A DNA stretch of 64,000 nt, from assembly GCA_965226465.1 (NCBI GenBank), contig OZ245362.1, positions 690,082-754,081 on the forward strand. Reading direction: 5' to 3'. Positions 1 through 64,000 of this stretch are shown piece by piece. A program made the position numbers and the translations under genes. How positions within the stretch are numbered: the stretch's first letter is position 1; the number at the start of each line of letters is the position of its first letter. The notes beneath the pieces were generated by a model, which was given only the letters and a program-made list of their open reading frames with translations, was not told where the DNA came from and did no database searches. This stretch comes from Parvibaculaceae bacterium (GTDB lineage Bacteria > Pseudomonadota > Alphaproteobacteria > RS24 > CBDDDD01).

Positions 1-2
1 CG

Positions 3-104
3 CGTGAGCAGATAGAAGAAAGCCTTTACTCTCAACGCCTTAATCTTATCGCCCAGCGCTATTTGCGTGATCTGAAAAGAAACGCTGTTATTGAGTTGCG
101 TTAA
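3..104 (+). CDS. 3' end of a gene running in from the window edge; C-terminal peptide ...RYLRDLKRNAVIELR*, possibly a SurA-like periplasmic chaperone/PPIase
   Basis: Frame 3 is open from the window edge to TAA at 102-104. The position directly upstream of rsmA and the YLRDL+K/R tail resemble SurA-type C termini. This is a weak call. Confidence 0.3.
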   Translation, partial: REQIEESLYSQRLNLIAQRYLRDLKRNAVIELR

Positions 105-107
105 TAT

Positions 108-950
108 ATGCCGCTCCCTCCCCTTAAAGAGGTTATTTCTGAATATGGGTTAAGCCCGCGCAAGGGATTGGGGCAAAATTTTCTGCTAGACTTAAACCTT
201 ACCAGACGGATTGCACGGGCAGCGAATAATGATAACTCGCTGGAAGGCATGAATTTTTTAGAGATTGGCGCAGGACCTGGCGGACTAACCCGCGCCCTTT
301 TTATGGAAGGAGCCTCTCACCTCACCACCATTGAGCGCGATGCAAGGTGCATAGGCGCATTGGAAGAGATTGGCAAATATTGGCAAGGCAGGCTGACCAT
401 AGTGCATGGGGATGCCCTTGAGGAGCAGAATACTATTACCGCAAAAGAGCCCTATCATATTATTGCCAACCTTCCCTATAATATTTCCACTCCCCTTCTC
501 ATTGGCTGGCTACAAAACAAAAAATGGCCGCCTCCATGGCAAAGCATGACCTTACTTTTCCAACAAGAGGTTGCCAAACGCATCCTTGCCGAAACCTCAA
601 GCCGTGCCTATGGCAGAATAAGCGTGCAGGCACAATGGCGTTACACAATAAAAAAATGTTTTGATATTGACCCCAGGGCTTTTCTGCCTGTGCCAAAAAT
701 TACCTCCAGCCTATTGCATTTTACGCCCAAAATAATGGTACCAAAAGCAAACGAAAAATGGCTATATCTCTTGCTGGAAAAGGCTTTTGGGCAAAGGCGC
801 AAAATGCTTGGCACAAGCCTAAAAGGAATAACTCCCAATGCAGAAAAGCTTATTGAAGAAGCAGGATTGGACGCAAAAGCCCGCCCGCAGGATATCTCCC
901 CTTCCGGTTTTTGTACCCTATCTCTTATTTTTGCAAAACAATTAGGCTAG
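108..950 (+). CDS. rsmA: 16S rRNA (adenine1518/1519-N6)-dimethyltransferase RsmA/KsgA
   Basis: 280 aa with the GLGQNFLLD motif, the SAM-binding motif LEIGAGPGGLT and NLPYNIS. Confidence 0.9.
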   Translation: MPLPPLKEVISEYGLSPRKGLGQNFLLDLNLTRRIARAANNDNSLEGMNFLEIGAGPGGLTRALFMEGASHLTTIERDARCIGALEEIGKYWQGRLTIVHGDALEEQNTITAKEPYHIIANLPYNISTPLLIGWLQNKKWPPPWQSMTLLFQQEVAKRILAETSSRAYGRISVQAQWRYTIKKCFDIDPRAFLPVPKITSSLLHFTPKIMVPKANEKWLYLLLEKAFGQRRKMLGTSLKGITPNAEKLIEEAGLDAKARPQDISPSGFCTLSLIFAKQLG

Positions 951-1579
951 AGCTTTTTACGAAGATTATTAACGAAATCAGATAACCCCTCTTGACGCGA
1001 ACGCTTTAGACGCTCAGCAATAAGAATGGCATGTAACTCTTCAATGCTTTTTTCAAAATCATCATTAATGATAATATAATCATATTCCGCATAATGACTA
1101 ATCTCATCATGCGCTTTACGCATACGGTCTTCCACCACTTCCTTTGCATCTTGGGCACGGCTTTCAAGCCTTTGCTTTAATGCCACCACGGAGGGGGGAA
1201 GCACAAATACCCGCACAAGGTTCTTTGGAGAGCCTTCCTGCAATTGTTGCGTTCCCTGCCAATCAATATCAAATAACACATCCAGCCCCTTGGAAAGGGC
1301 TGCTTCTATGGGTTTTTTAGGCGTAGCATAATAATTCCCAAACACACATGCCTGCTCCAAAAATTGCCCCTCCGCCCTCATGGTCGCAAAGCTTTCTTCG
1401 CTGACAAATACATAATCTCTATTCTGCTCTTCCGCCTCACGCTTTGGTCTGGTTGTAACGGAAATGGAGAGGGTTATTTTTTTATCCCGTTGTAATAATT
1501 CACGGCACAAGCTTGTCTTTCCTGCCCCTGAGGGTGAGGAAAGCACAAGCATTATTCCCCTTCTATCAATTTTGGCCAT
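947..1579 (-). CDS. gmk: guanylate kinase
   Basis: 210 aa with P-loop SSPSGAGKTS. The TTRPKREAE..DY.FVS pattern is typical of Gmk. Confidence 0.9.
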   Translation of the reverse strand: MAKIDRRGIMLVLSSPSGAGKTSLCRELLQRDKKITLSISVTTRPKREAEEQNRDYVFVSEESFATMRAEGQFLEQACVFGNYYATPKKPIEAALSKGLDVLFDIDWQGTQQLQEGSPKNLVRVFVLPPSVVALKQRLESRAQDAKEVVEDRMRKAHDEISHYAEYDYIIINDDFEKSIEELHAILIAERLKRSRQEGLSDFVNNLRKKL

Positions 1580-1599
1580 ATAGGCTATTCCTTTTAGCG

Positions 1600-2856
1600 T
1601 TAAGACAAAGCTTTAAAAATGAGCGAGGCATTGGTTCCCCCAAAGCCGAAGCTATTGGATAGTGCTATATTTATTGTATGGGCTTTCTTTTTTTGTGGCA
1701 CAAGGTCAATCTCACTTGGCTCCGGATTTTCCAGATTTATGGTTGGCGGAGCCATATTATCTCTGATAGCAAGCAGAGAAATAACCGCTTCAACAGCCCC
1801 CGCAGCACCCAGCAAATGCCCGATAGAGGATTTTGTAGAGGACATGATAACCCCATCCCTATTCTTTTCAAAAAGACGCTCAATGGCCCTAAGCTCAATC
1901 ACATCGCCAAGCGGAGTGGAGGTTCCATGTGCATTAATATAATCAACCTGCTCCGGCTTCAGCCCTGCCGATGCGAGGGCATTTTTCATGGCACGATAGC
2001 CACCATCTCCATCCTCCGAAGGCGAGGTTACATGATAGGCATCTCCTGACATGCCATATCCGACAATTTCGGCATAGATTTTTGCCCCCCTTGCCTTTGC
2101 CTTTTCATATTCCTCAATAACAACAGTGCCACAGCCCTCGCCCATGACAAAACCATCTCGCCCCTTATCCCAAGGGCGTGAGGCAAGCTCAGGCGTATCA
2201 TTATAATTTGTAGAAAGCGCACGGCAGGCAGCAAAGCCGGCTATGCCAAGCCGCGTAATGGCAGCCTCAGTGCCCCCTGCCAGCATCATATCCGCCTCCC
2301 CACATTGTATAAGACGGGCAGCATCGCCAATGGCATGAGCACCGGTAGAGCACGCCGTCACGACGGCGGAGTTTGGACCTTTGAGATTATGGCGTATAGA
2401 AATCTGCCCGCTTGCCAGATTAATCAATGCTCCAGGGATAAAGAAAGGACTTATCTTTCTTGGTCCTTTTTCAATAAGTTTTATGGTATTTTCAGCAATG
2501 GAGTTCAGCCCGCCAATACCGGAGCCGACCAATACGCCTGAGCGTTCCTGTTCTGCGAGGCTTTTGGCTTCAAATCCGCTATCCTTCATCGCCATATCGG
2601 CAGCGATAATGGCATAGATGATAAAATCATCAATACGCTTTTGCTCTTTAGGCTCTATCCATTTATCAGGATTTAACTCACGCTCCCCCTCTCCCCTTGG
2701 GACAGCACAAGCGATACGGCAAGGCAAGTCATCGGTTTGAAACCCTTCAATATGCCCTGCTCCAGACTTACCTTCCAATAAAGATTTCCAGCTTTCTTCA
2801 GCCCCGCAAGCAAGCGGACTTATCAGCCCTATACCTGTGACAACTGCCCGCTTCAT
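1600..2856 (-). CDS. fabF: 3-oxoacyl-ACP synthase II
   Basis: 418 aa with active-site Cys context ACSTGAHAIG, plus HGTSTPLGD and GHLLGAAG. It lies in a fabD-fabG-acpP-fabF cluster. Confidence 0.9.
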   Translation of the reverse strand: MKRAVVTGIGLISPLACGAEESWKSLLEGKSGAGHIEGFQTDDLPCRIACAVPRGEGERELNPDKWIEPKEQKRIDDFIIYAIIAADMAMKDSGFEAKSLAEQERSGVLVGSGIGGLNSIAENTIKLIEKGPRKISPFFIPGALINLASGQISIRHNLKGPNSAVVTACSTGAHAIGDAARLIQCGEADMMLAGGTEAAITRLGIAGFAACRALSTNYNDTPELASRPWDKGRDGFVMGEGCGTVVIEEYEKAKARGAKIYAEIVGYGMSGDAYHVTSPSEDGDGGYRAMKNALASAGLKPEQVDYINAHGTSTPLGDVIELRAIERLFEKNRDGVIMSSTKSSIGHLLGAAGAVEAVISLLAIRDNMAPPTINLENPEPSEIDLVPQKKKAHTINIALSNSFGFGGTNASLIFKALS

Positions 2857-2894
2857 AAGATTTCAATACTTTCTCTATAATAGAGAAACTTCCC

Positions 2895-3128
2895 TTATGA
2901 CGCCTGGTCAATAAAAGAGATAGCATCTGCCACAGTAAGGATTTTTTCTGCGGCATCATCGGGTATTTCGACATCAAAGGCTTCTTCAAATGCCATAACC
3001 AACTCGACTGTGTCGAGGCTATCTGCTCCCAGATCATCAATAAAGCTTGCGGTTTCGGTCACTTTACCGGCTTCAACGCCAAGGTTTTCAACAATGATTG
3101 CTTTTACACGTTCTGCAGTTTCGCTCAT
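2895..3128 (-). CDS. acpP: acyl carrier protein
   Basis: Carries the phosphopantetheine attachment motif [13 protein letters not shown] placed the start at the internal Met (MSETAERVK...) rather than at the 88-aa ORF start. Confidence 0.9.
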
Positions 3129-3278
3129 ATTTTCCCTCAATTCTAAAATAGTTAACTTCAAAATGACTTAAAACAAATCGGTGACTCATGCAATAGCAAG
3201 AAACGCTTTATTTTACGAATCGCCTTTTCTGCCTTTTACCTTAGAACGAATTCTACCTAAAGAAAAAGCAAAAATTCT

Positions 3279-4016
3279 CTATATCATTGTCATTCCGCCA
3301 TTAACATGCATGGTTTGACCTGTAATATATCCGGCTTCTTTGCTGGCAAGATAAAGCACGGCGGTAGCGATATCATTGCTTTCTCCAAACTGATTTGCGG
3401 GGATATTTGCGAGAATTGCGCCTTTTTGCTCATCGGTAAGGGCATCGGTCATGGGTGTTTTGATGAAGCCGGGAGCGATACAATTGACAGTGATATTGCG
3501 GCTGGCAACTTCTTTGGCGAGCGATTTGCTCATGCCGATAATTCCTGCTTTAGAGGCGGCATAATTTGCCTGTCCAGCATTTCCTGTGACACCGACGATA
3601 GAGGTAATGGAAATAATTCTTCCAAACCGGTTCTTCATCATGCCCCTAAGGCAAGCCCGCGAGAGGCGAAAGGCAGCGGTAAGATTGACAGCAAGCACCT
3701 CGCTCCAATCTTCATCCTTCATGCGCATCATAAGCGTATCTCTTGTGATACCGGCATTATTGACCAGAATATCAATGCCCCCCATTGCCTCCTCTGCAGC
3801 CTTTATCAGGGCTTCTGCCCCCTCTGCCTCGGAGAGATTTGCAGGCACGGCATACGCTCTTTCTCCCAGCTCAGAGGCAAGGCTTTCCAATGCCTCCTTT
3901 CTCGTACCCGCAAGAGCAATTTCTGCCCCCGCTCCATATAAGCAATGGGCAATGGCGCCGCCAATCCCCCCTGACGCTCCTGTCACCAATGCTCTTTGTC
4001 CACTTAACTCAAACAT
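3279..4016 (-). CDS. fabG: 3-oxoacyl-ACP reductase
   Basis: 245-aa SDR with TGASGGIG, NNAG and YAASKAG motifs, in the fab cluster. Confidence 0.9.
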   Translation of the reverse strand: MFELSGQRALVTGASGGIGGAIAHCLYGAGAEIALAGTRKEALESLASELGERAYAVPANLSEAEGAEALIKAAEEAMGGIDILVNNAGITRDTLMMRMKDEDWSEVLAVNLTAAFRLSRACLRGMMKNRFGRIISITSIVGVTGNAGQANYAASKAGIIGMSKSLAKEVASRNITVNCIAPGFIKTPMTDALTDEQKGAILANIPANQFGESNDIATAVLYLASKEAGYITGQTMHVNGGMTMI

Positions 4017-4027
4017 AATTTTCTCCT

Positions 4028-4969
4028 TTATAGGCTTTTCATAAATGCATCAATATCTTCTTTTTCGGCAATGGAACATGCTTCCATTTCCGGAACAATG
4101 CGCCGTACCAGACCCGATAATACCTTACCCGCTCCAATTTCCACAAGCCCTTGGCAGCCCTGTTTTGCCATAAACTCAATGCTTTCCCTCCAGCGCACCG
4201 TGGCAACCACCTGCTCTACCAATTGTCGCTTAATCTCTTCAGGCTCACGGGAAGGCATGGCGCTTACATTAGCGATAAGGGGTATGCAAGGCGCTACTAT
4301 TTCTTCCCCCTCAAGGGCTGCCTGCATGGCTTGGGCAGCAGGGCGCATAAGCGAGCAATGAAACGGGGCGCTTACCGCAAGCGCTATGGCACGCTTTGCC
4401 CCTTTTTCTTTAGCAATTTCCATAGCCCGCTCTATAGAAGCGGCATGTCCTGAAAGCACTACCTGCCCATTGGCATTATCATTTGCAGCAGAACATATTT
4501 CATCGCCCTTAGCAGCAAGAGAGGCAATTTCTTCTGCAAGCTCAAAGCTTACCCCAAGCAATGCTGCCATTTTACCAACACCTACAGGCACCGCTTCCTG
4601 CATAGCATTGGCACGAATACGCAAAAGGCGTGCCGTCTGTGCAATGCTAACACTTCCTGCCGCTGCCAAAGCAGAATATTCCCCCAGACTATGCCCGGCA
4701 ACAAAGACAGCATTTTCAGCAAGACCGAACCCCTCTGCCTCCATGCTTCTCAATATGGCAAGGCTTACCGCCATAAGAGCAGGCTGTGCATTTTGTGTAA
4801 GCGTCAGGGCTTGCTCATCCTCTCCCCAGATAATTTCAGAAAGTTTTTCCGAAAGTGCCTCATCTACTTCCTCAAATACGGCTTTTGCATGCGGGCAGGC
4901 ACGTGCCAATTTGCGCCCCATTCCTGGAAACTGGCTTCCCTGTCCGGGGAAAACAAAGGCTCTTTTCAT
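4028..4969 (-). CDS. fabD: malonyl-CoA:ACP transacylase
   Basis: 313 aa with FPGQGSQ and the active-site motif GHSLGEYSAL. Confidence 0.9.
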   Translation of the reverse strand: MKRAFVFPGQGSQFPGMGRKLARACPHAKAVFEEVDEALSEKLSEIIWGEDEQALTLTQNAQPALMAVSLAILRSMEAEGFGLAENAVFVAGHSLGEYSALAAAGSVSIAQTARLLRIRANAMQEAVPVGVGKMAALLGVSFELAEEIASLAAKGDEICSAANDNANGQVVLSGHAASIERAMEIAKEKGAKRAIALAVSAPFHCSLMRPAAQAMQAALEGEEIVAPCIPLIANVSAMPSREPEEIKRQLVEQVVATVRWRESIEFMAKQGCQGLVEIGAGKVLSGLVRRIVPEMEACSIAEKEDIDAFMKSL

Positions 4970-5126
4970 AGTTATTTCCCTTTCAAATTCTCTTCTTTTT
5001 TAGCCATATAGGGCTTTGTTCTCAAGCATAATCGGGAAAAGGCTTGCCAAGCAGGAAAATCCTATGCTATTTCACCTTCACCCATAGTAAATATGGTTGA
5101 TAATGGTAAGAAAGGATATGGAAAAC

Positions 5127-5489
5127 ATGGCACTATATGAGCATGTTTTTATTGCGCGTCAGGATATTTCTGCAGACCAGGCACAAGCGCTTGGCAAAAG
5201 CTTTGCTGAGGTTCTTTCCGAGCAGAAAGGCAAAATTGTTAAGACGGAATATTGGGGATTAAAAAGCCTTGCATATCGTGTAAAGAAAAACAGGAAAGGT
5301 CATTATATTCTTATGAATATAGACGCCTCCCCTGATGCGGTAGCAGAGATGGAACGCCGCCAGCGTCTTCATGATGATGTGTTGCGTTTTTTAACAATAA
5401 GTGTGGATAAGCATGAGGAAGGACCCTCTGCCCCGATGCGCAAGCGAGAAAGCCGCCCCGGTGACATGGAACAGGAAGCAGAGTTATGA
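5127..5489 (+). CDS. rpsF: 30S ribosomal protein S6
   Basis: [15 protein letters not shown]... is a typical S6 N terminus. The ORF track start (TTG 5097) is probably too far upstream. The gene is followed by rpsR and rplI. Confidence 0.85.
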
Positions 5490-5719
5490 TTCCAACTTCA
5501 AAGCCCTTCAGCAATCGTCGCAAGAGCTGTCCCTTTAGCGGGGACCATGCCCCTATCATTGATTATAAGGATGTCCGCCTTTTGCAGAGATATATCTCGG
5601 AAAGAGGCAAGATTGTCCCAAGTCGCATATCTGCTGTATCGGCGAGCAAGCAGCGTGCGTTAGCGCGCGCGATTAAGCGGGCGCGTTATTTAGCATTATT
5701 GCCCTATACAAATGGGTAA
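5486..5719 (+). CDS. rpsR: 30S ribosomal protein S18
   Basis: 77 aa with [23 protein letters not shown], characteristic of S18. It overlaps rpsF by 4 nt. Confidence 0.85.
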
Positions 5720-5733
5720 GGGATAGGAAGTTC

Positions 5734-6417
5734 ATGGAAATTGTTCTTTTAGAGCGTATAGAGAAGCTTGGTCAAATGGGCGATGTTGTAAAAGTCCGTG
5801 ATGGTTATGCGCGCAATTTTCTGATACCGCAAGGCAAGGCATTGCGGGCGAATAAGCAAAATCTGGAGCATTTTGAAAAAGAGCGTACCCAATTGGAAGC
5901 TCGTAATTTGAAGCTAAAAGGCGAGGCAGAGCAAATTGCCAAAAAGCTGGATGGCGCCAACTTTATTGCGATACGCCAATCCAGTGAAAGCGGACAGCTT
6001 TATGGTTCCGTTTCCAGCCGTGATATAGCCGCATTGGTAACGGAGGGTGGAGCGAGCATTCAGCGTGGTCAAATATATCTGAGCCATCCCATTAAAGCAT
6101 TAGGCGTATATAAGGTAAGCGTTTCCCTTCACCCTGAAGTAAATGTGGAGATTGAAGTCAATGTTGCCCGTAGTAGCGAAGAGGCAGAACGCCAAGCCCG
6201 CGGAGAAGATGTGTTAGCCGATGCCGAGGCAAAAGAGCAGCAAGAGGAGAGCATTGCCGTTGAGGAAGTATTTGAGGAAGAAGTATTAGCCGAGCAAAAG
6301 GCAACTGAAGAAGCCCAAGAAGCTAAGGAAGCAGAAGAAGCCCAAGAGGCAGAAGAAGCCGTTGAAAGCGAGACAGAAGCAGATAAAGAAGAAGCCCCCG
6401 CACAAGAAAAAGACTAA
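5734..6417 (+). CDS. rplI: 50S ribosomal protein L9 with a long acidic E/A/Q-rich C-terminal extension
   Basis: The N terminus [36 protein letters not shown] matches L9. Roughly the last 70 aa are low-complexity and acidic. Confidence 0.85.
6307..6360 (+). repeat. two imperfect 27-nt tandem units inside the rplI tail (EEAQEAKEA / EEAQEAEEA)
   Basis: gaagaagcccaagaagctaaggaagca is followed directly by gaagaagcccaagaggcagaagaagcc. Confidence 0.8.
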
Positions 6418-6426
6418 CGCTAAAAG

Positions 6427-6486
6427 CACCCCCAAATCTTCCACACCAACTTCCCCCCCCAACCCCATTTAACCCTTTCCTATCCC
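6427..6486 (+). other. 60-nt G-free, C-rich tract in the rplI-dnaB spacer (candidate Rho-utilisation-like region)
   Basis: A hand count finds no G between 6427 and 6486. The tract contains a C8 run and several C4-5 runs, and no stem-loop/T-tract terminator is visible. Confidence 0.3.
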
Positions 6487-6511
6487 GACATGAGTTCCTA
6501 TTAAGGATATC

Positions 6512-8035
6512 ATGGAAGCGGAACAAAATAATCTCACCCCAATATCAGGCACCAATACCCCCAAAGAGGAATATCGTGCCCTCCCCCATAACATAGATGC
6601 CGAGCAGGGATTATTAGGTGCCTTACTGATTAATAATGAGACCCATGAACAAATTGCTGATTTTTTGAAGCGTGATCATTTTTTTGAGCCTTTACATGGG
6701 AGGATTTATGAAGCGATTAACACGCTCATTATAAGTGGCAAGCTTGCCTCTCCGATTACATTAAAAACCTATTTTGAGAATGATGAGGCGTTGAAATCCG
6801 TAGGCGGCTCACAATATCTGGCAAAGCTTGCAGGCTCCGCAACGACGATTATCAATGCGAAGCAATATGGGCAAAGCATTCATGACCTTGCCGTTCGCAG
6901 GCACTTAATCATGATTGCCGAAGAGATGAGGGATAATGCCTATGAAGCCGAGATTGATGCAGATTCACGCAGTCAGATTGAAGAGATAGAGAGCAAGCTC
7001 TATCAGATAGCGGAGAATGATTCTCTCAAAACAGGTTTTATGGATTTTGCGGAGAGCCTTACAACAGCGATTGATATGGCAGGCAGTGCCTATAAAAGGG
7101 ATGGGCATTTATCGGGTCTTGCTTCCAATTTTCGTGATTTGGATAAAATATTGGGAGGACTTCAGCCCTCTGACCTTTTAATTGTTGCAGGAAGACCGGG
7201 CATGGGGAAGACGGCTTTTGCGACCAATATTGCCTTTCATGTTGCAGAAGCCCATGCACGAGCAGAAAGGGAGGGCAATATTAAGCAGCATGATGACGGC
7301 AGGGTAGAAGTATTAGACGGTGCGGTTGTCGGTTTTTTCTCACTGGAAATGTCTGCCGAGCAATTGGCAACCCGTATCATTTCCGAGCAAGCAAGAATAT
7401 CCTCACAAAATATTCGCACAGGCAGGATTAGCGAGCAGGAATATGGCGAGCTTGTCAATGCAGGTAAAACCCTGCAATCCCTTCCTCTTTTTATTGACCA
7501 TACTGGTGCGATTAATATTGCAACCCTAACAGCACGAGCCAGAAGGCTTAAGCGGCAACATAATTTAGGGCTGATTGTGGTTGATTATATCCAGCTTGTC
7601 CGTGCCAATATGCGTATGAATGACAACCGTGTTCACGAGATAAGCGTAATCACACAGGGGCTAAAAGCATTGGCAAAGGAGTTAAACATTCCCGTGATTG
7701 CCATTTCCCAGCTTTCCCGTCAGGTGGAAAACAGAGATAATAAAACGCCGCAATTATCGGATTTGCGTGAAAGTGGTTCCATTGAGCAGGATGCCGATGT
7801 TGTGATGTTTGTCTATCGGGAAGCCTATTATAAGGAGAATGAGAAGCCGCAGGAGGGGACGGAGGAGTTTATACAATGGCAGCAGGATATGGACAAGCTA
7901 CATGGCAAGGCGAAACTTATTATTGGCAAAAACAGGCACGGACCTACAAGGTCTATTGACCTTGCCTTTGAAGCACAGTTTACTCGTTTTTCAGATTATA
8001 TCGGAGACGAATATTTACCGGAAGCGAAAGATTGA
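6512..8035 (+). CDS. dnaB: replicative DNA helicase DnaB
   Basis: 507 aa with the N-terminal motif PHNIDAEQGLLGALL, Walker A GRPGMGKT, and SQLSR..E.R. Confidence 0.9.
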   Translation: MEAEQNNLTPISGTNTPKEEYRALPHNIDAEQGLLGALLINNETHEQIADFLKRDHFFEPLHGRIYEAINTLIISGKLASPITLKTYFENDEALKSVGGSQYLAKLAGSATTIINAKQYGQSIHDLAVRRHLIMIAEEMRDNAYEAEIDADSRSQIEEIESKLYQIAENDSLKTGFMDFAESLTTAIDMAGSAYKRDGHLSGLASNFRDLDKILGGLQPSDLLIVAGRPGMGKTAFATNIAFHVAEAHARAEREGNIKQHDDGRVEVLDGAVVGFFSLEMSAEQLATRIISEQARISSQNIRTGRISEQEYGELVNAGKTLQSLPLFIDHTGAINIATLTARARRLKRQHNLGLIVVDYIQLVRANMRMNDNRVHEISVITQGLKALAKELNIPVIAISQLSRQVENRDNKTPQLSDLRESGSIEQDADVVMFVYREAYYKENEKPQEGTEEFIQWQQDMDKLHGKAKLIIGKNRHGPTRSIDLAFEAQFTRFSDYIGDEYLPEAKD

Positions 8036-9153
8036 GCGACGAGATATTTTCCTATCATGGTGGAGAAAGCGCCCATTTGACTATTGACCTTTCGGCAGTG
8101 GTGGAAAATTACAAATATTACGACAAGCAAAGCAAGGGGCAAAGTGCCGCCGTTGTCAAAGCCAATGCCTATGGCTTGGGCATGGAGGAAGTTTCCATGA
8201 GCTTGCTCAAGGCAGGCTGTCAGCATTTTTTTGTTGCCGAGCCTGCAGAGGCGATGCGCTTGCGGGAGATATCCGATAATGCAGAGATTTTTGTCTTTAA
8301 CGGCTTCCCCCCCCAATATGGGGAAGCCCTTGCAAAAGCACGCCTTACTCCCTGCCTGAACAACAAAACACAGATAGAGGAATGGATAGCCCTTTGCCAA
8401 AAGACAGGGGTCGCCCACCCTGCCTGCTTGCACATAGATACAGGCTTTCACCGGCTTGGCATAAGCATGGAGGAATATAAGAGCCTGAAAGAAGCGGGGC
8501 TATTGGAGAGCCTCCCTTTACGCCTTATTATGAGCCATTTTGCCTGTGCAGATACTCCTGAAAACAAATTAAATGAAAAGCAGTTCTTACGCTTTGAAGC
8601 GATAAGGAAAGATTTTCCTGACACTCCTGCAAGTCTGGCAAATTCTGCCGCAACGCTTACCGATAGCAAATATCACTTTGAGCTTACCCGCATTGGCATA
8701 GGTCTATATGGCGCCGCCCCCTATGCGGATGGAAGCAAGGCACATAAGATAGCCGCCAAGCTACACGCCCGCATTATCCGGACAAGAGCGGTAAAGAAAG
8801 GCGAGAGCATTGGCTATGGAGCAAGCTATATAGCCCCCAAAGATATGCGGATTGGTGTGATTGCGCTTGGCTATGGCGATGGCATATTGCGGTGCATTGG
8901 CAAAGCCAAGCCGCCTTATGCTAAGGTTTTCTGCAAAGGCGTTTATCTGCCTCTTATTGCGCGGGTGAGCATGGATTTAATGACCATTGATATGAGCGAT
9001 AACAATGCAGGCATGATAGAAGAAAATGATTGGGTAGAAGTGCTTGGCACGCACTCAACTTTGGAAGAAAATGCGAAGCTCGCCAATACGATAAATTATG
9101 AGCTTCTCACCTCTCTCGGTAATCGCTATAAGCGATATTATAAGAAAGGATAA
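8032..9153 (+). CDS. alr: alanine racemase
   Basis: 373 aa with the PLP-lysine context VVKANAYGLG. It has a TTG start that overlaps the dnaB stop by 4 nt. Confidence 0.85.
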   Translation: MSDEIFSYHGGESAHLTIDLSAVVENYKYYDKQSKGQSAAVVKANAYGLGMEEVSMSLLKAGCQHFFVAEPAEAMRLREISDNAEIFVFNGFPPQYGEALAKARLTPCLNNKTQIEEWIALCQKTGVAHPACLHIDTGFHRLGISMEEYKSLKEAGLLESLPLRLIMSHFACADTPENKLNEKQFLRFEAIRKDFPDTPASLANSAATLTDSKYHFELTRIGIGLYGAAPYADGSKAHKIAAKLHARIIRTRAVKKGESIGYGASYIAPKDMRIGVIALGYGDGILRCIGKAKPPYAKVFCKGVYLPLIARVSMDLMTIDMSDNNAGMIEENDWVEVLGTHSTLEENAKLANTINYELLTSLGNRYKRYYKKG

Positions 9154-9159
9154 AACAAT

Positions 9160-9933
9160 ATGAACCCGCTTGCCCATATTGGGAATATCACGATTAGGTT
9201 TTTTGCAAGCTGTGGCAGGCTGTTTTTATTTGTTCTCTCTGGCATAAGAGCGGTATTTCTTCCGCCTTATTATTTACGACTTATTGGCATACAGGCTTTG
9301 CAGATTGGATATTATTCTCTGCCGGTTGTTGCGCTTACTTGCTTTTTTACGGGCGGTGTTTTCGCATTACAGATTTACTATGGGAGCAATCAGTTTAATT
9401 CGGAGAGCATTATAGCGACCATTGTAGCGCTTGGCATTACCCGTGAGCTTGGTCCGGTATTTGGAGGGCTTATGGTAGCAGCCAGGGTAAGTTCTGCCAT
9501 AGCTGCCGAGATAGGAACCATGCGTGTCAGTGAGCAGCTAGATGCCCTGACCACGCTTTCAACGGACCCCATGAAATATCTTGTTGCCCCCCGTCTTATT
9601 GCAGCCGTTCTCTGCCTTCCTATTTTGGCAACTTTTGCCGATACTATCGGTATTCTTGGCGGTTTTGTCGTTGGCACGAAATCGCTTGATTTTACGGCAG
9701 CAACCTATTTGCAGCAAACCTATAATTTTCTTGACCTTGATGATATTTTATCCGGTCTTATCAAAGCCAGCGTATTTGGTTTTTTAATTGCGCTTATGGG
9801 CTGTTATCATGGTTATTATTGCAGTGGTGGTGCGCAAGGTGTGGGACGGGCTACGACCAATGCGGCTGTGTCCTCTGCTATTCTAATCTTGACATCAAAT
9901 TACCTCATGACCTCCCTCTTATTCTCATCCTGA
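9160..9933 (+). CDS. mlaE: MlaE-family ABC transporter permease (phospholipid/lipid-asymmetry type)
   Basis: 257 aa and multi-TM, with the ...EQLDALTTLSTDPMKYLVAPR... signature of MlaE/Ttg2B permeases. Confidence 0.75.
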   Translation: MNPLAHIGNITIRFFASCGRLFLFVLSGIRAVFLPPYYLRLIGIQALQIGYYSLPVVALTCFFTGGVFALQIYYGSNQFNSESIIATIVALGITRELGPVFGGLMVAARVSSAIAAEIGTMRVSEQLDALTTLSTDPMKYLVAPRLIAAVLCLPILATFADTIGILGGFVVGTKSLDFTAATYLQQTYNFLDLDDILSGLIKASVFGFLIALMGCYHGYYCSGGAQGVGRATTNAAVSSAILILTSNYLMTSLLFSS

Positions 9934-9946
9934 CAGGAAGGGCAAA

Positions 9947-10696
9947 ATGACGACTGCCAATATGATAGAGATGAAAGAGGTTTCAAAACGCTTTGGCAGT
10001 AAAATTGTCCTGGATGGTGTCAACCTTCATTTAGAAAAGAGGAAATCCTTAGCCGTGATTGGTGGCTCCGGCAGTGGCAAATCAGTGACCTTAAAATGTA
10101 TTTTAGGGCTATTAAAACCTGAGCAAGGCTCCATTCTCATTAATGGGGAAGAAAGCTGCGACATAAATAAAAAAAAGCGAGATGCCCTTAACAGTAATAT
10201 AGGCATGCTGTTTCAAAATGGTGCGCTTTTTGACAGCATGACGGTTTGGCAAAATGTTGCCTTTGATGCCCTCAATAACCGCAAGCTAAGCCATGAGGAA
10301 GCCCGCCTTATTGCAAAAGAAACCCTTTCTCTTGTAGGCTTAAAGGAGCATGTGATGGATGTAGACATTGCCTCTCTTTCCGGCGGCATGCATAAGCGCA
10401 TTGGTCTGGCAAGGGCAATTGCCCCAAAGCCCGATATCTTATTTTTTGATGAGCCGACAACGGGGCTGGACCCGATTATGAGTGACTTAATAAATCATTT
10501 AATCCGCGATTGCGTCAAAGAGCTTGGTGCCACCGCTTTGACGATTACCCATGATATGACAAGCGTGAATGTTTTTGCCGATGAGGTAGCCATGCTCTAT
10601 CAGGGAAAAATTATCTGGCAAGGTCGCCAAGAGGACATAGCCAATACGGATAGAAAAGAAATTGCCAATTTCATTCACGGCGAGGTAGAGGAATGA
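9947..10696 (+). CDS. mlaF: MlaF-family ABC transporter ATP-binding protein
   Basis: Walker A GGSGSGKS, ABC signature LSGGMHKR and Walker B ILFFDEP. It is adjacent to mlaE. Confidence 0.75.
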   Translation: MTTANMIEMKEVSKRFGSKIVLDGVNLHLEKRKSLAVIGGSGSGKSVTLKCILGLLKPEQGSILINGEESCDINKKKRDALNSNIGMLFQNGALFDSMTVWQNVAFDALNNRKLSHEEARLIAKETLSLVGLKEHVMDVDIASLSGGMHKRIGLARAIAPKPDILFFDEPTTGLDPIMSDLINHLIRDCVKELGATALTITHDMTSVNVFADEVAMLYQGKIIWQGRQEDIANTDRKEIANFIHGEVEE

Positions 10697-12066
10697 GCCG
10701 AAAAGATAGTTATATTTGCCAAAATTGCGGCGCAATCCATAGCAAATGGGCTGGCAAATGTGAGCAATGCGGAGAGTGGAATTGCATTGAAGAGCAGAAA
10801 AACAGCATTTCCAAAAAAGGTGGAAAGCCCATTTCCATAACAAAATTGGGCGAAAGCCGCACAGAGGAAAACAGCCTTATCTCAGACATTGCCGAGCTGG
10901 ACCGTGTCTGCGGAGGCAGGATAATAAAGGGCTCGGCTATTTTACTGGGCGGGGAGCCTGGCATTGGTAAAAGCACGCTCATGCTGCAATTTGCCAATGC
11001 ATTAAGCCAAAAGGGCGAGCGTGTTTTATATGTTTCAGGCGAAGAGAGCTTGGCGCAAGTTCAGATGAGGGCTGAGCGTCTTGGCATTTCTAACAGCGAA
11101 ATAGAAATGGCGGCAGAAACCAATATTGAGGATATTATTACAACCTGCCGACACAATAAGAACCCTTCCCTTTTGATTATAGACTCGGTGCAAACCGTAT
11201 GGAGCAAGGATATAGACAGCCCACCTGGCACCATAACGCAATTACGAAACAGCACCCATAGGCTGATAGAGTTTGCCAAAGCAAATAATATTATATTGCT
11301 ACTCATCGGGCATGTTACCAAAGAGGGGCAAATTGCTGGACCACGCATTATAGAGCATATGGTTGATACGGTTTTGTATTTTGAGGGTGATAAAGGAAAC
11401 CAGTTTCGTCTGGTGCGAGCGGTGAAAAACCGCTTTGGGGCGGCTCATGAGATAGGCGTATTTGAGATGACGGCAAAGGGGCTTTTAGAAATATCCAACC
11501 CTTCGGCACTTTTTCTAAGCGAGCATGAGGAGCCATGTCCGGGCATGGTTGTATTTGCAGGCATGGAAGGCACCAGACCCCTTCTTGTTGAGATACAGGC
11601 TCTTGCGGCACCCAGCACCTTGGCTACCCCAAGGCGTGCTGTAATTGGCTGGGATAGCGCAAGGCTTTCCATGATATTGGCGGTGCTGGAGGCTCATTGC
11701 GGTGTAAATTTTGCCCAAAGGGATGTTTTTCTCAATGTAGCAGGAGGCTTTCGCATTCAGGAGCCGGCAGCGGATTTAGCTGTGGCAACGGCACTGCTTT
11801 CCTCTCTTTCAAAAAAACCACTGGCAAAAGGAAGCATTGTCTTTGGCGAGATAAGCCTCTCAGGAGCCGTCCGCCCCGTAGGTCATGCCCCAACCCGATT
11901 AAAAGAGGCGACGAAGTTAGGATTTCAACACGCCCTCACCCCTATCTTTTCAAAAATGCCGACAAGCAAAATGAAAATAAAAATGATTGAGGATGTTGCC
12001 TCTCTTCTGCTAGAACTGGAAGCAGTTCCGCCACGCCATGAGAGTAGGAGAAGACATATACAATGA
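10693..12066 (+). CDS. radA: DNA repair protein RadA/Sms
   Basis: Zn-finger CQNCGA..KWAGKCEQCGEWN, Walker A GEPGIGKST, the KNRFG motif and a Lon-like C-terminal domain. It overlaps the mlaF stop by 4 nt. Confidence 0.9.
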   Translation: MSRKDSYICQNCGAIHSKWAGKCEQCGEWNCIEEQKNSISKKGGKPISITKLGESRTEENSLISDIAELDRVCGGRIIKGSAILLGGEPGIGKSTLMLQFANALSQKGERVLYVSGEESLAQVQMRAERLGISNSEIEMAAETNIEDIITTCRHNKNPSLLIIDSVQTVWSKDIDSPPGTITQLRNSTHRLIEFAKANNIILLLIGHVTKEGQIAGPRIIEHMVDTVLYFEGDKGNQFRLVRAVKNRFGAAHEIGVFEMTAKGLLEISNPSALFLSEHEEPCPGMVVFAGMEGTRPLLVEIQALAAPSTLATPRRAVIGWDSARLSMILAVLEAHCGVNFAQRDVFLNVAGGFRIQEPAADLAVATALLSSLSKKPLAKGSIVFGEISLSGAVRPVGHAPTRLKEATKLGFQHALTPIFSKMPTSKMKIKMIEDVASLLLELEAVPPRHESRRRHIQ

Positions 12067-12662
12067 GCGCTCTTACCTATTTTGACTTTAATATTATTGC
12101 CATTATCGGCATCTCTGCAGCCTTTGCCTTTATGCGCGGATTTACGCGTGAGATATTATCAATCATAGGCTGGCTTGTCGCAATATTCGGAACACTAAAC
12201 CTCCCCCAACCCGTAAGAGAGATTGCCTGTGGTTATATTGACAATACGCTTATTGCCAGCGGTTTGACCATGCTGGCAAGTTTTTTATTCATATTGATTG
12301 CCTTTTCTTTTGTCTCCCACCGCTTAGCCAATCAATTAAAAAGAACGAGCATTGGGGGCTTAGACCATTTGCTTGGCATGGCATTTGGGGCGGTGCGGGG
12401 GATTTTGATAGCCAGCATATTATATTTTGGGCTTTCCTATATCTGGTCTCCCGAGCAGCAAGCCGATTGGATAACCGGCTCTAAACTTCTTCCCGCCCTG
12501 CAAGAGGTGACAACATTTATGCAGGAAAATATTTCCATAGATGGCACCCAATTGCAGAACGAGTTTGCGCCCAGGGATTTCTGCAAGGAGTTGTTATCCC
12601 CTGAAGGGAAAGAAACGGGTTATCCTATATTCAGCGAACACCCTTTGCTTAGGGGAGGATAG
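12063..12662 (+). CDS. cvpA: CvpA-family membrane protein (colicin V production protein)
   Basis: 199 aa with about 4 TM segments, in the classic position upstream of purF. Confidence 0.7.
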   Translation: MSALTYFDFNIIAIIGISAAFAFMRGFTREILSIIGWLVAIFGTLNLPQPVREIACGYIDNTLIASGLTMLASFLFILIAFSFVSHRLANQLKRTSIGGLDHLLGMAFGAVRGILIASILYFGLSYIWSPEQQADWITGSKLLPALQEVTTFMQENISIDGTQLQNEFAPRDFCKELLSPEGKETGYPIFSEHPLLRGG

Positions 12663-12670
12663 TTGGAAAA

Positions 12671-14128
12671 ATGACCTTTCCAGCAAAGAGCAGATATGAT
12701 GATGACCGCCTCCGTGAGGAATGTGGTGTTTTCGGGATATATGGCAATGATGATGCCGCCGCCCTAACGGCTCTTGGACTTCACGCCCTCCAGCATAGAG
12801 GGCAGGAGGCAGCAGGCATTGTGAGCTTTGACGGCAAGCGTTTTCACGCCGACCGCCAATTAGGGCTTGTTGGCGATTATTTCACAGGCAAGAACCTTGA
12901 GGCACTGAACGGCATATCTGCCATTGGGCATGTACGATATTCAACAACGGGCGATACCTTATTGCGCAATGTGCAGCCTCTTTTTGCTGATTTTTCTGCG
13001 GGCGGATTTGCCTGCGCCCATAATGGTAATCTTACCAATGCCATGAAATTGCGCAAAAGCTTGATTAAGCAAGGGGCTATTTTCCAATCAACCTCCGATA
13101 CGGAAGTAATCCTTCAATTAATGGCACAAAGCCATAAAGGCAAAACCATAGACCGTCTTAAGGATGCCCTTTTTCAGGTTCAGGGTGCCTATGCTTTTAT
13201 CGCCCTTAGCCATAAAAAGCTCATTGGAGCGCGCGACCCCTTTGGCATTCGTCCTCTTGTTTTGGGCAAGATTGGCAAGAGCTATATTCTTGCAAGCGAA
13301 AGCTGTGCTTTTGATATTATTGGAGCGGAGTTTGTAAGAGAGATAGATAATGGCGAGATAGTCGTGATTACGGAAAAGGGTTTGGAAAGCATAAAGCCCT
13401 TTGGTAAGCAGAAAAAGCGTCCCTGTATTTTTGAATATATTTATTTTTCCCGCCCCGATAGCATTATTGACGGCAGAAATGTTTATAAATGCCGCAAGAA
13501 ATTTGGGCAGATATTGGCACAAGAATCCCCTATAGATGCAGATGTTATTATTCCCGTTCCCGATAGCGGTGTTCCCGCCGCTATTGGCTATGCGGCAGAG
13601 GCGGGTATTCCCTTTGAGCTTGGCTTAATTCGCAATCATTATGTCGGGCGCACTTTTATTGAGCCTGCCCAGCAGATAAGGCAGCTTGGCGTTCGCCTCA
13701 AGCATAGCGCAAACCGTGCCTATGTAGAGAATAAGCGTGTTGTTCTCGTGGATGACAGCATTGTACGGGGTACGACAGCGAAAAAAATTGTCCAAATGAT
13801 AAAAGATGCAGGGGCAAAAGAAGTCCATATGCGCATTGCCTGCCCGCCCATTCGTTATCCCGATTATTATGGCATTGACACCCCGATAAAGGATCAATTA
13901 ATTGCCGCCACGCATGATGAAAAAAAGATAGGAAAGCTTATTAATGTGGATAGCCTCTCTTTCCTTTCCATAGAAGGTCTATATCGTGCAATGGGATATG
14001 ATGCCCGTGACAATAAAACTCCTCAGTTTACTGACCATTGCTTTACGGGTGAATATCCGACCCCTTTAAAAGATAAGGATGATGATAATGTCGGAAGCCA
14101 GCTTTCTTTCTTAAATGAGAAAAGCTAA
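12671..14128 (+). CDS. purF: amidophosphoribosyltransferase
   Basis: CGVFGIYG Ntn-amidotransferase nucleophile preceded by about 17 residues (a propeptide or a later start), plus the PRTase motif VVLVDDSIVRGTT. Confidence 0.9.
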   Translation: MTFPAKSRYDDDRLREECGVFGIYGNDDAAALTALGLHALQHRGQEAAGIVSFDGKRFHADRQLGLVGDYFTGKNLEALNGISAIGHVRYSTTGDTLLRNVQPLFADFSAGGFACAHNGNLTNAMKLRKSLIKQGAIFQSTSDTEVILQLMAQSHKGKTIDRLKDALFQVQGAYAFIALSHKKLIGARDPFGIRPLVLGKIGKSYILASESCAFDIIGAEFVREIDNGEIVVITEKGLESIKPFGKQKKRPCIFEYIYFSRPDSIIDGRNVYKCRKKFGQILAQESPIDADVIIPVPDSGVPAAIGYAAEAGIPFELGLIRNHYVGRTFIEPAQQIRQLGVRLKHSANRAYVENKRVVLVDDSIVRGTTAKKIVQMIKDAGAKEVHMRIACPPIRYPDYYGIDTPIKDQLIAATHDEKKIGKLINVDSLSFLSIEGLYRAMGYDARDNKTPQFTDHCFTGEYPTPLKDKDDDNVGSQLSFLNEKS

Positions 14129-14824
14129 ATGCAGAAAATTGCATTTATCAGCGGAGCAAGTCGGGGCATAGGGCGGGCATTATCCAAATTTCTAGCAAAG
14201 CAGGGCACTCATGTTCTTATTGCCGCCCGTGATAATGCCAAGCTGGAAACTCTTTATGATGAGATAGATAAGGCAGGCGGCAAGGCAACGGGCTTGCCGA
14301 TAGATATACGAAATGGCGATGCGATAGACAGGCTGGGGGCTGCCATTTATGAGAGATGGGGCAAGCTGGATATGCTTATTGGTAATGCCGCCATTTTAGG
14401 CAAGCTCACGCCGCTTTCTCATAGCAAGCCGAAAGATTGGGAGGATGTTATCGCAACCAATCTCACTGCCAATATCAGGCTCATCCGCTCCCTTGAGCCG
14501 CTATTACAACAATCCCAAACCCCAAGGGCGGTATTTGTCACCTCATCATTGGGCGAGCATGCAAAAGCTTTTTGGGGAGCGTATGCCGCTTCCAAGGCGG
14601 GGCTGAACCGGGCGATAGAATGCTGGGCAAGCGAGCATAAGGATAGCAAATGGCGCATTAACCTTCTTGACCCCCATATCATACGCACCGATATGCGGGC
14701 AAAAGCCATGCCGGGGGAAGACCCCCAAACCCTTCCCGAAGCAGAAGTCCTTATGCCTCTTTTTTCAGAATTGCTCGCCGATGATTGCCCCCATCATGGC
14801 GAAACCCTTTGCTTTTCTGGCTAA
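14129..14824 (+). CDS. short-chain dehydrogenase/reductase family oxidoreductase
   Basis: 231 aa with ISGASRGIG, GNAA and YAASKAG motifs. Confidence 0.7.
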   Translation: MQKIAFISGASRGIGRALSKFLAKQGTHVLIAARDNAKLETLYDEIDKAGGKATGLPIDIRNGDAIDRLGAAIYERWGKLDMLIGNAAILGKLTPLSHSKPKDWEDVIATNLTANIRLIRSLEPLLQQSQTPRAVFVTSSLGEHAKAFWGAYAASKAGLNRAIECWASEHKDSKWRINLLDPHIIRTDMRAKAMPGEDPQTLPEAEVLMPLFSELLADDCPHHGETLCFSG

Positions 14825-14833
14825 GGGTAAACC

Positions 14834-16195
14834 CTATTTTTTGACATAGGGATTATCCTGCTTTCGGATAAAAATCCGCACAGGCACACCATGCAAGCCA
14901 AAGGCTTCCCGCAAATGATTAATAAGATAGCGCTGATAAGAGACAGGGATTTTTGGTGCTCTTGCCGAGAATATTACAAAGCCGGGAGGGCGTGTTTTTG
15001 CTTGGGTCATATAGCGCAATTTAACAGCCCGCCCCTTATCGGCAGGGGGGGCATGGCGTGTGGTTACCTCTTCCAGAAAGCGGTTAAGCTTTGCTGTGGA
15101 AACACGGCTATTCCAAAGCTTATATTGCCGCATAACGGCAGGCATAATTTTTTTGACACCATATCCCGTCCGTGCAGAAAAAGACACAATAGGAACACCG
15201 CGAATTTCGCTTAACGCCGCCTCTAATTGCTCCTCAATTTTAGTGAGAAGAGCCGCCTTATCTATGCCCTTACTATCCCATTTATTAACACCAAGAATAA
15301 TGGCTCTACCCTCCCCCGCCACGAGATTGGCAAGCTGAATATCCTGTTTATCAAGCCCAAGTTTTGCATCTATCACCATCACGACAATTTCGGCAAATTG
15401 CACCGCCCGCAGACTATCTGCGATAGAAAGCTTTTCCAGTTTTTCCGATATGCGCGCTTTGCGCCTTACCCCTGCCGTATCAAATAGCTTAATATGTTTT
15501 TTTCTCCACACCCATGAAATGCCAATCGCATCGCGGGTAATGCCAGCTTCAGGACCCGTCAAAACACGCTCTTCTCCCAATAAATAATTGACCAGGGTTG
15601 ATTTTCCAACATTGGGGCGTCCCAATATCGCAACCCGTATCGGCTTATCGGCACTATCTCCCTGCTCAGCTTCTTGCTCTATTTCCTCTGTCAGCTCATC
15701 GCCCTTACCAATATGCTCGGATATGGCATCATATAGCTCACCCAATCCCAGCCCATGCTCAGCAGAAAGTTGAAGAGGCGTCCCCAGCCCAAGCTCATAT
15801 GCTTCCAGCACCCCTGCCTCCTGCCTGCCGCCTTCACATTTATTGGCTGCCAATATGACAGGCGTAGAGGTTTTTTGTAGCAATTGCGCAAAGCTTCTAT
15901 CCTGCGCCAATATTCCCGCCCGCGCATCCACAAGCATTAAAACGAGATGAGCACCTTCAATAGCCTGCTTTGTCTGAGCGCCCATACGCTCCTCCAAAGA
16001 GCCCCGCTCTCCCTCTTCAAAACCGGCAGTATCAATAAGCTGAAAACTAAGCCCTCCCAATTGCCCCTCCCCCTCGCGACGGTCACGAGTAACGCCGGGG
16101 CGGTCATCAACAATTGCATGTCGCTTTCCCGTAAGCCGATTAAATAATGTGGACTTGCCAACATTGGCACGCCCTATAATAGCCAAACGCAACAT
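14834..16195 (-). CDS. der: ribosome-associated GTPase Der/EngA
   Basis: Two tandem G domains (GRANVGKST and GRPNVGKST; DTAG twice; NKCE/NKWD) plus a KH-like C terminus. Confidence 0.9.
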   Translation of the reverse strand: MLRLAIIGRANVGKSTLFNRLTGKRHAIVDDRPGVTRDRREGEGQLGGLSFQLIDTAGFEEGERGSLEERMGAQTKQAIEGAHLVLMLVDARAGILAQDRSFAQLLQKTSTPVILAANKCEGGRQEAGVLEAYELGLGTPLQLSAEHGLGLGELYDAISEHIGKGDELTEEIEQEAEQGDSADKPIRVAILGRPNVGKSTLVNYLLGEERVLTGPEAGITRDAIGISWVWRKKHIKLFDTAGVRRKARISEKLEKLSIADSLRAVQFAEIVVMVIDAKLGLDKQDIQLANLVAGEGRAIILGVNKWDSKGIDKAALLTKIEEQLEAALSEIRGVPIVSFSARTGYGVKKIMPAVMRQYKLWNSRVSTAKLNRFLEEVTTRHAPPADKGRAVKLRYMTQAKTRPPGFVIFSARAPKIPVSYQRYLINHLREAFGLHGVPVRIFIRKQDNPYVKK

Positions 16196-16206
16196 GGATA
16201 TATCTC

Positions 16207-17529
16207 CTATTGGAATGCAAATAATGTGCCATGGTCTGATAGAATATAAAGTACACCATCGGCAATTACAGGAGGCAGGCTGATAGGCTCGGATATATAA
16301 TGGTCTTCCATGAGCTTTCCTGTCTGTGGCGAGAATGTTGCAACATCGCCCTCAGTAGAGGTAAGGACAAGCTTTCCCCCTGCCAATACAGGACCGTTCC
16401 ACTCAATGGGTTTCTCTTGCCGTACCACATCCTTGAACTGGGGCAATTGCTCCACCCATTTCACCCTGCCCGTATTTCGGATAATACAAATGAGCTTGGC
16501 GTCAATGGTTACGACAAAGATAAAATATCCAGAAACCGCAGGCGTTTGCAAAGAGGCAATATCCTGTGTCCATAGACGCTCACCCCTTAGCACATCCATT
16601 GCCGCCATACGCCCACCATGGCTTGTCGTGATGATTAAATTACCGTCAATGACAGGGCGTGCCGTAATGCTATTTACGCTGGAAATGGGTGTCACCTTTC
16701 CCTTGCGCAATAAGGTATCGGTCCAGTTCTGTGTACCATTTATGGCAAGCAGGTTGTAAATCTCGCCGGAGCTATATCCTACAATGACCACTTCGCCGAG
16801 CACGGCAGGGCTTGGCGCTCCGAGAATGGTTGCCGGCTCTATAATTCCGGTATGCGACCATAAAAAGCCCCCATCCTTCTCAGAATATACCTGCAACTGA
16901 TTATCATTGGAGAGCACATATACCCTGCCCCCTTCTATGAGGGGTGGTGCCCGAAATATAATATCGCTTTTCACTTCCCATATGGTTTCGCCGGTTTTTG
17001 GATTAAGAGCGGTAAGGTTTCCAAATCCGGTTGTGACAAAAAGATTTTCTTCGCCATATGCCAGCCCGCCGCCAAAGCCTTCTTTCAGTACGCCATTTCT
17101 GGGAACAAAATCCCTTATCCATTTTTTCTTTCTTGTCTTAGCGTCAAATGCGTGGACATCCAAATTGGCACCCATAATGAAAATAAGCCCATTGGCTATA
17201 ATGGGAGGCGCAAAAATACGCCGCTCTTCCGTTGTAGCAATAGCGACCTTTTCCTTAAAGAGCGGAGTAAAGCCCTTAAGCTCCAAATGACCGGGAGCAT
17301 TGACGCTATTTCCGCCCGGCTGTTTCCATTCGGAATTTCTATAGGCAACGGGAAGGGCAACTTCCAAATCCGCCAGCTCAGGATCCACCTTTATGCCCTC
17401 CTCAAACTCAAGAACAGCAATTCTTTCCCCTGCCAGTTTTTCCTGCTTGGGCGCCCCGCCACAAGCATTTAATACAATGGCTATCAGAAATATAGGAAGA
17501 GAGGAAAAAGATAAACCTTTGATATTCAT
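16207..17529 (-). CDS. bamB: BamB-like PQQ-repeat beta-propeller outer-membrane lipoprotein
   Basis: Lipobox LNAC-GG after a signal peptide and repeated propeller blades, in the conserved yfgM-bamB-der order. Confidence 0.7.
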   Translation of the reverse strand: MNIKGLSFSSLPIFLIAIVLNACGGAPKQEKLAGERIAVLEFEEGIKVDPELADLEVALPVAYRNSEWKQPGGNSVNAPGHLELKGFTPLFKEKVAIATTEERRIFAPPIIANGLIFIMGANLDVHAFDAKTRKKKWIRDFVPRNGVLKEGFGGGLAYGEENLFVTTGFGNLTALNPKTGETIWEVKSDIIFRAPPLIEGGRVYVLSNDNQLQVYSEKDGGFLWSHTGIIEPATILGAPSPAVLGEVVIVGYSSGEIYNLLAINGTQNWTDTLLRKGKVTPISSVNSITARPVIDGNLIITTSHGGRMAAMDVLRGERLWTQDIASLQTPAVSGYFIFVVTIDAKLICIIRNTGRVKWVEQLPQFKDVVRQEKPIEWNGPVLAGGKLVLTSTEGDVATFSPQTGKLMEDHYISEPISLPPVIADGVLYILSDHGTLFAFQ

Positions 17530-17531
17530 AA

Positions 17532-18227
17532 CTATTCTGCCTTATCACCGATTAAAACCAGCATCATTTCGCTTCGTCTAATAAGGGAGGGGGGAGCATT
17601 TCGCTCACGCAGAGTTTGCCTATATAGCTCTGCACTTTGCTGATATTCTCCCTCTCTATAGAGGCTTTGCCCGATAAGGTCGCGCGCACTAAAGCGCAAT
17701 GGATGTGTAGGCGATAGCATAGTAGCCAATTTATTTTTCAGCATTTCGGAGCTTGTACTATCCACCAAGGCGCTTACTTCCGCCAACAGGCTGATATCGC
17801 GAATAAGGCGAGGAAGTTTTCTGTTTTTTGCTTCCCTTTGCAAAATCTGAGCGGCTTCCCCTTGCTTGCCCTGCTCCAATAGGAGATTTGCAATCTGCCA
17901 ATTTGCCAAAGCCCGATATCCATCTGGACTTTTTTTGGCGAATTTTTCAAGCCTTTCAATCGCCCTATCGGGGTCTTGCTTTTCTATATTTTGCAAAAGG
18001 CTTTCAAACTCCATAGAAATTTTTCCATAGCTTTTTTTCTTCCAGCCCTCCCATGCCTGCATAGAGGCGACGGTTACGACAATGGCAACACATGCGCCAA
18101 TAAGGTAGATACCATAGCGTTTCCATAGATTTTTGAGGCGTTCTTCACGCAATTCGCTATCTATTTCTCGAAAAATTTGATTATTCACCTGCATATCTCC
18201 CATGAAACTATCTGCCAGAACATACAT
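17532..18227 (-). CDS. membrane-anchored TPR-like protein (YfgM/UPF0070-like)
   Basis: One N-terminal TM segment followed by a helical repeat region, directly upstream of bamB. The start codon is uncertain. Confidence 0.5.
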   Translation of the reverse strand: MYVLADSFMGDMQVNNQIFREIDSELREERLKNLWKRYGIYLIGACVAIVVTVASMQAWEGWKKKSYGKISMEFESLLQNIEKQDPDRAIERLEKFAKKSPDGYRALANWQIANLLLEQGKQGEAAQILQREAKNRKLPRLIRDISLLAEVSALVDSTSSEMLKNKLATMLSPTHPLRFSARDLIGQSLYREGEYQQSAELYRQTLRERNAPPSLIRRSEMMLVLIGDKAE

Positions 18228-18250
18228 TCTTGGCAGGATAATGGCAAATC

Positions 18251-19036
18251 TTAGTTTTCATTATTTTCGTCTGGATAGACATGGCTTTTTTGGGGAAACT
18301 TCCCCTCTCTTACCGCCAGCGCAAAGGCTTTTGCCGCTTGGCTTAGATTATTTGTTTTGTCCGCAAAGCTTTTGGCAAAGGAGGGAGGGGCTTTGGTCAG
18401 CCCCAATATATCATGGGCGACCAATACTTGCCCTGAGCATTTTGGCGAGGCACCAATACCGATACTGGGAATAGAAATAGACTGGGCAATTTCTGCAGCA
18501 ACAGGCTCAATAATACACTCAAGAACAATGGCAAAGGCACCCGCTTTTTCCAACGCCTTTGCATCACGAAGCAATTTTGCACGGCACTCTTCCGTTTTCC
18601 CCTGTATTTTATACCCGCCAAGCTTTTCAATATTTTGCGGCAAAAGCCCAATATGCCCCATCACTTTTATATTATGGGAAGCAAGATAAGAAACACAATC
18701 CGCCCTCTCCTCACCCCCCTCAACTTTGACCGCTTCTGCCCCAAGCTTAATAAAAGAGCGAGCATTTTCCAAAGCAAGCTCAAGCTCACCCTCATAGCTA
18801 CCATAAGGCATATCAACAATGATAAAACTATCCCCAGCCCCCGCCACCACTTGAGCAGCATGAGAGAGCATCATCTCCATATCCGCCCCCAACGTGTTTT
18901 CCGCCCCATGCACAACCATCGCAACACTATCCCCAACCAACAACATATCAACATAAGGAGCAAAAGCACGCGCCTGCTCCTCATCATAGGCGGTCAATAC
19001 CACTAAAGGCTTCTGTTTCCTTACTTTTATTTCCAT
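18251..19036 (-). CDS. panB: 3-methyl-2-oxobutanoate hydroxymethyltransferase
   Basis: 261 aa with LTAYD....A......DMLLVGDS..MVVHG and KVEGG motifs. Confidence 0.85.
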   Translation of the reverse strand: MEIKVRKQKPLVVLTAYDEEQARAFAPYVDMLLVGDSVAMVVHGAENTLGADMEMMLSHAAQVVAGAGDSFIIVDMPYGSYEGELELALENARSFIKLGAEAVKVEGGEERADCVSYLASHNIKVMGHIGLLPQNIEKLGGYKIQGKTEECRAKLLRDAKALEKAGAFAIVLECIIEPVAAEIAQSISIPSIGIGASPKCSGQVLVAHDILGLTKAPPSFAKSFADKTNNLSQAAKAFALAVREGKFPQKSHVYPDENNEN

Positions 19037-19894
19037 AGCATTATTGTTTTTTTTATTTTTTTCCTAAGCGTTCGGAGCAATTCATAGCATGCTAATTTTT
19101 TGGTAAAAGGCAATGTATCATTAGCAAAGATAAGTTTCCACAATAGACGGACAGGTAGATATTTTTCTCTATAAAAGGACATCCATTCTTTTTCTGTATA
19201 TGGCTGATATTTTTGAAACTCACGCTTACTGGACATAGCAAATTCTTTTAAGACTCCTTGCAGGTTAGATGATACGCCCCCCCCCCCGAAAACTGGCAAA
19301 ACTATTCTTTATAAAGACAATCTTTTTTCCATGAAGAATATGTTTTCTTATTAATTCATAATCGCTTGCTATTTTATATTTTTCGTTAAAGCCTCCCATA
19401 TCAAGGATGCACTTACGCTTAATGAGAAATCCCTCAGGTGGAAATGGAATAACACGGAGGGCTTTTTGTAGGCGAGGTTCGTGTATTACAATTTTCCCGC
19501 ATTCATCAATCTTATGAATTGCAGAAAAGACACCATCAATATTTTTTTCTTCAGTCATTTTTACTGCACGTGCGATACCTGTTTCATCATGATAGAAGTC
19601 ATCCGTACCCAAAATGAGAATATATTTTCCTGAAGCCAGATGAACACCGCGATTAAAAGCCTGATAGATACCACTATCTTTTTTGGAGAGATATTTTACA
19701 TTTTTATATTTCTGTGCATAAGCCTTGATATATTCAAGAGACCCATCCTGCGAATCACCATCAATAATAACATGCTCAATATCAGGATAGCTTTGCTGTT
19801 GCACCGATTGGCACATTTGCAAAAATGTTTCTTTTCTTTTTGCCTCAATAAAATTAAAAGAAGCAGTAACGATAGAGACTCTTGCTTGTTCCAT
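19027..19894 (-). pseudogene. family-2 glycosyltransferase interrupted by a frameshift in a G11 tract (coding strand); candidate phase-variable gene currently in the OFF frame
   Basis: ORF 19265-19894 has a GT2 N-terminal half (VSIVTASFN..., IIDGDSQDGS, GTDDFY) and ends ...FRGGGRII*. ORF 19027-19299 continues in another frame as ...FGGGGVSSNLQG.... The two frames meet in the homopolymer at 19277-19287. Confidence 0.7.
19277..19287. repeat. C11/G11 homopolymer, the longest mononucleotide run I found in the window
   Basis: Hand-counted from gatacg-ccccccccccc-gaaaac. A length of 10 or 13 would fuse the two glycosyltransferase ORFs. Confidence 0.85.
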
Positions 19895-19933
19895 TATTTT
19901 TCCTTTCTTATTTCATTTGCATGGCTGAGGGGG

Positions 19934-21484
19934 TTATTCCCACTCAATTGTTCCGGGCGGTTTAGAGGTTACATCATAGACCACGCGGTTAATGCCATAT
20001 ACTTCATTGACGATACGGGTTGAAAGGATGGAGAGAAACTCATGGGAAAAAGGATAAGCCTCCGCCGTCATGCCATCAGTAGAGGTAACCGCCCGCACCG
20101 CACAAACATATTCATAACTACGCTCATCGCCCATCACCCCAACCGTCCGCACAGGAAGCAGGACACAAAAGGCTTGCCATATCTCATTATAAAGCCCAGC
20201 TTTGCGAATTTCTTCAAGATAGATTGCATCGGCTTTGCGAAGAATATCCAGCTTTTCCGCCGTAATCGCGCCTGGAATACGAATAGCAAGACCGGGACCG
20301 GGAAAAGGATGCCGCTCAATAAAAGCATCTTCCATGCCAAGCTCTCTTCCCAGCGTCCGCACTTCATCCTTAAAAAGCTCCCTCACCGGCTCAACCAGTT
20401 TCATATTCATCCGCTCCGGCAAACCGCCAACATTATGATGGCTCTTAATCGTAACCGACCCCGACCCCTCCACCGCAGAAACGCTTTCAATCACATCAGG
20501 ATATAAGGTTCCCTGTGCAAGAAAATCAGCCCCGCCTGCTTTTTTTGCTTCCTCTTCAAATATATCAATAAAGCTGGCGCCGATAATTTTTCGCTTTTTT
20601 TCGGGATCGCTGACCCCCTCCAATTTTTCAAGAAAAGTTTTGGAAGCATCCCGATGAACAAGCGGGATATGATAATGATTACGAAACAACTCCACCACCT
20701 GCTCACTTTCGCCCTCACGCATAAAGCCCGTATCCACATATACACAAAGCAATTGCTCGCCAATCGCTTCATGCAAAAGCACGGCAACCACAGAGCTATC
20801 CACCCCCCCTGACAAAGCACATAAGACTTTGGCTTTGCCAAGCTGCGCCCGAATATTGCTAATCGCCTCTTCACGGAAAGAACGCATATTCCACTCCCCC
20901 TTACATGCCGCAATGTTATGGGTGAAGTTTTTCAGCAATGCCGCCCCCTTTGGCGTATGGATAACTTCAGGGTGAAATTGCAGCCCATAAAAATGCCTCT
21001 TTTCATCTGCAATGGCTGCCATAGGCGCATTCTCACTTGCCGCCACAATACGAAATCCTTGCGGTAATTTCCCAACCCTATCGCCATGGCTCATCCATAC
21101 ACGCATGGTTTCCTGCTTTTTTGCAATGCCATCAAATAAAGGGCAAGGGTTCTCAAGAATAATATCCGCCCTTCCAAACTCACGCTCTTTAGCGGAAGTG
21201 ACCTCACCGCCCAATTGCTTACACATAGCCTGCTGACCATAACAAATTCCCAATATGGGAACGCCCAATGTAAATATCGCCTCATCAATATGGGGAGCAT
21301 TTTCAGCACTTATACTGGCAGGACCACCGGAGAGAATAATCCCCAATGGCGAAAGTTTTTTCAGCAAAGCCTCATTAACGGCTTGATAGGGGTGAATTTC
21401 AGAATAGACCCCGCTTTCCCTTACCCTTCTGGCAATAAGCTGTGTGAGCTGACTACCAAAATCTATAATGAGGATATTTTCCAT
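19934..21484 (-). CDS. guaA: glutamine-hydrolysing GMP synthase
   Basis: 516 aa with GATase1 (GICYGQQ, HPE), the ATP-PPase motif SGGVDSSV and the C terminus ...PPGTIEWE. Confidence 0.9.
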
Positions 21485-21493
21485 GAAAGGACC

Positions 21494-22039
21494 TTATTGC
21501 TCTTCTGATGTAGATGGCTTCTCTTCTTTATTTTCATTAAGCTGACGAATACTTTCTTCATTAAGGCGTTTTTCTTCTGCCTCCTCTTTGGCAAGTTTTT
21601 CATTATCAAATTCCTGAATTTCACTTTTCAGGGTTGTAATCTCTTTGCATTTTTTACAAATTTTTTGCAAATGGGCGAGCTTATCCATTGCCTCTTCCCT
21701 TTCTCCAAGGGCAAGATTTGTCTTTGCCGCCCAGTGCCATAACTCAGAAACCGAAGGAGTAAGCGAAATGGCTTGAGCAAAATATCTTTTTGCATTTTCA
21801 TAATATTTTTGCTGATAGGCAGAATATCCTAAATAGCTAAAAGCTTCATCATTGGCAGGATTGGCGATAATTGCCTGCTCCAAAAGAATATCGCTTTGAG
21901 GGAAATATTTCTCCTCATACCACAACATGGCTTGGGCGGTGAGCTGTTTAGAAACTTCTGGCAGCGAAAGCGTCTGTGCAGAAACAGAAGATGCCATAAA
22001 AAACACAAGAAGCATGATATAGATAGGGAATATTCTCAT
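21494..22039 (-). CDS. secreted TPR-repeat protein with an acidic coiled-coil tail
   Basis: Signal peptide ([22 protein letters not shown]) and TPR-like A..Y...G.....Y..A periodicity. It sits between guaB and guaA. Confidence 0.5.
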   Translation of the reverse strand: MRIFPIYIMLLVFFMASSVSAQTLSLPEVSKQLTAQAMLWYEEKYFPQSDILLEQAIIANPANDEAFSYLGYSAYQQKYYENAKRYFAQAISLTPSVSELWHWAAKTNLALGEREEAMDKLAHLQKICKKCKEITTLKSEIQEFDNEKLAKEEAEEKRLNEESIRQLNENKEEKPSTSEEQ

Positions 22040-23565
22040 TCTGTTTCCGCCTTTGGATAGTTAGGTGCCTGCCTTGTAATGGTAACATCATGAACATGAC
22101 TTTCACGATATGCCGCCGAGCTGATACGAACAAATTGCGCCTTTTTTTGCAAAGCGGGAATATTTTCTGCACCGAGATATCCCATTGCCGCCCGCAATCC
22201 CCCAATTAATTGATGGATAACCACCGCCGCCGATCCTTTATAGGGTATCTGCCCCTCAATACCCTCAGGAACGAGCTTCAGACTATCATCAATATCCTGC
22301 TGAAAATATCTGTCAGCCGAGCCTTGCGCCATTGCCCCTACAGACCCCATGCCCCGATAGCTTTTATAGCTCCTCCCCTGATAGAGGAACACCTCGCCCG
22401 GACTTTCACTGGTTCCCGCAAGCAATGCGCCGACCATAATGGCATTTGCCCCCGCCGCAATGGCTTTTGCAAAATCCCCTGAGAACCGCACCCCGCCATC
22501 GGCAATGGCGGGTATTTTTGCAGCTTTCACAATTTCCACCACATCAAGAATGGCAGTAAGCTGAGGCACGCCGACACCAGCAACAATACGAGTTGTGCAA
22601 ATAGAGCCTGGACCAATGCCTATCTTAATGGCATCCGCCCCCGCCCCAATTAATGTTTTGGCAGCCTCACCCGTTGCTACATTTCCTGCCATAATTTCTG
22701 ATTTAGGAAAGGCTTTTTTAAGCCTTGTAACGGCTTTGGGAACCGAGCTTGAATGCCCATGAGCGGTATCAATGACAATAAGGTCGGCACCGGCTTCCAA
22801 TAAAGCACTGCTTCTTAAAAAGCCAACCTCACCCACCGTGCTTGCCGCCGCCACCCGCAAGCGGGCTTGTTTATCTTTGGTGGCATGGGGATGGGCATTG
22901 GCATTTTCTATATCCTTAACGGTGATAAGCCCAACACAATGATAATCCTTATTAACAACCAATAGCTTTTCTATACGATGATGATGGAGCAATTTTTTTG
23001 CTTCCCCTGTTTTTACATTCTCACGCACGGTTACCAGCTTGTCTTTTGTCATTAATGTGCTGACCTGCTGTTTTAGATTATCGGCAAAGCGTACATCCCG
23101 ATGGGTAAGAATACCGACCAGCTTCCCTGAGCTTTCAGTAACAGGCAGGGATGAAATATTATGCCCCGCCATAAGGGACAGGGCTTCGGCAAGCTTCATA
23201 TTGGGGCGAATGGTTACGGGGTCTACAACCATTCCGCTTTCAAAGCGTTTCACTTTACGGACTTGGTCGGCTTGGTCTTCAGGGGACATATTCCGGTGCA
23301 GAACACCCATGCCGCCCGCTTGTGCAAGCGTAATAGCAAGCTCGGATTCCGTAACCGTATCCATAGCCGCCGAAAGCAGCGGCAGCCCTAATGTTATATT
23401 TTTGGTAAGCTGTGTATGAGTATCCACCTCGGCGGGCATGATATTGGATTGCGCAGGCACAAGCAGAACATCGTCAAAAGTCAATGCTTCTCTAAAAGAA
23501 TGATATTTGGATTTATTTGTCACCATGCCACCAGCTTCCTCTGTATTGGCAAATTGTCCTATCAT
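22036..23565 (-). CDS. guaB: IMP dehydrogenase
   Basis: [11 protein letters not shown], a CBS pair, the catalytic loop [11 protein letters not shown] and GGVRFSGD. The start may be the internal Met (MVTNKS...). Confidence 0.9.
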
Positions 23566-23600
23566 ATTCCAGGCTGTAAGACAAAGTTTTTATTCAAATC

Positions 23601-24275
23601 CTATGACAAGCGGGAAAGCGCAAGCACATACATCTCAACCGACTCCTTGCGGCTTGCCTTAGGCTTAAAATGAATTACCTTCTCAAACCCGCTTTTCAAG
23701 CGCTCAAGCAGCTCTTTTTGCGTCCCTCCCTGAAATACTTTGGTGCAAAAATTTCCCTTTGGGCGCAGGAGAGAAAAAGCATATTCCGCCGCAAGCTCAG
23801 CAAGGGCTTGTGTGCGCAAATGGTCTGTCTGGCGATGACCGGTTACAGGAGCGGCAATATCAGAAAGCACGGCATGAAAAAGCCCCCCTGCATGGTCTTT
23901 GATTTTTTGCAACGCACCTTCCTCATATAAATCCAATTGCAAAAACTCCACCCCTGCAATAGGCTCCATATCAGCAATATCAATAGCGAGAATTTTCCCC
24001 CCCTCACCAATATAATCGTTAGCAATCTGGCTCCAACCGCCAGGAGCCGCCCCAAGGTCAAGCACATGGCTTCCCTTTTCCAGCAAATGATACCGCTCCT
24101 CAATTTCCTTCAGCTTAAACGCCGCCCGCGAGCGATAGCCCTCCTCTTTGGCAGCGGCGACATAGGGGTCATTAATCTGCCTTTGCAACCATCGGGCAGA
24201 GGAAGTTTTGCGCCCTCTTGCCGTTTGCAAACGAGCTTTTATCCTGCCTTTTCTGGTATTTTTTTTCTCTGGCAT
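23601..24275 (-). CDS. rlmE: 23S rRNA (uridine2552-2'-O)-methyltransferase RlmE/FtsJ
   Basis: W..RQ.NDPYV..A...GYRSRAA.KL and DLGAAPGGWSQ motifs. Confidence 0.85.
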   Translation of the reverse strand: MPEKKNTRKGRIKARLQTARGRKTSSARWLQRQINDPYVAAAKEEGYRSRAAFKLKEIEERYHLLEKGSHVLDLGAAPGGWSQIANDYIGEGGKILAIDIADMEPIAGVEFLQLDLYEEGALQKIKDHAGGLFHAVLSDIAAPVTGHRQTDHLRTQALAELAAEYAFSLLRPKGNFCTKVFQGGTQKELLERLKSGFEKVIHFKPKASRKESVEMYVLALSRLS

Positions 24276-24349
24276 TGTTTTATTTCCATTTTATGTTTCT
24301 CACTATGCAATCTTGCCTGAAAAGGGTAGGAATAGAAAGTTTTTGTCAA

Positions 24350-24423
24350 TGGGAGATCGTCTAATGGTAGGACTACGGACTCTGACTCCGTCAATGCTGG
24401 TTCGAATCCAGCTCTCCCAGCCA
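24350..24423 (+). tRNA. tRNA-Gln (anticodon CTG), CCA encoded
   Basis: Hand-folded cloverleaf. The acceptor stem TGGGAGA pairs with TCTCCCA, followed by G-CCA. The anticodon stem ACGGA/TCCGT flanks the loop CT-CTG-AC. The T-loop is GGTTCGAATCC. Confidence 0.88.
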
Positions 24424-24426
24424 AGC

Positions 24427-25206
24427 TTATTTCTGCTTCTCTTCCTCTTTTGCATAGCACCACGCACTCCACGGCAGAGTGGAGAGATAAAGGGCACATA
24501 AAACCGAAAGCCCAACCCATGGATAGGTAAGCACCGCACCCACAGCAAGCGTTACAAGGAGGAGCAGAGGCAGTGCCAGCTTTTTCGGAATAGTAAAGCG
24601 CACAGGTTTAGGCGAGAATGTAGGAATATTACTGACCATGAGCAGACCGATAATAGCACAATAAAGGCTTATCAATATAGGCAAATCCCGAAACAGCGGC
24701 ACACCCCAAAAGTCCAAATATAAGGGGAGCATAACCAGCCCCGCCGCACCGGGCGAGGGTATCCCTACAAAATAATTATATTCCCATGGGTCTTTTTTTC
24801 TATGCTCCATATCAACATGAAAGCGAGCAAGGCGCAGCGCTCCGCATACAGCATAACAAAGCACCCCAAGCCATCCAAATTTTTGCAGGCTATCAGGCTG
24901 CCATAAATAGATGAGCAAAACAGGCGTGATACCGAAATTAAAGAAATCAGCCAAGCTATCCAATTGCGCCCCCATACGCGATTGCGCCCCCAGCATACGG
25001 GCAATCCGCCCATCAATACCGTCCAAAAATCCGGCAGCAATAAGCGATAATACGGCAAGCTTAAACCGCCCATCAATGCCAAGTCGCAAAGCAGTAAGCG
25101 CAAGGCAAATAGCCCCAAGCGTTAGCGCATTGGGAACAAGCCTACGAATAGACAGCATACTGAGCTTTTTTTCTTCCGCTTTCGGATTTTTCTGTTTTTG
25201 TGTCAT
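24427..25206 (-). CDS. pssA: CDP-diacylglycerol--serine O-phosphatidyltransferase
   Basis: CDP-alcohol phosphatidyltransferase motif DGIDGRIARMLGAQSRMGAQLDSLAD, a multi-TM protein, adjacent to psd. Confidence 0.8.
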   Translation of the reverse strand: MTQKQKNPKAEEKKLSMLSIRRLVPNALTLGAICLALTALRLGIDGRFKLAVLSLIAAGFLDGIDGRIARMLGAQSRMGAQLDSLADFFNFGITPVLLIYLWQPDSLQKFGWLGVLCYAVCGALRLARFHVDMEHRKKDPWEYNYFVGIPSPGAAGLVMLPLYLDFWGVPLFRDLPILISLYCAIIGLLMVSNIPTFSPKPVRFTIPKKLALPLLLLVTLAVGAVLTYPWVGLSVLCALYLSTLPWSAWCYAKEEEKQK

Positions 25207-25228
25207 ATTTTCAAAACCTCTCTTCTGC

Positions 25229-25933
25229 TTAGCTTATCAGAATATCCCCTGCTATTTCTTCTGAATGTAAATTGGCAAAAACGGTTTCCCCCCCAATGGC
25301 TCTTTGCCCCTCAGCGATAAGCGGCTCTGCGCCAATGGGCAAATAGACATCCACGCGGCTACCAAAGCGGATAAGACCAAACACTTGCCCAGCATGGAGC
25401 CTCTCTCCGGGCTTAGCATAGCACATGATGCGGCGCGCCACCAATCCGGCAATTTGCACAAAAGCGAGGGTTTTTTTTCCGTCCATATCTATCAATATTG
25501 CATTTCTTTCATTTTTTTCAGATGCCTTGTCCAAAGATGCATTAAAAAACTTGCCCTTACTATAGACAATGGAAGATATTTTTCCGGCAGCGGGAGCACG
25601 GTTCACATGGCAATCAAAAACATTCATGAAAACGGAAATACATATTCTTTCCTGCTTACCCATTCTCAGCTCAATGGGCGGCGGTTTTTTTGCAATTTTA
25701 CAAATAACGCCATCAGCAGGGCTCATAATCAGCCCCTTTTTTTGCCTTGTTATCCTTTCGGGATTACGAAAGAAATATATGCACCAAATAGTAAGGATGG
25801 TTCCCAGCCACCCAAGCAGTGCCCATATTTGAAAAAGGATAAAACTGGCAATAGCAAAAGCAAGAATAAACTTATGCCCATCATGATGAATGGGTGTGAT
25901 AATTCGGGATAAAAGACTTGAAAAAACATTCAT
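25229..25933 (-). CDS. psd: phosphatidylserine decarboxylase proenzyme (short form)
   Basis: 234 aa with an N-terminal TM segment and the self-cleavage region LIRFGSRVDVYLP (GS motif). Confidence 0.8.
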   Translation of the reverse strand: MNVFSSLLSRIITPIHHDGHKFILAFAIASFILFQIWALLGWLGTILTIWCIYFFRNPERITRQKKGLIMSPADGVICKIAKKPPPIELRMGKQERICISVFMNVFDCHVNRAPAAGKISSIVYSKGKFFNASLDKASEKNERNAILIDMDGKKTLAFVQIAGLVARRIMCYAKPGERLHAGQVFGLIRFGSRVDVYLPIGAEPLIAEGQRAIGGETVFANLHSEEIAGDILIS

Positions 25934-25937
25934 ATTT

Positions 25938-27533
25938 CTATTGTACCTTTCCTGCTTTTTCCTTCACCAATTTATAGAACAGGCTATCACGCAATGCCTG
26001 AAAGGAAGCTTGGACGATATTTTCCGATACCCCGACCGTAAACCACCGCTCCCCTTTTCCATCCATGGTTTCAATCAGCACACGGGTTACCGCATCCGTA
26101 CCCGATGTCAGAATGCGCACCTTAAAATCAACAAGGCGCATATCTTCAATATATTTCTGATAGCATCCAAGGTCTTTTCTCAATGCCATATCAAGGGCAT
26201 TAACAGGACCATTTCCCTCACCGGTTGAAGATATTTCTTTTCCCTCAATCATAAGCTTAACGCTTGCAAGGGAGCGGGATTTTTTATTTTTCCCCTCATA
26301 TTCAACGCTCACCCGAAACCCCTTAACGGTAAAATATTCCGGCACCTCTCCCAGAAAACGCCGCACCAGCAGCTCAAAACTGGCATCGGCACCATCATAG
26401 CTATAGCCTTGAGCAGAAAGGCTTTTCACCTTTTGCAACAGCTCCTCTATGGTTTTGGATTTCGGGTCAAGCGTAATGCCAACCTGTTTGAGGCGGTGAA
26501 GCACATTACTTCTCCCCGCCTGGTCAGAGATAAGAATTTGCCGATTATTACCGACAAGAGCAGGCTCAATATGCTCATAGGTTTTCGGGTCTTTCTGCAC
26601 GGCAGAAACATGAATGCCCCCCTTATGGGCAAAAGCGGCATCTCCAACATAGGGCGCATGCTGATTGGAAGCACGGTTCAGCAATTCGTCCAATTGGCGC
26701 GAAATGGAAGAAAGCGAGGCAAGGGATTTTTTGCTTACTCCTATTGTAAATTGTTTTGCAAAATCTTCCTTTAGCAAAAGCGTTGGCAGCAAGGTTACAA
26801 TATCGGCATTTCCGCAACGCTCGCCAAGCCCGTTAAGCGTTCCCTGTAATTGCCGCACACCTGCCCCAATAGCAGCAAGCGAATTGGCAACGGCATTGCC
26901 GGTATCATTATGGGCATGAATACCCAAGCTTTCTCCGGGAATAATTTTACAGACATCTTTAACAATTTCAGAAACTTCATGCGGCAATGTTCCGCCATTT
27001 GTATCACATAACACCACCCAGCGCGCCCCCTGCTCATATATGGCTTTGGCGCATTGCAATGCATATTGGCGGTTTGCCTTATAGCCATCAAAAAAATGCT
27101 CACAATCAATCATTGCCTCCCGCCCCTCTTTTTTGACGGCAGCGACACTTTCCTGAATAGAAATGAGGTTTTCTTCAAGCGTAATGCCAAGGGCAAGCTC
27201 CACATGATAATCCCAGCTTTTTGCGACCATACAGATTGCGGGGGCTTTTGTGTTTAATAGGGTAGCCAGCCCCGTATCATTGGAAGCCGAACGCCCCGCC
27301 CTTTTTGTCATGCCAAAAGCGGTCAGAATTGCGTTTTTCAGCTTTGGGGGAGAAGCAAAAAACTCGCTATCGGTTGGATTTGCACCCGGATAGCCGCCCT
27401 CAATATAATCCACCCCCAAGCCGTCCAGCATTTGAGCAATAAATTTCTTTTCCTCCACCGAAAAGTCAATACCTGCCGTCTGCTGTCCATCCCGCAAAGT
27501 TGTATCAAAAATATATAATTTTTCTTTAGTCAT
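25938..27533 (-). CDS. cimA: citramalate synthase / 2-isopropylmalate synthase family enzyme
   Basis: The LYIFDTTLRDGQQ HMGL-like motif, H.HNDTG and a LeuA-type C-terminal regulatory domain. I chose the start at MTKEKLYIF (27533) to avoid a 25-nt overlap with gltX. Confidence 0.7.
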   Translation of the reverse strand: MTKEKLYIFDTTLRDGQQTAGIDFSVEEKKFIAQMLDGLGVDYIEGGYPGANPTDSEFFASPPKLKNAILTAFGMTKRAGRSASNDTGLATLLNTKAPAICMVAKSWDYHVELALGITLEENLISIQESVAAVKKEGREAMIDCEHFFDGYKANRQYALQCAKAIYEQGARWVVLCDTNGGTLPHEVSEIVKDVCKIIPGESLGIHAHNDTGNAVANSLAAIGAGVRQLQGTLNGLGERCGNADIVTLLPTLLLKEDFAKQFTIGVSKKSLASLSSISRQLDELLNRASNQHAPYVGDAAFAHKGGIHVSAVQKDPKTYEHIEPALVGNNRQILISDQAGRSNVLHRLKQVGITLDPKSKTIEELLQKVKSLSAQGYSYDGADASFELLVRRFLGEVPEYFTVKGFRVSVEYEGKNKKSRSLASVKLMIEGKEISSTGEGNGPVNALDMALRKDLGCYQKYIEDMRLVDFKVRILTSGTDAVTRVLIETMDGKGERWFTVGVSENIVQASFQALRDSLFYKLVKEKAGKVQ

Positions 27534-27547
27534 TTTCTCACAATAGC

Positions 27548-28882
27548 TTATTCCTGCCCTCCACTCAAACACGCCCTCACCCTTTTCTCTCCCATAAGAG
27601 GAAGCAGCACGCTCATTTCAGGACCATGCTCCTTTCCCGTCAGAGCAAGCCGCAATGGCAGAAAGAGAGCTTTGCCCTTTCTCCCTGTTACTTTTGCAAC
27701 CGCCTTTGTCCAACGCTGCCAAATATTTTCATCCCAAGGCGCAGCAGGCAAATGCTCCAATGCAACAGCAATAAAAGCCTTATCCTCAATCATGCCCTGC
27801 CCCTCCCCTTTCAGAATATTTACATATTCCTCAACATCGGAAAATTTTTCTATATTGCCACATATCGCCTTCCAAAAAGCCTCGCCCTCATCCAGTCCTG
27901 TCTTTTTCAAACGCTCGGCAATAGCGGCATAGGGCATTTCATGTAAAACTCTGGCATTTAAGCGCTCCAGCTCGGCAATATCAAACCGTGCTGCTGAGCG
28001 ACTTAACCCATCAAGGCTAAAGCCCTTAATGAGCTTCTCCATATCATGAAAAGGCTCAATCGCTTCTGCCGTTCCAAGGCGGGCAATAAGACTTATAACC
28101 GCCATTGGCTCAAATCCCTGCTCGTGCAAATCTTTCAAAGAAAGCGACCCGATACGCTTGGAAAGCCCTTCGCCATCTGCCCCAATTAAAAGCGCATGAT
28201 GGGCAAATTGTGGAGGCTTTGCACCCAATGCCTCAAATATTTCAATCTGTGCCGCACTATTGGTCACATGGTCTTCACCACGAATAATATGGCTCACCAT
28301 AAGCTCTATATCATCCACCACGCTAGGCAAGGTATAAAGAAACTGCCCATCCTCACGCAATATAACAGGGTCAGAAAGGCTTGCCGTATCCACTTTTTGC
28401 TCCCCACGCACCCCATCCTGCCATTTGACAATTTTTCCCGAAAGCTTGAACCGCCAATGCGGCTTCCGCCCCTCCCCCTCAAGCACAGAACGCTCCCCAT
28501 CACCAAGCGCAAGCCCCGCCCTATCATATATAGGAGGCTTACCACGAGCGAGCTGGCGCTTTCTCTTTCTCTCCAATTCCTCTGCGCTTTCATAGCAGGC
28601 ATAGACCAATCCTTTTTTGCGCAGTGTACTGAGAGCCTTTTGATAATTGTCCATCCTCTCGCTTTGGCGTGTCATTTCATCATGGGTAATGCCGAGCCAT
28701 TTCAGATCGCGGATAATCCCCTCCACATATTCCTCCTTAGAACGGCTTTGGTCTGTATCATCAATTCGCAATAGGAACTTCCCTCCCATTGAGCGGATAT
28801 AGAGCCAGTTCAACAGAGCGGTACGAAAATTACCGACATGCAGCAGACCGGTAGGGCTAGGGGCAAAGCGTGTGCGGTTCAT
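27548..28882 (-). CDS. gltX: glutamyl-tRNA synthetase (short 444-aa form)
   Basis: RFAPSPTGLLHVGN (HIGH region) and a KMSKS-like motif GLSKR. Confidence 0.85.
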   Translation of the reverse strand: MNRTRFAPSPTGLLHVGNFRTALLNWLYIRSMGGKFLLRIDDTDQSRSKEEYVEGIIRDLKWLGITHDEMTRQSERMDNYQKALSTLRKKGLVYACYESAEELERKRKRQLARGKPPIYDRAGLALGDGERSVLEGEGRKPHWRFKLSGKIVKWQDGVRGEQKVDTASLSDPVILREDGQFLYTLPSVVDDIELMVSHIIRGEDHVTNSAAQIEIFEALGAKPPQFAHHALLIGADGEGLSKRIGSLSLKDLHEQGFEPMAVISLIARLGTAEAIEPFHDMEKLIKGFSLDGLSRSAARFDIAELERLNARVLHEMPYAAIAERLKKTGLDEGEAFWKAICGNIEKFSDVEEYVNILKGEGQGMIEDKAFIAVALEHLPAAPWDENIWQRWTKAVAKVTGRKGKALFLPLRLALTGKEHGPEMSVLLPLMGEKRVRACLSGGQE

Positions 28883-30534
28883 TGCTGTGCCTCCCGAAAG
28901 TCATGGGTAATCGGATACCGCCGACCTCTTCCAAAATTACGCAGATTAACCCGAATACCGGGAGAAGCCTGGCGGCGTTTATACTCAGCACGATAAAGCA
29001 AATGCTCAACCTTCCGAAGCAATGGCGCACCATAGCCCTGCTTTTCCAACTCACTAAGCGGTGTTTCCCTTTCTATCATCTCATATAGGATTGCATCCAG
29101 CACCTCATAAGCAGGCAGGCTATCTTCATCTTTCTGGTTTGGCGCAAGCTCGGCACTAGGTGCTTTGGTAAGGATATTCTCAGGCACCCGCACCCCGCCG
29201 CCACCCAATGCGCCAATAGCACCATTTTTATTTCGCCATTTTGCCAACCTATATAGCTCCGTTTTATAAATATCTTTTATGGGATTAAATCCGCCATTCA
29301 TATCGCCATAAAGGGTCGCATATCCGACAGAAAGCTCCGATTTATTTCCGGTCGTCAAAAGAAGCGACCCGAACTTATTGGATAATGCCATTAACACAAC
29401 CCCCCGCAAGCGAGATTGCAGATTTTCTTCGGTAACATCAGCGGGCTTTCCGGCAAAGGTTTTTGCAAGAAGCTTTTCTATGCTCTGATACGGCTCTTCA
29501 ATGGAAAAACTATCCGCACGAAGCCCCAATGCCCGAATAGAAGCGTCGGCATCTTTGCGGCTTTGCTCGCTCGTATAGCGGAAGGGCAAAAAGACGGGAT
29601 GCACCCTCTCCGCCCCCAATGCATCTACAGCAAGGCAGGCGACAAAGGCGCTATCCACCCCACCTGACAGCCCTAATACGACCTTGGGAAAATGATTTTT
29701 CTCAACATAATCGCGAAGCCCCAGCATTAACGCCTGATAGAGCCTCTCCTCCTCGCATTTAGGCTGAGGCGCAAGATAAGGCTTATGGACCCACCCCTTT
29801 TCAGCTTGCCATTTTATGAGTGCCGTTTCCTTCTGCCAAGCGGCAAAGCGGGAATGCAATGTTCCATCTGCCTGCAATAGAAAACTATCTCCATCAAATA
29901 CAAGCTCATCCTGCCCCCCCAATTGATTGAGATAGAGAAGGGGCAATTTCGTTTCCACCGCCCGTGCCGATGCCTGCTCCATCCGCTCCTCTCCCCTACC
30001 CTTGCGATAGGGCGAGGCATTGCCAATAAGCAATAATTCGGCACCCTTTTCCTTGAGGTGCTGGCACAGCTCACTATTCCAAATATCGGCACAAATAGGC
30101 ACGCCGAGCTTCACACCCCGAAACTCCATCGGAGACGGCAAGGGCGGCTTTGCGAAGTTTCGCACCTCATCAAAAACATCCTCATTCGGCAGACAATATT
30201 TATGCGTCAGCCCAGCTACTTTCCCCTTTTCCGCAAGCAGAAAGCTATTATAGAGCTTGCCCTTTTCCAAATATGGCAACCCGATAAGCAGCGCAGGACC
30301 GCCCTCTTTGGTTATGGCAACCAGCCTATCGCATTGTTTTTCAACCGCGCGGAGGAAAGATTTTCGCTGAACAAGGTCCTCAGGAGGATACCCACAAAGG
30401 AACATCTCGCTTGTCATAATAATATCTGCGTCATGATATTTTTGTCTTGCCTCACATATAATATCTCCATTTTTGGGCATATTTCCCAATATTGGATTAT
30501 CCTGTATGACAGCGATAGAAAGACTCTTCATCAT
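28879..30534 (-). CDS. nadE: glutamine-dependent NAD+ synthetase
   Basis: 551 aa with an N-terminal CN-hydrolase domain and a C-terminal NAD synthase domain (LGLSGGVDSA). It overlaps the gltX start by 4 nt. Confidence 0.85.
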   Translation of the reverse strand: MMKSLSIAVIQDNPILGNMPKNGDIICEARQKYHDADIIMTSEMFLCGYPPEDLVQRKSFLRAVEKQCDRLVAITKEGGPALLIGLPYLEKGKLYNSFLLAEKGKVAGLTHKYCLPNEDVFDEVRNFAKPPLPSPMEFRGVKLGVPICADIWNSELCQHLKEKGAELLLIGNASPYRKGRGEERMEQASARAVETKLPLLYLNQLGGQDELVFDGDSFLLQADGTLHSRFAAWQKETALIKWQAEKGWVHKPYLAPQPKCEEERLYQALMLGLRDYVEKNHFPKVVLGLSGGVDSAFVACLAVDALGAERVHPVFLPFRYTSEQSRKDADASIRALGLRADSFSIEEPYQSIEKLLAKTFAGKPADVTEENLQSRLRGVVLMALSNKFGSLLLTTGNKSELSVGYATLYGDMNGGFNPIKDIYKTELYRLAKWRNKNGAIGALGGGGVRVPENILTKAPSAELAPNQKDEDSLPAYEVLDAILYEMIERETPLSELEKQGYGAPLLRKVEHLLYRAEYKRRQASPGIRVNLRNFGRGRRYPITHDFREAQQ

Positions 30535-30589
30535 TACATTGATGTATCCTATGCTTGCGTGTCAGGCAAGCAATGGTTAGTCTATTGAG

Positions 30590-31978
30590 ATGAGTAAGAA
30601 ATGGACGATAGATAGCTGGCGCAAATTAGAAGCGCGACAAATGCCCCATTATGAGGATAAGGATGGTTTGGAAGCCGTTGAGGCTGAGCTTGCCAATTAT
30701 CCGCCTTTGGTATTTGCGGGTGAGGCGCGCAGTCTGCGCAGGAAGCTTGGCAGGGTTGCCAATGGCGAAGCCTTTTTATTACAGGGTGGTGATTGTGCCG
30801 AAAGCTTTGCCGAGCACCACGCCGACAAGGTACGCGACACCTTACGGGTTTTGCTACAAATGGCGATAGTATTGACCTTTGGAGCGGGATTGCCCGTTGT
30901 GAAAGTGGGGCGCATAGCGGGTCAATTTGCCAAGCCCCGCTCGGAAGATATAGAGACCCGCAACGGCACCACGCTTCCAAGCTATCGGGGTGATATCATC
31001 AATGATATTGCCTTTGAAGAGGAGGCAAGGAGGGCTGACCCACGCCGCCAAATATCCGCCTATCGCCAAGCTGCCAGCACATTGAACCTATTGCGAGCAT
31101 TTACGACAGGAGGCTTTGCCGATTTATCGCATGTCCATAGCTGGACAATGGGCTTTTTGGCAGACACCAAAGAGGGCGAACGCTATCAGGACTTAGCCTC
31201 TCAAATAGACCAATCCCTAGCCTTTATGCGCGCCTGTGGCATATCTTCGCAAACGACGCGCCAAATGCGCCAGGTTAGTTTTTACACAAGCCATGAAGCC
31301 TTATTACTAGGCTATGAGCAAGCCTTTACCCGCATAGATAGCACGACGGGCAACCCCTATGATACCAGTGCGCACATGGTATGGTGCGGGGATAGAACCC
31401 GCCAGCCTGACGGAGCGCATATAGAGTTTTTGCGTGGGATTTATAACCCGATAGGCATGAAATGCGGTCCCGGCATAGAAGCCGATGAGCTATTGCGCCT
31501 TATTGACATCCTAAACCCAGAAAATGATGCGGGAAGGCTAACCTTAATCTGCCGCTTTGGTGCGGATAAGATAGGCGATTACCTGCCCAAGCTCATCCGC
31601 AAAGTAGAAGGCGAAGGCAAGAAAGTAGTATGGTCCTGCGACCCGATGCATGGCAATACGATTAAGGCGAATAACGGATATAAAACCCGTCCGGTAGAGC
31701 GCATATTGCACGAGGTCAAAGATTTCATTGATATCCACAGCGCAGAAGGCAGCTATGCCGGCGGCGTCCATTTTGAAATGACAGGACAAAACGTCACCGA
31801 ATGCCTAGGCGGTGCCCAAGCCATAAAAGAAGAAGACCTCTCCAGCCGCTACCACACCCACTGCGACCCCCGACTAAACGCCAGCCAAGCCCTAGAGCTC
31901 GCCTTCCTAATAGCAGAAAAACTAAAACTCCAAAAAACCTCCACCCAAAAACCTACCAAAAACAAGGCAACCGCTTAG
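30590..31978 (+). CDS. aroG: class II 3-deoxy-D-arabino-heptulosonate-7-phosphate synthase
   Basis: 462 aa with [11 protein letters not shown] and the overall class II (plant/actinobacterial type) pattern. About 20 aa at the C terminus form a K/T/Q-rich extension. Confidence 0.85.
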
Positions 31979-31992
31979 GAAGGGACTATCCT

Positions 31993-34900
31993 TTGGAAAT
32001 AAGACCGTTTCTAAACGAAGTAATAAAAATCCATAAGACAGGCAAGGCGGGGGAGCATAGCTATCGCCCTGCAATTAAGGGTTTAGTAGAATCTTTTAGC
32101 CCTAAAATGAAAACTAACAAGATTATGGTTATTAATGAGCCAAAGGCAGTGGCATGTGGCGCACCTGATTTTAGCGTGCATTATGGCAAGGATGAGATAA
32201 CCATCGGGCATATTGAGGCAAAAGATATTGGGGTGGATATTCACAACCTGAAAGGCAAGAATGAAGAACAGCTTGAGCGGTATCGCAAGGCATTACCTAA
32301 TTTAGTCTATACGAATTGTCTGGATTGGAATTTTTATAAAGACGGAAAATTGGTGGAGCAGGTTTCTATAGGGAAACCGATAATGGGTATTCAGGCTGAG
32401 CAGGCAGAGTTTAGCCGTTTGCAAATGCTTTTGCGGGATTTCGTAGAGTCCCGCCCCATTTCCATTACCACCCCCGATGAGTTGGCAAAACGCATGGCAG
32501 GGAAGGCACGGCTGGTAAAGGAGATTTTGAAAAATATTTTACGGTCGGATGAAAAAAGTGATGAGCGTAGTGAATTGATAGATCATTATATTGCTTTTAA
32601 GGAAAACCTTATACAGGATATCAGCATAGAGCAGTTTTCGGATATTTATGCGGAGACGATTGCCTATGGCATGTTTGCCGCCAGATTGCATGATGATACT
32701 CCAGAAACTTTTTCCCGCCAAGAGGCACTAGATTTATTGCCGAAAAGCAATCCGTTTCTCCGTAAGTTTTTTACCTATATTTCAGGGCAAGATTTGGATG
32801 AGAGGATTAGGCGTATTATTGATGATTTGGTATCTATTTTCCTTGCTGCCAATGTAAAGAATCTTATGGAGCGATATGGCAAGGTTTATGGCAAGGATGA
32901 CCCCTTCTTGCATTTTTATGAAGATTTTCTAAGACATTATAATCCCGAAAAAAGAAAAGCGCGCGGGGTTTGGTATACGCCTATTGAGGTAGTGCGCTTT
33001 ATTGTTCGGGCAGTGGATGAGGTGTTGCAAAAAGAGTTTAATATATCCAAGGGATTGGCAGATAACAGAAAAATTACAATAAATTGGGATAGTGGGCAGA
33101 ATAATAAAAAGATAAAAAAAGAGGTGCATAAGGTGCAAATTCTTGACCCCGCTACAGGAACAGGGACTTTTTTGGCGGAAGCTATCAATCAGATTGCGCC
33201 GAAAATACAGAAAACCGCCAAAGGGCAGTGGGGCGGCTATGTTGTAGAGGATTTAATTCCCCGCCTGCATGGGTTTGAGTTGCTTATGGCATCTTATACG
33301 ATGTGCCATACCAAGCTGGATATGGTGCTTACCAATCTTGGTTATAAGCCCCCCAGCAACCCAAAGCGTATGCGTGTTTATCTCACGGATAGTCTGGAGG
33401 AGGGCAAGCCTGCTGACCAGACTCTTCCTTTTGCTAGATGGCTTTCTAAAGAGGCAAAAGGTGCCAATAAAATAAAACACGATATGCCGATTATGTGCGT
33501 TATCGGTAATCCGCCCTATTCAGGCGAAAGTCAGAATAAGAGCGATTGGATAATGAAGCTTATGGAGGCTTATAAAAAAGAGCCGGGTGGAAAGGAAAAG
33601 CTTAAAGAAAGGAATCCTAAATGGATTAATGATGATTATGTAAAGTTTATTCGGCTTGCCGAGCATTATATTGATAAAAACGGCGAGGGGGTTTTGGGTT
33701 TTATTACCGCTCATGGCTATTTGGATAATCCGACCTTTCGGGGTATGCGCTGGCATTTGCGCAAGACATTTGACAAGATTTATGTGCTGGATTTGCATGG
33801 TAATGCCAAAAGAAAAGAGGTTTGTCCTGATGGTTCACCCGACAAAAATGTTTTTGATATTCAGCAGGGCGTGGCGATATTGATTGCGGTGAAAAAGAAA
33901 GACAGCAAAGGCAGACAGGCTGATGTTTATCACAGCGGGTTATGGGGTAAAAGAGAGGTTAAACAGGAGGCATTAGAGCAAAAAACTCTGCATGATAAGG
34001 ATTGGAAAAAGCTTAGTCCTAACAAGCCTTTTTATTTCTTTATTCCCCGCAATGATAAATTAGAGGGGCAATATCAGCAGGGCTTTAGCATAAAAGAATT
34101 TATGCCAGAAAACTCGGTTGGCATTGCTACCGCAAGAGATGGTTTTTGCATAGATTATAAGAAAAAGGTGATTGAAGCACGCCTTAAAGACCTTCGCACG
34201 GAAACAGATATTGAAGTTTTACGTAATAAATATCATTTGAGAAAGGATGTTCGGGATTGGAGTGTAGCCGGTGCAAAAAAAGATGTAGAGCAAAATTTTC
34301 AAACAGGGAAATTGACCAAACTTGCTTATCGCCCCTTTGACACGCGCTGGACGTTCTATACTGGAAATTCAAAAGGGTTTCACTGTATGCCGCGCGGTGC
34401 AATCATGCGGCATATGCTGGAAGGTGAGAATTTAGCTATGCTCATTTCTAGAAGTGCTGCAGGAGAAAAAAATTGGAAAGAGGTGCAATGCACGAATAAA
34501 ATTGTTGAATTTGGTATTATGTCAACACGCCCTGGCAATGCTACTCCATTATTTCCCCTCTATCTTTATGATGAGGTAGATGGTTCTAAGCGTGTTAATT
34601 TTGATAAGAAAATCTATGCAAAGATTCAAAAGAAGGGTGCAGATAAGAAGCATGGCACACCTGATGAAATGGCGGTTTTTGATTATATTTATGGGGTGTT
34701 GCATTGCCCCGATTATCGGCAAATTTATAAGGATTTTTTGAAATCGGATTTTCCGCATATTCCCTATCCAAGCAGTGCAAAAGAGTTTTGGGAGATTGCC
34801 GATAAGGGCGGGCAATTGCGCTCACTTCATTTAATGGAGGAGAAGGCTATCGGTGAAACCCCCTATCCCTTTGAGGGCGAAGGCAGTAGCAAGGTGGTAA

Positions 34901-35130
34901 AAATCCAATATAAAAATGAGCAGGTTTGGATTAATGACACGCAATTTTTTGCAAAGGTGCCGGAGATGGCATGGGAGTTCTATATAGGGGGTTATCAGCC
35001 TGTGCAAAAATGGCTTAAAGCCCGCAAGGGGCAGAAATTATCCTTTAATGATATTTGCCATTATCAGAAAATTATCAAAATTCTTGTGGAAACTGACCGC
35101 ATTATGAAAACCATAAAAATCACCCCATAG
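31993..35130 (+). CDS. single-polypeptide PD..ExK nuclease-like head + gamma-class N6-adenine DNA methyltransferase + Type-ISP-like C-terminal specificity module; no helicase (Type IIG/IIL-like RM or orphan MTase)
   Basis: P-D at 32164-32169 and E-A-K at 32215-32223. SAM motif I DPATGTGTF at 33145-33171 and motif IV NPPY at 33508-33519. The C-terminal blocks YRPFDTRW, FDYIYGVLHCPDYRQIY and GGYQPVQKWLKAR parallel the 1555-aa Type ISP protein. I propose a TTG start at 31993, 7 nt after the AGGAAGGGA Shine-Dalgarno-like sequence. The ORF-track ATG at 31801 lies inside aroG. Confidence 0.8.
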   Translation: MEIRPFLNEVIKIHKTGKAGEHSYRPAIKGLVESFSPKMKTNKIMVINEPKAVACGAPDFSVHYGKDEITIGHIEAKDIGVDIHNLKGKNEEQLERYRKALPNLVYTNCLDWNFYKDGKLVEQVSIGKPIMGIQAEQAEFSRLQMLLRDFVESRPISITTPDELAKRMAGKARLVKEILKNILRSDEKSDERSELIDHYIAFKENLIQDISIEQFSDIYAETIAYGMFAARLHDDTPETFSRQEALDLLPKSNPFLRKFFTYISGQDLDERIRRIIDDLVSIFLAANVKNLMERYGKVYGKDDPFLHFYEDFLRHYNPEKRKARGVWYTPIEVVRFIVRAVDEVLQKEFNISKGLADNRKITINWDSGQNNKKIKKEVHKVQILDPATGTGTFLAEAINQIAPKIQKTAKGQWGGYVVEDLIPRLHGFELLMASYTMCHTKLDMVLTNLGYKPPSNPKRMRVYLTDSLEEGKPADQTLPFARWLSKEAKGANKIKHDMPIMCVIGNPPYSGESQNKSDWIMKLMEAYKKEPGGKEKLKERNPKWINDDYVKFIRLAEHYIDKNGEGVLGFITAHGYLDNPTFRGMRWHLRKTFDKIYVLDLHGNAKRKEVCPDGSPDKNVFDIQQGVAILIAVKKKDSKGRQADVYHSGLWGKREVKQEALEQKTLHDKDWKKLSPNKPFYFFIPRNDKLEGQYQQGFSIKEFMPENSVGIATARDGFCIDYKKKVIEARLKDLRTETDIEVLRNKYHLRKDVRDWSVAGAKKDVEQNFQTGKLTKLAYRPFDTRWTFYTGNSKGFHCMPRGAIMRHMLEGENLAMLISRSAAGEKNWKEVQCTNKIVEFGIMSTRPGNATPLFPLYLYDEVDGSKRVNFDKKIYAKIQKKGADKKHGTPDEMAVFDYIYGVLHCPDYRQIYKDFLKSDFPHIPYPSSAKEFWEIADKGGQLRSLHLMEEKAIGETPYPFEGEGSSKVVKIQYKNEQVWINDTQFFAKVPEMAWEFYIGGYQPVQKWLKARKGQKLSFNDICHYQKIIKILVETDRIMKTIKITP

Positions 35131-36454
35131 TCACCAACTCCTCCCCCGCCGTAGGATGAACGGCAAGGGTTTTGTCAAAATCCGCCTTTGTCGCCCCCAT
35201 AGTGACGGCGACCCCAAAGGCTTGGATCATTTCGCCAGCATCCGCTCCCATAATATGCAATCCCAGCACAATATCGGACTTGGCATCAACGACAAGCTTC
35301 ATGAAGCATTTTTCATCCCGCCCCGATAAGGTGTGTTTCATCGGACGGAATGTGGAGGAAAATATTTTCACCTCGCCCCGCTCCCGTGCCTGCACCTCCG
35401 TAAGCCCAATGGTCCCAAGTCCGGGCTGAGTAAAAACCGCAGAAGGAATAGTTTCATGCGAGATAGGCGTTTTTTTCCCACCATATAACGTATTGGCAAA
35501 AGCAGACCCTTCCACAATGGCAATGGGCGTCAAAGCCACCCGATTTGTGACATCTCCCACCGCATAAATATTGTCAATATTGGAGCGGGAATATTCATCC
35601 ACCACAACCTCGCCCCTTTCCCCCATTTGCACCCCCACCCCAGAAAGCCCCATTTTCTCAGTATTCGGAATACGCCCCGTTGCATATAATACAGCATCCG
35701 CCGCAATAACCTCGCCCCCTTCCACATGAACCTCCCTTGCAGCCGTAATCTTGCGGATATCCGCCTTTACACGAACCGATATCCCCTGCTTTTCCATCTC
35801 CAAATGAATGAGCTTTCGCAAATCATCATCAAACCCCCGCAAAATTTCCTCTCCCCGATACAGCAAATCCACCCCCGCCCCCAGCCCCGCAAATATACAA
35901 GCAAACTCAACCGCAATATATCCCCCCCCCACAATGACAATTCTTTTAGGAAGTGCGGGAAGGTCAAATATCTCATTGGAAGTAAGCGCATATTCCACCC
36001 CCTCAATTTCAGGCAAAAAAGGTCTGGCACCGGTAGCAATAAGAATAGTTTCTGCACTGACTATCTTACCCCCACATTGCACCTCATGAGGGCTTTTGAA
36101 AACAGCCCGATGGTGCAGAAGCTCCACTTTAGCTTTTTCAAGATTTTTTATATATATCGCATTCAGCCTTTCAATCTCTTTATCCTTTGCGGAAACAAGC
36201 TTTTTCCATGAGAACTCCGCCTTTGGCACCGACCACCCAAACCCCTCCGCATCCTTAAAATCATGAGAAAAATGAGAAGCATAAACATAAAGCTTTTTAG
36301 GCACACAGCCCCTAATAACGCATGTTCCGCCCACTTTATGCTCTTCTGCAATGGCGGTTTTTGCCCCAAACCCCGCCGCCATGCGCGCCGCCCGCACCCC
36401 GCCTGAGCCGGCACCGATAACAAATAAATCATAATCATATTTCATGAAACCCAT
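35120..36454 (-). CDS. gor: glutathione-disulfide reductase
   Basis: DLFVIGAGSGG FAD motif, redox-active GGTCVIRGCVPKK, the second Rossmann motif VGGGYIAVE and the C-terminal HPT.GEE motif. The start is either 36454 or 36445. Confidence 0.8.
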   Translation of the reverse strand: MGFMKYDYDLFVIGAGSGGVRAARMAAGFGAKTAIAEEHKVGGTCVIRGCVPKKLYVYASHFSHDFKDAEGFGWSVPKAEFSWKKLVSAKDKEIERLNAIYIKNLEKAKVELLHHRAVFKSPHEVQCGGKIVSAETILIATGARPFLPEIEGVEYALTSNEIFDLPALPKRIVIVGGGYIAVEFACIFAGLGAGVDLLYRGEEILRGFDDDLRKLIHLEMEKQGISVRVKADIRKITAAREVHVEGGEVIAADAVLYATGRIPNTEKMGLSGVGVQMGERGEVVVDEYSRSNIDNIYAVGDVTNRVALTPIAIVEGSAFANTLYGGKKTPISHETIPSAVFTQPGLGTIGLTEVQARERGEVKIFSSTFRPMKHTLSGRDEKCFMKLVVDAKSDIVLGLHIMGADAGEMIQAFGVAVTMGATKADFDKTLAVHPTAGEELVTMG

Positions 36455-36473
36455 TATGCCTGACTATGTTTGA

Positions 36474-37343
36474 TTATCCAATCTCAAAACTTGTCAGCCC
36501 AAAGCTTTTCTGAAGCTGAATATCGGGCGGAGGAGAAGCCGTATACATGCGCGCCGTTTGAAAAACCTCCCTCCAGCCCAACTCTGTGACGAGACTTTGA
36601 GCATTTTTATTCGGCTCAGGAACATCAAGAAACACCGGCGCATCTTTTGGCAATGGCGCACAAACCTCATGCAATAAACCTCTGGCAATAGGGACATTAT
36701 CAGCAAAAAGCGGCGCGATTTTATACCCCCGCTTACAAGGACGAGCAAGCACATACCCGCTCACCGCCCCCTTTTCATCAAAGGCAACATGAACAGATGC
36801 TTTGGGTATGGATAACCAATTAGCAAGAAAGTTTTTCCGACTAGCTGGAAAAAAGCCCTTATCATAATGGAGAACACCCCCAAACCTATCCTTTTCATAC
36901 GCTATGATATTTTCCCCATGCACAAATTGACTCACATCCCCCGCCTTCCCCTCAAATCGGATAGTATTATGCGCAAAGATAAACCCTGACTTTTTGTAAT
37001 TATACTGCTGCTCCACCACCCCATCCAACCCAATAAGATGATTGCTGAGATAACCCATAGCATGGTTCCAAAGCTGTATCCCAAAGCCCTTTGAGCGATA
37101 TTCAGGCGTAACAATATAAAGCCCCAAAAACCCAAAATTACTCCCCCATTTAACCGCACTAATAGCCCCAATAGGAATATCATTCATTGTACTGATAAAA
37201 AACCCCTTCGGGTCAGCAGAGAAAAAAGCCTTAGCATCATAAGGAGACGGATTCCACCCTTCCCCCTCCGCCCAATCAATAATGGTCGCAACCTCCTCCA
37301 AAGAAGCAACATGAATTTCCGCCCGCATACTTTGTCTCTCCAT
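36474..37343 (-). CDS. GNAT-family N-acetyltransferase with an extra C-terminal domain
   Basis: 289 aa with an acetyl-CoA-binding-like segment V.PEYRSKGFG. Substrate unknown. Confidence 0.55.
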   Translation of the reverse strand: MERQSMRAEIHVASLEEVATIIDWAEGEGWNPSPYDAKAFFSADPKGFFISTMNDIPIGAISAVKWGSNFGFLGLYIVTPEYRSKGFGIQLWNHAMGYLSNHLIGLDGVVEQQYNYKKSGFIFAHNTIRFEGKAGDVSQFVHGENIIAYEKDRFGGVLHYDKGFFPASRKNFLANWLSIPKASVHVAFDEKGAVSGYVLARPCKRGYKIAPLFADNVPIARGLLHEVCAPLPKDAPVFLDVPEPNKNAQSLVTELGWREVFQTARMYTASPPPDIQLQKSFGLTSFEIG

Positions 37344-37346
37344 TTT

Positions 37347-38039
37347 TCACCCTATCCGCCTGACTTCCCCCCCATCAGAGCCGATAATCGCCTGACTTGC
37401 CAGCCCCAGAAACAAACCATGCTCAACCACGCCCACAATAGAAGAAAGCTTATCTGCCAAATCCTCTGGATTTTGCACCACCCCCAAAGCACAATCATAA
37501 ATATAATTACCCGCATCGGTAATAAAATCTTTCCCTTCCGCCTTTCGCCTTGTTATCTCCCCACCATTTCCTGTTTCCCCCAAAACAGAAGCAACCCGCT
37601 CGGCAATGGTTTCGGCTTCAAATTGCACAATTTCCACAGGCAAAGGAAATGCCCCAAGGCTCGGAACAAGCTTGCCCTCATCGGCAATAACAACCATATT
37701 TTTGCTTGCCATAGCGACAATTTTCTCCCGCAAAAGCGCCCCGCCCCCGCCCTTAAGTAAGCGCAAAGAGGGGTCTATCTCATCAGCACCATCCACAACT
37801 ATATCCAAGCCCCCCAGCGCAGTAATGGTTGAAATTTCTAACCCCAAGCTACGGGCTTGCGTCTCGGTTTGCACACTTGTCGGCACATAATGCAAGGATA
37901 AGCCCTCCGCCTTAACCCGCTCGGCAAGCAGTTCCACAAAATGGGTAGCCGTTGAGCCGGTGCCAAGCCCAACACGCATTCCCCCCTCTATGAGCTTGAC
38001 CGCCGCCTGTGCCGCCGCTCTTTTTGCTTTATCGCTCAT
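37347..38039 (-). CDS. rpiA: ribose-5-phosphate isomerase A
   Basis: LGTGST, DGADE and KGGGGAL..EK motifs. Confidence 0.85.
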   Translation of the reverse strand: MSDKAKRAAAQAAVKLIEGGMRVGLGTGSTATHFVELLAERVKAEGLSLHYVPTSVQTETQARSLGLEISTITALGGLDIVVDGADEIDPSLRLLKGGGGALLREKIVAMASKNMVVIADEGKLVPSLGAFPLPVEIVQFEAETIAERVASVLGETGNGGEITRRKAEGKDFITDAGNYIYDCALGVVQNPEDLADKLSSIVGVVEHGLFLGLASQAIIGSDGGEVRRIG

Positions 38040-38733
38040 TTTCCCGCTCCTTTTTTATTTGCTCCCACGCTCCATTTATCCTGGAGAGCCTCTGATTGGC
38101 AAGATGTATCGCCTCTTCCGGCACCCCGCCCGCCATAAGCTTATCAGGATGATTTTCCCTCACCAAAACCGTATAGGCAAGCCTGATTTTTTCCAAGCTC
38201 ATATCACGCTCCACCCCCAGCACCAAATATGGATCACGCAGCTCGCGCTCAACATGGAGCATTTTCAGGCGCAACCAAGCTTCTTTTGACAGCCCAAATA
38301 TTTCTGCAACCTCTTCAAGAAAGATAATTTCCTTATCATGCAAACGCCCATCAATTAAAGCGATATGGAACAAAGCATCCAGCACATCTTCAAGGATAAT
38401 TTTATCATTTTTATAAATCTTGCTGACCTGCCGCGCATAATGTTCAAAGCCCGACGCATCTTCAGCCGCAAGGCTATATATTTTTTCAACCGCCTTTTTA
38501 TGTTTCTGCGGCACGCGCATCACATCATAAAATGCCGCTAACTCCTGCTCCTGTGCGACACCATCGGCTTTTGCCATTTTTGCGGATAAGGCGATGAGAG
38601 CGATGGCAAATATGGTTTGTTTTTCGCGCCTATCTATCACCAAATGACCTGCAAGAAAGCCGAGCCCTGCTCCCACAGGACCCCCCAATGCGTACCCTGC
38701 AATGGCACCGGCTAGTTTTCCCCAAATTGACAT
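38029..38733 (-). CDS. djlA: DjlA-type membrane co-chaperone (Gly-rich TM + TerB-like domain + C-terminal J domain)
   Basis: N-terminal segment GKLAGAIAGYALGGPVGAGLGFLAG and a C-terminal J domain DPYLVLGV......I..AY..L...NHPDK. Confidence 0.7.
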   Translation of the reverse strand: MSIWGKLAGAIAGYALGGPVGAGLGFLAGHLVIDRREKQTIFAIALIALSAKMAKADGVAQEQELAAFYDVMRVPQKHKKAVEKIYSLAAEDASGFEHYARQVSKIYKNDKIILEDVLDALFHIALIDGRLHDKEIIFLEEVAEIFGLSKEAWLRLKMLHVERELRDPYLVLGVERDMSLEKIRLAYTVLVRENHPDKLMAGGVPEEAIHLANQRLSRINGAWEQIKKERENER

Positions 38734-38836
38734 GGTGGCAATTTAGCCTATTTTTTAAAGGGGCGGGGAATATTTTTCTTTGATTTTTCAGGAACAGGCA
38801 AGCAATATGGCTGGATAGAATAGTTAGGATAGGCAT

Positions 38837-41800
38837 ATGCAAGCAGCGCAAAAAAAATGGAGATTTCTGGTAGATAGAGGCGGAACCTTCACCGATGTGA
38901 TTGCGCTTTCTCCACAAGACAAGCTCCATATACGCAAATTTTTGTCACAAAATGACGAAAAATATAAGGATGCCACCCTTTACGCCATAAGAAACCTCCT
39001 CAATATTCCTGATGGCAAGCCCTTGCCAAAAAATAATATTGGCGAGCTACGCATAGCAACAACCATAGCGACCAATGCCCTGCTGGAAAAAAAAGGTGCC
39101 AAAACAGCATTGCTCATCACCAAAGGGCATAAAGATGCGTTAGAGATTGGCAACCAAACCCGTCCCGATTTATTTTCCCTAACCATAGAAAAGCCAAAAA
39201 TGCTTTATAAGGAGGTTTTAGAGATTGAGGAACGCCTCAGCGCACAAGGTGAGGTTTTGCAAGCCCCCTCCGCCAAGCAGGTAAAGGAACAGCTGGAATA
39301 TGCCAAAAAAAGCGGCTGCTCCTCTCTTGCCATTTGTTTTTTGCATAGCTACCGCTTTCCTGCCCATGAGCAATATGTAGCGGGACTGGCAAAAGAGATG
39401 GGTTTTTCCTATATAGCCACCAGCCATGAAACCATTGCGCTCATGAAGTTCGTGCCACGCGCAGCAACAACATTAGCCGATGCCTATCTCTCGCCCATAT
39501 TACAAAGCTATATTCAAAGCTTAGAAAAAGAAATACAGACAAGCTCTCCCGACACAAAAATCCATTTCATGATGTCCAATGGCGGGCTATGCACAGGCGC
39601 AAGTTTTCGCGGCAAGGATGCGATAGTTTCTGGACCGGCAGGGGGCGTTATTGGAGCGATAGAAGCAGGAAAAAGAGCCGGGCTAGAAAAGATAATCGGC
39701 TTTGATATGGGCGGCACCAGCACCGATATCTGCCATTATAGCGGCAAGATAGAACAAACTCTGGAGACGAAAATCGGCGGCATTCCCCTTCGTACCCCCA
39801 TGATGCAAATCCACACCATTGCCGCAGGGGGCGGCAGCATTATCAGCTATGAAACAGGGCGTGTTCAAATCGGACCCCAATCTGCAGGAGCCAATCCCGG
39901 ACCGCTCAGCTATCGCAAAGGAGGACCGCTCACCCTTACCGATGCCAATATATGCGTAGGGAAAATTCGCCCTGACAGATTTCCTGCTATTTTCGGAAAA
40001 ACTCAGAATAAGGAATTAGATGAAAAAGGCGTAGAAAAGGCATTTGGAGCGATTGCGAAAAAAATTAATATAAAGCCCGAACAGCTTGCCGATGGAGCCA
40101 TAAAAATCGGGGTAGAAAACATGGCACATGCCATAAAAAAAATCTCCACCCATAAAGGGCATGATGTAAGCCAATATGCCCTTACTTGTTTTGGCGGAGC
40201 GGCGGGGCAATTTGCCTGTCTGGTAGCCGACGCTCTTTATATGGAGAAGGTTCTCATCCCCCCGCTCACCGGCTTGTTATCGGCATGGGGTCTTGGGCTT
40301 GCCCGCATGAGGGAGGGGGCGGAGCAAAGCGTGGAGTTACCCCTTAGCGAGCTTGACAAGATAGAGGCGGAGATTGAGGAGCAGAAGAAGAAATTAACCG
40401 CCCAATTGTCGTCAAAAGGGGAGAAGGCGGATGAGATATTTTGCTATTTACTGCTCCGCTATGAGGGCACCGATAGCACGATTGAAATTGCCCATAGCAA
40501 TAAGCAGAAAAAAATAGAGCATGGTTTTGAGCAGAGCTATGCCCAGCAATTTGGTTTTATCCAAAAGGGCAAAAAAATTATCATTGAGGCGATACGATTG
40601 GAAGCCTTTGGAGAACGCCCCCACCCCCTTCAAGCAGATGTGAAAATGGAGCAGCAGAAAAGCGGAAAAGGGCGTTTTTTCTCACAAGGCAAATGGCATG
40701 ATGCCGAGATATTCGCCCGTAATGCTTTGCAGCTTGGCAAAATCTATAAGGGACCCCTTCTTATTTTTGAAGAACACGCAAACATTATTGTTGAGCAAGA
40801 ATGGCAGGCGGAGCGCACGAAAGCCGATGAGATTATCCTAACCCGCCCCACCCCACGCAAAAGGGATAAGCCGCTTGGCATTGGAGCGCGCGAAAAAGCA
40901 GATCCAATCCTATTGGAGATTTTCAATAATCTCTTCATGTCCATTGCCGAGCAAATGGGAGCGGTCTTGGAAAAGACGGCAAGCTCGGTCAATATAAAAG
41001 AGCGGCTTGATTTTTCCTGCGCCCTTTTTGACGAGCAGGGAGGCTTAATTGCCAACGCCCCCCACATGCCCGTACATCTTGGCTCTATGGGTGCCAGCGT
41101 GCAGGCAATTATGCGCAACTATGAGGGGAAAATGGCAGAGGGCGAGGCATATATTCTGAACGACCCCTATGCAGGTGGCACCCATTTGCCCGATGTGACC
41201 ATTATCCTGCCCATTTTTACCGGCAAGGATAAGCACCCTACTTTTTATGTAGCAAGTCGTGGACACCACGCCGATATTGGTGGCATTACACCAGGCTCCA
41301 TGCCAGCACATTCCAGCCATATTGATGAGGAAGGGGTATTATTTAGCGGCGAGAAATTATTGGAAAAAGGGATATTTGCCGAAGAGAAAATGCGGCATAT
41401 ATTAAGCCATGCACAATATCCAAGCCGCAATATAGAACAAAATCTTGCTGATTTTCGGGCGCAATTAGCCGCCTGCGAGAAGGGAAAAAACGAGCTTCTC
41501 CGCCAGATAGAGCAATATGGCGAAGAAAGAGTGCTTGCCTATACCAGACATGTTCAACAAAACGCCGCCGAGCATACAAGGCAAACCATTATGGCACTGC
41601 AAGACGGCTCCTTCCGTATAAAGATGGATGCGGGAACAAAAATATGCGTTTGTCTAAAAGTAGATAAAAACAAGCACCGCCTCAGTGTAGATTTTTCGGG
41701 AACAAGCCCGATGCAGAAAAATAATTTTAATGCCCCCCAAGCCATTTGCCGTGCCTGTGTTTTATATGTATTCCGCACCATGGTTCAGGAAAATATTCCG

Positions 41801-42424
41801 ATGAATGAAGGCTGTTTGGAGCCTTTGGATATTATTATCCCGCCCGAAAGCCTGCTAAGCCCCCACCATCCGGCAGCGGTAGTGGCGGGGAATGTAGAGA
41901 CCTCGCAAGCCATTTGTGATGCTCTTTTTGGAGCCTTAGGCATTATGGCAGCCTCGCAAGGCACGATGAATAATCTGACCTTTGGCAATGAGCAATATCA
42001 ATATTATGAAACCCTATGCGGTGGCACGGGGGCGGGGCATGGTTTTGCGGGTGCAAGCGGGGTGCATAGCCATATGACCAATTCGCGCTTGACGGATATA
42101 GAGATTTTAGAATGGCGCTTTCCTGTCCGCTTGGAGCATTTCGGGCTTCGCAAAAATACGGGTGGTGCGGGCAAATGGCGTGGCGGCGATGGGGTGGAGA
42201 GAAGGCTGTTATTTTTGGAGGATATGCATGTGAGCCTGCTCACCCAGAGAAGGCTATATGCACCCTTTGGGCTTGCAGGGGGCGGGGCAGCAAGCAAGGG
42301 CGAGAATATTCTAAAGCGCAAAAATGGCGAGGAGCAGAAATTGGAAAGCTGCAGCGAGCTGGAAATAAAAGCAGGCGAAAAACTTATTATTAAAACTCCG
42401 GGCGGCGGCGGCTTTGGCTCTTAA
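38837..42424 (+). CDS. fused hydantoinase A/B family enzyme, 5-oxoprolinase (ATP-hydrolysing)-like
   Basis: 1195 aa. The N-terminal half is HyuA-like (VDRGGTFTD, GFDMGGTSTD). The C-terminal half is HyuB-like (DPYAGGTHLPD, GGGG.G). Confidence 0.8.
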   Translation: MQAAQKKWRFLVDRGGTFTDVIALSPQDKLHIRKFLSQNDEKYKDATLYAIRNLLNIPDGKPLPKNNIGELRIATTIATNALLEKKGAKTALLITKGHKDALEIGNQTRPDLFSLTIEKPKMLYKEVLEIEERLSAQGEVLQAPSAKQVKEQLEYAKKSGCSSLAICFLHSYRFPAHEQYVAGLAKEMGFSYIATSHETIALMKFVPRAATTLADAYLSPILQSYIQSLEKEIQTSSPDTKIHFMMSNGGLCTGASFRGKDAIVSGPAGGVIGAIEAGKRAGLEKIIGFDMGGTSTDICHYSGKIEQTLETKIGGIPLRTPMMQIHTIAAGGGSIISYETGRVQIGPQSAGANPGPLSYRKGGPLTLTDANICVGKIRPDRFPAIFGKTQNKELDEKGVEKAFGAIAKKINIKPEQLADGAIKIGVENMAHAIKKISTHKGHDVSQYALTCFGGAAGQFACLVADALYMEKVLIPPLTGLLSAWGLGLARMREGAEQSVELPLSELDKIEAEIEEQKKKLTAQLSSKGEKADEIFCYLLLRYEGTDSTIEIAHSNKQKKIEHGFEQSYAQQFGFIQKGKKIIIEAIRLEAFGERPHPLQADVKMEQQKSGKGRFFSQGKWHDAEIFARNALQLGKIYKGPLLIFEEHANIIVEQEWQAERTKADEIILTRPTPRKRDKPLGIGAREKADPILLEIFNNLFMSIAEQMGAVLEKTASSVNIKERLDFSCALFDEQGGLIANAPHMPVHLGSMGASVQAIMRNYEGKMAEGEAYILNDPYAGGTHLPDVTIILPIFTGKDKHPTFYVASRGHHADIGGITPGSMPAHSSHIDEEGVLFSGEKLLEKGIFAEEKMRHILSHAQYPSRNIEQNLADFRAQLAACEKGKNELLRQIEQYGEERVLAYTRHVQQNAAEHTRQTIMALQDGSFRIKMDAGTKICVCLKVDKNKHRLSVDFSGTSPMQKNNFNAPQAICRACVLYVFRTMVQENIPMNEGCLEPLDIIIPPESLLSPHHPAAVVAGNVETSQAICDALFGALGIMAASQGTMNNLTFGNEQYQYYETLCGGTGAGHGFAGASGVHSHMTNSRLTDIEILEWRFPVRLEHFGLRKNTGGAGKWRGGDGVERRLLFLEDMHVSLLTQRRLYAPFGLAGGGAASKGENILKRKNGEEQKLESCSELEIKAGEKLIIKTPGGGGFGS

Positions 42425-43299
42425 GGCGTAAACCCTAACGCCTCACATAGCCGCAAAGTAAACCCCGCCCGGTTCAGTGTATAAATATGAATGCTCTCAA
42501 AGCCTTCCTTTTGTAAAACCATGCATTGCTGGAGAGCGAACTCATGAGCGATTTTTTCACATGCCTCCTTATCCTCTTCATGACCAGCAAAAGCATTTTT
42601 CAAATGCTGAGGAATAGAAGCCCCACATTTTTCTGCCATGCTACAAAGAGAGATAAAATTACCAGTCGGAATAATACCCGGTATAATAGGTATACCAACA
42701 CCATGCACCTTCACCCTATCGCGCAACTTCAGATAGGCTTCTGTATCAAGCGCAAATTGGGTGATAGCCCGCCTGGCACCGGCATCCTCTTTTGCCTTGA
42801 GATATTCCATATCAGCCTTTTCACCACGACTGTCAGGGTGCGGCTCAGGATAGGCGGCAACGGAAATATCAAACCCGCCCTTTTCGCTTATGGCACGGCA
42901 TAGCTCAATGGAGCTTTTATACCCCTCTTCATGCGCCACCCAATTTCCCATATCGGGCATATCGCCGCGCAATGCGACAATATGGCGTATACCAGCCTCA
43001 TAATAGCTTTGAATAACGGCATTGGTTTCTGCACGGCTTGCCCCGACACAGGTAAGGTGAGCGGCAGGGTTAAGGGATGTTTTTTCCACCAAATATTTGA
43101 CGATTTTATGCGTCCGCTCTCTGGTAGAGCCGCCTGCCCCATAGGTAACGGATACGAAATATGGTTTTAATTTTTCCAACATGGAAACGGCATGAAGCAG
43201 CTTGTTTTCCATTTCTTCACTTTTTGGCGGGAAAAATTCAAAACTAATATTTTCTATATTCATGGAGCAAATCATGCCAAGAAGGGGGGCATATCGCAA
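42421..43299 (-). CDS. metF: methylenetetrahydrofolate reductase
   Basis: SFEFFPPK, VTYGAGGSTR and HLTC motifs. The start may be the internal Met at 43263. Confidence 0.85.
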   Translation of the reverse strand: MRYAPLLGMICSMNIENISFEFFPPKSEEMENKLLHAVSMLEKLKPYFVSVTYGAGGSTRERTHKIVKYLVEKTSLNPAAHLTCVGASRAETNAVIQSYYEAGIRHIVALRGDMPDMGNWVAHEEGYKSSIELCRAISEKGGFDISVAAYPEPHPDSRGEKADMEYLKAKEDAGARRAITQFALDTEAYLKLRDRVKVHGVGIPIIPGIIPTGNFISLCSMAEKCGASIPQHLKNAFAGHEEDKEACEKIAHEFALQQCMVLQKEGFESIHIYTLNRAGFTLRLCEALGFTP

Positions 43300-43352
43300 T
43301 GTTTTTGTTTTATAAAATATGCTATCATTTCCGAGACCATGAAAGATGAGAT

Positions 43353-44078
43353 ATGAGAAAACTGATAATAGCCTTACTTCTTATCCCGCTTATGGCATGT
43401 GCGAGCATTCCAAAAGATGCGAGGACAGAAGGCGACCCATTTGAAAGCTTCAACCGCTCCATGTTGAATACTCATCTGGTATTGGAGCGCTGGGTATTAG
43501 ACCCGCTTAGCAGTGCTTACAACACGCTGCCTAGACCCATTCGTAGCGGTACGAGCAATTTTCTCTCCAATCTTCTCTCTCCGCTTACTCTGGTAAATGA
43601 TTTATTGCAGGGCAATATAAAGCAGGCGGGCAAAACATTTGCGCGTTTTTTCATTAATACGATATGGGGTTTTGGCGGGCTTATGGATTTTGCGGCGATG
43701 AACGGGCTTGAAGCCCGTAAGGAGGATTTCGGTCAGACATTGGCGGTTTATGGTATCCCGCAAGGTCCTTATCTTTTTATTCCGCTTCTTGGTCCAACGA
43801 GCTTCCGCGACATAACCGGCAGAGGGCTTTCCATTATCGGCAATCCCATTCGCTATAATGATGTCGCCCGCCCGACAACCATTCCCAGAAACATCCTTCA
43901 TGGCGTAGATGTCTATGCCCGCAATAAGGAGTTTATTAAAGAGGCAGAAAAAACTTCAATAGATTATTACACGACGATAAGAACGCTTTACTTGCAAAAC
44001 AGGCAAAATCAGATTGATAATGGCAAAACCGATATTGACACCCTCCCCGATATTGATGACATTGACGGGATAGAATAA
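43353..44078 (+). CDS. mlaA: MlaA/VacJ-family outer-membrane lipoprotein
   Basis: Lipobox LMAC-AS, DP.E..NR......N and FGQTL...G...GPY...P..GP...RD motifs. Confidence 0.75.
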   Translation: MRKLIIALLLIPLMACASIPKDARTEGDPFESFNRSMLNTHLVLERWVLDPLSSAYNTLPRPIRSGTSNFLSNLLSPLTLVNDLLQGNIKQAGKTFARFFINTIWGFGGLMDFAAMNGLEARKEDFGQTLAVYGIPQGPYLFIPLLGPTSFRDITGRGLSIIGNPIRYNDVARPTTIPRNILHGVDVYARNKEFIKEAEKTSIDYYTTIRTLYLQNRQNQIDNGKTDIDTLPDIDDIDGIE

Positions 44079-44090
44079 AAGGAAAAGCCG

Positions 44091-44663
44091 ATGCGTAACG
44101 CTTTATTACTATTTATCTTTTGTTTTTTCATGACCCCCCTTAAAGCGGGCAATAAGGATGGCGAGGCATTTGTCAAAAAGATAAGCGGTGAGATTATCAC
44201 CCTTTTGCAATCAAGCGCCGCCGATAGAGAGGAGAGCTTTGTAGCACTCCTCAATAAATATGCCAATATGCGCCGCATATCCCGCTTTACACTTGGACAA
44301 TATGCCCGCCGCTTCACCGATGATGAGCTGGAGGAATATCAGAAGGTTTTTACAAAATATATTGTGCGCATTTATAACACACGCCTTAAAGAATATAAGG
44401 ATGAGAAGATTGTCATTAATGGCAGCCAACAAAAAAATCGCAATATTATTGTGAGCAGCAAGATTATCCTAAAAGAACAAGACCCCCTCCCCGTTGATTG
44501 GTGGCTCATTGCCGAAAAAGACGGCACCATCACCCTTTTTGACCTCAGAGTAGTAGGCATCTGGATGGCACAAGAACAACGCGCCTCCATCGGCGCCTTC
44601 CTAAGCAGCAATAACGCCAACGCCAAAAAGCTCATCGCCCATTTGCAAGAAAAACTTTCTTAA
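44091..44663 (+). CDS. MlaC/Ttg2D-like periplasmic phospholipid-binding protein
   Basis: 190 aa with a signal peptide and the F....G.YARRFT.....Y...F pattern of toluene-tolerance Ttg2D/MlaC proteins. It is adjacent to mlaA. Confidence 0.6.
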   Translation: MRNALLLFIFCFFMTPLKAGNKDGEAFVKKISGEIITLLQSSAADREESFVALLNKYANMRRISRFTLGQYARRFTDDELEEYQKVFTKYIVRIYNTRLKEYKDEKIVINGSQQKNRNIIVSSKIILKEQDPLPVDWWLIAEKDGTITLFDLRVVGIWMAQEQRASIGAFLSSNNANAKKLIAHLQEKLS

Positions 44664-44696
44664 TATTTTTTTACCAATAACCAAATGGATTTCATT

Positions 44697-46514
44697 ATGT
44701 GCGGAGTGATAGGCATTACAGGACGCAATCCAGTATCATCACAATTATTGGAGGCATTAAAACGCCTTGAATATCGGGGCTATGATTCTGCTGGAATAGC
44801 CACTTCACATGATGGGGACATCACCTTATGTCGCAGTGAAGGAAAGTTGGTAAAGCTTGAAAAATTATTGGCGAAAAAGCCGATATACGGACATACCGGC
44901 ATTGGGCATACCCGCTGGGCGACACATGGGGTGCCATCTGAAGCCAATGCCCACCCCCACGCCACCGATAAGGTAGCCGTGGTTCATAACGGAATCATTG
45001 AGAATTTCAAAGAAATGCGCAAAGCACTGGAAGCCAAAGGCTATTCTTTCAAAAGCCAGACAGATACGGAAGTGGTGCCGGCAATGATTACCGATTATCT
45101 ATATCAGGGCAACTCTCCCCATGAGGCGGTGGCAAAGACCCTGAAAAAAGTGCAAGGAGCATTTGCTCTTGGCGTTATTTTTTCGGGCGAGGAAGGGCTG
45201 ATAATCGGCGCACGCCGTGGCTCCCCCTTGGCGATAGGCATAGGAAAGGATGAATATTATATTGGCTCAGATGCCGTGGCACTAGCACCGCTGACCCGTC
45301 AGATTAGCTATCTCTCCGAAGGGGATATGGCTGTAGTAACCCCAAATGGCTACGATATTTACGATGAGCGGGGCAATAGCACTAAACGCCCGATAAAACA
45401 GACAAACCTTAGCGGAACAGCCATTGGCAAGGGTGGCTTTCCCCATTACATGCTCAAAGAGATTCACGAGCAACCCACCGTGATTGGTGAAATGCTCAAT
45501 TTCTATGCCGGTGAGGGAACTATTCACTTGCCGCCCCTTCCGCTTGACGAAAAAAAGATTTCCCGCATTCAGATTGTCGCCTGTGGCACCTCCTATTATG
45601 CCGGACTTACAGGACGCTATTGGCTGGAAAGCATGGCAGGCCTGCCTGTAGATGTTGAGATTGCCTCAGAGTTTCGCTACTACCACCCGGTCATGGATAG
45701 CAATGCATTGATGATTGTAATATCGCAATCTGGTGAGACTGCGGACACGCTGGCGGCATTGCGCTATGCCAAAAAGCAAGGCGTTGCAACGCTGGCAATG
45801 GTCAATGTTCCGGAAAGCTCCATTGCCAATGAAGCCGATGCCATGCTGCAAACCCATGCCGGTCCGGAGATTGGTGTTGCTTCCACCAAAGCCTTCACCA
45901 CGCAATTATCCCTGCTGGCAATCCTCTCCATACATCTGGCAGCCTGCCGAAATATGCAGCCGACAGAAAAACTGGCAGCACATTTACGCGCCCTAACGGA
46001 GGTACCCGCAAAAATTTCTGAAGTATTGCATGACGACAGCATGATTAAAAAACTGGCGAAACGGCTAAGCGACATGCACCACATGCTCTATATAGGTCGC
46101 GGCGTATCCTATGCCCTCGCCCATGAAGCCGCATTAAAAATGAAGGAGATTAGCTATATTCACGCCGAAGCCTATGCCGCCGGTGAAATGAAACACGGAC
46201 CGATTGCCCTCCTTGATGAGGATATGCCCGTATTGGCAATTGCCCCAACAGATTCCTGGTTTGACAAAACCGCCTCCAACATCCAAGAGGCAGCCGCCCG
46301 CAATGCCCAAATTATCGCCGTAACCGACAATGAAGGCGCTGAAGCTCTATCCGACATAACAAAAGACATAATCCTATGCCCCACCTCCCACCCCTTCGTC
46401 GCCCCCATAATCTACGCCGTCCCCATGCAACTACTCGCCTACCACACCGCCACAACAAAAAACACCGACATAGACCAACCCAGAAACCTTGCAAAGTCTG
46501 TAACAGTGGAGTAA
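44697..46514 (+). CDS. glmS: glutamine--fructose-6-phosphate aminotransferase
   Basis: MCGVIG gives the required N-terminal Cys, so the start is set at 44697 rather than 44685. Two SIS domains and the C terminus ...NLAKSVTVE. Confidence 0.9.
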   Translation: MCGVIGITGRNPVSSQLLEALKRLEYRGYDSAGIATSHDGDITLCRSEGKLVKLEKLLAKKPIYGHTGIGHTRWATHGVPSEANAHPHATDKVAVVHNGIIENFKEMRKALEAKGYSFKSQTDTEVVPAMITDYLYQGNSPHEAVAKTLKKVQGAFALGVIFSGEEGLIIGARRGSPLAIGIGKDEYYIGSDAVALAPLTRQISYLSEGDMAVVTPNGYDIYDERGNSTKRPIKQTNLSGTAIGKGGFPHYMLKEIHEQPTVIGEMLNFYAGEGTIHLPPLPLDEKKISRIQIVACGTSYYAGLTGRYWLESMAGLPVDVEIASEFRYYHPVMDSNALMIVISQSGETADTLAALRYAKKQGVATLAMVNVPESSIANEADAMLQTHAGPEIGVASTKAFTTQLSLLAILSIHLAACRNMQPTEKLAAHLRALTEVPAKISEVLHDDSMIKKLAKRLSDMHHMLYIGRGVSYALAHEAALKMKEISYIHAEAYAAGEMKHGPIALLDEDMPVLAIAPTDSWFDKTASNIQEAAARNAQIIAVTDNEGAEALSDITKDIILCPTSHPFVAPIIYAVPMQLLAYHTATTKNTDIDQPRNLAKSVTVE

Positions 46515-46586
46515 CACCTCCGAATCATTGACAAAACTCATCACCCATTTGAAGAAAAAACTTTCTTAGGAAACAAGTCAGCTATA

Positions 46587-46994
46587 TTAAATCTTATAGT
46601 TTTCTAAAATTTGTAATATCCAGCTTGGAGGATGTGGCCATGAATACATTCCTCTATCTCTCCATGATTCAGTTTCATTAATTTTGTTTTTTTCCAAGAT
46701 AGCATCCATAACTTCATCATGCGGATAAAGATAATAACACTCATCCTCAGTACGAAATGCTATATATATATCTTTTCCAATATATTTCTTATCAAGCACC
46801 AAACGACCTTTAAGCTGTATTTTTAAAGTATCATTACCGCTAACATGATAAGCTAGAAAATCAGCACCCTGCCAATCATCATTTAGCTTAATAGAGTTGA
46901 AGCCATACTCTGCCAAGATACTTGCAACTTTGTGAAAATTATAATTTTCCTGCTGTTTAGCCTTTAGCTCATGATACTTAATACGCTTAAACAT
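46587..46994 (-). CDS. orphan 135-aa hypothetical protein, possible minimal PD-(D/E)xK-fold nuclease
   Basis: A/T-rich ORF between glmS and a tRNA. The G-A-D-F-L-A-Y ... L-K-I-Q-L-K-G pattern (D45 ... Q60-x-K62, nt 46809-46862) resembles a restriction-endonuclease-like core. I recognise no family. Confidence 0.45.
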   Translation of the reverse strand: MFKRIKYHELKAKQQENYNFHKVASILAEYGFNSIKLNDDWQGADFLAYHVSGNDTLKIQLKGRLVLDKKYIGKDIYIAFRTEDECYYLYPHDEVMDAILEKNKINETESWRDRGMYSWPHPPSWILQILENYKI

Positions 46995-47052
46995 CTTTGC
47001 TTCCCCTTTAATTCAATTTTCTCTGTCTTCAAAAATAAAACCACTTAGCGAC

Positions 47053-47129
47053 TGGTGGGCCCGGCAGGACTCGAACCTGCGACCGAACCGTTATGAGCGG
47101 TTTGCTCTAACCAACTGAGCTACAGGCCC
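47053..47129 (-). tRNA. tRNA with CAT anticodon (elongator tRNA-Met or lysidine-modified tRNA-Ile2), CCA encoded
   Basis: Reverse complement is GGGCCTG-TA-GCTCAGTTGGTTAGAGC-A-AACCG-CTCATAA-CGGTT-CGGTC-GCAGGTTCGAGTCCTGC-CGGGCCC-A-CCA. The G1-C72 pair excludes an initiator tRNA. Confidence 0.85.
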
Positions 47130-47161
47130 CCAAGTGAGCACTCTGCTTACCAGCGTTTTGT

Positions 47162-49090
47162 TTAATTATCAAGAAAGCTTCTTAATTTTCTGGAGCGCGA
47201 TGGATGTTTCAGCTTACGCAAAGCCTTTGCCTCTATCTGGCGGATACGCTCGCGGGTGACGAGAAACTGCTGCCCGACCTCCTCCAATGTGTGGTCGGTA
47301 TTCATACCGATACCAAAGCGCATACGAAGCACGCGCTCCTCGCGCGGTGTGAGCGATGCCAATACGCGGGTTGTTGTTTCGCGCAAATTGACCTGAATGG
47401 CGGCATCAATGGGGAGGATTGCATTTTTATCCTCAATGAAATCGCCCAAATGACTATCTTCCTCGTCGCCAATCGGCGTTTCCAGACTAATAGGCTCTTT
47501 TGCGATTTTGAGAACTTTGCGTACCTTTTCCAACGGCATGGATAGCTTATCAGCAAGCTCTTCAGGGGTAGGCTCTCTGCCAATTTCATGAAGAATCTGC
47601 CGCGAGGTGCGCACGATTTTATTAATGGTCTCAATCATATGAACAGGAATACGAATAGTGCGCGCCTGGTCAGCAATAGAGCGTGTAATGGCTTGGCGTA
47701 TCCACCATGTTGCATAGGTAGAAAATTTATATCCGCGGCGATATTCAAACTTATCCACCGCCTTCATAAGCCCAATATTACCCTCCTGAATAAGGTCAAG
47801 AAACTGCAACCCCCGATTGGTATATTTTTTGGCGATAGAAATAACAAGGCGCAAATTGGCTTCAACCATTTCCTTTTTAGCAATACTGGCTTCACGCTCA
47901 CCCTTTTGAACAGCACGCGCAATGCGGCGATATTGGGCAAGATTAAGCCCTGTTTCCGATGCCAATTCCTGAACTTCCTTACGGATAATTTTTATCTCAT
48001 CCCGATGAGATTTAATAAACTCTTTCCACCCCTTCCCCGTAAGTCGGCTAACACGGCGCGTCCAATTGGGATCCATCTCATTGCCATAATATTGCTTAAA
48101 AAACTCCTCACGCTTAACCCCACACTCCTCTGCCATCCGCATAAGCCGCCCCTCAAGGCTGATAAGACGCTTATTAATGCCATATAATTGCTCAACCAAT
48201 GCCTCAATACGATTATTATTAAGCGCAAGCCCCTTCACCTCACCAATAAGCTCGGCAGAAAGTTTTTCAAGACGCTTTTTCTGCGCCCTGCTCAGCTCAC
48301 TGCCAGAAAGCTGCTTATCCTGCAAATTGCGAAGCTTTTTATAACTCTTGGCAATTCTATCAAAACTGGAGCAGACTTTCGGACGCAGCTCATTTTCCAT
48401 CGCCGCCAAGGAAAGCGGATTGGCAAAATCCGACTCATCCTCATCAGGCTCGCCCTCAGCTTCTCCACTTGGTGCCCCTGTAGGGGGTGCTTCAGCCCCC
48501 GCTGCCGAGCGGTCAATTTTTTTTGCATCAGGTCCTGCAAAAGTCGCGTCTAAATCAATAATATCACGGAGCAAAACCTTTCCCTCATTCAGCTCATCGC
48601 GCCAAATAATAATCGCCTGAAAGGTCAATGCGCTTTCGCATAATCCCGCAATCATTGCCTCGCGCCCAATCTCAATGCGCTTGGCAATGGCAATTTCTCC
48701 CTCTCTGGAAAGAAGCTCCACCGACCCCATTTCCCGCAAATACATACGCACAGGGTCATCCGTACGCTCCGAGGGGTCGCCGCTGCGCTGATGTTTTACA
48801 ATCTCGCGACTTTTACTGGCTTTTTGCGCCTCATATTCCTCTTCATTTTTAACGATACTAATGCCCTCATCAGAAAGCGAAGCCATCACATCCTCCACCT
48901 GCTCGGAAGAAATTTTCCCCTCCGGCAGTGATGTATTTAATTCTTCCATAGTTACAAAACCGCGCTCCTTTGCGGCTTCAATAATTTCTTTCACCTTTGC
49001 TTTAGAAAGCTCTGGAGCTTCCTTCTTCTTGGCGTTAGCTTTTTTTGTTTTCTTTACGACCATGTCTTCCTTTTCCCGGACTATATTCAT
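47162..49090 (-). CDS. rpoD: RNA polymerase sigma factor RpoD (sigma-70)
   Basis: 642 aa with regions 1.1-4.2, including the region 2 segment [12 protein letters not shown] and the region 4 segment [18 protein letters not shown]. Confidence 0.9.
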
Positions 49091-49126
49091 GCGAGGGAGA
49101 ATAAGATAGGGATTTTTTATCTTTTC

Positions 49127-50992
49127 TCAAGTCAATTTATAGCGATTGGGCGTTTTGCCATTTAGAACGTGCGTAGAACGTGCGATTTCATTTTCTATTT
49201 CCACGAGGCGAGCTAAGTTTTCCTCTGTTAATTCCTTGGCAAGCTCTGCTTCAGCTTGCTCTTTTTCCAATTGAAGGCTTTCAAGAGTATAGTGCATATT
49301 CAGCGCTTTTTTCCAGCTTTTTTCTGCCTCCTCAATGGGTGTCTGCTCACGGGTGAAGTCTTGCCAGTTACGCGCCGCCAATGTATCAAGCTGTGTCAAT
49401 AATGCTTTATGTCCGCGGTTTTCCAACTCCTCCTTGAGGGCTTCCATAGCGGGCATTTCCTGCTCATGATTGACAATATCCACAATATCATGGCGCAGGC
49501 GCTCCAAAGCATGATGGTGTAGCTCTGCACATTCAAAGTTAGCCCTATTTTCCTCTTCCTCCAATAATAGCGGATGTCTAAGCACCCCAATAACAATCAT
49601 TGCGCCCCCTCGTGGCAGAGAGGCATGGTGGAGCAATGCGGAGCTACGCGTAGTAGGCAAAGCATTTGTACGCTTTTTATAATATTTTCGGCTTCCCCCC
49701 TTTTGCGGTGCATAGCCCTCTTGTGAGGAAAAAAACTTTTCTACTCTGGCATCTATTTCGCGGCGATAGAACTTCCTTATCTCCATATTGCCAATTTGCC
49801 TGATGGTATCATCAAGCTGTTTTTCAAAAGCGGCTCGGCGCTCAGGCGTATTCCAGCGTCCAGTTTCCACCGCCCTCTCCCATAGCATATCCACCATAGG
49901 GCGCGCACGGTCAAACACCTCCTCTAGCCCGCTACTGCCTGCATCATTGACCATGTCGTCTGGATCTTTTCCATCGGGCAGCAATGCAAATCGCAATGAT
50001 TTTCCGGCACTAAGCAGAGGCAATGCCCTATCCATTGCCCGCCAAGCAGCCTGTAGCCCCGCCATATCGGCATCAAAACAAAGGATAGGCTCTTCCGCCA
50101 TGCGCCATAAGCGCTCAATCTGCCGCTCCGTTAAGGCGGTGCCAAGGGGCGCAACCGCATTATCAAAACCGGCACGCGCACAAGCGACCACATCCATATA
50201 GCCCTCAACGACAATCACCATGCCCTTTTGATAAGCGACAGCTCTGGCGGCGGCTTCATTAAAAAGCAATTTCCCCTTATGGAATAAAGGCGTTTGCGGA
50301 GAGTTCAGATATTTTGCCGGCGCATTGGCTGACAGTGCCCGCCCGCCAAAAGCAATCGTCCTCCCCCTCGCATCCTGAATAGGAAACATCACCCGATGGC
50401 GAAACCTATCATAAAGCTCCCCACCATCCTCAGGCTTAATACAAAGCCCGACCTCTACCATTTGCGCCTCCTCTATGCCCTGTTTTTTAAGAAAGCCAAA
50501 CAGCTCCTTGCTCTCTTGCGGTGCATAGCCAATAGCAAATTTTTCAATAATATTTTTATCCACCCCGCGCCGTAACAAATAATCCAGCGCCTCCTTCCCC
50601 TTGGGCAAGTAAAGCTGCTCCCGAAACCATTTAGCGGCAATTTCCGTAACATCAATAAGGCTTTTTCGCTTGTCTTCCCTCTCCTTCTCCTCAGGGCTGA
50701 ACTTTGGCATTTCAAGCCCAACTTCCTGTGCGAGGCGTTGCACCGCCTCTATAAAACTTAACCCTTCCGTTTCCATAAGAAAGTCAAACACGCTCCCATG
50801 TTTCCCCGATGAGAAGCAATGATAGAACTGCTTCTCATCATTGACCGTAAAGCTTGGTGTTTTTTCTTTATTAAAGGGACTAAGTCCGACAAATTCGCGC
50901 CCCTTTCGCTGCAAGCGGACTTTTCGCCCCACAATTTCAGATACTCTGATGCGGCTTTTAATGTCCTCCAGAAAGCTCTGCGGGAACGCCAT
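49127..50992 (-). CDS. dnaG: DNA primase
   Basis: CHC2 zinc finger (PFNKEKTPSF...YHCFSSGKHG) and the TOPRIM segment VVEGYMDV. It lies upstream of rpoD. Confidence 0.9.
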   Translation of the reverse strand: MAFPQSFLEDIKSRIRVSEIVGRKVRLQRKGREFVGLSPFNKEKTPSFTVNDEKQFYHCFSSGKHGSVFDFLMETEGLSFIEAVQRLAQEVGLEMPKFSPEEKEREDKRKSLIDVTEIAAKWFREQLYLPKGKEALDYLLRRGVDKNIIEKFAIGYAPQESKELFGFLKKQGIEEAQMVEVGLCIKPEDGGELYDRFRHRVMFPIQDARGRTIAFGGRALSANAPAKYLNSPQTPLFHKGKLLFNEAAARAVAYQKGMVIVVEGYMDVVACARAGFDNAVAPLGTALTERQIERLWRMAEEPILCFDADMAGLQAAWRAMDRALPLLSAGKSLRFALLPDGKDPDDMVNDAGSSGLEEVFDRARPMVDMLWERAVETGRWNTPERRAAFEKQLDDTIRQIGNMEIRKFYRREIDARVEKFFSSQEGYAPQKGGSRKYYKKRTNALPTTRSSALLHHASLPRGGAMIVIGVLRHPLLLEEEENRANFECAELHHHALERLRHDIVDIVNHEQEMPAMEALKEELENRGHKALLTQLDTLAARNWQDFTREQTPIEEAEKSWKKALNMHYTLESLQLEKEQAEAELAKELTEENLARLVEIENEIARSTHVLNGKTPNRYKLT

Positions 50993-51001
50993 GGTTTTAT
51001 G

Positions 51002-51466
51002 TTATCCTTTTTCCTGCCCAAGCATAATCTTAACAATCATGCCCGCTTTTGCGAAATCCATTTCTCCGCCATGCTGCTCCTTAAGCTCCCCCATAATGCG
51101 CCCCATATCCTTAATGCTTGACGCTTCCAGCTCGGCAATGGTTTTTTCCACGGCAGCTCTTATCTCCCCCTCATCCATTTGCTTAGGCAGGAAGTGCTGG
51201 ATGATATCTATCTCTTCTCTTTCCTGCGAAGCCAAATCTTCCCGCCCTGCCTTTTCATAGGTTTCAACTGATTCGTTTCTTTGCTTGATCATTTTGGCGA
51301 GGATTTGCAAAATTTCACTATCGCTAACGCCCTCCATATTATCATGACTTCTGGCGGCAATATCTCTATCCTTAATGGTAGCCAATACCAGCCGAAGGGT
51401 AGAAATAGTGCGTGTTTCTTTTGCTTTTTGCGCTTCAATGAGCTTCTGTTTTAGCTGTTCTCTCAT
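51002..51466 (-). CDS. GatB/YqeY domain-containing protein
   Basis: MREQLKQKLIEAQKAK....ISTLRLVLATIKDRDI... is a typical YqeY. The first 93 codons of the 247-aa ORF were discarded as non-coding leader. Confidence 0.75.
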   Translation of the reverse strand: MREQLKQKLIEAQKAKETRTISTLRLVLATIKDRDIAARSHDNMEGVSDSEILQILAKMIKQRNESVETYEKAGREDLASQEREEIDIIQHFLPKQMDEGEIRAAVEKTIAELEASSIKDMGRIMGELKEQHGGEMDFAKAGMIVKIMLGQEKG

Positions 51467-51686
51467 TTTGCCCTCCCGTTTATTTGCTAGGGAGATGAAC
51501 CTACTCCAAAGGTGGGTAAAGTGCAATATGGCTTGACCTCGGGGCGGGGAGAATTTACCTTGTCGGCGCAAAGCAGGAGAATAAAGAGTATGCCTTATGG
51601 CATTAGCACTTGGACAATATATCCATTCCGTTTTTAGGCGGGGTGGGTATTTTTTTATATGATATAGGAGGCTATGGGGAAAAAAT

Positions 51687-52859
51687 ATGGTTTGGAAAGA
51701 GAAGGCTCCCAGTGCTGCGCTGATATTTGGTGATGGCCGTGTCATTTATGGGCATGGTTTGGGGGTATCGGGTATTCGGATAGGCGAGGTTTGTTTTAAT
51801 ACTTCCATGAGCGGATATCAGGAGATATTGACCGACCCCTCTTATACAGACCAGATTATCACCTTCACCTTTCCCCATATTGGCAATACAGGCACGAATA
51901 AGGATGACAATGAGACCGCCAATAGGGGTTTGCGCTCTACCGCATTGGGGATGATTATTGGTGAGGAGATAAGCAATCCTTCCAATTACCGCTCACAGGC
52001 GCATTTAGAGAAATGGTTATGCTCCCATACTATGATTGGTCTTTCTGGTGTAGATATTCGTGCGATTACGGCTCATATTCGTGAGCATGGCATGTTTGAT
52101 GCCGCCCTTGTCCATGACAAAAAGGGGCGTTTTGCGGTGGAGGAAACAGCACAGCAAATAGGGGAATGGGGCGGTCTTGAAGGCAAGGATTTGGCAACAA
52201 AAATAAGCCATAGCCATATCAAAAAATGGCATGAGGGAGCCTGGCAATTTCTACCCAATGGCAAGGGAAAATATAGCCGCAAGGGAACAGAAAAAACACA
52301 TATAGCAGTAATAGATTTTGGAATAAAAAGCAATATCTTAAGGCAACTATCTAGAGTAAATTCTCAAATTACAATCTATCCCGCCACAACCCCTGCCCAA
52401 ACCGTTTTGGCGAGCAATCCGGACGGTATTTTTCTCTCCAATGGACCGGGCGACCCGGCAGCAACAGCTTCACAAATACAGCCCCAAATGGAAGCCTATC
52501 TCAAAAGCGGCAAACCCATTTTTGGCATTTGCTTAGGACACCAAATCCTCGCTCTGACACTAGGAGCAAAAACGGTAAAAATGCCACAAGGTCATCATGG
52601 CGCCAACCATCCTGTAAAAGAGCTTTCAACAGGAAAAGTAGAGATTACCTCCATGAATCACGGCTTTTGCGTAGATAGCCAAAGCCTACCCAAAACAATA
52701 GAGGAAACCCATATCAGCCTTTTTGACAAAACCAATTGCGGAATAAAAGTGAAGGGAAAGCCGATATTTTCAGTACAGCACCACCCCGAAGCCTCTCCCG
52801 GACCCCAAGATAGCTTTTACCTCTTTGACCGCTTTATAGAAATGATAGAGAGCGCATAA
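51687..52859 (+). CDS. carA: carbamoyl-phosphate synthase small (glutaminase) subunit
   Basis: FNTSM.GYQE..TDPSY..Q, GICLGHQ and HPEASPGP motifs. Confidence 0.9.
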
Positions 52860-55800
52860 TGCCCAAAAGAAGCGACATAAAATCCGTTTTGATAATAGGA
52901 GCAGGACCGATAGTGATAGGGCAAGCCTGCGAGTTTGACTATTCCGGCACCCAAGCATGCAAGGCACTTAAAGAGGAGGGCTTGCGTGTTGTGCTGGTGA
53001 ACTCAAACCCCGCAACCATTATGACCGACCCCGAAATGGCGGACGCCACCTATATTGAGCCGGTCACCCCTGAGATAGTCGCAAAGATTATTGAGAAGGA
53101 GAAACCAGACGCCCTCCTCCCCACTATGGGCGGGCAAACGGCATTAAACACCGCCCTAGCGCTCGCCAAAAACGGCACCTTACAGAAGCATAATATAGAG
53201 CTTATCGGTGCTGATATTACGGCGATTAACAAGGCGGAGGATAGGCAGCTTTTCCGCACCGCCATGGATGAGATAGGGCTGGAAAGCCCCCGCTCTGCCA
53301 TTGCCCACAGCATGGAAGAGGCAAAAGCAGCATTGGAGAAGATAGGCTTGCCCGCCATTATCCGCCCCTCTTTCACCTTAGGGGGTACGGGCGGCGGCAT
53401 TGCAAGGGAGGCACATGAGTTTGAGCATATTGTCGCCCATGGCTTGGACGCCTCTCCGAGCAATGAGGTGCTAATTGAGGAGAGCCTGCTTGGCTGGAAG
53501 GAATATGAGATGGAAGTCGTCCGCGATAAAGCCGATAATTGCATCATCATCTGCTCCATTGAGAATATAGACCCGATGGGTGTCCATACGGGCGACAGCA
53601 TCACGGTTGCGCCTGCGCTTACCCTAACGGATAAGGAATATCAACGCATGCGCAATGCCTCCATTGCCGTATTGCGCAAGATAGGGGTGGAGACAGGCGG
53701 CTCCAATGTGCAATTTGCGGTTAATCCAAAAAATGGGCGCCTCGTCATTATTGAGATGAACCCCCGCGTTTCGCGCTCTTCCGCATTGGCATCAAAGGCA
53801 ACAGGCTTTCCCATTGCCAAAATAGCCGCCCTCCTTGCCATAGGCTATAGCCTTGATGAGTTGCAAAATGACATTACCAAAACAACACCGGCAAGCTTTG
53901 AGCCAACCCTTGATTATGTTGTCACCAAAATACCCCGCTTTGCCTTTGAAAAGTTTCACGGCTCCGATGCCATATTAACAACAGCAATGAAATCAGTCGG
54001 GGAGGTCATGGCAATTGGTCATAATTTTCAGGAGAGCCTGCAAAAAGCATTACGCTCTATGGAGACAGGACTTACGGGATTAACTATGCCCGATAATGCG
54101 TATACGGATAAAAAAGAAATTCTTGCCCAATTACAATGCCAAACCCCCGATAGAATATTGCACATCGCCCACGCCCTTCGCATGGGAATAGGAGCGGAGA
54201 AGATAGAGAAAGCCAGCGGCTATACCCTATGGTTTATTGAACAAATGGCAGAGATTATTGCCTATGAGAAAAAACTACAAACAGATGGTCTTCCCAACGA
54301 TAAAGAAAACTTCCGCACAATCAAAGCAATGGGTTTTTCCGATGGACGCTTAGCCGAGCTATGCAATATGAGCGAGCAGGAAGTAAGGCAAAAAAGGCAT
54401 GGGCTGGCATTGCACCCAAGCTTTCGCCAAATTGATACTTGTGCGGGCGAGTTTGCCGCCTCCACCCCCTATCTCTATTCCTGCTATCCCCCGCCTTCTT
54501 TGCTCAGCACCCCCCATGAAGCCCCGCCGCAAAATAAGAAAAAAGTGGTGATATTGGGCGGCGGACCCAATCGGATAGGGCAAGGCATAGAGTTTGATTA
54601 TTGCTGTTGTCACGCCGCCTTTGCCCTTCATGATTTGGGAATAGAAAGCATTATGATTAACTGCAACCCGGAGACCGTCTCCACCGATTACGACACTTCC
54701 GATAGGCTTTATTTTGAGCCGCTAACCGAGGAGAACGTGCTGGAGATTTTGCAAGCGGAAGCCTCTCAAGGTGAGCTGGCGGGTGTGATTGTACAATTTG
54801 GCGGGCAAACGCCGCTAAAACTTGCCAAAGCGATAGATGAAGCCGACATCACCATTCTTGGCACCTCCCCCGATGCGATTGATTTGGCGGAGGATAGGGA
54901 TAGATTTAAGGCATTTCTGGAAAGCCTGAAATTACGCCAGCCCCCCAATGCGATTGTGAGAACCAGCGAGGAAGCCCATCAGGTTTCCGAACAGATAGGC
55001 TTTCCCCTTGTCATCCGCCCCTCCTATGTTCTTGGCGGGCGAGCTATGGAGATTGTTCATAATGAGGCACAGCTTGCCCGCTATATGCGTGAGGCGGTTG
55101 GGATATCCGACAGCGCCCCGATTTTGATAGATAGCTATCTGCAAGGTGCGGTGGAGGTAGATGTTGATGTCCTCTCTGACGGCAGCGATGTATTTATCGC
55201 CGGTGTCTTAGAGCATATTGAGGAGGCAGGCGTTCACTCAGGCGATAGCGCCTGCTCCATGCCGCCCCACTCCCTTGCCAAAGAAATAATAGCCGAGCTT
55301 GAGCGTCAGGCGAAGATTATGGCAAAAAAGCTTGGTGTCATCGGGCTTATGAATGTGCAATTTGCCGTCCAAGACAGCAAGGTTTACGTATTGGAGGTCA
55401 ACCCAAGAGCAAGCCGTACCGTGCCCTTTGTTGCCAAAGCGGGCGGCTATCCCATTGCCTCCATCGCCGCCAAGCTCATGGCAGGCGAGCCGCTTTCCGG
55501 TTTTGGACTGAAAGGCTTTTCCAAAAAATATATTGCCGTCAAAGAGGCGGTTTTTCCCTTTGCCCGCTTTGCCAATGTGGATACAATTTTAGGTCCCGAG
55601 ATGCGCTCCACGGGCGAGGTCATGGGGATAGATAACAGCTTTCCCCTTGCCTTTGCCAAAAGCCAGCTTGGAGCGGGCTGTGTTTTGCCCTTAACAGGCA
55701 GCGCCTTTATCTCGGTTCGCGACAGCGATAAGGAGCATAGTTATAAAGCGGGCAAAGAGCTTATCGCACTCGGATTCCGTCTGGTAGCAACAGGAGGCAC

Positions 55801-56092
55801 AGCAGCTTTTTTACAGAAGAAAGGGCTGAAAGTGGAAAAGATAAATAAGGTGCGCCAAGGAAGCCCCCATATTGTTGATGCGCTGGAAAACAATGAGATT
55901 TCTCTTGTCATTAACACGACACAGGGCGAAAAGAGCCTAGCCGACAGCAAAAGCATAAGGCGCACGGCACTGACCAGCCACATCCCCTATTATACGACCA
56001 TCTCAGGGGCAGAAGCGGTTGTCAAAGCAATCTCCGCCCTTAAAGAGAATGATTTGGAAGTACAATCCATTCAAAAATATATTGCACAATGA
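52859..56092 (+). CDS. carB: carbamoyl-phosphate synthase large subunit
   Basis: 1077 aa with duplicated ATP-grasp halves ([14 protein letters not shown] / [14 protein letters not shown]) and an MGS-like C terminus. Confidence 0.9.
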
Positions 56093-56162
56093 TAGATTTA
56101 GCATTGACCAATGCGCCCTTTTTATTGAAAACTATAGGCTTATATAAAAGGAATATTTTGAT

Positions 56163-56636
56163 ATGGAAAAAGTACCAATGACTCCTCGCGGGCATAAGGT
56201 TCTGGAGGAGGAGTTACGCAAGCTTAAAACACAGGCTCGCCCCGATGTGATACGGGCGATAGCCACGGCACGCGAGCATGGCGATTTATCCGAAAACGCC
56301 GAATACCACGCCGCAAAAGAGCAGCAAGGGCATATAGAGGGCAGGATTTTGGAGCTTGAGGGCGTATTGGGGCGCGCCGAGATTATTGACGCCGCCCAGC
56401 TAAGCGGCAATAGCGTAAAATTTGGAGCAACCCTATTGGTCGTGGATGAGGACACCGAAGAGGAAAAATCCTACCAGATAGTAGGCGACTTTGAAGCCGA
56501 CGTAAAAGAAGGACGCATCTCCATAAGCTCCCCCGTCGCCCGCGCCTTCATCGGCAAAAAAGTAGGCGACAGCATAGAAGTCACCACCCCCGGCGGCGGC
56601 AAATGCTACGAAATTCTAAAAATCAACTTTAAGTAA
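56163..56636 (+). CDS. greA: transcription elongation factor GreA
   Basis: 157 aa with [18 protein letters not shown] and the C-terminal segment ISISSP.ARA..GK..GD. Confidence 0.9.
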
Positions 56637-56682
56637 TTAATTCTGGAAATGATAACTGGGATAGAGAAAGGGGCGCAGGACA

Positions 56683-59600
56683 ATGTCATCATTTCGGGAA
56701 ATACTTGACAGGCTACGCAGCCAAGCCCGCACTGAGCGCGACAAGGGCAGCTATTTTGAAAAATTAATGATAGCGGTTTTACAGCAACACCCGGAATATG
56801 ATTTTAGGGGCGTTTGGAGCTGGAAGGACTGGCCAGAAAGAGAAAAGTTATCTGGAATGGATGCCAAAGATATTGGCATAGATCTTGTTGGCAAGAACGC
56901 TGATGGTAAGCTTTGTGCCATTCAGTGCAAATTTTTTGCAGAAGATTATGCGTTACAAAAAAAAGATATTGATAGTTTTTTCACGGAGTCAGGCAAGAAG
57001 CCTTTCACTAGCCGCCTAATTATTACGACAACGGATAAATGGAGTGATAATGCTAAGAAAGCACTGCAGGGGCAGCAGATTGAAACCCACCGCATGCGTT
57101 TTATGGATTTACAAAAGCTCCCCATTGACTGGGATTTATTACACCCGGAGCGGACAAAATATAAGCCTAAAAAGCACAAGTTAAAAAAGCGCCAGCAGGA
57201 AGCCTTAGAGCATGTGATTGAGGGATTTAAAAAGGATAAGCGCGGGCGGTTGATAATGGCTTGCGGTACGGGGAAGACCTTAACTTCATTGCATATTGCC
57301 GAGAAGCTGGTTTCCAATAAGGGGAACATATTACTGATGGTGCCTTCCATAGGGCTAATGTCACAGACATTACATGAATGGGCAGAGCAGCGCAGTGAGG
57401 ATCAGCGTTATTTAGCGGTATGCTCAGATGCGCAAGTGGATAAGAGGGAAGAAGACATCACCTTGGAAGACTTGGCTATTCCCGCGACCACAAAGGCAGA
57501 AAAGATTCATAAGGTTTTGTCAGCGAAGGAAAACCGCAGGACTGTTGTATTATGCACCTATCACTCGCTTGATAGGATAAAACAGGCGCAGGATAAGGGT
57601 GCGCCCAAATTTGACTTGGTGATTTGTGATGAAGCCCACCGCACGACGGGAATAGAGGGCAGTCTTTTTTCCAAAATTAACCATGAGGATTATATCAAGG
57701 CGGATAAGCGGCTTTATATGACGGCAACGCCTCGTATTTATACGGAGGAAGCAAAGGCAAAGGCGAAGGAGAAGGATATTGGCGTATTTTCTATGGATGA
57801 TAAGAGCGCTTATGGTCCCCAGTTTTATCGCTTGGATTTCTCAGATGCGGTGGCGGAAAACTTATTATCCGATTACAAAGTGATTATATTAAATGTCAAT
57901 AAAGAATACGTCCACAAAGAGATGCAGGCATTAATAAGCAAGGGCGATAACGAGTTTCCCCTTGATGATATAGCTAAGATTATTGGTTGTTATAAGGGTT
58001 TGCGCGACCAAGGAGAGGGTAAGAAAGGCACATTTCTCAAACGCGCAGTGATGTTTGCCCAGAACATAAAAATATCAAAGCATTTATCAAAGCAGTTTAA
58101 GCATGTTGTAGATGTGCTGGATGAAAAAGAAAACGATAACTTTACCTGTAATACCGAGCATGTTGACGGAAGCTATGGCTCATTGGAAAGAAGCCGCCTT
58201 TTGGATTGGCTGGAGCAGGACGCCGGCAGTAATGAACACGGAGAAATTTGTAATATCCTCTCCAACGTTCGCTGTTTAACGGAAGGGATAGACGTGCCAT
58301 CACTGGACGCCGTGCTGTTTATGCACCCGCGCCAGTCGCAAGTTGATGTGGTGCAGGCGGTGGGACGCGTGATGAGACGGGCGGAGGGCAAGGACTATGG
58401 CTATATCATATTGCCTGTAGCAATCTCAGCAGGGGCTTCTATAGATGAGACATTAAACAGCAATGAATATAAAAAGGTTTGGGCTGTCTTAAATGCGCTT
58501 CGCTCTCATGATAACCGCTTTAATGCCATGATTAACAAGGTGGACTTAAACGATAAAAAGCCCAAAGCAATAAGCGTTATCGGGGTAGGCTTTGGGAGCG
58601 ATGATGATGATGATGAAAAAATTAAAAAGGAGATAGAACAGCAGATAGGTTTTAATTTTGGGGAATTACAAAATGCTGTTTATGCCAAGACTGTTGAAAA
58701 ATGCGGCAACCGCAAATATTGGGAAAGCTGGGCAAAAGATGTAGCAGGTATATATAAAGAAATTGAAAGCCTAATTGAAACATTGCGTAAAAAAAATGAG
58801 CAGTTTCTAAAAACCTATAATGATTTTCTTGACAGCATAAAGCGCAATATCAACACCTCGCTTACCAATGAAGATGCCACCTCTATGCTGGCACAGCATT
58901 TAATTACCAAGCCTGTTTTTGATGCCCTTTTTAAGGAATATAAGTTTTCTGAAAAAAATCCTGTTTCGCAAAGCATGGGCAAAGTGCTTGATGAACTTTA
59001 TAGCTTTGGCTTGAAAGCTGAACTGGAGAAACTTCAAAGCTTTTACAAAAGCGTAGAAGACAGAGCCTCCAATATTGATAATGCCGAAGGACGGCAAAAA
59101 GTAATCATTGAACTTTATGAAAAGTTTTTCAAAACCGCCTTCCCAAAAGTAGCGGAGAGGCAGGGCATCGCCTATACACCGATTGAGATTGTAGACTTTA
59201 TATTGGCAAGCGCCGACAAAGCATTACAGCAAGAGTTTGGACAGAGTCTTTCGGATAAAAACGTCCACATCATTGACCCCTTTACAGGCACAGGAACTTT
59301 CATCAACCGCCTTATCCAAAATAAGGATTTAATTCAGAAAAAGGACATAAAACATAAATTTGAAAATGAGATTCACGCCAATGAGATTTTACTTCTCGCC
59401 TATTACATCGCCTCCGTGAATATTGAAGAATCCTATCATGGCAGACAGCAAGAGAACAAAGACTATGAAACGTTTAAAGGCATTGTGCTAACCGATACAT
59501 TTAATCTCCACGAAAAAGCAGGCGAAGATAAAGGCTCATTGGAAGAGAAGATGTTTCTTGAAAATAATGCCCGCTTAATACGCCAACGTGCAGCACCAAT

Positions 59601-61350
59601 AAAGGTAATCGTCGGCAACCCCCCTTGGTCAGTAGGGCAGAAATCTGAAAATGATGATGCACAAAATATCAGTTATCCCAAGCTGGATGAAAGCATTGAA
59701 AACAGCTATGCCAAAAAGTCAAAAGCAACACTGAAATCAGCTCTTTATGATAGCTATATTCGTTCCTTCCGCTGGGCATCGGACCGCATAGGCGAGAAGG
59801 GTGTAATCGCTTTTGTTAGCAATGGCGGTTGGCTGGATGGTAGTAGCACGGATGGGTTCCGCCAATCATTGGCAGAAGAGTTTGATGCGATATGGGTTTT
59901 TAATGCCCGTGGCAATGCACGGCTATCGGGTGAAGCATGGCGTAAAGAGGGAGATAAAATATTTGGTCAATCAAGCCGCGCACCGGTGGCTTTCACCATA
60001 TTGGTTAAAAATCCTCAAAAGAAACGTGCAATAGCCGATATTCACTATCACGATATTGGTGATTATTTAAGTCGCAAAGAGAAGCTTGAAAAAATCGTAA
60101 AAGCCAAAGATATTACAGGGCTGGAATGGCAGAAAATTACCCCCAATAAAGAAAATGACTGGATAAACCAGCGCGACCCACTATTTCAAAAATTTAAAGC
60201 ATTGGGCAGTAAAGATGTCAAAGCGGGAAAACGTGCAGCGCCTGATACAATTTTTAGAACCTATAGTCGTGGCATTATGACCTGTCGTGATGCATGGGTT
60301 TACAATTTCAGCAAGAAAAAGCTTTCTGAAAATATGCAGACTATGATTGGCTTTTACAATGAACAAGTGAAAGCTTTCCAAAAAACCCCTAATGGTTTTG
60401 TTGTAGATAATAATCCCAGTAAAATAAGCTGGGATGGTACTCTCAAAGATGATTTGAAAAATAATTCCGCTGGTCATTTTGATAGAAAAAATATCAGGCA
60501 GTCATTATATAGACCTTTTACGCATGAATGGCTATATTTTAACCGCCAGTTTAGCAATCGTGTCTATAGAATGCCTTCTCTTTTTCCTGAGGCTGACACG
60601 GATAATCGGGCAATAGTTATTACTGGCATGGGAGCAGCTAAGGATTTTTCAGCTCTTATTTCAGGATATGTTTCAGAGGTTCAGCTTTTAAGTAATGCAC
60701 AATGCTTTCCCCGCTATTTTTGGCAAGAGGGAGAGCGAGAGGATAATATCCCCAATACAACGCTCAAAGAGTTTCGCACCAAATATAAGGATGACAGCAT
60801 CACAGGCGATGATATTTTTGATTATGTTTATGGAATACTCCACGCCCCCGATTATCAAAAACGCTTTGCCAATGATTTAAAAAAAGAACTGGCACGCATA
60901 CCCCTTGCCAAAGACTTCACCTCCTTCCGCAACGCAGGGCGTGCTTTAGCAAAATTACACCTCAACTTTGAACAAGCAGAAGAATACCCACTTAATATTT
61001 TGGTAAATAATAAGCCCGCCTTGCCGGATATCCTCAAACAAGACTACACCGTAACAAAAATGAAATGGCATAAAGAAGATAAAACCAAACTCATCTATAA
61101 CAACCAAATATCCCTATCCAATATCCCCGAACAAGCCCTCCGCTATCAGGTTTCAGGACGCCCTGCCCTGCAATGGATTATAGACCGCTATCAGCTAAAA
61201 CTTGATAAAGCCAGTCAAATTACCAATGACCCCAATGACTGGATTAAAGAGCAAAACGACCCCCAATGGCTCATTAAGCACATTAAGCGCATCACCTATA
61301 TCAGCGTAGAAAGCACAAAAATTATTGAGGCTCTACCAAAGGCACTATAA
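56683..61350 (+). CDS. Type ISP restriction-modification enzyme (Mrr-like nuclease + SF2 DEAH translocase + N6-adenine methyltransferase + TRD in one polypeptide)
   Basis: Nuclease core D67 (56881-56883) ... Q81-x-K83 (56923-56931). Walker A ACGTGKT at 57259-57279 and DEAH at 57628-57639. Also TATP, QAVGRVMR, MTase motif I DPFTGTGTF at 59275-59301 and NPPW at 59617-59628. The C-terminal blocks are shared with the 31993-35130 product. Confidence 0.85.
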   Translation: MSSFREILDRLRSQARTERDKGSYFEKLMIAVLQQHPEYDFRGVWSWKDWPEREKLSGMDAKDIGIDLVGKNADGKLCAIQCKFFAEDYALQKKDIDSFFTESGKKPFTSRLIITTTDKWSDNAKKALQGQQIETHRMRFMDLQKLPIDWDLLHPERTKYKPKKHKLKKRQQEALEHVIEGFKKDKRGRLIMACGTGKTLTSLHIAEKLVSNKGNILLMVPSIGLMSQTLHEWAEQRSEDQRYLAVCSDAQVDKREEDITLEDLAIPATTKAEKIHKVLSAKENRRTVVLCTYHSLDRIKQAQDKGAPKFDLVICDEAHRTTGIEGSLFSKINHEDYIKADKRLYMTATPRIYTEEAKAKAKEKDIGVFSMDDKSAYGPQFYRLDFSDAVAENLLSDYKVIILNVNKEYVHKEMQALISKGDNEFPLDDIAKIIGCYKGLRDQGEGKKGTFLKRAVMFAQNIKISKHLSKQFKHVVDVLDEKENDNFTCNTEHVDGSYGSLERSRLLDWLEQDAGSNEHGEICNILSNVRCLTEGIDVPSLDAVLFMHPRQSQVDVVQAVGRVMRRAEGKDYGYIILPVAISAGASIDETLNSNEYKKVWAVLNALRSHDNRFNAMINKVDLNDKKPKAISVIGVGFGSDDDDDEKIKKEIEQQIGFNFGELQNAVYAKTVEKCGNRKYWESWAKDVAGIYKEIESLIETLRKKNEQFLKTYNDFLDSIKRNINTSLTNEDATSMLAQHLITKPVFDALFKEYKFSEKNPVSQSMGKVLDELYSFGLKAELEKLQSFYKSVEDRASNIDNAEGRQKVIIELYEKFFKTAFPKVAERQGIAYTPIEIVDFILASADKALQQEFGQSLSDKNVHIIDPFTGTGTFINRLIQNKDLIQKKDIKHKFENEIHANEILLLAYYIASVNIEESYHGRQQENKDYETFKGIVLTDTFNLHEKAGEDKGSLEEKMFLENNARLIRQRAAPIKVIVGNPPWSVGQKSENDDAQNISYPKLDESIENSYAKKSKATLKSALYDSYIRSFRWASDRIGEKGVIAFVSNGGWLDGSSTDGFRQSLAEEFDAIWVFNARGNARLSGEAWRKEGDKIFGQSSRAPVAFTILVKNPQKKRAIADIHYHDIGDYLSRKEKLEKIVKAKDITGLEWQKITPNKENDWINQRDPLFQKFKALGSKDVKAGKRAAPDTIFRTYSRGIMTCRDAWVYNFSKKKLSENMQTMIGFYNEQVKAFQKTPNGFVVDNNPSKISWDGTLKDDLKNNSAGHFDRKNIRQSLYRPFTHEWLYFNRQFSNRVYRMPSLFPEADTDNRAIVITGMGAAKDFSALISGYVSEVQLLSNAQCFPRYFWQEGEREDNIPNTTLKEFRTKYKDDSITGDDIFDYVYGILHAPDYQKRFANDLKKELARIPLAKDFTSFRNAGRALAKLHLNFEQAEEYPLNILVNNKPALPDILKQDYTVTKMKWHKEDKTKLIYNNQISLSNIPEQALRYQVSGRPALQWIIDRYQLKLDKASQITNDPNDWIKEQNDPQWLIKHIKRITYISVESTKIIEALPKAL

Positions 61351-61366
61351 AAAACACCCTCTCCCC

Positions 61367-61840
61367 TTACTCAATCGGAACACCCGGCAACGCTTTTGAG
61401 CAGCGAATGGTCAAAGAGGTTTTTACACTGGCAACATTGGGAGCGGGCGTCAGCTTTTGCGTCAGAAATTTCTGAAAATCTTCAAGGTCAGGAGCAACGC
61501 ATTTCAATATGAAATCTATCTCGCCATTGAGCATATGACACTCCCGAACTTGCGGCCATTGTGTGCAAAGCTTTTCAAATTTTTTCAAATCATCTTCCGC
61601 TTGCGAGTGCAGGCTTACCATAGCAAAGACGCTCACCTTAAAGCCGAGCTTTTGTGCATTCAACTGTGCATGATATCCCTCAATAAGCTTCTCTTTTTCC
61701 AGAACACGCACACGGCGCAAGCAGGGCGGTGCCGATATGCCTACTTTTTCGGCAAGCTTTACATTGGTAATTTTCCCCTGCGCTTGAAGTGTTGCAAGAA
61801 TTTTATGATCAAGCTTGTCTAATTTCATCTTCTTTGCCAT
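61367..61840 (-). CDS. lrp: Lrp/AsnC-family transcriptional regulator
   Basis: 157 aa with LD..D.KIL..LQ..G+.....LA..VG+S...C.RR+..LE HTH and a C-terminal RAM/AsnC_trans_reg domain. Confidence 0.8.
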   Translation of the reverse strand: MAKKMKLDKLDHKILATLQAQGKITNVKLAEKVGISAPPCLRRVRVLEKEKLIEGYHAQLNAQKLGFKVSVFAMVSLHSQAEDDLKKFEKLCTQWPQVRECHMLNGEIDFILKCVAPDLEDFQKFLTQKLTPAPNVASVKTSLTIRCSKALPGVPIE

Positions 61841-61923
61841 TCTGCCCTTCTTTAGCGTATGATGATAAGAGTAATAATCTTGCGCAAATTATTGCAAAAA
61901 AGGAAAGCGTGCAAGGAAAAGAG

Positions 61924-62856
61924 ATGGGGAAAGCGAAAAAACTGCGAAATTGCTGGATATTAAGCGCAGGGCAAACAGGCTGTGATGTGCAATCTAAGGG
62001 CGTTGCAGAAGCCTTAGGGCTGTCATGGAGGGTGAAACATCTGCGCCCAAATATATTGCGAAAGCTGATAGCCCCCCATGGTGTTCCCCCTTTGCGTGGC
62101 AATCTGAGCGGAAAATTACCCGATATCGTGATAGCGGCGGGTCGTCAAACCGTTCCCTTTTTGCGGGCGATAAAGAAGAAAGGCAAGGATAAGGTTTTCA
62201 CCCTTATGCTGTTAAACCCGCATATATCCTGCAATCATTTTGATATGGTCTGGGTTCCCAACCATGACGATTTGGAAGGCGAGAATGTCATAACCACGCT
62301 AACCTCGCCCCATCCGATAAAGAGACGGGATATCACCACCCCCCTTCGCAAAGAATGGCGCAAGCTTCCCCATCCCCGCATTGTGGTTTTGGTAGGAGGT
62401 CCCTCTCGTCAATGTGAGTTCACCAAAACGCATATGCGAATTTTTTGCCGAGGGCTGGAGGCACTTTGCTATGATGGGGCAAGTCTTATCATCACAACTT
62501 CACGGCGCACGCCCCCCTCTCATATAAAGCTATTGCACAGCCATTTAGCGGGAAAAAACGCATGGATATGGAACGGCAAGGGCGAGAACCCCTATCCCGG
62601 CATGCTAGGGGCAGGAGAAATGATTGTAGTTACGAACGACTCAGTCAATATGGTGAGCGAAGCGGCGATAACAGGGCGCGGGATAAGTATCTTTCCCGTT
62701 TCCTGCGGTAGCAAGCGTTTTAAGCGTTTCCATACTTGGATGCGGGAGAAGGGCTATGCCCGCCGCTTTGACGGCTACTTTGAAAGATGGAGTTATCCAC
62801 CCGTCAATAGCGCAAAGGAGATAAGCAGAATGGTAAGAGAAAGGATGAAGCGGTAA
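61924..62856 (+). CDS. ELM1/DUF1022-family protein (mitochondrial-fission ELM1 homologue)
   Basis: The W.LS.G..G...Q..G+AEALG N terminus and overall pattern match my memory of this family. The start is set at the ATG at 61924, preceded by AAGGAAAAGAG. The ORF-track start at 61789 overlaps lrp. Confidence 0.55.
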   Translation: MGKAKKLRNCWILSAGQTGCDVQSKGVAEALGLSWRVKHLRPNILRKLIAPHGVPPLRGNLSGKLPDIVIAAGRQTVPFLRAIKKKGKDKVFTLMLLNPHISCNHFDMVWVPNHDDLEGENVITTLTSPHPIKRRDITTPLRKEWRKLPHPRIVVLVGGPSRQCEFTKTHMRIFCRGLEALCYDGASLIITTSRRTPPSHIKLLHSHLAGKNAWIWNGKGENPYPGMLGAGEMIVVTNDSVNMVSEAAITGRGISIFPVSCGSKRFKRFHTWMREKGYARRFDGYFERWSYPPVNSAKEISRMVRERMKR

Positions 62857-63795
62857 ATGGAGCATCGGACGAAATTATTAATATTGGGGTCAGGTCCTGC
62901 GGGCTGCACGGCGGCGATATATGGAGCGCGTGCGATGTTGGAGCCTGTGATGATAAGGGGGCATGAGCCGGGCGGTCAATTGACGATTACCACCGATGTA
63001 GAAAACTATCCGGGCTTTTCCCAAACCATACAGGGTCCCTGGCTTATGGAGCAGATGGAAGCCCAAGCCGAGGCAATGGGAACAAAGCTGATTACCGACA
63101 TGGTTATAAAAGCCGAGCTTTCCAAAAACCCTTTTAGCCTCACCTGCGAGAGCGGGGACACCTATCTGGCAGACGCCTTGGTGATAGCAACCGGTGCCAA
63201 AGCCCAATGGTTGGGGCTGGAAAGCGAGAAAAAGTTTCAGGGCTTTGGCGTTTCAGCATGTGCGACTTGTGACGGTTTTTTCTATAAGGGCAAGGAGGTC
63301 ATGGTCGTTGGCGGCGGCAATACGGCTGTTGAGGAGGCGATATATCTGACCAATTTTGCCAATAAGGTCGTTTTGGTGCATAGGCGTGACAGCTTGCGGG
63401 CGGAGAAAATATTGCAGGAGCGTTTATTCGCCAATAAGAAGATAGAAATTATCTGGGATAGTGAGCTCATAGAGGTTTTGGGTGATGACAAGCCTTTGGG
63501 AGTTACAGGGGCAAAGATAAAGAACAAAAAGACGGGCAAAGAAAAGACTTTTGCTCTGCACGGCATTTTCATCGCCATAGGACACGCCCCCGCAACAGAA
63601 TTATTTAAGGACCAGCTAACCATGTTAGAGGGAGGCTATTTGCAGACCGCCCCCAATAGCACCCAAACCAGCATAGAGGGCATATATGCCGCTGGCGACG
63701 TTGCCGATTACACCTATAGGCAGGCAGTGACCGCCGCAGGCATGGGCTGCATGGCGGCGCTGGAAGCCGAGAAATGGCTGGCGCATAAAAAATAA
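62857..63795 (+). CDS. trxB: thioredoxin-disulfide reductase
   Basis: ILGSGPAG, redox-active CATCDG, GGGNTAVEEA and AAGDV motifs. Confidence 0.9.
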   Translation: MEHRTKLLILGSGPAGCTAAIYGARAMLEPVMIRGHEPGGQLTITTDVENYPGFSQTIQGPWLMEQMEAQAEAMGTKLITDMVIKAELSKNPFSLTCESGDTYLADALVIATGAKAQWLGLESEKKFQGFGVSACATCDGFFYKGKEVMVVGGGNTAVEEAIYLTNFANKVVLVHRRDSLRAEKILQERLFANKKIEIIWDSELIEVLGDDKPLGVTGAKIKNKKTGKEKTFALHGIFIAIGHAPATELFKDQLTMLEGGYLQTAPNSTQTSIEGIYAAGDVADYTYRQAVTAAGMGCMAALEAEKWLAHKK

Positions 63796-63796
63796 A

Positions 63797-64000
63797 CTAT
63801 TGAGCCGATTGAGCAGATGGCTTGTTTTGCGAGGAGTCCACCCCCTCCTCCAAATGATAGGAAGACAGGCACTCACTGCCCTTCCATTGCCAGTCCACAA
63901 CCCTTGCCTCTTTAATGGTGAAGGTCAGATGACAACTATAGCGGGCGGGATTATATCTAAGCTCAGGGGTGAGGAAGAAAGGATCAATATAAGGATAGCT
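63797..64000 (-). CDS. 3' end (67 codons) of a gene entering from the right window edge; function unknown
   Basis: The reverse frame is open from 64000 to TAG (complement of 63797-63799). The peptide is ...YNPARYSCHLTFTIKEARVVDWQWKGSECLSSYHLEEGVDSSQNKPSAQSAQ*. Confidence 0.35.
   Translation of the reverse strand, partial: SYPYIDPFFLTPELRYNPARYSCHLTFTIKEARVVDWQWKGSECLSSYHLEEGVDSSQNKPSAQSAQ

Follow-up and report, generated by a model that had tools for sequence, protein, structure and literature searches.

The general properties of restriction–modification (RM) enzymes of Type IIG and Type IIL are described in PMC3874165. DrdV is a structurally and biochemically characterised Type IIL enzyme, whose cleavage is licensed by assembly, and its authors called its methyltransferase (MTase) and recognition domains 'highly similar' to their counterparts in LlaGI and LlaBIII (bioRxiv 10.1101/2021.01.06.425610). 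DrdV originates from Deinococcus wulumuqiensis (PDB 7lo5/7lvv), comprises 1029 aa, recognises CATGNAC and cuts 10/8. Its chain combines a PD-ExK nuclease, a helical connector, a gamma-MTase starting at residue 295 and a target recognition domain (TRD), with neither a motor nor partner genes. Members of the MmeI family, the prototype of Type IIL, likewise unite an N-terminal D...ExK nuclease, a gamma-MTase and a TRD in one chain; they modify a lone DNA strand and have no partner methylase (PMC3874165). [quoted passage not shown] Instead of cutting at a fixed distance, these enzymes translocate at the expense of ATP and cleave once they collide. In Borrelia burgdorferi, the products of bbq67 (plasmid lp56) and bbe02 (plasmid lp25) modify and restrict DNA in vivo (PMC11546952); these genetic findings are given here as related in the citing papers PMC11546952 and PMC12811465.

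Here we describe a single gene for a protein of this kind from an alphaproteobacterial contig. The window, i.e. the whole stretch of 64,000 nucleotides that was analysed, also encodes a true Type ISP enzyme.

Results

The gene, in the following RM gene, is located between aroG and gor and encodes a product of 1045 aa (RM protein, Table 1). Its reading frame is neither truncated nor disrupted, starts with TTG and ends with TAG (35128-35130). The start codon is backed by a Shine-Dalgarno-like AGGAAGGGA 7-8 nt upstream, which partially overlaps the aroG stop codon (31976-31978), and by the matching N-termini of 35 homologues. An ORF in the same frame that extends further upstream, to 31801, overlaps with aroG and was considered spurious.

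Table 1 Features of the RM gene and its flanks; positions refer to the window
Feature	Position	Strand	Basis
aroG, class II DAHP synthase, upstream flank	30590..31978	+	Pfam DAHP_synth_2, E 1.5e-211
Shine-Dalgarno-like AGGAAGGGA	31977..31985	+	Read directly from sequence
RM gene CDS, 1045-aa single-chain Type IIL/IIG enzyme (predicted)	31993..35130	+	ORF, motifs, PADLOC, full-length homologues
PD-(D/E)xK endonuclease domain, residues 1-155	31993..32457	+	AF2 model, Foldseek, conservation
PD, residues 58-59	32164..32169	+	
D59, candidate catalytic residue	32167..32169	+	
EAK, residues 75-77 (E75 and K77 candidate catalytic residues)	32215..32223	+	
Helical connector, residues 156-299	32458..32889	+	All-helical in AF2 model; co-linear with DrdV connector
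Gamma-class N6-adenine DNA methyltransferase, residues 300-640	32890..33912	+	Pfam, motifs, alignments to the LlaBIII, LlaGI and DrdV MTase domains
MTase motif I, DPATGTGTF, residue 385	33145..33171	+	
MTase motif IV, NPPY, residue 506	33508..33519	+	
[quoted passage not shown]
Type_ISP_C (PF18135), residues 702-1039	34096..35109	+	E 1.6e-85
gor, convergent glutathione-reductase-like flavoprotein, downstream flank	35120..36454	-	Pfam Pyr_redox_2 and Pyr_redox_dim

A preliminary description of this DNA had divided the protein into a PD-(D/E)xK nuclease, a helical linker, a gamma-MTase and a Type-ISP-like TRD without a motor. Our analysis supports this parsing, and the coordinates given there for PD, EAK, DPATGTGTF, NPPY and the overlap with gor were all correct. 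Profile-HMM searches matched the MTase domain to N6_Mtase (E 2e-12) and Eco57I (E 5e-7) and the C-terminus to Type_ISP_C; no helicase domain was matched, and the Pfam search of the protein returned neither ResIII nor Helicase_C, ISP_coupler or Mrr_cat_2. A motif scan of the whole protein was negative for Walker A and DEAH, in agreement with the earlier statement, and also for DExH.

The C-terminal region had been described as co-linear with the 1555-aa Type ISP enzyme of the window (56683-61350). The four blocks named for this region (LDLHGNAKRKE, YRPFDTRW, FDYIYGVLHCPDYRQIY and GGYQPVQKWLKAR) are all found in the protein, and BLASTP aligned both enzymes over residues 224-1041 of the RM protein (23% identity, E 3e-43). 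Among solved structures, sequence searches retrieved LlaBIII (E 9e-38), LlaGI (E 6e-34) and DrdV (7lo5), the last over residues 116-960, which excludes the nuclease head. The MTase and the TRD (Type_ISP_C) of Type ISP enzymes are therefore homologous and co-linear features common to the RM protein, whereas the Mrr-like nuclease, the SF2 ATPase and the coupler are all absent from it. The true ISP enzyme in the window matches Mrr_cat_2 at E 4e-41.

When the first 160 residues were compared with the PDB by sequence profile, no nuclease was matched, and the nuclease domain was therefore placed by structure comparison. The AF2 model of residues 1-160 is confident (pLDDT 92, pTM 0.87), and its best Foldseek matches are the DrdV nuclease chains 7lvv_C/D (TM 0.63-0.72, E 4e-7), followed by BpuSI (E 0.017) and the EcoR124I HsdR nuclease. 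The nuclease fold suggested previously for this domain is thus borne out by the model. The only profile match of the same residues, a weak one to 2l97 (PDB, 'putative serine protease', E 0.0034), was treated as chance. The full-length model is of moderate quality (pLDDT 70, pTM 0.45), with the MTase core as its weakest part. For this model Foldseek again ranked DrdV first, with a match along its entire length (E 3e-28), and LlaGI/LlaBIII, BrxX and MmeI came behind it; the global TM-score to DrdV is low (0.19) because the placement of the domains in the model is unreliable.

More than 8000 homologues were found. Among the best 120, identity is 56-62%, the alignment spans 93-100% of the query, and nearly all are ~1045 aa long. 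Products of the homologues are named 'type ISP restriction/modification enzyme' at NCBI. In an alignment of 36 homologues, P58, E75, A76 and K77 are invariant and D59 is kept in 35, so that the candidate catalytic residues are conserved. DPATGTGTF and NPPY are invariant as well, and the MTase is the most conserved domain (mean identity 73%). Residues 641-700 and 791-885 are the most variable (36-37% identity), a pattern expected for specificity-determining regions. The best PADLOC model is PDLC03610 REase_MTase_IIG (Type IIG; 978 bits, E 1.4e-294), and the second-best, PDLC03631, reaches 343 bits over residues 17-1014. Three homologues inspected in other genomes are solitary, located in integrase-bearing islands or beside Abi or toxin-antitoxin genes, and no partner M, S or helicase gene was found around them.

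A 1086-aa RM protein encoded on lp56 of B. burgdorferi B31 shows 32% identity to the RM protein over residues 11-1041. In the alignment its nuclease head keeps the E-x-S-x-R, PD and E-x-K motifs, Type_ISP_C is present in both proteins, and PDLC03610 is again the best PADLOC model, with the weaker models in the same rank order. The lp56 protein differs in that it belongs to another phylum, is plasmid-borne and has a divergent TRD; therefore its specificity presumably differs from that of the RM protein. As bbq67 is the sole RM gene listed for lp56, we infer that it is the gene matched.

The RM protein and DrdV are of similar length and have the same order of domains, with ~19-20% identity in the structural alignment. 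DrdV is the best structural match for the full-length model and for the nuclease domain alone. The resemblance to the MmeI family is more distant: MmeI_Mtase scored 24.7 bits, under the 27-bit cut-off of Pfam, the N-terminal, helicase-spacer, TRD and C-terminal domains of MmeI had no match in the RM protein, and Foldseek placed MmeI (5hr4) at E 3e-3 only. Membership in the MmeI family was therefore rejected.

The neighbourhood of the RM gene comprises nadE, aroG, gor, a GNAT gene and rpiA. Only 14 nt separate the RM gene from aroG, and its overlap of 11 nt with gor, which is convergent to it (35120-35130), is real, as noted before. No separate methylase or specificity subunit gene is present among these neighbours, which is not odd, because enzymes of Type IIL are expected to work without a partner methylase. 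No terminator-like site was found between aroG and the RM gene, and in the promoter and terminator scan the counts equalled the shuffled expectation. We infer that the RM gene is co-transcribed with aroG.

With a G+C content of 41.5% (GC3 41.9%) the RM gene has the third lowest value among 49 ORFs (z = -1.7), compared to 51.5% in aroG, 49.4% in gor and 46.6% in the window. The A/T-richness reported earlier was thus right in its direction, but the size of the difference had been overestimated (33-38% against 60% in aroG). In the flanks we detected neither repeats, as had been stated, nor att-like sites; the search returned just short matches within the gene, which were attributed to chance. The host is a poorly sampled marine-type alphaproteobacterial lineage. 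In 80 of 80 related loci the aroG-gor junction lacks the RM gene, and in one of them (L005) aroG and gor are directly convergent; the nearest relatives in this survey, judged by aroG, reach at best 75% identity (genome contigs) and 71% (metagenome contigs). The proposed insertion of a single gene is thereby supported as a lineage-specific addition. Absence of the gene from this junction in the nearest relatives fits its horizontal acquisition.

Discussion

The RM gene very probably encodes a functional, horizontally acquired, single-polypeptide RM enzyme of Type IIL, a subclass of Type IIG, as predicted from sequence comparison and structural models. Judged on the same grounds, the RM protein belongs with the bbq67/bbe02-type enzymes of Borrelia, and its closest solved structure is that of DrdV. 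The preliminary description had considered a self-contained RM or defence gene, and this is the best reading. Its main proposal, an architecture of no characterised prototype, does not hold, since DrdV has the same architecture and PDLC03610 is already a Type IIG profile. Characterised homologues, which that description had named as grounds for refutation, exist at the level of the family, but none is close, because identities are 32% to the Borrelia protein and about 20% to DrdV. As this kind of RM enzyme is large in number and already characterised, we see no new architecture here and regard the RM gene as an ordinary defence gene that was acquired. The labels 'Type_ISP_C' and 'type ISP restriction/modification enzyme' are routinely given to motor-less Type IIL enzymes, and such naming can mislead into seeing a hybrid architecture.

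The RM protein could also be an epigenetic N6-adenine methyltransferase, either domesticated or orphan, with an unused nuclease head and a role in host methylation only, such as gene regulation in a small genome. The tight packing among housekeeping genes (14-nt gap, no terminator, 11-nt overlap with gor) would be consistent with this, as would the lack of mobile-element scars and the location on a contig of at least 1.38 Mb with a composition that is only mildly atypical. However, tight insertion alone does not entail a loss of restriction. The gene shows no truncation or frame disruption, D59, E75, K77 and the conserved nuclease residues around them are as intact as in the homologues, and the model of the N-terminal domain shows a well-formed nuclease of the DrdV type, so that we judge a pure methylase to be improbable.

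Even less can be said for a derivation from a Type ISP enzyme that has degenerated and lost its translocase through a deletion. The strong Type_ISP_C match, the sequence matches to LlaBIII and LlaGI, the NCBI name of the homologues and the true Type ISP gene within the same window seem to speak for such an origin, but the nuclease head is DrdV-like and not an ISP Mrr_cat_2 (PD-QxK) domain, no remnant of an ISP_coupler or helicase is left, and the RM protein is just 23% identical to the ISP enzyme of the window. The ISP models PDLC03597 and PDLC03051 score 186 and 160 bits compared to 978 bits for PDLC03610. Since the best 120 homologues, which cover 93-100% of the query, are nearly all of the same length, the protein represents a stable family and no one-off deletion. 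For practical purposes these findings refute a Type ISP derivative, and we consider it highly improbable. A methyltransferase belonging to a multi-gene defence system, as an analogue of BREX PglX, DISARM DrmMI or MADS MAD2, is hardly more credible. Weak profile matches to all three and Foldseek matches to BrxX/PglX (E 1e-4) point in this direction, but the profile scores are far under the family cut-offs (MAD2 24 bits with a cut-off of 720 bits; PglX E 0.016; DrmMI E 0.023), no BREX, DISARM or MADS partner is present among the neighbours, and the homologues in other genomes are solitary, too. This assignment was rejected.

For a Type IIL enzyme, the mode of action can be proposed from homology. 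The TRD and the MTase domain would clamp a short asymmetric recognition sequence, and the MTase would flip a single adenine into its NPPY pocket for methylation from SAM. Only one strand would be modified in this way, which may slowly protect the sites of the host. The N-terminal PD-ExK domain would contribute a single catalytic site, held on the flexible helical connector. Domain-swapped dimers may grow into trimers or tetramers; therefore foreign DNA with many unmodified sites would be cut quickly, while isolated hemi-modified or unmodified sites of the host would be methylated instead of cut. Neither ATP and a translocase nor a partner methylase or specificity subunit would be needed for this.

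The bbq67-like clade (PDLC03610) has thousands of members, but we came across neither a solved structure nor a published cleavage geometry for any of them. These enzymes might depart from DrdV, for example in how far away they cut, in how oligomers license cleavage or in whether one site is required. That the clade indeed uses another mechanism, or that the RM gene acts mainly as an epigenetic methylase in a compact genome, appears unlikely to us, and if true, either would represent a variant within Type IIL and not a new class.

Taken as a predicted Type IIL enzyme, the RM protein adds one member from a poorly sampled lineage and has little import beyond annotation. If expressed, it may extend the Type IIL toolbox with a new specificity, which would be an incremental gain.

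Results

Reading frame, motifs and composition

The N-termini of 35 homologues line up with the TTG start of the RM gene, which is preceded by a Shine-Dalgarno-like sequence; a longer in-frame ORF from 31801 runs over the aroG 3' end and is not credible. Sequence checks placed the nuclease and MTase motifs at the positions given in the preliminary description, and its four C-terminal blocks (LDLHGNAKRKE, YRPFDTRW, FDYIYGVLHCPDYRQIY and GGYQPVQKWLKAR) were all recovered. Neither a Walker A nor a DEAH/DExH pattern occurs in the whole protein, in line with the proposed absence of a translocase. The claimed co-linearity with the 1555-aa protein of the same window was also borne out (RM residues 224-1041, 23% identity, E 3e-43). 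The gene is A/T-rich as described, but the extent had been overstated: its G+C content is 41.5%, below that of aroG (51.5%), gor (49.4%) and the window as a whole (46.6%), and ranks third lowest among 49 window ORFs (z = -1.7). The two lowest ORFs, both more atypical in composition than the RM gene, flank guaA, with the TPR gene lying between guaA and guaB (IMPDH).

Features of the window and of the compared loci (unprefixed coordinates refer to the window)
Feature	Position	Strand	Remarks
RM gene	31993 (TTG) to 35128-35130 (TAG)	+	1045 aa
Shine-Dalgarno-like AGGAAGGGA	31977-31985	+	upstream of TTG
PD	32164-32169	+	nuclease head
EAK	32215-32223	+	nuclease head
DPATGTGTF	33145-33171	+	MTase
NPPY	33508-33519	+	MTase
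GNAT acetyltransferase gene	36474-37343	-	Acetyltransf_18, Acetyltransf_1
Family-2 glycosyltransferase gene	19265-19894	-	36.0% G+C, z = -3.4
guaA	19934-21484
TPR protein gene	21494-22039	-	38.6% G+C, z = -2.6
greA	56163-56636
Type ISP RM gene, complete	56683-61350	+	1555 aa; Mrr_cat_2, ResIII, Helicase_C, ISP_coupler, N6_Mtase, Type_ISP_C
AsnC/Lrp regulator gene	61367-61840
DUF374 gene	L001 9382-10137	-	251 aa; fills aroG-gor spacer
AbiEi/AbiEii and SocA_Panacea-domain genes	L081 3972-5652 and 9692-10243		beside RM homologue
Tyrosine integrase gene	L082 1762-2946		RM homologue directly downstream
Tyrosine integrase gene	L084 4594-5829		RM homologue directly downstream

Family assignment

Pfam assigned Type_ISP_C (residues 702-1039, E 1.6e-85), N6_Mtase and Eco57I to the RM protein and gave no match within residues 1-300. 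PADLOC placed it in the Type IIG RM family PDLC03610 (E 1.4e-294, 978 bits); PDLC03631, also a Type IIG model (343 bits), and the ISP-type models PDLC03597 (186 bits) and PDLC03051 (160 bits) scored far lower. The protein database holds at least 8000 homologues. Among the best 120 of these, from Alpha-, Beta- and Gammaproteobacteria, identity is 56-62% and query coverage 93-100%, reaching 99-100% in 117. The RM protein thus belongs to a large and stable family whose members lack a motor, rather than being a one-off fusion or deletion. The best 120 are annotated as 'type ISP restriction/modification enzyme' or 'N-6 DNA methylase'. The first of these names, which NCBI apparently took over from the Pfam domain Type_ISP_C, is carried by motor-less proteins of ~1045 aa (homologues P0004, P0013, P0058 and P0103, plasmid matches H3-H15), while JGI lists some as 'predicted helicase'; both names mislead, since these proteins have no ATPase.

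A tblastn search against plasmids returned 211 records, eight of which match over the full length with 50-57% identity (Agrobacterium, Pseudomonas, Paracoccus, Thioclava, Roseinatronobacter, Acinetobacter). Residues 11-1041 are also matched, at ~32-33% identity, by many linear plasmids of Borrelia. On lp56 of B. burgdorferi B31 the matching CDS encodes 1086 aa and bears the annotation 'type ISP restriction/modification enzyme'. Its product can be aligned across the nuclease head, where PD and ExK are conserved, carries Type_ISP_C and scores best with PDLC03610 (806 bits), the weaker models being ordered as for the RM protein. As bb_q67 is the single RM gene of lp56 in REBASE-based tables (PMC12811465), we infer from this listing that the match is probably bbq67. 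Both bbq67 and bbe02 are reported to modify as well as restrict DNA (PMC11546952).

Nuclease head and whole-protein comparison

P58, E75, A76 and K77 are invariant across 36 aligned members of the family and D59 is kept in 35, the lone exception being E; E21, H22, Y24, R25, N48, P50, Q93, R96 and Y97 are also invariant. Sequence profiles alone gave no link from the N-terminal head to DrdV-type nucleases. The AlphaFold2 model of residues 1-160 is confident (pLDDT 92, pTM 0.87), with an alpha-alpha-beta-beta-beta-alpha-beta core in which D59 opens one strand and E75/K77 close the next. Its Foldseek matches in the PDB were the DrdV endonuclease-domain chains 7lvv_C/D (E 4e-7, TM 0.63-0.72), followed by the Type IIG enzyme BpuSI (E 0.017, TM 0.48) and the EcoR124I HsdR nuclease (E 0.035, TM 0.36). 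Model, DrdV match and conserved residues together support the proposed PD-(D/E)xK nature of the head.

By sequence, the PDB matches were LlaBIII (E 9e-38, residues 293-1008), DrdV (7lo5, E 4e-34, residues 116-960) and LlaGI. AF2 modelled the full-length protein with moderate confidence (pLDDT 70, pTM 0.45); the best Foldseek match of this model is DrdV over the whole chain (E 3e-28), with LlaGI/LlaBIII (~1e-20), BrxX/PglX (~1e-4) and MmeI (3e-3) weaker. The model's unreliable inter-domain geometry keeps global TM-scores low, and the structural assignment therefore leans on the domain-level match of the nuclease head.

Genomic neighbourhood

The gene order is nadE (-), the class II DAHP synthase gene 'aroG' (+), RM gene (+), gor (-), GNAT gene (-) and rpiA (-). 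The RM gene is tightly packed, with a 14-nt gap on one side and, as described, an 11-nt overlap with gor on the other. The best aroG matches in the genome and metagenome collections reach 75% (Rhodobiaceae MAG) and 69-71% (Parvibaculales MAGs, metagenome contigs). The order nadE-aroG-gor-rpiA is shared by the four nearest relatives (L001, L002, L003, L005). In L005 nothing separates aroG from gor, two convergent genes that overlap by 4 nt, and in L001-L003 they are ~0.8 kb apart, the L001 spacer gene being unrelated to the RM gene; the junction is thus variable within the group. No RM homologue lies near aroG in any of 80 genome loci, and no flanking repeats, integrase or tRNA were found at the insertion. 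The GNAT gene separates gor from rpiA, which are directly adjacent in all four relatives, and looks like a second lineage-specific insertion adjoining the RM locus.

The Type ISP gene stands alone between greA and the AsnC/Lrp regulator gene and is also A/T-rich (42.0% G+C). Given only 23% identity between their products, it and the RM gene were acquired independently.

Discussion

The RM protein is a predicted Type IIL/IIG enzyme of known kind, close to DrdV and bbq67, and the domain interpretation and the reading as a self-contained RM gene were right. However, the architecture does not lack a characterised prototype, since DrdV (recognition CATGNAC, cut 10/8; bioRxiv 10.1101/2021.01.06.425610) is exactly this combination of a IIG-like head and an ISP-like body without the motor; its authors describe a strong resemblance of its MTase and recognition domains to those of LlaGI and LlaBIII. 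Type IIG enzymes are gamma-class MTases with N-terminal cleavage domains, found in ~40% of genomes and numbering up to 20 per Borrelia burgdorferi strain, and MmeI-type ('Type IIL') enzymes do not require an accompanying methylase (Loenen et al., PMC3874165).

The homologues beside AbiEi/AbiEii and SocA_Panacea-domain genes (L081) or integrases (L082, L084) have no partner M, S or helicase gene next to them, and these settings indicate that they are carried by defence islands or integrative elements. Taken with the absence of the gene from the relatives' junctions and the modest A/T bias of its sequence, such settings fit horizontal acquisition. The insertion is probably not recent.

By analogy to DrdV and Type IIL enzymes, TRD and MTase would bind an asymmetric site, flip out one adenine and methylate it on one strand. 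Attached through a flexible connector, the single-site nuclease would cut at a fixed distance only once several site-bound molecules assemble, so that multi-site foreign DNA would be cut while lone unmodified host sites would be methylated instead. Across the homologues, identity is highest in the MTase domain (73%) and lowest in TRD segments 641-700 and 791-885 (36-37%), as would be expected had specificity diversified.
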